Source: Amoebophrya sp. A120
Lineage: Eukaryota > Protista > Dinoflagellata
DNA length: 25,395 bases
Direction of reading: 5' to 3'
NCBI GenBank assembly: GCA_905178155.1
Contig: CAJINV010000044.1
Span: 21,502-46,896 of the forward strand
Position 1 is the first letter of the stretch. Every line of letters starts with the position of its first letter. A program made the position numbers and the translations under genes. The notes below the pieces were generated by a model. It saw only the letters and a program-made list of their open reading frames with translations. It had not been told where the DNA came from and ran no database searches. Positions 1 to 25,395 of the stretch are shown here, in pieces.

Positions 1-290
1 CAGCTTCACCAGCTTCGCCCATTTTTCGGGATTTGCCAAATTCGACGAATTCATCAGCTTCACCAGCTTCCCCCATTTTTCCGGATTTGCCAAATTTGAC
101 GAATTCATCAGCTTCACCAGCTTCGCCCATTTTTCGGGATTTGCCAAATTCGACGAATTCATCAGCTTCACCAGCTTCGCCCATTTTTCGGGATTTGCCA
201 AATTCGACGAATTCATCAGCTTCATCAGCTTCCCCCATTTTTCCGGATTTGCCAAATTTGGCAAATTCATCAGCTTCACCAGCTTCACCA
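1..290. repeat. Left subterminal 54-bp tandem array (at least 5 copies, truncated by window start)
   Basis: CAGCTTCACCAGCTTC or a one-mismatch variant recurs at 1, 55, 109, 163, 217 and 271. Perfect 20-bp palindrome ATTTGCCAAATTTGGCAAAT at 247-266. Confidence 0.95.
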
Positions 291-356
291 ACGCCCTGGC
301 ATTCTCACGCCGCGCGCGCGCACGTTTTACCAGATTCGCCCGGGGGCTGAATCGAA

Positions 357-935
357 GGGCGCTTATATAAAGGAAGACGGAGACAGGGCCGCCGGGCTTT
401 GATAGAAAGGGGGAAGACCAAACCGACGGGCGCTGATAGAAAAGGGGAAGACAAAACCGGCGGGCGCGGAAGTAAAGGAGGAGACAAAACCGACGGCGCG
501 GGCGCTGATATAAAGGAGGCGGACCCGACGGACTTCGTCAAAAATCTCGGAAGCAGGATGAAGCTCGTGCAGGATCCGACGGACTTCGTCAAAAATCCCG
601 GAAGATGGCCGAGCAAGATGAACCCGTACTCTGAGGAGGGGGGTGGCCCATCTGGGTCGGGGCCGGCGGGTGTTGATATAAAGGAGGAGACACCGCCGAC
701 GTTTGTCAAAAACCTCGGAAGCAGCATGGAGCTCGTGAAGGATCCGACGGACTTTGTCAAAAATCCCGGAGGGTGGCCGATCAGGATGAGCCCTTACTTT
801 GAGGAGGGGGATGGCCCATCTGGGTCGGAACCGCCGGGCGCTGATATAAAGGAGGGGAAAAAACCGCCGGGCGCTGATAGAAAAGGGGGAGACCAAACCG
901 CCGGGCGCTGATATAAAAGGGAGAAGATGGCGTGA
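357..935. repeat. Purine-rich repeat block with a 168-bp tandem duplication and repeated GGGCGCTGATA(T/G)AAAGG motifs
   Basis: GATATAAAGGAG at 507, 675 and 843 (168-bp spacing). GACGGACTT(C/T)GTCAAAAA-like motif four times. Shorter GGGCGCTGATAGAAAAGGGG units flank the duplication. Confidence 0.9.
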
Positions 936-961
936 GGAGGGGGGTGGCCCATCCGAGTCGG

Positions 962-3900
962 AGCAGCCGGGTCGCCTCCATTCCCCCTTTTAACATTGGA
1001 AAAAGATGGCAGCCGGGTCGATTCCATTCCCCCTTTTAACATTGAAAAAAGACGGCAGCCGAGGCACGTCCGTTCCCCCTTTTAACATTGGAAAAAGACG
1101 GCAGCCGGGTGGCCTCCATTCCTCCTCCTAACATAGGAAAAAGATGGCAGCCCATTCACCTCCATTCCCCCTTTTAACATTGGAAAAAGATCGCGGGCGG
1201 ACCATGTCCGGATCACCTCCGTTCCCCCTTTTAACATAGGAAGAAGATGGCAGCCCGTTCACCTCCATTCCTCCTTTTAACTAACATGGGAAAAAGATGG
1301 CGGGCGGACCATGTCCGGATCACCTCCATTCCCCCTTTTACCATAGGAAGAAGATGGCAGCCGGGTCACCTCCATTCCTCCTCTTAACATTGGAAAAAGA
1401 TGAGAGCCGGCTCGCCTCCATTCCTCCTTTTAACATGGGAAAAAGATGGCGGGCGGACCGTGTCCGGATCACCTCCATTCCCCCTTCTAGCATAGGAAGA
1501 AGATGGCAGCCCGTTCGCCTCCATTCCTCCTTTTAACATTGGAAAAAGATGGCGGGCGGACCATGTCCGGATCACCTCCATTCCCCCTTTTAACATAGGA
1601 AGAAGATGGCAGCCCGCTCACCTCCATTCCTCCTTTTAACATTGGAAAAAGATGGCGGGCGGACCATGTCCGGATCACCTCCATTCCCCCTTTTACCATA
1701 GGAAGAAGATGGCAACCGGGCCACCTCCATTCCGCCTCTTAACATTGGAAAAAGATGAGAGCCGGCTCGCCTCCATTCCTCCTTTTAACATTGGAAAAGA
1801 TGGCGGGCGGACCATGTCCGGATCACCTCCATTCCCCCTTTTAACATAGGAAGAAGATGGCAGCCCGCTCGCCTCCATTCCTCCTTTTAACATTGGAAAA
1901 AGATGGCGGGCGGACCATGTCCGGATCACCTCCATTCCCCCTTTTAACATAGGAAGAAGATGGCAGCCCGCTCACCTCCATTCCTCCTTTTAACATTGGA
2001 AAAAGATGGCGGGCGGACCATGTCCGGATCACCTCCATTCCCCCTTTTACCATAGGAAGAAGATGGCAACCGGGCCACCTCCATTCCGCCTCTTAACATT
2101 GGAAAAAGATGAGAGCCGGCTCGCCTCCATTCCTCCTTTTAACATTGGAAAAAGATGGCGGGTGGACCATGTCCGGATCACCTCCATTCCCCCTTTTAAC
2201 ATAGGAAGAAGATGGCAGCCCGCTCACCTCCATTCCTCCTTTTAACATTGGAAAAAGATGGCGGGCGGACCATGTCCGGATCACCTCCATTCCCCCTTTT
2301 AACATAGGAAGAAGATGGCAGCCCGCTCACCTCCATTCCTCCTTTTAACATTGGAAAAAGATGGCGGGCGGACCATGTCCGGAGCACCTCCATTCCCCCT
2401 TTTACCATAGGAAGAAGATGGCAACCGGGCCACCTCCATTCCGCCTCTTAACATTGGAAAAAGATGAGAGCCGGCTCGCCTCCATTCCTCCTTTTAACAT
2501 TGGAAAAAGATGGCGGGCGGACCGTGTCCGGATCACCTCCATTCCCCCTTCTAGCATAGGAAGAAGATGGCAGCCCGTTCACCTCCATTCCTCCTTTTAA
2601 CATTGGAAAAAGATGGCGGGCGGACCATGTCCGGATCACCTCCATTCCCCCTTTTACCATAGGAAGAAGATGGCAACCGGGTCACCTCCATTCCTCCTCT
2701 TAACATTGGAAAAAGATGAGAGCCGGCTCGCCTCCATTCCTCCTTTTAACATTGGAAAAAGATGGCGGGCGGACCGTGTCCGGATCACCTCCATTCCCCC
2801 TTCTAGCATAGGAAGAAGATGGCAGCCCGTTCGCCTCCATTCCTCCTTCTAACATTGGAAAAAGATGGCGGGCGGACCATGTCCGGATCACCTCCATTCC
2901 CCCTTTTACCATAGGAAGAAGATGGCAGCCGGGTCACCTCCATTCCTCCTCTTAACATTGGAAAAAGATGAGAGCCGGCTCGCCTCCATTCCTCCTTTTA
3001 ACATGGGAAAAAGATGGCGGGCGGACCGTGTCCGGATCACCTCCATTCCCCCTTCTAGCATAGGAAGAAGATGGCAGCCCGTTCGCCTCCATTCCTCCTT
3101 CTAACATTGGAAAAAGATGGCGGGCGGACCATGTCCGGATCACCTCCATTCCCCCTTTTACCATAGGAAGAAGATGGCAGCCGGGTCACCTCCATTCCTC
3201 CTCTTAACATTGGAAAAAGATGAGAGCCGGCTCGCCTCCATTCCTCCTTTTAACATGGGAAAAAGATGGCGGGCGGACCGTGTCCGGATCACCTCCATTC
3301 CCCCTTCTAGCATAGGAAGAAGATGGCAGCCCGTTCGCCTCCATTCCTCCTTTTAACATTGGAACAAGATGGCGGGTGGACCATGTCCGGATCACCTCCA
3401 TTCCCCCTTTTAAAATAGGAAGAAGATGGCAACCGGGTCGCCTCCATTCCCCCTTTTAACATTGGAAAAAGATGGCAGCCGGGTCGATTCCATTCCCCCT
3501 TTGAACATTGAAAAAAGACGGCAGCCGAGGCACGTCCGTTCCCCCTTTTAACATTGGAAAAAGACGGCAGCCGGGTGACCTCCATTCCTCCTCCTAAGTA
3601 ACATAGGAAAAAGATGGCAGCCCGTTCACCTCCATTCCCCCTTTTAACATTGGAAAAAGATGGCGGGTGGACCGTGTCCGGATCACCTCCATTCCCCCTC
3701 TTAACATAGGAAGAAGATGGCAGCCCGTTCACCTCCATTCCTCCTTTTAACATTGGAAAAAGATGGCGGGCGGACCATGTCCGGATCACCTCCATTCCCC
3801 CTTTTACCATAGGAAGAAGATGGCAACCGGGTCACCTCCATTCCTCCTCTTAACATTGGAAAAAGATGAGAGCCGGCTCGCCTCCATTCCTCCTTTTAAC

Positions 3901-3992
3901 ATTGGAAAAAGACGGCAGCCGAGGGACGTCCATTCCCCCTTTTAACATTGGAAAAAGACGGCAACTGGGTGACCTCCATTCTCCCTTTTAAC
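962..3992. repeat. ~3-kb higher-order satellite of 46- and 57-bp monomers
   Basis: Core CCTCCATTCC(C/T)CCTTTTAACATTGGAAAAAGATGGC alternates with a few recurring linkers (GGGCGGACCATGTCCGGATCA, AGCCCGTTCA, AGCCGGGTCA and a GAGAGCCGGCTCG variant). Higher-order periods of 103, 252 and 354-355 bp are visible in the repeated ORF starts 1297/1652/2006/2361/2613/2865/3117. Confidence 0.95.
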
Positions 3993-4278
3993 GAGAGGCC
4001 AATCAAGCTCCACTGCTCAGATATTCGACAGAGGGCGACTGGAGTGCTCGCAAACCCGAGAGAGGCCAGGGCGCGCATGTTTTGCGTCGTCGGAAACAGA
4101 GCGAGAGACAGCATGCCCAGGAGCTTGGCCGCAAGCCGCATCGGGCAGGCTCGTCGCTCGTTCGCTTGCATTGTTGCGCTGGCAAAGTAGAGGCACGGAA
4201 AAGCAAGGGAGACCGAGAGACCAATCAAGCTGCACTGCTCAGACATTCGACAGAGAGCGACCGGAGTGCTCGCAAACC
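3992..4278 (+). promoter_or_regulatory. Pair of 65-bp direct repeats containing CCAAT, upstream of the element gene; possible promoter
   Basis: 3992-4056 and 4214-4278 are near identical (CGAGAG(G/A)CCAATCAAGCT...GGAGTGCTCGCAAACC). They end about 155 bp before the ATG at 4435. The repeat is seen directly; the promoter role is inferred. Confidence 0.45.
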
Positions 4279-4434
4279 GACCGGCCTGCCCGCATAATCA
4301 CCAAACACACGCGCGCGCACACAATAGCACGCGCGACAATCTTAGGAATGTAGCTCACCTCCTTCAGCTTTTCGCTACTTAAAGTCAAAGAGACAGAAAG
4401 ACACGACTCCAACCACACCACACCACCGAAAACA

Positions 4435-5816
4435 ATGGCGCGCCAACGTGCGGAGGAGGCGCCAAACACTGCGGCGCGATTGCTGCTGATGTTGTTCGTC
4501 CTGCCCGCGGTGCTATTTGTCGAGGCGCTCTGCCTCTGCGGGGGCTACGTCCTAGGAATTTGGACGAAGCTCGCCGCCAAGCCCTGTGGCCAGTTCGTAC
4601 ACCCCAACAACGCCCGGAGAGACAGCTGCCTCTGGACAGCGGTGCGGCAGGCGACGGACCATGGCCCGGGGTTGCCACCGAGCCGGCTGCGCTGGCTCTG
4701 CGGCAAGCATGCGGGCCAGTGTGGTGACGTCGGGGACGTCGCCACACTGGCCCTCATCTTCGGCAGGCCGATCGCGATACATCTTCCCGACACCGCGTCG
4801 ACCGTCGTCGTTATGGAGCCAGGAATGAACGCGGCGGCCCTGGTGCCGCTGCTGTTGCACAACAAACACTACGAGGCGTTCCGTTCCCTCACCGCCCTGC
4901 TCGATTGCGCCGGCGGGCTAGCGGGCGCGGTCGTAATCGATCCGCGGAAAGTGGCGGCCCGGCTTCCCGCCTGGAAGGCCGCGGCGCTGCTCGGCGGTGC
5001 CACCGGGCCCGGCGCATCTCCAGGCCAGGCCTTCGCGCAGAAGGTGCGGGCACTGCTGCGGCGGTTCTTCAGCCGAAGCGCTAGCCAGGAGCAGCTCTAC
5101 TCCAGGGCGGACCTGGATGCCTTTGTGGCGGCGCAGGGCCTTCAGGATGAGGCGGAACGGGTCGAGGAGGTCCTCGGGAAGCTCATGGACTTGGGAACCA
5201 TCACCGACGTCGACGGCACCCACCTGGAATATCTCGGGGGACTCACCCCAGCGGCGGCACAACCGCGCACGCCGGCGCACAGCGTGGCCAACCAACGCAG
5301 CCCGTTCCCAAACAGCCGCCGCCGGCTTTTCCACGATGACGGTGATGCACCGGACTCGCCCAACACAATACCCAACCAGGCCGACAACTTGGAGCCGCAG
5401 CAGATGGTCGCGGCGCAGGTGGTCGCCGCCCCACCCCCTGCGAACCCCGGCCCAATTGTTCCCGCACCAGCGCGGGCCGGGGCGCACCACTTCGGCCCAG
5501 AAGGACTCAACATCCCCTCCATTCGTGGCGGGCTGGAGGATTGGGCGGGCCGCTTTCGTCAGGAGGTGGGCGAAACGGAGCCGGCCTACCTTGGTCGCGT
5601 CCTGGCCTCCTACGCGCGGGAAAAAGAGAACGAGGCCGGGGAGCAATACTCGACCTGCCACAGCGTCGCCCTGTTGTATTTGCTCGCCCGCCACCGTCTC
5701 ACCCTCGTCGACCAAAAGTGGCACATGTGGCAGCAGCATTGGCATGAATGTTGCGAGGCGGAGGCCTCCTCGTTGGTGCAGCGTCAGTTGGAGGGTATCG
5801 GGGCCAGTTCTCTGGC
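4435..5816 (+). CDS. Exon 1: OTU-like cysteine protease domain, winged-helix-like segment, start of D5 N-terminal domain
   Basis: DSCLWTAV (Cys codon 4627), CGDVGDVATLALIFGRPIAIH and LLLHNKHYEA (His codon 4867) follow the OTU pattern DGNCLFRA ... WG..E...L...F...I.V ... L.Y..NHY. LVDQKWHMWQQHW resembles the start of the D5_N domain. Confidence 0.75.
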
Positions 5817-7071
5817 TAAAAAGTGGCTAAATTTTTCGGGATTTTTTCAAGACCCCAGGGCGCAGGTGGCGCCGTGTGTGGTCTGGCGAGCCCTCCGCCT
5901 TTGGCAATGCTTTTCCGCTTCCCCCGCCTTGGCCGCTTCTTCCGGCCCAATTTGTTCCGGCGGGCCTTTGGGGCAGTTGGCCCGTGGCTTCTGCCGCCGC
6001 CGGGTTTTTTGCGTTTGGCCCCGGGCCGGGTTTTAAAATATAAAAATTTGCCCGGTTTTCTGTCGAAATGTGTCGCCTTGGGATTTTGGTCAAATTCCCG
6101 GTGCTGGTATGCCGGACATTTTTGCGCTCCGCAAAATATCTGGCCGCTTCGTCATGTGTGTGGTTGGTTGGGTTGTTATCTCGGGAAGAGCATGTTCGAG
6201 ATGGTGTGCGTCGCTATCTCGACCATGCCATCTGGTCTGGTTCTGTGAAAGGTGTTCGGCATTGCGCCCCGCGGGGCAAAATATTTGTAGTTCTGACAAC
6301 GTCGGCCTTCATCATGGGACTCTTGTTCTAACTCCGGCTTTGGAAATTTAGGAGTCGAGATGGCTTCTGTGTTTCCAAAGTCGCGGGATTCACGCTGTTT
6401 CATCTGCGAAGTCCGTGGCTAATTCGGCAAAGTGGGAACTTCCTTAGGGAAATCCCTGTGCTGCCGAATTTAGCCGTTCGGAGAGCAGATGAAAAAGGTG
6501 CGGATCCCGAAAAAGTTAGAACAAGGAGTAGAGGGTCGATTTAGAACATGATTTAGCCGGGCGATTTAGAACAAAAAATAGAAGCCGATTTAGAATAAGA
6601 TTTAGCGGGCTGATTTAGAACAATACTTAGCCGCCCGATTTAGAGCAAAATTTTGCCGCCCTCGGCTAAGTCGTTGATTTAGCCGCGGGTAGCAAAGCTT
6701 GAAGCTCGGTGTTGGGTCGATGGTGGGGCTGGCGCAAATTTTGAAACCCACGAACGGGGTGGGCGCTCACCCATATCCGGGCTCCGCCCGGAGTTTCATC
6801 GGGATCGGCTTCTGTTTGGGTCTGTCTTTCCTGGGGTAAGGGTTTGTTGTCCTCGTGGGTTTCCATGTTCTCTTGGCAAGTGGGCTTCGTATGTTTCCGT
6901 GCGTGTCTTGTCCGGGTTGTTGTGCAAAAGCCGCCTGCACCTCCTTGGGGCTTTTGTTTTCCCCCACCCGTTCCGATCGGGTGTTTCCTTTTCGTGTGAT
7001 AGCAGTTCCACCGGGCCCATTTTTCGCTTCGTGGACTTTTCAAAAATCCCGAAAAAATTAGCCACAATTTA
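5817..7071. mobile_element. 1.26-kb foldback insert / non-canonical intron 1 in the helicase gene
   Basis: Imperfect ~40-bp terminal inverted repeats: GCTAAAAAGTGGCTAAATTTTTCGGGATTTTTTCAA vs TTCAAAAATCCCGAAAAAATTAGCCACAATTTAGC. GC direct repeat at 5815-5816 and 7072-7073. Removing 1257 nt restores the frame. Internal hairpin centred at ~6445 and GATTTAG repeats at 6538-6680. Confidence 0.8.
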
Positions 7072-7073
7072 GC

Positions 7074-8319
7074 GGGCGAAATCGCCCCGCGTCCTCCAAC
7101 TGAGCAGCGCCTATGGTCGGACGTGCGGCAGGTAGCAGGCCTCGAGTCCCAATACCTCAAGCAGTTTGGCAAGCTTATGCGCAACAAGGTCGAGATGCTC
7201 CCGAAGAAATCCGAGGCGGCTTTCGTATCTCGCGCGGGGTTTGATCAGAATCCGCGGTGGTTTGCGTTGCGCAATTGCGTTTACGATGTTGCTGGCAGGG
7301 TCTTCACCAAATTAACGCCCGACCACATGGCCTGCCGTTTTGCCCCGATTGACATCCCGGAGCAGCTCATCGACAACCCAGACTGGGCCACGGCTTTGGA
7401 CGCAATGCAGAGAGCCGGGCGCGCGCCGTCTTTTGAAGGCGTGCAGGACTTCTTCTCCTCCCTCTTTGAGAAAGATGAACAAGAAGCAGCGCACCGCTAT
7501 GACAAGGGCCCCGACAGGGAGACGATGGAGCTGCTCCTCGACGCGCTTGCCGCATCAGTTACGGGAGTCCCCCTGCATCGGTTCAGCTACCTCTTCAGCC
7601 CCCGGGGAAGACAGGGGAAGGGCTTGCTGCGGAAACTCGTGCGCGCGGCCTTCGGGCGCTATTTCACACAGGTGAAGCCGCAAGTCTTCTGCACCGACAA
7701 GCGCGGGGTGGATGAGCACAGCGCATTCTTTTACGCATCGCTCGGGGCGCGGCTCATGTGGATGGATGAGGTCTCGGATACGCAGTGTTGGGACATTACT
7801 CGCTTCTGCAATTATGTGTCCGCGGACACATTGCCAGCGCGGCAGATCAAGTCCGCGGCAATGCGCGAAATCGATCCGACCTGGCAATGGTTTGGGACTG
7901 GGAACGTTGCCCCGCGATTCTTGAAACCAGTCACCCAGCCCGACAAGACTCGCTTCCAGACGTTCTACTTCCCGATCCGGTTCCTCCAGGCCGGAGAGCG
8001 GCAGACCTCCCCAAGAAGCCGGCCGGCAAGTCAAGCGATCGACGAGGAGGTCGAGCGCTTGGCGCCTTCGTTTATGCTCTTCCTCCTGCACCGCCACGCC
8101 ACGCGGGACGTAGCCGAGAACGCGAAGGGCGCGAAGGAGGCCGGCCAACGTTGGCACCCGGAATTCTTCCCGAACATCGTGGGGGACTGGGCCGCGGAGT
8201 GGGTTAGCCCGGTCACCGTCGAGATGTTTGGCGCCCCTGTGAAACTCGGCGAAGCCACGCGAATCGGCCCGGCCGATTTGTACGCGAAGCGCGCAGAGTT
8301 CGTCGCCACTTCCGACCGC
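7074..8319 (+). CDS. Exon 2: D5-like (poxvirus D5 / P4-family) superfamily 3 helicase
   Basis: D5_N motif NPRWFALRNCVYDVAGRVFTKLTPDH. Walker A-like SPRGRQGKG (7597-7623), Walker B GARLMWMDE, motif C GTGNVAP, arginine-finger region DKTRF. The frame is open upstream of the called 7123 start, back to the insert boundary. Confidence 0.9.
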
Positions 8320-9374
8320 TCAGGCAGACAGGCCCGGGCGACCTAATAAGTTTAATCGGACTCTAAAAAATTGCTAATTTGCAAACCCCCCGAAGCCAGA
8401 AACTATGCCCGGAGGCACAGCAGAAAGAAGCCTGCCAGCAAGGACGAATGAGGAAGCGAAGACCTGCTCTTTAACGCCATTCAGATAACAAAGCAAGACA
8501 ACTACCGGACGCCGGCCCTCGCGAACAAATGCGACGACCCAAGCGCCCGGCCACGGTAGCCCAACCATGTCCGCCCGGAAACCAACCTCGGAGAAAACCC
8601 TGCTAATTTGTCTGCTAATTTTACCCCCCCGACCCCCTTGCGGGAGTCTGCTAAACGCCACAGACAATTCCAAGAAAGCCCCTGCTAATTGGGTCTTTAA
8701 TTGGGTGCTAATTTTTTTTGGTGTCTGCTAATACGTCTGCTAATTTGTCTGCTAATTGAGCCCCCCCCCGGATGCGAATGCGTCTGCTAATTTGTCTGCA
8801 AAGCCAAAAACCAATGCGATTTCCCTGTTGTTCAAAACTGCTCGAACAACAGGGAAATCCCATTGGATTTCTTTGCTTTGCGCAATTAGCGCTTGGTTAG
8901 CAGACCCAAAACACAACGCCCGAACCAATTAGCTTACTATTAGGAGTGGGGTTAGCAGACCCCTTCCCGAAAAGGCCCAAAATTTTAGCTGACTATTAGA
9001 AGTGCAAGTTAGCAACTGCGTTCTGGGCACTTTTCTGAAAATTCATGACCCGATTAGCGGACTAATTTAGCGGACTCCGGAAGCCTACCTCATCAAAGGC
9101 CGGAATGTCCCAACCGGACCCCACAGAGACAAACCGGCAGGCCCGTGCCACAAAATACACGCACGACGGGCGACATACCCGCCGTCCGGCAGGCCAACGA
9201 AAATGCGGCCCACCCATCAAAGCTGAAAACCCAGAGAAGAGCCGGCCGCGCGACTGCGTCGGGCCTTGAAAACACGGAAAGCCCGAAAGCCTGCCGGGGC
9301 CCGGGCGCCGGTTCAATTTAGCAAATTTTTAGGCTGCAATTAGGGCGGGAATTCGCCCGGGCCTGTCTGCCTGA
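8320..9374. mobile_element. 1.06-kb foldback insert / non-canonical intron 2 with 22-bp perfect TIR and GACCGC direct repeat
   Basis: TCAGGCAGACAGGCCCGGGCGA (8320-8341) is the exact reverse complement of 9353-9374. GACCGC at 8314-8319 and 9375-9380. Central hairpin at 8812-8865. GTCTGCTAA repeats on the left arm, TTAGCAGAC on the right. Removal fuses the helicase ORF to the 9390-9863 ORF. Confidence 0.9.
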
Positions 9375-9380
9375 GACCGC

Positions 9381-10306
9381 TATCGGTTTGTGGCGTATGA
9401 CCTTAAGCCATTCGAGGCCAGCCCGAACCTCTTCCGCGAGGCTTGTGAGCAGGAATTCGGAAAAAAGACACAAAAGAGGGGCGCAGCCGTTCCGGGCCGT
9501 GCTTACACTCTTCCCGGCCGCCTTCTTTCCCGGGACGAGCAGGGCCCCAACGCAGACGAGGCGGAGGACATAAGCATGTCCCCCGGTGCGGAGGATGCGG
9601 CGGCAGCAGCGCAGCGCCAGAAAGACGAGGAACTCATCAACTTTCTGCATGGCGGCGCCCCCCCACAGGAGTGTGGGCCCCTCGCCACCGTCTGCATTAA
9701 GTGCGGCTGCGCACTTACCGGCGCCACTGCCCGAGCCACCGCGCAAGTTCTCCAATCCAATCTGACGACGTGCGACGCCATCCACGTCGGGAAGCGCTGC
9801 TGCTCTAAGTTGTGCGGCGCATGGCACCGCTGCGGCTACGTTGTAAACAACGGGAAACATTAGAACACCTGGGAAACGGTGGACGAGCTGAAGGCGCGCG
9901 GGGTCTTCTTCCTGACGACGACCCTGGGGATTGCCGTCGACCAGGTCGAACTTTTTCGGGGCCGCGTGCTCCGGTCCCGGACTACGGGAACGAATGGCAG
10001 AAGCCTGGCGCGCAGGTCTCCGCACCAAGCTTGCCACCAGCCGCGTCACGGAGTACCTCTGGACAGCCTATTGCGCCTACGAGCTTCTCGCGCTGCGCTG
10101 GACGGGCTTCGTCGTGGCGCCGATGCCTGTCATGCTGAACGCCTTCGCCCTCAATGACATCAAGACCACCCCCATCGGTGCGGAGGACGAGCTGGCGCAG
10201 ATGGAAACGGCTGCCATCGATGGCAATCAAAAAGTGAACCGCGTCAAGGAAGCCGGGGAAGCCTGCCCGTATTCCGCGGCCGCGCGCCCGCGCGGGCGCC
10301 CGAAAG
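9381..10306 (+). CDS. Exon 3: rest of helicase C-terminal winged helix, CxC-type cysteine cluster, first catalytic region of KDZ transposase (disrupted)
   Basis: DLYAKRAEF..SPNLFREACEQEFGKKTQKR..RAYTL fits the D5 C-terminal wHTH pattern. CIKCGCAL..KRCCSKLCGAWHRCGYVVNNG fits KDZ-associated CxC5-like clusters. AAIDGNQKVNR (Asp codon 10219) fits the KDZ DGN motif. Contains TAG at 9861 and a frameshift near 9990. Confidence 0.7.
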
Positions 10307-10421
10307 GTTTGCAGAGCCTTGCGCTTTTTATTTTAGCTGTTTGGCCGCGCAAGTTTAATTTCTTTGGGTTTTGTGTGTTCCGTCTTATTGAAACGCAGCA
10401 CCGCACTGACTGACCACACAG
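10307..10421 (+). other. Canonical 115-nt GT-AG intron
   Basis: AAG|GTTTGC donor, T-rich body, CTGACTGAC branch-like motif at 10406-10414, CACAG|G acceptor. Splicing yields the AT-hook-like peptide PRGRPKGSPNKK. Confidence 0.7.
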
Positions 10422-11006
10422 GCTCGCCAAACAAAAAGCCGGCACGCAGCAAAGCCGGCAGCCGTTCCGCAAACGTGCGCCAAAAAAGACAAGACCAAGC
10501 CCAAGACGTTCAAGAACCGGACGGGCGGGCTCCTCGTGGTATCGAACGAAAAGACGGGCGCCATTGTCGCCGTGGAGGAGCTACTGGCAGCCGAAACGAC
10601 ACAGCAGAAGGCGGCCTGGGTGGTTTCCCATGTGGAAAAGCATGGCGCGCAGTTGAAGACCGTGCTCCATGACGACGCCTGCCATCTGGCGCCGTTCATC
10701 GAGAAACACCACCCCGGGAAAGTCCCCTCCGTCAAATTCCTGATCGACAAATGGCACACCCGAAACCACAAGTGCGGCGACAAGTACAAAATCAAGGGGG
10801 TGAACAAGCGGCGCTGTATGGAGAAGGGCATCCGCAACACGTCAGTGGCGGAGCAGGCGAGCAGCTGGCTAAGCGGCTACCGCAAATCCCTGACGAACAT
10901 GAAGGGGAAGAGTTTCAACTTTGTGCTGCGGTCCCTGGTGCGGAGGTTCAACGGGCTCAAAACGAAGGACCGCCAGGGGCTTTTCCGCCCGGTTGGGAAG
11001 AAATGA
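10422..11006 (+). CDS. Exon 4: KDZ (Kyakuja-Dileera-Zisupton) transposase catalytic core
   Basis: RTGGLLVV..TGAIVAVEEL..AET, VLHDDACHL (10671), FLIDKWHTRNHKC (10746) and NTSVAEQASSWL..YRKSLTNM..FNFVL (Glu codon 10851) match the KDZ YDxxC / DxFHxxxH / NTxxxEQxxxW signature. Confidence 0.85.
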   Translation, partial: ARQTKSRHAAKPAAVPQTCAKKDKTKPKTFKNRTGGLLVVSNEKTGAIVAVEELLAAETTQQKAAWVVSHVEKHGAQLKTVLHDDACHLAPFIEKHHPGKVPSVKFLIDKWHTRNHKCGDKYKIKGVNKRRCMEKGIRNTSVAEQASSWLSGYRKSLTNMKGKSFNFVLRSLVRRFNGLKTKDRQGLFRPVGKK

Positions 11007-11589
11007 GCGCGCGGCGGGGGCGGTCGATGACTAAAGCGGCGGGCAGGCAAGCCTGCTCCGCCGCGGCCTTTCTGAGTACTTGCAAACACGGAACCACTAC
11101 CCGCGGCGATGAGCGACTCGCGCCGGCCGGGTGGCTCTATGTGAGTGCGCCTCTCTGCTATGAAGGCCCGTGAGTGAGCTATGTGCAACAGTGGCAAGCG
11201 GGCTTTCCTGCTTCCACGCCTGCACTTCTTTTCTGAATACTTACACAGGTGGGCACTTGTGGCGTGGACGTATCTACGCCATGCAGGTGGTCCTGTGTGC
11301 TATGCCTGAAGGCCTCCGAACTTTGACAACCGAGGATAATGAGACCTGACAACCGCGGCGATGCGCGAACCGCGCCAAGCAGGTAGATCCTTTGTAGAGC
11401 ACGCCCAAGAGTAAGACGCTGGGGCGCCTCGTTGCGCACCGGCGCCCCCAAGCGCGTGGGACGCGGGCCCGAGTGCCTCAGCGCCTTCGTTTTTTGTTTT
11501 GTGTTCTGTGCCGAGTCGCTGGGTCGGCGGGCCGGTGGCGCCCCCTTGCCTGACCAGCATACATATAAACACACACGGAACCCGTCGCA

Positions 11590-11727
11590 GTCTGTCGCTC
11601 GCTTCAGAGGGTCCGCCTCGGTCTGCCGCTCGCTACAGAAGACTGACCAGCCTCGGTCTGCAGTTCGCTACAAAGGATCAGCCTCGGTCTGCCGTTCGCT
11701 TCAGAGGATCGCCCTCGGTCTGTCGTT
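11590..11727. repeat. 31-bp tandem repeat, about 4 copies
   Basis: GTCTG(C/T)CG(C/T)TCGCT(A/T)CAGAGGATC.GCCTCG repeated; one unit is 35 bp. Confidence 0.85.
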
Positions 11728-12624
11728 TGTATCGGCCCTGTCTGCTTGCCCGTTGTTTCTTCGTTCGCGTCTTGTATTTCTTGTCTACGTGATTCAGAAA
11801 GTTATTTTGAATCTTTGAGATCAGATCGCTCTCGCTCCAAGAAGTTGTTTTTACCGAAGCTCGAGATCTTCGCTCCTGGCTACTCGACCGACTTCAGACC
11901 AGACAAGAGCAGCACAAAGAGATCGCACCTGGAGCGATAGTGCGCCTCGCTGGATGAGAAAAAAAAAAAAAGAGAAAAAAAAAAGGAAAAGATCGCAAAA
12001 CAAAAGTTAAAAAAAAAAAAGACGAAAGCTTACGCCAAGAGACGTAAAGCAGCGACATTCAGACTAGCTAGGATGGTTGACCGCAGCAAAGTGTGAAAAG
12101 CTTCGCGCTGATCACGGCGCTCGGTGGCGATTTATGTGTCCGCTTCTTTGCCTCGCGCGGAAGAAGTGGCTGGGCATTAGCTTGGGGTGTGTTTTCCTCT
12201 TCGACGCCGAGGGAAGATGGCTTTTGGCAGAGCTTAGCCTTTTGCCCTTGACCCTCGATGGTTTGATTGGTGGCTAGGGATTGCTCCTAATCTCTTGAAC
12301 ACTAAGGGCGGACAGGTGGTAGCCCTGGTGGACACTAAACGATTGCTCGCGCGCAGCTAAAACGGGCCGCGTTCGGACGTGGGTGATGCGGCTGGCGACC
12401 GACCCAGTGCAGGCAATTTACCTAGAGGAAAACACACAGCACGTGATCAGTTCCTGGCTCGCCAGATAGTTAGAAGACTATCGAAGAAGCTTGTGCTCGC
12501 CTTGTATTTCTTGTCTAGCAGACACAACACGAAGCAGAAACATGCCACCTACAGGCGGCAGAGGCAGAATCCTGTAAAACGCGCGCGCGCGCGTCAAACA
12601 AAACACACGGCCCCGGTCATTTCC

Positions 12625-12850
12625 GAAGTCGGCGAAGCTGGTGAAGCTGATGAATTTGCTAAATTTCAGAAATCCGAGAAAGCTGGCGAAGCTGGTGAAG
12701 CTGATGAATTTGCCAAATTTCGCAAATCCGAGAAAGTTGACGAAGCTGGTGAAGCTGATGAATTTGCCAAATTTCGCAAATCCGAGAAAGTTGGCGAAGC
12801 TGGTGAAGCTGGTGAAGCTGATGAATTTGGCAAATCCGGGAAAACTTGCA
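12625..12850. repeat. Right subterminal 54-bp tandem array (about 4 copies), reverse complement of the 1-290 array
   Basis: GAAGCTGGTGAAGCTG at 12634, 12688, 12742 and 12796. Bracketed by GTAAAAC(GC)n at 12574-12593 and 12872-12889. Confidence 0.95.
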
Positions 12851-14261
12851 AAAAAACCCAAGCCGAAGCCGGTAAAACGCGCGCGCGCGTGCGCGGTAGA
12901 TCCTGCCCGACTCCCAGCAATTTTCTCTGGTTGTTTCTTTTTTTTTTGCTCTTTTGCTTTTCAAAAAAAAAAAGTCAACTTTTCAAGTTGAATCAGGTCG
13001 GTTTAGAACAAAAGTCGCAAAATTTCACTTTTTCCCGCATGCTATGACCAACCCCACCGGCCGGGTCACTCTCTATTTTTTTCCTCATACAACCGTACCT
13101 CCGGGTGTTGTGCTGTTGCCTTTTCTCCTCCTCCTCCGCGTGAGGTCACGCTGCTGTCCCCTTCCAGTATCCCGCGAAAAAGCGTCCCCACCTCGTAGTT
13201 GTCATGCAAATCTGCATGCGTAAAATGTTTCTCATGCGGAGCCCCATGCGAGTCATTTTCTAGTCGTTTTTTGGAATTTGTGACGCTTCGATCGGCAAAG
13301 ACGTATAATTTTCCAAAACCTCCTCTGGAACTAGAACCAACAACTTGTACTCGCCCCGTTAAAAATAGCCGTTAAGGTCGTGGTCTGGAGTGGTGCTCGT
13401 GATCTGCATGATACTTTTTCCGCCGAAGTGCCTCCTTCTGGGAGTAACACTACTTACTCTGGTGAGAAGAATGGGTCCAACGAATCCAACTCGACCACTG
13501 TGGAGGTGCATCTTCAGGTACCTGTATACGTAAGTACTGCTTCACCAGCGTAAACCTCCGACTGATAATTTTTTTTCTGTCGTCGCGGCCTACAATTTCC
13601 GGAAGCCAATATCTAGAAGTCCTGCGCTGATAAGTAGATACTAGTACTGTTGCGTATAAAATCACAACCTTTCGTCAACTTCCGAGTGCATTTTTGCAGA
13701 AGCGGGCAAACCCTTGATCTAGTCCTCGTTGTGCAATATATGTGCAAGAAAAAGCCGTCTGTCTATAAATTTGTTGCGAGACAAATGAGAGAAAAGTGGG
13801 ACATGTCTAAAACAGTCATGATGTTTTTAGAGGTTGCGTTTATTTCGTTCTATGAAATTATATCGTTCGTCCGATCTTCTCTATGCGTGCATTAAGAATC
13901 ATAAAAACTGCGGTTCTTGAAGATCTCTCTTTGCGATTGCGCAGACTACTTCTCTATAACTCTTCTATTCCTGCTTGCGTATCAACAAATTGCAGAGATA
14001 ATTCCATAGATGTTGTGTCGCTGATGTTTCGTTTGTATTCCTAATTGTAACATCTCCATGAACTACCCCTTTCCTGGTGGACCCGCAGGAGCTGGGGCAT
14101 CTTCAAAACGAAAGTTTTATGACTTATGCTCTTTACACAATTTGAAAAGTACAGCAGGTGCGTCTGACTCTACTGAAAAAGAGCTGCTAAAAGAACCCGT
14201 GTAGAGGATGCACTTCTTCATCCGTAGAATCCTCGTCCGCCTCTTTGTATCGTACGAAAAA

Positions 14262-14445
14262 AGTGTTTCACTGTAGGAATTTTGCAAGTTTTGCATCACA
14301 AGTTTGTTCCACATGAGAGAGAAAATTTGCCATGCGAGATTCCCAAGGGAAAACACAGCTAGAAATCAAAAGCCTTGGGTGTGTAGCAAGACAAATAGGG
14401 TTGTGTTTCATTCACGACTGCATCACAAGTTCACAGTGAAACACT
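14262..14445. mobile_element. Introner/MITE-like element family A, copy 1
   Basis: Perfect 13-bp IR AGTGTTTCACTGT / ACAGTGAAACACT. The body is colinear with 16533-16706. Confidence 0.8.
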
Positions 14446-14773
14446 ACTTTTTCCTTGCATATACTGCTGCCCGAGTCTACTCTTTCCACCTCGCCCCAAA
14501 GGTATAACTTGGCGAAGGGAAAGAAGTGCAGTATTCTCATTGACGCAAACTTGTCATGCAGTGTCACTGCGAGCCGGAACTACTTCTTGTCTCGTCGGAA
14601 TAAATACAACACGGTGAGTGGACTGACTTGTCATACTTATATATGAAGTGAGTCGAACAAAATGTGTCAACATCTACTTACTTAATAACGGTCGTGAAAC
14701 CTCCACTGCACTTTTTTCCCCTTTGGATAACAGAAAATGTCCCGGCTGGCCCTGGATCAGTCTCGCTATGCAC

Positions 14774-14909
14774 TGCAAAACTATCGCACTCGTAGTATTG
14801 CAATAGAAATTAGCTCAGCATCGCAAATGGAATTTGTCATGCTGATTTATCTTAACATGTAGATTTGTAAATGCATAATTGCGATTACTACGAGTACGAT
14901 ACTTTTGCA
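14774..14909. mobile_element. Introner-like element family B, copy 1 (136 bp)
   Basis: 24-bp IR with 2 mismatches: TGCAAAACTATCGCACTCGTAGTA / TACTACGAGTACGATACTTTTGCA. TGCA at both ends. Confidence 0.8.
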
Positions 14910-17900
14910 CAGGATACTCGCGTGAGGCGTACTATTTCCGCCCGCGCTCGGAGAGGAGGTCGTGTTAATGTCTTGATCCATCTCCGCTTCATCCCCTTTC
15001 GCATCTGGCAAATAAAGCGAGGACTTTCTTTGCTCGTCGTGGTGGTCCTCCCATGGTTCCGCACACAGTAGTTTTTCCACGGCGAGGACTCGGGTGTACT
15101 TCTCGGATGTTGTATCATCGTCCTGCCGCAAAAGAGCTCGTCCGCTAAACCCTGGACTACTACAAGACGAGAGCTGCATGCAGTGGTCCACGCAAGCAGA
15201 CCCAGGAGCACTGTCAGGCGGCGGATATCAAAATGAAAAATCCCCCCTCCCCATATCAAAACGGAAATCTTCTGTGATGCTGATTTGTGGCCGCAAAGGC
15301 AAATCAGCTTTGTCATGCTAGAAGGGAAATAAAGCATGCGGACTGTAGTTCTGGGCGACGTGGGAACAAGACCTTGCATCTTCAGCATGACAGGAGGCAG
15401 CTGGAAGTGGGAAACTGCATGACAAATTGCCTGCAAACGAGGCCACAACTGCGGCTCTTGGCCTTCTAGCAAAGCGATTTGTGTACTCAAATACAGCATC
15501 ACAAATTTCGTTTTCGGGAGGGGGGATTTTTCCTTTTGATAGCGGAGACGGGGAAAGCATTCGTGCCGCCCGGCCAGTTGCAAGAACATCATGATCCGGA
15601 TGTTGAGCAGCAGAAGAATTATCTGGTGGTGCACACGCCCAGAGGACATCATGATCTACGTCTTCTCCCGTGGTAGTATAGCAAAAATTCTCCTCCTCCC
15701 GGCTGGTAGCGCCGGCAGTAGTTTCGGTGGATTGCTGACGGGAAAAATCGCAAAGTTGTGCCAGCTGTTGTGCCTGTTTGACCCCCTCCACGGTGCGGCC
15801 CTGCTGTAGCGATCGTGCTAGGACGCTGTGCTGGTCCTCGTGCTTCTTCATCATTTGTAAGCACTGGCGCAAATAAAACGGCGAGCAGTTCTTGTTTTCA
15901 TCGTGCTGCACTGATGCACGCACGACCGGCGCAGGAGCTTCGAGCTTGTCGGCTTCATCATTTTTTGGCTTCACGGCCGACGACCCTGCTGTACCAATCA
16001 TTTCTAGCTTCAGCTGCTGTAAATTCTCGGTGATGTCCGCTAATCGGTCCTCCCGAAACTCCTTTTTCAGCCTCCGCCGCACTTTCTTCATCTTCGCAAC
16101 CCAAGATTTCGACAGCTCGAGATGTTATCCCAGCATGTGCAAAGCGGTATCGTAGTCGTTGTATCAATTGCACGCATGCATGACAAATCTTCTTACCAAT
16201 CAGCGAAATCAGCATTGCAAGTTCAACCTTTGATGCGGAGAAAATCAAAATTTGTCGTGCAATTCACTTACAAGTACGATACTTTTGATGCAATGCATAG
16301 GTTCAACGCTGCGCTGGTGCACGGAGACACAGAGGAGGCACTAGTCCCTCCGCTGCTGCTGTTATTTTTCCTATTAAGAACCCAGGCCACCAAATCCGCG
16401 ATATTTTCATCGGTCGCGGTGCTGGGACGGCTCGGACCCGGTTCGAGACCTTGTGACAGGACAGAAGTTTTTTTATCAGCACAAGAAACAAACCCGTTTT
16501 TCGTACTGCACACGGCCGCATTATCGTAGTGCTTCACTGTACGGATTTTGCAAGTTCTGCATCACAAGTTTGTTCTACATAACAGAGAGAATTTGCCATG
16601 CGAGATTCCTAAGGGAAAACACAGCTAAAAATCCATTGCCTTGCATGTGTAGCAAGAAAAATACTTCTCAGAAGATGCATTTTCTGCATTACAAGTTTAC
16701 AGTGAAACAATTTTTTCTTGCGATACGCATCAAGGGAGAGCGGCAGGTCGAAGCAGCCGTGGGCGGCGAAATGTTCTTCTTGCAGGTAGTTTTGTTGAAC
16801 TACCCCAGTGCCGCGAGATGAACCACTTCTTCTCCTCTCTACGTATGTATGCATTGCAAAAGTATCTTACTAGTAGGAATTGCATTACAAATTTTCTCAG
16901 AAACAAACATGGAATTCGTTATGCTGATTCAGCTACTAAAGTAGATTTGTCATGCGAGGCTGCAACTACTACGGGTACGATAGTTTTGCAGTGCATAGTA
17001 TGCGGGCTCGCCCGATTGCAGCGAAACGGGGTGATTCATTTTGTAGTGCTGCATGGACCGCCAGATGGGGAGGAAGGGCACGCCCACAGACTTGACTTTT
17101 CGTTGCTTGGTCGCGTATCACAAATGGAATAGTTACCGATCTGGTGTTCTGGAAAATGATTTTTGCCAGACTTCTGTCATGCAGGTTTATTTTCATGTTG
17201 GCCCATGATGTCTGGCATAGCATGACAGATTCATCCGGGACTCGAGATCTTTCTCTTCATCATGCCTCTTTTGCATGAGAATCTGCCTCGCAACTTTGCA
17301 AAAGGCGGGACGACTTTGTTTCACGCAACACGAATCACGCAACACAAATCTTTGTACGAAGCAGGCTAACCACGACACGTTGCAGTGTTCCAGAGAGGAC
17401 AAGTCGAGATGGATTATATGTGCAATGCATATTGCGTTCACCTGGTCTTTTTCCCTCCTCTGCTCCGTTGTGAAGCCTTTAAAGTTCTCCTCGTGGCAGT
17501 CTTTTGCAGCAAGAACTCTCAGACGTAGCTCCTCCGCGTCGACGTCCTCTGCTGTGTTGATGTCACTAGTAGTATCCTGCGCAGCTAGTACTTCGGCACC
17601 GTCGGTTTCCTGTGCAGGTTGCGGCCGGGCTTTTCCTTTTTTACACGTAGTAGTACAACTAGCTCCCGCACATGCACTGGCAGTAGTAGACATCAGCACC
17701 TGTTCTTTCAATTCCCCGTGCAGGCGCAACTCCGCCTGTCGCAGCAGCGCGGCTCGTTCCCTCGCGATTTCCCGACGTAAAAAATGGCTGATAGGACTAT
17801 AGCGCCGTATTTTGCCCCGGGATTTAACTTTTTTGGGCTTTGCGAGAGTTGTGATGGTAGTGTCCGTGTTGTCGTCCTTTGTGTAGGTCTGGTCCAGCAG

Positions 17901-18218
17901 CTCGTCGTCCAGGTGCCCTGGGGTCGGGGGCACAGGATCTTGCAGAAGTGCTGGTCCTCGTCGCCGACGCTCCTGGGGTCCCCCCTGCGTGGACGAAATA
18001 AAACTACTGGATGAAGCTGCTGCTGGGCCTGAGGCTGCAGTAGACGAGCTCAACATACTAGCACTACCGGCTGGTGGAGGACCGGCATGAGGCGGAACAG
18101 CCTCAACATTCTGATCGCGATTTTTCATCGCACGAAAAGCAGTTTTGATCTTCCCCGCGAAACTCCCCCCGATGTTGTAGTTGAAACTGCTCGTTAGTTT
18201 TGCGAGAAAGAAGAACAA
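14910..18218 (-). CDS. Multi-exon host gene of unknown function (low-complexity protein); both ends uncertain
   Basis: ORFs 17193-18218, 16969-17223, 16609-16854, 16268-16537, 15318-16091 and 14847-15191 chain together once the IR-bounded inserts are removed (e.g. RILCTA|MHTYV, SPSP|PPDSAPGSACVDH). One junction needs an extra 1-nt correction near 16126. No family recognised. Confidence 0.6.
15226..15541. mobile_element. 316-bp introner-like element with long imperfect TIRs and 5-bp GCGGA direct repeat
   Basis: TATCAAAATGAAAAATCCCCCCTCCC...GCTAGAAGG mirrors CCTTCTAGC...GGGAGGGGGGATTTTTCCTTTTGATA. GCGGA at 15221-15225 and 15542-15546. Removing 321 nt joins two same-frame minus ORFs. Confidence 0.85.
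16138..16292. mobile_element. Introner-like element family B, diverged copy
   Basis: Right end TACAAGTACGATACTTTTGATGCA resembles the other B copies. TGCAA direct repeat at 16138-16142 and 16289-16293. Confidence 0.65.
16533..16706. mobile_element. Introner/MITE-like element family A, copy 2
   Basis: TTCACTGTA / TACAGTGAA IR. Shares TTTTGCAAGTT.TGCATCACAAGTTTGTT and ATTTGCCATGCGAGATTCC.AAGGGAAAACACAGCTA with copy 1. Confidence 0.8.
16855..16990. mobile_element. Introner-like element family B, copy 3 (136 bp)
   Basis: TGCAAAAGTATCTTACTAGTAG / CTACGGGTACGATAGTTTTGCA IR. Same length and body as 14774-14909. Removal at TGCA gives in-frame ILCTA-MHTYVERR on the minus strand. Confidence 0.8.
17171..17226 (-). 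other. 56-nt GT-AG intron with 10-bp inverted repeat
   Basis: TCTGTCATGC (17173-17182) and GCATGACAGA (17220-17229). Splicing joins ORF 17193-18218 in frame to ORF 16969-17223 (ESRMNL-LAKIIFQ). Confidence 0.6.
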
Positions 18219-18303
18219 AGACCTCGTCCGAAAACACGAACAACAGATGGCGAAACCACGAGGTCCGGGGCGGTGAGAGTGCGGGCGAGGGAACGTCTAC
18301 TAG

Positions 18304-18366
18304 TACAACATGATAATCTGTGAGCAATATTATGCCATAATATTGCTCACAGATTATCATGTTGTA
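18304..18366. repeat. Perfect 63-bp palindrome (31-bp arms, 1-nt centre)
   Basis: TACAACATGATAATCTGTGAGCAATATTATG-C-CATAATATTGCTCACAGATTATCATGTTGTA. Confidence 0.95.
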
Positions 18367-18844
18367 ACTGCAAGAAGAGAGAGATGACGATGAAGATGCC
18401 GCCATCGTCATTGATAACCCTAAGAAGATATGAGAAAAAAAATATGCCGACGCAGGTGATCATGGCAGTCCGGTGCGTTCGGTATCCCCCAAGAAAACGT
18501 ACCATAACTTCCTAGAGCGAGTTTTTCCGGCGACGCTCAAACGCCCAGAGATTTCGAACGTACAAAGCTTCCTATCAAAGCGAAAGACGCGAAAATTGCA
18601 GTCAGTTAATTTACTTGGTGTCTCATTGTCTTGGTGAATGATCTAGCGCCATGTAGATAGATATGGATCTACATTATAGCGGTAGATAAAGGGCCTGCAT
18701 GTGTATAGACTGAGATAAAAACTTTTTTATGTGATAAGCGCTAGCACTAGCACGCTTTGCGTTTGCTCTGGAAAAACACCAATTGCGCACAAGCGCATCC
18801 GCAGCAACCCGAGTAAATGATACACCATGAAGATAAATTAATAG

Positions 18845-19013
18845 ATGACAAGTGGCTTTCTACTTTCATACTTTTTGGAGTGTGTCTACCCTCCGAAGGA
18901 CGTTTGTCTCACCCCCGACGAGCTTGACTTCTTCGGTCAGCCCGGAGTCCGCACAGTAACCGTCACAAATAACACGAGCCAGAAGGTACTAGCATTTTCG
19001 AGATTTTTGGCAT
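18845..19013 (+). CDS. Possible first exon of an MSP/ASH-type Ig-like domain protein, truncated by the gap
   Basis: VCLTPDELDFFGQPGVRTVTVTNNTSQKV resembles the MSP-domain start (l.i.P.EL.F....l.l.N.s...vaF). Possible donor AAG|GTACTA at 18986. The match is short. Confidence 0.4.
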
Positions 19014-19570
19014 NNNNNNNNNNNNNNNNNNNNNNNNNNNNNNNNNNNNNNNNNNNNNNNNNNNNNNNNNNNNNNNNNNNNNNNNNNNNNNNNNNNNNNN
19101 NNNNNNNNNNNNNNNNNNNNNNNNNNNNNNNNNNNNNNNNNNNNNNNNNNNNNNNNNNNNNNNNNNNNNNNNNNNNNNNNNNNNNNNNNNNNNNNNNNNN
19201 NNNNNNNNNNNNNNNNNNNNNNNNNNNNNNNNNNNNNNNNNNNNNNNNNNNNNNNNNNNNNNNNNNNNNNNNNNNNNNNNNNNNNNNNNNNNNNNNNNNN
19301 NNNNNNNNNNNNNNNNNNNNNNNNNNNNNNNNNNNNNNNNNNNNNNNNNNNNNNNNNNNNNNNNNNNNNNNNNNNNNNNNNNNNNNNNNNNNNNNNNNNN
19401 NNNNNNNNNNNNNNNNNNNNNNNNNNNNNNNNNNNNNNNNNNNNNNNNNNNNNNNNNNNNNNNNNNNNNNNNNNNNNNNNNNNNNNNNNNNNNNNNNNNN
19501 NNNNNNNNNNNNNNNNNNNNNNNNNNNNNNNNNNNNNNNNNNNNNNNNNNNNNNNNNNNNNNNNNNNNNN
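19014..19570. other. Assembly gap (557 N)
   Basis: Run of N. Confidence 1.
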
Positions 19571-20061
19571 GCGCAGCCGAGCGAAAGGCTGCGCCTCCCC
19601 TCTTATCTGCCCCGGCCTGGCTTGGGCCTGATTCGGAAACAACGCCCGCCGCATCTTCTGCGCAGCTTCCCAAACCCCTAGCGGTTCAGGACTTGGCGCG
19701 CGCCCAGTAAAATGAGGACAGGCGGCGTAGGCTGGGAAACCCGGAAAAGCCAACTGGAATGGGAGGTCTAGGTAGAATAGGGAGGCGCGCACAGACCACA
19801 GCTGTCCGAGAAGCCAAAGGGGTCGAGAGATCTGGGAGACCTGAGGAGCGAGCAACCCCTGACGAGGTGGCTCGTGCTTCATGGCGCAACCTTTTCAAAT
19901 GTGGACACGGCTGAAGCGGGGAAATATACCTCGGGGCGCATCTTTTCAAATCTGAAAACCAACAGGCGAAAAAGTTGCTGTGCTCTCCTGTGGTTCTTGA
20001 GATTTGAAAAGATGCCCTTTCAGCATTTTTTCAAATCTGAAGCGCGTGGCCTTTGGCCTGC

Positions 20062-20187
20062 AAAATTTGAAAAGATGCTGAAGGAGACATCTTTTCAAAA
20101 TTTGACAACCTCAACAACGCAAGCACTTGCTTTGTTGAGGTTGTCAAATTTTGAAAAGATGTTTCCTTCAGCATCTTTTCAAAATTT
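20062..20187. repeat. 126-bp near-perfect palindrome within a CTTTTCAAA / TTTGAAAAG repeat cluster (19890-20200)
   Basis: TTTGAAAAGATGCTGAAGGAGACATCTTTTCAAAATTTGACAACCTCAACAA mirrored about 20124/20125. Each arm is itself a smaller hairpin. Confidence 0.9.
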
Positions 20188-21100
20188 GACAACCTTTTTG
20201 ACAACCCCTTTGATGAGGTCTCCCAAGGGGCGGTGAGAGTGCGGCCGAGGGAACGTCTACAAGTGCTGCTGTCCTTGTTACGGACTTCTTCGATCAGCCC
20301 CTCCGACACCAGCATGATTTTTCCAGTCTGCTCCATCTTCGGTGAGGATAAGTACAGATCGCGGGGAAAATCGAAATTTTTGTGCACCTGGTGCACTTAT
20401 GCTTATGTTATCCCTATAAAGAAAAATATCTATCAGGAGGTTATGAAAATAAGTGCCGGCGAAGAATTAAGGAGTCTTCGAATTTAATGGTGGCACAGAA
20501 AAAAAAAAAGATTTTGACAAGGCGATTGATAAACGAACCCACAAATGAAAGGGGTAAAAGACCAGTTACAACGATCTTCGGAGCGTAGGATGTAAATCGG
20601 ACTGGAAGCAGCACATCACAATTCGGTTCTGAAAACCATCCAGTGCATGCTTGAATTATTGTTGATGCCCTTAAGAGGTGCCTGAAGATGTAGTACAGTA
20701 GATATCCTAAAAGAAGAAGTGGCAGCTCAGAACCGGAAAAAGTCTGTAACAGTCCTGCGAGGATTTCTATCAGAATCAAAGTCTTATGTCGTGTTTGCTC
20801 AGCGTCCTTGAAGCGACAAGGACTCAGAAACTCTAGTCCGAAAAAAATTTGTCATCATTCTACTCGCCATGCAGATGAAACCGCTGCACTACTGCGGGCG
20901 CGCCTGTCCACTTTGGGGAGCTGGAATTATTACGTACAAAACAACCGCAACTATCAGCCTGGTGCCAGTTATGTTGTGTCTTCATTCAAACTTCAGAGCG
21001 TATATTAAAGTTTGAAGGTTGTGGGTCTCATCATTGTTACTCTATGCAAGAGAGATTCGACTTCAATAGCAATATTAGCTGTTCTATGCAATACACCCTG

Positions 21101-21322
21101 TCAGAACTTCTTAGAGGTTGTTGTTGATTCCGCATCTAGAATGAACTCAGTTAGAGGCGAAAGACAAAGCATTTTGTCATCATAGCGAGGTGGTCGTGCA
21201 TCACAAGCTTCGTGATTTCTACCAGTATCAGAACTTCTTAGAGGTTATTGCTTTCTCCGCACCGGCCTGCGATAGAAACCACAGCTCAGTTAGAGGCGAA
21301 AGACAAAAGTGTGTCATCACAA
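21101..21322. repeat. Two-copy imperfect direct repeat
   Basis: TCAGAACTTCTTAGAGGTT at 21101 and 21228; CTCAGTTAGAGGCGAAAGACAAA at 21146 and 21285. Confidence 0.85.
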
Positions 21323-22399
21323 GTAATCTGCATATTGCTCTCCTATCCATTTACATTTCCGAAGAGCATGCTAGAGCTAATTCCATCATGTCCGTCAGTG
21401 TTAAGTAGGAGAAACTCAAGGCTACCACAAGCCCGTTTCAGGGAGAACTCACGGAAAATTGCTTTTATTGTTGGAAGGGCACTAGAGGTCTCTGCCACAG
21501 TATCAATGTGGTGCGGCTTGCGGGTCCCAGGGGTCTCAGCGAAAGTTCGTCTTGCAGGACAAAATGAACCTGCATGAGAAACATTATCAGCCGGATTCCT
21601 GATATGCACAAGCCAGGCAACAGACCCCGACTGCTCGTCCGTGCTGTTGATGATCTTGATGTGCAAGTAGAGCACGAATCTGTTGTTCGAAGATTATGTA
21701 TGGACCACCACGTGCTAGACAAACCTGTTTTGTCAAGCACAAGAACCTGCAGGTGCCACTTCTCAGATAGCGAATGAAGTCAAAAGCGAGTACCTCATCA
21801 CACAGGCTCTTTACAAAAGCTGCAAAGAGGTCAGAATAGAGAGAGAGAATCGCATATCATCACGAAGTCGTAGAGCGCATGATCTCGTCTTGCACTAAAA
21901 ACGCCAAGCAAGCTGCACTAATGGCATGTTGAGCTCTATTTTTCAGCAGAAGATCAGTGGGCTTCTAATACGGAACAAGATTTCAACCGCTTTTTCGGGG
22001 GGGTGGTCGCGCGGGAGCAACTACGAATACCTGGATCCGGATACATCATTCCCTTTGCTTTTGCTCGATCTAGATCTTCAATTTTCATCGCAATTGTAAA
22101 GAGCTGTGTCTTGATGACGACGTCACAGAAGCCGACCTCTTCGTCTCCACATGGTAAAGTTTGGCGTCCTTACCAAAAAGAACTCCCTTGGATCTTCTAC
22201 TTGGAACAGCCGATCTCTTGGCTCTTGTTCCGATTTTTCGAAACTTTATTTTTGCAATGGAACAGTAGAACAACCGACAAGCGGCCCGATGAAGAAACAA
22301 CATGGTGTCAAGTCTACTTGAAGAAGACAAGATGGCACACGACATGGAAGCAGGCGGGACGCCAATCCTTATCATCACTTCAAACAAATCTTCGATTTT

Positions 22400-25383
22400 T
22401 CAGACAGCTATCCCTGTAAGATTAACATCCCCCCTTTTCGCGTGTTCTTCCGCGGAGATAGACTCCAAGCGCCGTATTGCTGTGTTGTAGACTCGTATCC
22501 AGGTGGAAAAAAACTGTGCCAGTGTCGCATTTCTTGGCGAAGAGCATGACAAATCTGTCTGGCATGTTGACAATCATTCGCAGATTGATAGTACGTGAAA
22601 ACGCATTTTGCGTACACCCCTCCACGCAAAACCAGCATGACAGACACGTAACCTTCTTCCATGTTTATTCGCATGACGGACTTAGTATACACCTTCACCA
22701 CAGTTTTTCTCCTCCGTAACTCTTTTGCACTCATCTGCGTTGTCCTGTGCCGTGGTCACAAACAGCTTCGCCTCCCTGTAGCTGTGGCAAAATTTCCGGT
22801 AAGCCAGGAAAAAAGGCCTCGCTTTTGACACCGCCTCCTTCAGTTTGCGAATCTGCGCTTCTGTCGGCGGTTTGTGATGGGAGCTAGTTGATGCTGTGTT
22901 GCCTGGCGTTGGGGTCGGCCCGCCGCCGCTGTGGTAGGAATTACTACTAGTCCCGCCCTGTTGAGAAGTAGATGAGCTCGATGTAGTAGTCACATCAAAC
23001 CGCCTGAGTTCATCCTGTAACTGCGCTGATTTCGCGATTTCTCTCGTCAAGGCCAAGTCGATGGTGTTCAGCTGCTCTTTCCATCGTTCCAGCCTCGTGC
23101 TGGTAGTTGTACTACCCGTAGTTCTGCTCGGTGAGGAAGAGGAACTTGAACTCGCCCCTCCCGCGTACGATTTCACCTTCGCAGTGACTTTGGAAAATTT
23201 CTCGGATAAAAGATTCACTTTCTGCTTCGACTTCTCCAGCAAATTCTCCTTCAAAAAATAATCTTCCGCGATCAAGACGTATTCCTCCCCGCAACTGGAC
23301 AGCAGGTAGACTCGCTGTATCGCCCAGTCCGCAATGATCTTGTCCAGAACCTGCTGCTTCTGCTTCTGCACCATCTTCAACTGGTTCAGTTTTTCCGCAG
23401 CCTGGTTCATCTTCGTCAGTTCCGTATGAACTTTAGTTGTCAATTCCTGTAACTCGTCCTGATCTTGCTCCAATTGCGCCGCCGTTGCAGTCGTACCTGA
23501 GGTCGCCGTGGTCTCCGGCGCGACATGCTGCAGCTTCTCCTTCGTCGAGCTGGCACTCCTACTGGCTTGTGCTTCTCTCTGAAGATGACCAGCTTCTTGT
23601 TGGTCCAAATTCGACGACGTCTTCGCAGCAAGAAGAGCAGTACTTTTGTCCTGCTGCAGAAGGTGTTGCGCCGTCTTTTCGACTGGTAAAGACACGGTCA
23701 ACGAACTCCCGGTGTCCCCTGCGTTACTATTCTCGCCGTAGTTGTTATCTACACCGGTGCCACCCGAGGAAACATGGCTCGACAATACTATGCTAGAGGT
23801 AGAGGGCTCGTGTTGTCCTTGCGCTACAGATGACTGCTCCTGATTGTTGCCCGACGCAGCAGCTACGTTCGGCTGGTTCACCGGTGTGGATGTTGAAAAG
23901 TCCAGAATTTTCGGCGATAACTCTTCCGGAATGGTGCTCCAGTTCTCCTCCTCTTCTTCCTCCAAACTGCCCGGAGAAAAAGGCTCTACTTCTTGCTGCT
24001 GTGGTGTTCTTGCATGCTGCTGCTGCTGCAAAACCGTTGCCGCTCCGCTTATCGACGTTCTACCATCTGCAAGAACTCCACTTAACGCGACACTCTCCTT
24101 CGACGCAGTTACACTTGCACTTCCGCTATGCCGCCGGGAACCAATTGCAGCTGTTCCGCTCGAGCTGCTAGTTGTCCGCAGCGGAGGTTCGAGTATGGTT
24201 AGCGGTACAAGTTTTGCCTCCTGTTGACCATGCTGTGGTCCCGCAGCTCGCACGACGTCCTTGCTCGTGGCTATCCTTTCCAGATTGGACTTGGATGTCC
24301 TCTTGCCGGACAAAATCGACGTAGATGCTGTAGCATTCGCATTCGCACCGACATTGTCATCCGAACTGCCGGCACTGGAAGACGAAGTTGAGGAATTATT
24401 CAGCTGCTGGCTCTGATCCTTATCCCCCACAAGACCCGCATATGAGAGTGCACAACTCGTCCGCCTCACCCTGGTTTGTGCTCGCAAAATACCAAACCGA
24501 CGCCCTGTCTCGTCTTGGCACTGTTTGCATAACAGGTCTTGGCAGCTCAAGTAGGACGTACTATCCTGTCCTAATTCGTCATGCAAAACGTGCATTGTTG
24601 CCGAAGCTTGTTTTCATTTTTGCTCCTGCAGCTCATGCAATACAAATGAGGGACGAGAGGGGAAGTTTTACAGCACTCTCATACTGCAATCTGTTTCTCC
24701 CGACTTTCGTGAATGACCTCGAGAACGTGGTCGAGATTTGTCAGAATCGAGTTCGAATTTTCCACCTGCATCTGCTCCAAGTCTCGCAGCGAGCTATCAA
24801 CTTTCCCGTAGAAAGACTCCGTGCGCCCCATGTTGCGGGAACTACTGCTTGGCGAGGTGGGGAGGGAGCGGGATTTCAAGTTTGTCAAGGAAGCAGTCGA
24901 GTGGGAGGAGGTGGTTTCGAACATCGTGTTCAGGTTTAGGAAGTTAGTGTCTTTGTTCGATGTAGTCACGGTTGTTTCCTTGCTCCCCGAACGCGACCGG
25001 GAACCACTGCTGCTGCTTTTCGTTCGATACTGCTCGTATCCTGCACTGGCTGCAGAATAGGCTACCGCAGGTTCTTGCTGCCTCTGCGCGACAGGAACTA
25101 CAGGATCTGAGGAGGAGAGCAGACTCATTTTCCCCGCGCTACTAGCTGTGCTGGGGCTGGGGTTCGGGGAAATCAGGGCGGAGACGAGCTGGTTCTGATG
25201 TGCTGGTGCGCCTTTGGTCGTGAAGGAAGACTGCTGCCCTTGGCTGCTGAAAGAGGAAGCTGCGCCTCCGGCCATTGCGTAGTTCTTGGAATCCTTATTT
25301 GTTCGTTCTGGCGCAGCGTAGTTAATACCGCTTGTTGTAGCTCTCCCCGTTCCTCCTCGAAGGACATGGTCCGAATCACGCAC
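22400..25383 (-). CDS. SH3BP5-like coiled-coil protein (Sab/Parcas/REI-1 family) with long S/T/Q-rich N-terminus; three exons (25383-24689, 24440-22723, 22494-22400)
   Basis: KVHTELTKMNQAAEKLN, KLKEAVSKARPFF and, after splicing, KRVYNTAIRRLESISAEEHAKR match the SH3BP5 motifs I..ELEKLN.....IN, KL...I.K..PYF and Y..AL..LE.IS.EIH..R in the right order. TGA at 22402-22400. The start may lie upstream of the window. Confidence 0.75.
22495..22722 (-). other. 228-nt non-canonical intron with 4-bp direct repeat and imperfect IR
   Basis: ACTC at 22491-22494 and 22719-22722; AAAAACTGTG / CACAGTTTTT IR. Contains an in-frame stop. Removal restores the SH3BP5 C-terminal motif. Confidence 0.8.
24441..24688 (-). 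other. 248-nt non-canonical intron with 11-bp perfect IR and 3-bp direct repeat
   Basis: TATGAGAGTGC (24441-24451) and GCACTCTCATA (24673-24683); GCA at 24438-24440 and 24686-24688. Removal joins EKQIA to GLVGDKDQ in frame. Confidence 0.75.
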
Positions 25384-25395
25384 CTAGAAATCACG

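What the first reader, a model, noticed from the sequence alone, without database searches (positions are those of the whole stretch)
4435..11006. KDZ transposase fused to a viral-type D5/SF3 helicase and an OTU protease in one gene: candidate new transposon class
Seen: the ORF track breaks this locus into at least six ORFs. Removing two TIR-bounded inserts and one GT-AG intron gives a continuous frame from OTU motifs through a D5-like helicase and its winged helix into a CxC cluster. KDZ motifs follow (DGN, HDDACHL, DKWH..H, NT..AEQ..W) across one stop and two frameshifts. Established: KDZ transposases associate with CxC clusters and accessory domains such as Ulp1-like proteases or TET/JBP. 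D5-like SF3 helicases are replication proteins of large DNA viruses, phages and Polinton-like elements. Inference: I know no described KDZ element with a fused D5 helicase. This could be a transposon with a helicase-assisted or replicative step, or a viral replication module captured by a cut-and-paste element.
Basis: partly seen in the sequence, partly recalled or inferred. Interest (0 to 1): 0.92.

Follow-up and report, generated by a model that had tools for sequence, protein, structure and literature searches.

The report
Jumping gene with viral-type helicase
This is a broken copy of a eukaryotic jumping gene whose cut-and-join enzyme is predicted to have been one protein with a virus-type DNA-unwinding motor; an intact relative also carries a viral-type DNA polymerase, so these elements likely copy themselves rather than only cut and paste.

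Summary
Largely confirmed. Removing two inserts (TCAG..CTGA ends, 6-bp duplications) gives 1,013 stop-free codons from an OTU-like domain through a D5/P4-type SF3 helicase into a CxC5-type cluster. The gene lies between inverted 54-bp arrays about 12.8 kb apart; true ends and target duplication are not visible. An intact natural ORF (P0128, locus L001) joins helicase, TV-Pol/PolA-like polymerase, papain-like protease and KDZ, and its transposase groups with the window's (support 0.98). Chance nesting is therefore unlikely. Against: this copy is decayed and lacks a polymerase; only 1 of 150 KDZ hits carries a helicase; the closest helicase relative (P0151) stops before any transposase; the window and P0128 helicases are only remotely alike. 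No reads or other copies could be examined. Helicase-bearing DDE transposons exist (KolobokH, AcademH), but ten paper searches found no D5-KDZ fusion. The scan noted a similar fusion earlier on other DNA (e1-7694155). Verdict: new variant of KDZ transposons, likely replicative.

The parts
1..340 (.). Left subterminal array (54-bp units, at least 5.3 copies), cut by the window start; inverted copy of the right array
   Evidence: 217 nt at 82% with 12628-12844; inner borders align
346..960 (.). 34-bp and 168-bp direct repeats inside the putative element
   Evidence: ORFs here have no Pfam hit
963..3992 (.). 3-kb satellite of 46/57-bp units inside the putative element (candidate binding array or origin; untested)
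4435..5783 (+). First coding block: ATG, OTU-like protease (4558-4926; Cys codon 4627, His codon 4867), low-complexity linker, start of D5_N
   Evidence: GC3 0.78-0.83
5784..7103 (.). Insert 1, non-coding, TCAG..CTGA ends, 6-bp duplication GCAGCG (5778-5783 / 7104-7109); splits D5_N
7110..8319 (+). Rest of D5_N, SF3 AAA+ core (Walker A GRQGKG 7606, Walker B MWMDE 7756, motif C GTGN 7894, Arg finger DKTRF 7942) and start of winged helix; motif labels assigned by eye from recalled D5 motifs
   Evidence: 41% identity to P0151 over 69% of the query
8320..9374 (.). Insert 2, non-coding, TCAG..CTGA ends, 6-bp duplication GACCGC (8314-8319 / 9375-9380)
9381..9860 (+). Bridge: putative winged-helix tail, acidic linker and CxC5-like cysteine cluster (9693-9839) in one open frame, same frame as the helicase
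9861..9863 (+). In-frame TAG inside the conserved CxC region
9864..10306 (+). Transposase N-terminal part with a frameshift near 9987-9993 and the first catalytic motif DGN (10219)
10307..10449 (+). GT-AG intron (143 nt with the in-frame acceptor; an alternative acceptor at 10421 gives a frameshift)
10450..11006 (+). KDZ transposase core: RTGG 10518, HDDACH 10668, DKWH 10746, NTSVAEQ 10836, stop at 11006
12563..12844 (.). Right subterminal array (54-bp units, 4 copies), inverted relative to the left; the exact right end beyond it was not defined

Best explanation
This is a broken copy of a KDZ-family DNA transposon of about 13 kb or more whose single gene is predicted to have encoded one ~1,345-residue protein joining an OTU-like protease, a D5-type SF3 helicase and a CxC5-KDZ transposase, with the helicase likely unwinding the element so that it is copied as it moves. 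Shown: domain order, shared reading frame, flanking inverted arrays, and an intact relative of the same transposase group with helicase, PolA-like polymerase, protease and KDZ in one ORF. Inferred: the KDZ DDE domain, guided by the zinc cluster, binds the subterminal arrays, nicks the ends and joins them to a target. The helicase would load as a ring on the element (internal satellite or end arrays as origin) and open it, and the exposed 3' ends would be extended. Because this copy has no primase or polymerase, synthesis would come from host polymerases or from polymerase-bearing relatives in trans. The protease would either free helicase from transposase or strip ubiquitin. Two non-autonomous inverted-repeat elements later landed in the helicase; with the stop and the frameshift, this copy is probably dead.
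For: 1,013 stop-free codons from ATG to the CxC cluster after removing two inserts bounded by exact 6-bp duplications. By composition, an open 100-codon bridge has about a 6% chance and must also be in the right frame, 1 in 3. GC3 is 0.71-0.85 in all eight coding pieces, against 0.52-0.60 in four long host ORFs. P0128 (1,579 aa; cluster of 5; sources JGI, NCBI, ENA) is one intron-free ORF on L001: helicase TIGR01613 E 2.1e-5; middle domain matches the Zamilon virophage replication protein at Foldseek E 3.1e-10 and family A polymerases at Z 9.5; then a Josephin/papain-like fold (weak: E about 0.01, Z 5.6) and CxC5-KDZ. In a 48-sequence FastTree, the window's transposase falls in a 19-member group (support 0.98) with P0128 and P0089, the latter also PolA-fused. 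Inverted arrays flank the gene. TV-Pol plus D5 elements were proposed to be replicative transposons (PMC2579912).
Against: No second copy, end, target duplication, transcript or read could be examined. Only 1 of 150 KDZ hits has a helicase in the same ORF, 2 of 150 match the polymerase profile, and several group members look like stand-alone transposases of 425-500 aa. The closest helicase, P0151, ends without a CxC or KDZ domain. The window and P0128 helicases are only remotely similar (BLASTP E 0.008; hhalign probability 0.3%), so the fusions may be independent. The winged-helix tail match is marginal, and GC3 in 9381-9530 (0.60) is not above the other frames. No polymerase or primase is detectable in the window. 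Walker A has Lys-Gly rather than Lys-Ser/Thr, so ATPase activity is not assured. The window's branch is long and basal in its group.
Confidence: 0.55

Rival explanations
1. Real fusion, but ordinary cut-and-paste: the helicase is captured cargo that helps open target DNA, process ends or repair gaps, as proposed for RecQ-bearing KolobokH and AcademH, and does not copy the element.
For: No polymerase or primase in this copy; stand-alone transposases in the same group; KDZ elements often carry extra genes (PMC12477816); helicase-bearing DDE lineages exist.
Against: The helicase is of the D5/P4 replicative type, and relatives in the same transposase group keep a PolA-like polymerase with both acidic motifs between helicase and transposase.
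Confidence: 0.25
2. Chance nesting: a KDZ transposon inserted just downstream of an unrelated OTU-helicase gene (for example a viral remnant), in frame by luck.
For: P0151, the nearest helicase, stops after its winged helix; bridge coding signal is weak; no close full-length relative found.
Against: Frame and open bridge have about a 2% joint chance; no transposon end is seen between helicase and CxC; GC3 is uniform; the same order helicase-to-KDZ occurs intact in P0128, in the same transposase group.
Confidence: 0.1
3. Remnant of a Polinton-like virus or virophage that uses KDZ as its integrase and has lost its capsid genes.
For: D5/TV-Pol replicases and long inverted ends are typical of such viruses; size about 13 kb.
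Against: No capsid, packaging ATPase or other recognizable gene in 18 further frames scanned; no relative in IMG/VR in five scans; a spliceosomal-type intron; in those viruses PolA replicases go with tyrosine recombinases, not DDE enzymes (bioRxiv 10.64898/2026.10.13.758929).
Confidence: 0.1

Closest known systems
KDZ (Kyakuja-Dileera-Zisupton) DNA transposons, CxC5-type
   Same: CxC cluster followed by the KDZ DDE domain; large size, nested insertions and often pseudogenized transposases, as in Ectocarpus (PMC12477816, passages)
   Different: D5/SF3 helicase and OTU in the same frame. Described cargo is TET/JBP (PMC12730594, passages) or Ulp1/SAP/SWIM (recalled from Iyer 2014 and Bohne 2012, not held). 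The 7-8 bp target duplication could not be tested.
KolobokH and AcademH helicase-encoding DDE transposons
   Same: A DDE transposon that encodes a helicase (PMC9587614 and PMC10045372, passages)
   Different: [quoted passage not shown] Here a replicative SF3 ring helicase lies upstream of a KDZ enzyme.
TV-Pol/D5 replicases of virophages (Sputnik V13, Zamilon), Polinton-like viruses and bacterial TV-Pol elements
   Same: D5-like helicase; in P0128 a PolA-fold polymerase; TV-Pol elements proposed as replicative transposons (PMC2579912, parts 1-2 of 3 read)
   Different: There the polymerase is N-terminal to the helicase and the integrase is a separate gene. Here the helicase comes first, the transposase is fused, no capsid gene is seen, and the window's copy has no polymerase.
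Inverted/direct-repeat non-canonical introns (introners) of Amoebophrya, for the two inserts
   Same: Terminal inverted repeats with short direct repeats at the borders (PMC7789003, passages)
   Different: Published repeats are 8-20 nt inverted and 3-5 nt direct; the inserts here are 1.0-1.3 kb with 23-63 nt inverted and 6 nt direct repeats. Host identity and splicing were not tested.

Membership tests
KDZ transposons | KDZ DDE domain with conserved D, D, DxxH and E motifs | tested here: met
   Motifs align with relatives; 24 of 54 relatives scanned carry Pfam KDZ at E<=0.001; the window's own Pfam score is below the cut-off
KDZ transposons | N-terminal CxC cysteine cluster | tested here: met
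   9666-9986 matches relatives by tblastn, best E 2e-8 against the window; Pfam CxC5 hits relatives, not the window piece
KDZ transposons | Defined ends (TIRs, or CA..TG in Kyakuja) | tested here: inconclusive
   Inverted subterminal arrays at 1-340 and 12563-12844; left end runs off the window
KDZ transposons | 7-8 bp target-site duplication | not testable with these tools
   Left flank absent and no genome held
KDZ transposons | Multiple copies or mobility | not testable with these tools
   No genome or reads available
D5/P4-type SF3 helicase | D5_N domain plus AAA+ core (Walker A, Walker B, motif C, Arg finger) | tested here: met
   Walker A is the GKG variant
D5/P4-type SF3 helicase | C-terminal winged helix | tested here: inconclusive
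   Marginal similarity to the P0151 tail; AlphaFold model unusable, pLDDT 33
OTU protease | OTU fold with Cys and His | tested here: inconclusive
   Atlas 0.90, 20 of 30 hits PF02338, recognition 3078; Cys and His motifs present; no Pfam or PDB hit
Self-synthesizing transposons (own polymerase) | Element-encoded DNA polymerase or primase-polymerase | tested here: not met
   No match to the relatives' PolA profile in six frames and no room between domains; met in relative P0128
Polinton-like viruses / virophages | Capsid proteins and packaging ATPase | tested here: inconclusive
   No Pfam hit in 18 other frames and no long unexplained ORF between the arrays; Pfam is weak for such capsids

The most novel reading that the evidence does not exclude
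An undescribed group of capsid-less, self-copying eukaryotic DNA transposons, apparently centred on dinoflagellate-like hosts, in which a virophage-type replication module (D5 helicase, with or without a TV-Pol polymerase) and a protease are fused in one polyprotein to a DDE transposase. The window would be a helicase-only branch of it, and P0165 suggests the module also pairs with a second, non-KDZ transposase.
Probability: 0.45. Interest if true: 0.9.

Novelty: new variant of a known kind. Interest (0 to 1): 0.72.

Why it matters
Eukaryotic DDE transposons are treated as cut-and-paste elements, and the main self-synthesizing group (Polintons) turned out to be viruses. A one-gene element joining a viral replicative helicase, in relatives also a PolA-type polymerase, to a KDZ transposase would be a compact capsid-less replicative transposon and a link between virophage replicases and cut-and-paste elements. 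The intact 1,579-aa relative makes helicase, polymerase and integration activity directly testable in one protein.

Tried and rejected
A longer-protein search with the helicase found nothing; the near-length search found one protein. Related-locus scans found nothing in viral contigs, in GTDB genomes or, for the window's helicase, in JGI metagenomes. tblastn against phages was empty. PDB sequence searches were uninformative. The AlphaFold model of the window's helicase was unusable. A tree of the C-terminal core alone left the window's position unresolved (137 of 150 hits kept); the longer tree used the 47 of 150 hits with enough upstream sequence. Stop-codon reassignment as the reason for the TAG was rejected: four long host ORFs of 235-644 codons use 91 CAA/CAG Gln codons and stay open under the standard code. 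A 24-nt GT-AG intron removing the TAG was rejected because relatives have residues there. Canonical GT-AG splicing at the ends of insert 1 would shift the frame. A PolA-like motif at the start of P0056 was seen by eye but not picked up by the profile. No Rfam family in the window.
Full report
Observation. Two inserts, 5784-7103 and 8320-9374, both begin TCAG and end CTGA, have terminal inverted repeats and are flanked by exact 6-bp duplications. They have lower GC (0.53), no frame bias and no Pfam hits in the ORFs scanned. Without them, 4435-9860 reads 1,013 codons with no stop. After that come a TAG (9861-9863), a frameshift near 9987-9993 and a GT-AG intron from 10307. With the acceptor at 10449 the frame is kept and the spacing from the first catalytic motif to RTxG is 52 residues, against 48-53 in 8 of 9 clade members checked.

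Domains. The helicase is well supported: Pfam D5_N above cut-off, TIGR01613 E 9.4e-9, PHROG 1156 E 1.6e-9, Atlas 0.97. Its Walker A ends in Lys-Gly rather than Lys-Ser/Thr; motif labels are from recalled D5 motifs. The KDZ core scores below Pfam's cut-off alone but finds 206 relatives, the best at E 5.6e-15; of 54 scanned, 24 carry Pfam KDZ and 6 more carry CxC4/5/6. A profile of 70 relatives covers the window's CxC-to-KDZ region across the breaks (these relatives were found with the window's own core, so that part matches by construction). OTU rests on the Atlas (0.90, 20 of 30 hits) and on Cys and His motifs, with no Pfam or PDB support.

Surroundings. The gene lies between arrays of a 54-bp unit in inverted orientation (1-340 and 12563-12844; 217 nt at 82%), whose inner borders align. 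A 3-kb satellite lies inside. Host-like DNA with a different codon bias begins beyond about 13,100. I read this as one element of at least 12.8 kb with subterminal repeats; the left end is outside the window, so ends and target duplication are not shown. No other recognizable gene lies between the arrays (18 frames scanned). The host appears to be a unicellular eukaryote; the only named eukaryotic relatives of the transposase are from dinoflagellates (Prorocentrum cordatum, Symbiodinium natans). Host identity was not tested.

Is the fusion real? Internal evidence is moderate. The piece 9381-9860 continues the helicase frame and holds the CxC cluster with no stop, while the other two frames have 3 and 5 stops; an open 100-codon bridge has about a 6% chance and must be in the right frame. 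GC3 is 0.71-0.85 in all coding pieces against 0.52-0.60 in host ORFs. However, the winged-helix tail matches P0151 only marginally (238 of 5,000 shuffles), and P0151, the only close helicase (41%), stops without a transposase. External evidence is stronger. P0128 is an intact 1,579-aa ORF on contig L001 with a P4/D5-type helicase, a domain whose model (pLDDT 67) matches the Zamilon replication protein (E 3.1e-10) and family A polymerases (Z up to 9.5), a weakly matched Josephin/papain-like domain, and CxC5-KDZ. P0089 has the polymerase-like domain and KDZ (profile E 1.8e-19). In a 48-sequence tree the window's transposase joins P0128 and P0089 in a 19-member group at support 0.98, on a long basal branch under midpoint rooting. 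Four more helicase-polymerase proteins were found; three end before any transposase and one (P0165) ends in a DDE-like region the KDZ profile misses. Only 1 of 150 KDZ hits has a helicase, though only 4 of 150 have 450 or more residues upstream of the core, and some group members look stand-alone. The window and P0128 helicases are only remotely alike, so the architecture may have arisen more than once or the helicase was swapped.

Mechanism. Established knowledge (recalled, and PMC2579912, parts 1-2 of 3 read): D5-like enzymes are replicative ring helicases of DNA viruses and self-replicating elements, normally paired with a primase or polymerase, and DDE enzymes cut and join element ends. 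I infer that the KDZ domain binds the end arrays and integrates, that the helicase opens the element for copying, and that the protease processes the polyprotein or removes ubiquitin. The window has no polymerase, so synthesis would need host enzymes or a polymerase-bearing relative. I put this at 0.55, cargo helicase in a cut-and-paste element at 0.25, chance nesting at 0.10 and viral remnant at 0.10; the fusion itself at about 0.85-0.9. This copy is probably inactive, unless the inserts are spliced and the stop and frameshift are assembly errors, which could not be checked.

Known systems and novelty. It meets the sequence criteria for KDZ; ends, duplication and mobility are untested. It fails the own-polymerase criterion for a self-synthesizing transposon, which P0128 meets. 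Helicase-encoding DDE transposons are in print (KolobokH, PMC9587614, passages; AcademH, PMC10045372, passages). Ten full-text searches (the last, KDZ + dinoflagellate + transpos + helicase, returned 0 papers) showed no D5/SF3-KDZ fusion; papers not opened were judged from listings only. Passages were read in PMC12730594, PMC12477816, PMC7789003, PMC10288648, PMC12721341, bioRxiv 10.64898/2026.10.13.758929, PMC5751038, PMC7641404, PMC3706591 and PMC10120064. Iyer 2014 and Kojima 2020 were not held, Bohne 2012 was not looked up, and all three are recalled. No supplements were read; the element tables of PMC12730594 and PMC12477816, and Repbase/Dfam, could hold such an element. The scan's own notes report a helicase-polymerase-KDZ-like fusion in another genome (e1-7694155) and a KDZ element paired with a different NTPase (e1-6729148); I found P0128 before that look-up and do not count the notes as support.

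Verdict. A real, decayed KDZ transposon with a fused D5-type helicase, belonging to a wider and apparently undescribed set of replicase-fused DDE elements. New variant of a known kind; interest 0.72.

Noticed in passing
P0165 (2,605 aa, ENA contig of 8.6 kb): Same helicase-PolA-protease module as P0128, with an OTU-like motif near the N-terminus (by eye) and a C-terminal DDE-like region that the KDZ profile does not match (E 0.35): the replication module may pair with a second transposase family.
   Followed up: partly
P0042 (418 aa): A P-loop NTPase (Pfam AAA_22, E 2e-4) runs into a KDZ C-terminal half; another NTPase-KDZ junction, or a gene-calling chimera.
   Followed up: no
window 5784-7103 and 8320-9374: The two inserts share only TCAG..CTGA ends and 6-bp duplications; both clean removal and removal leaving the duplication keep the frame. 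They point to another active transposon family in the host, or to spliceable inserts.
   Followed up: partly
window 14247-16998, 18304-18366, 19938-20264: Host region holds several short repeated inverted-repeat elements and palindromes between long Ser/Gln-rich minus-strand ORFs, resembling introner-type repeats.
   Followed up: no
window 5020-5250: Compact helical segment between OTU and helicase that looks like a second winged helix by eye; no significant Pfam hit.
   Followed up: partly
KDZ hits scanned: 7 of 54 carry a chromodomain.
   Followed up: no
L002 285-490: Head-to-head arrays of an 8-bp unit form a 200-bp hairpin just upstream of a helicase-PolA gene of the P0128 family.
   Followed up: no
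window 19014-19570: Assembly gap of 557 N.
   Followed up: no
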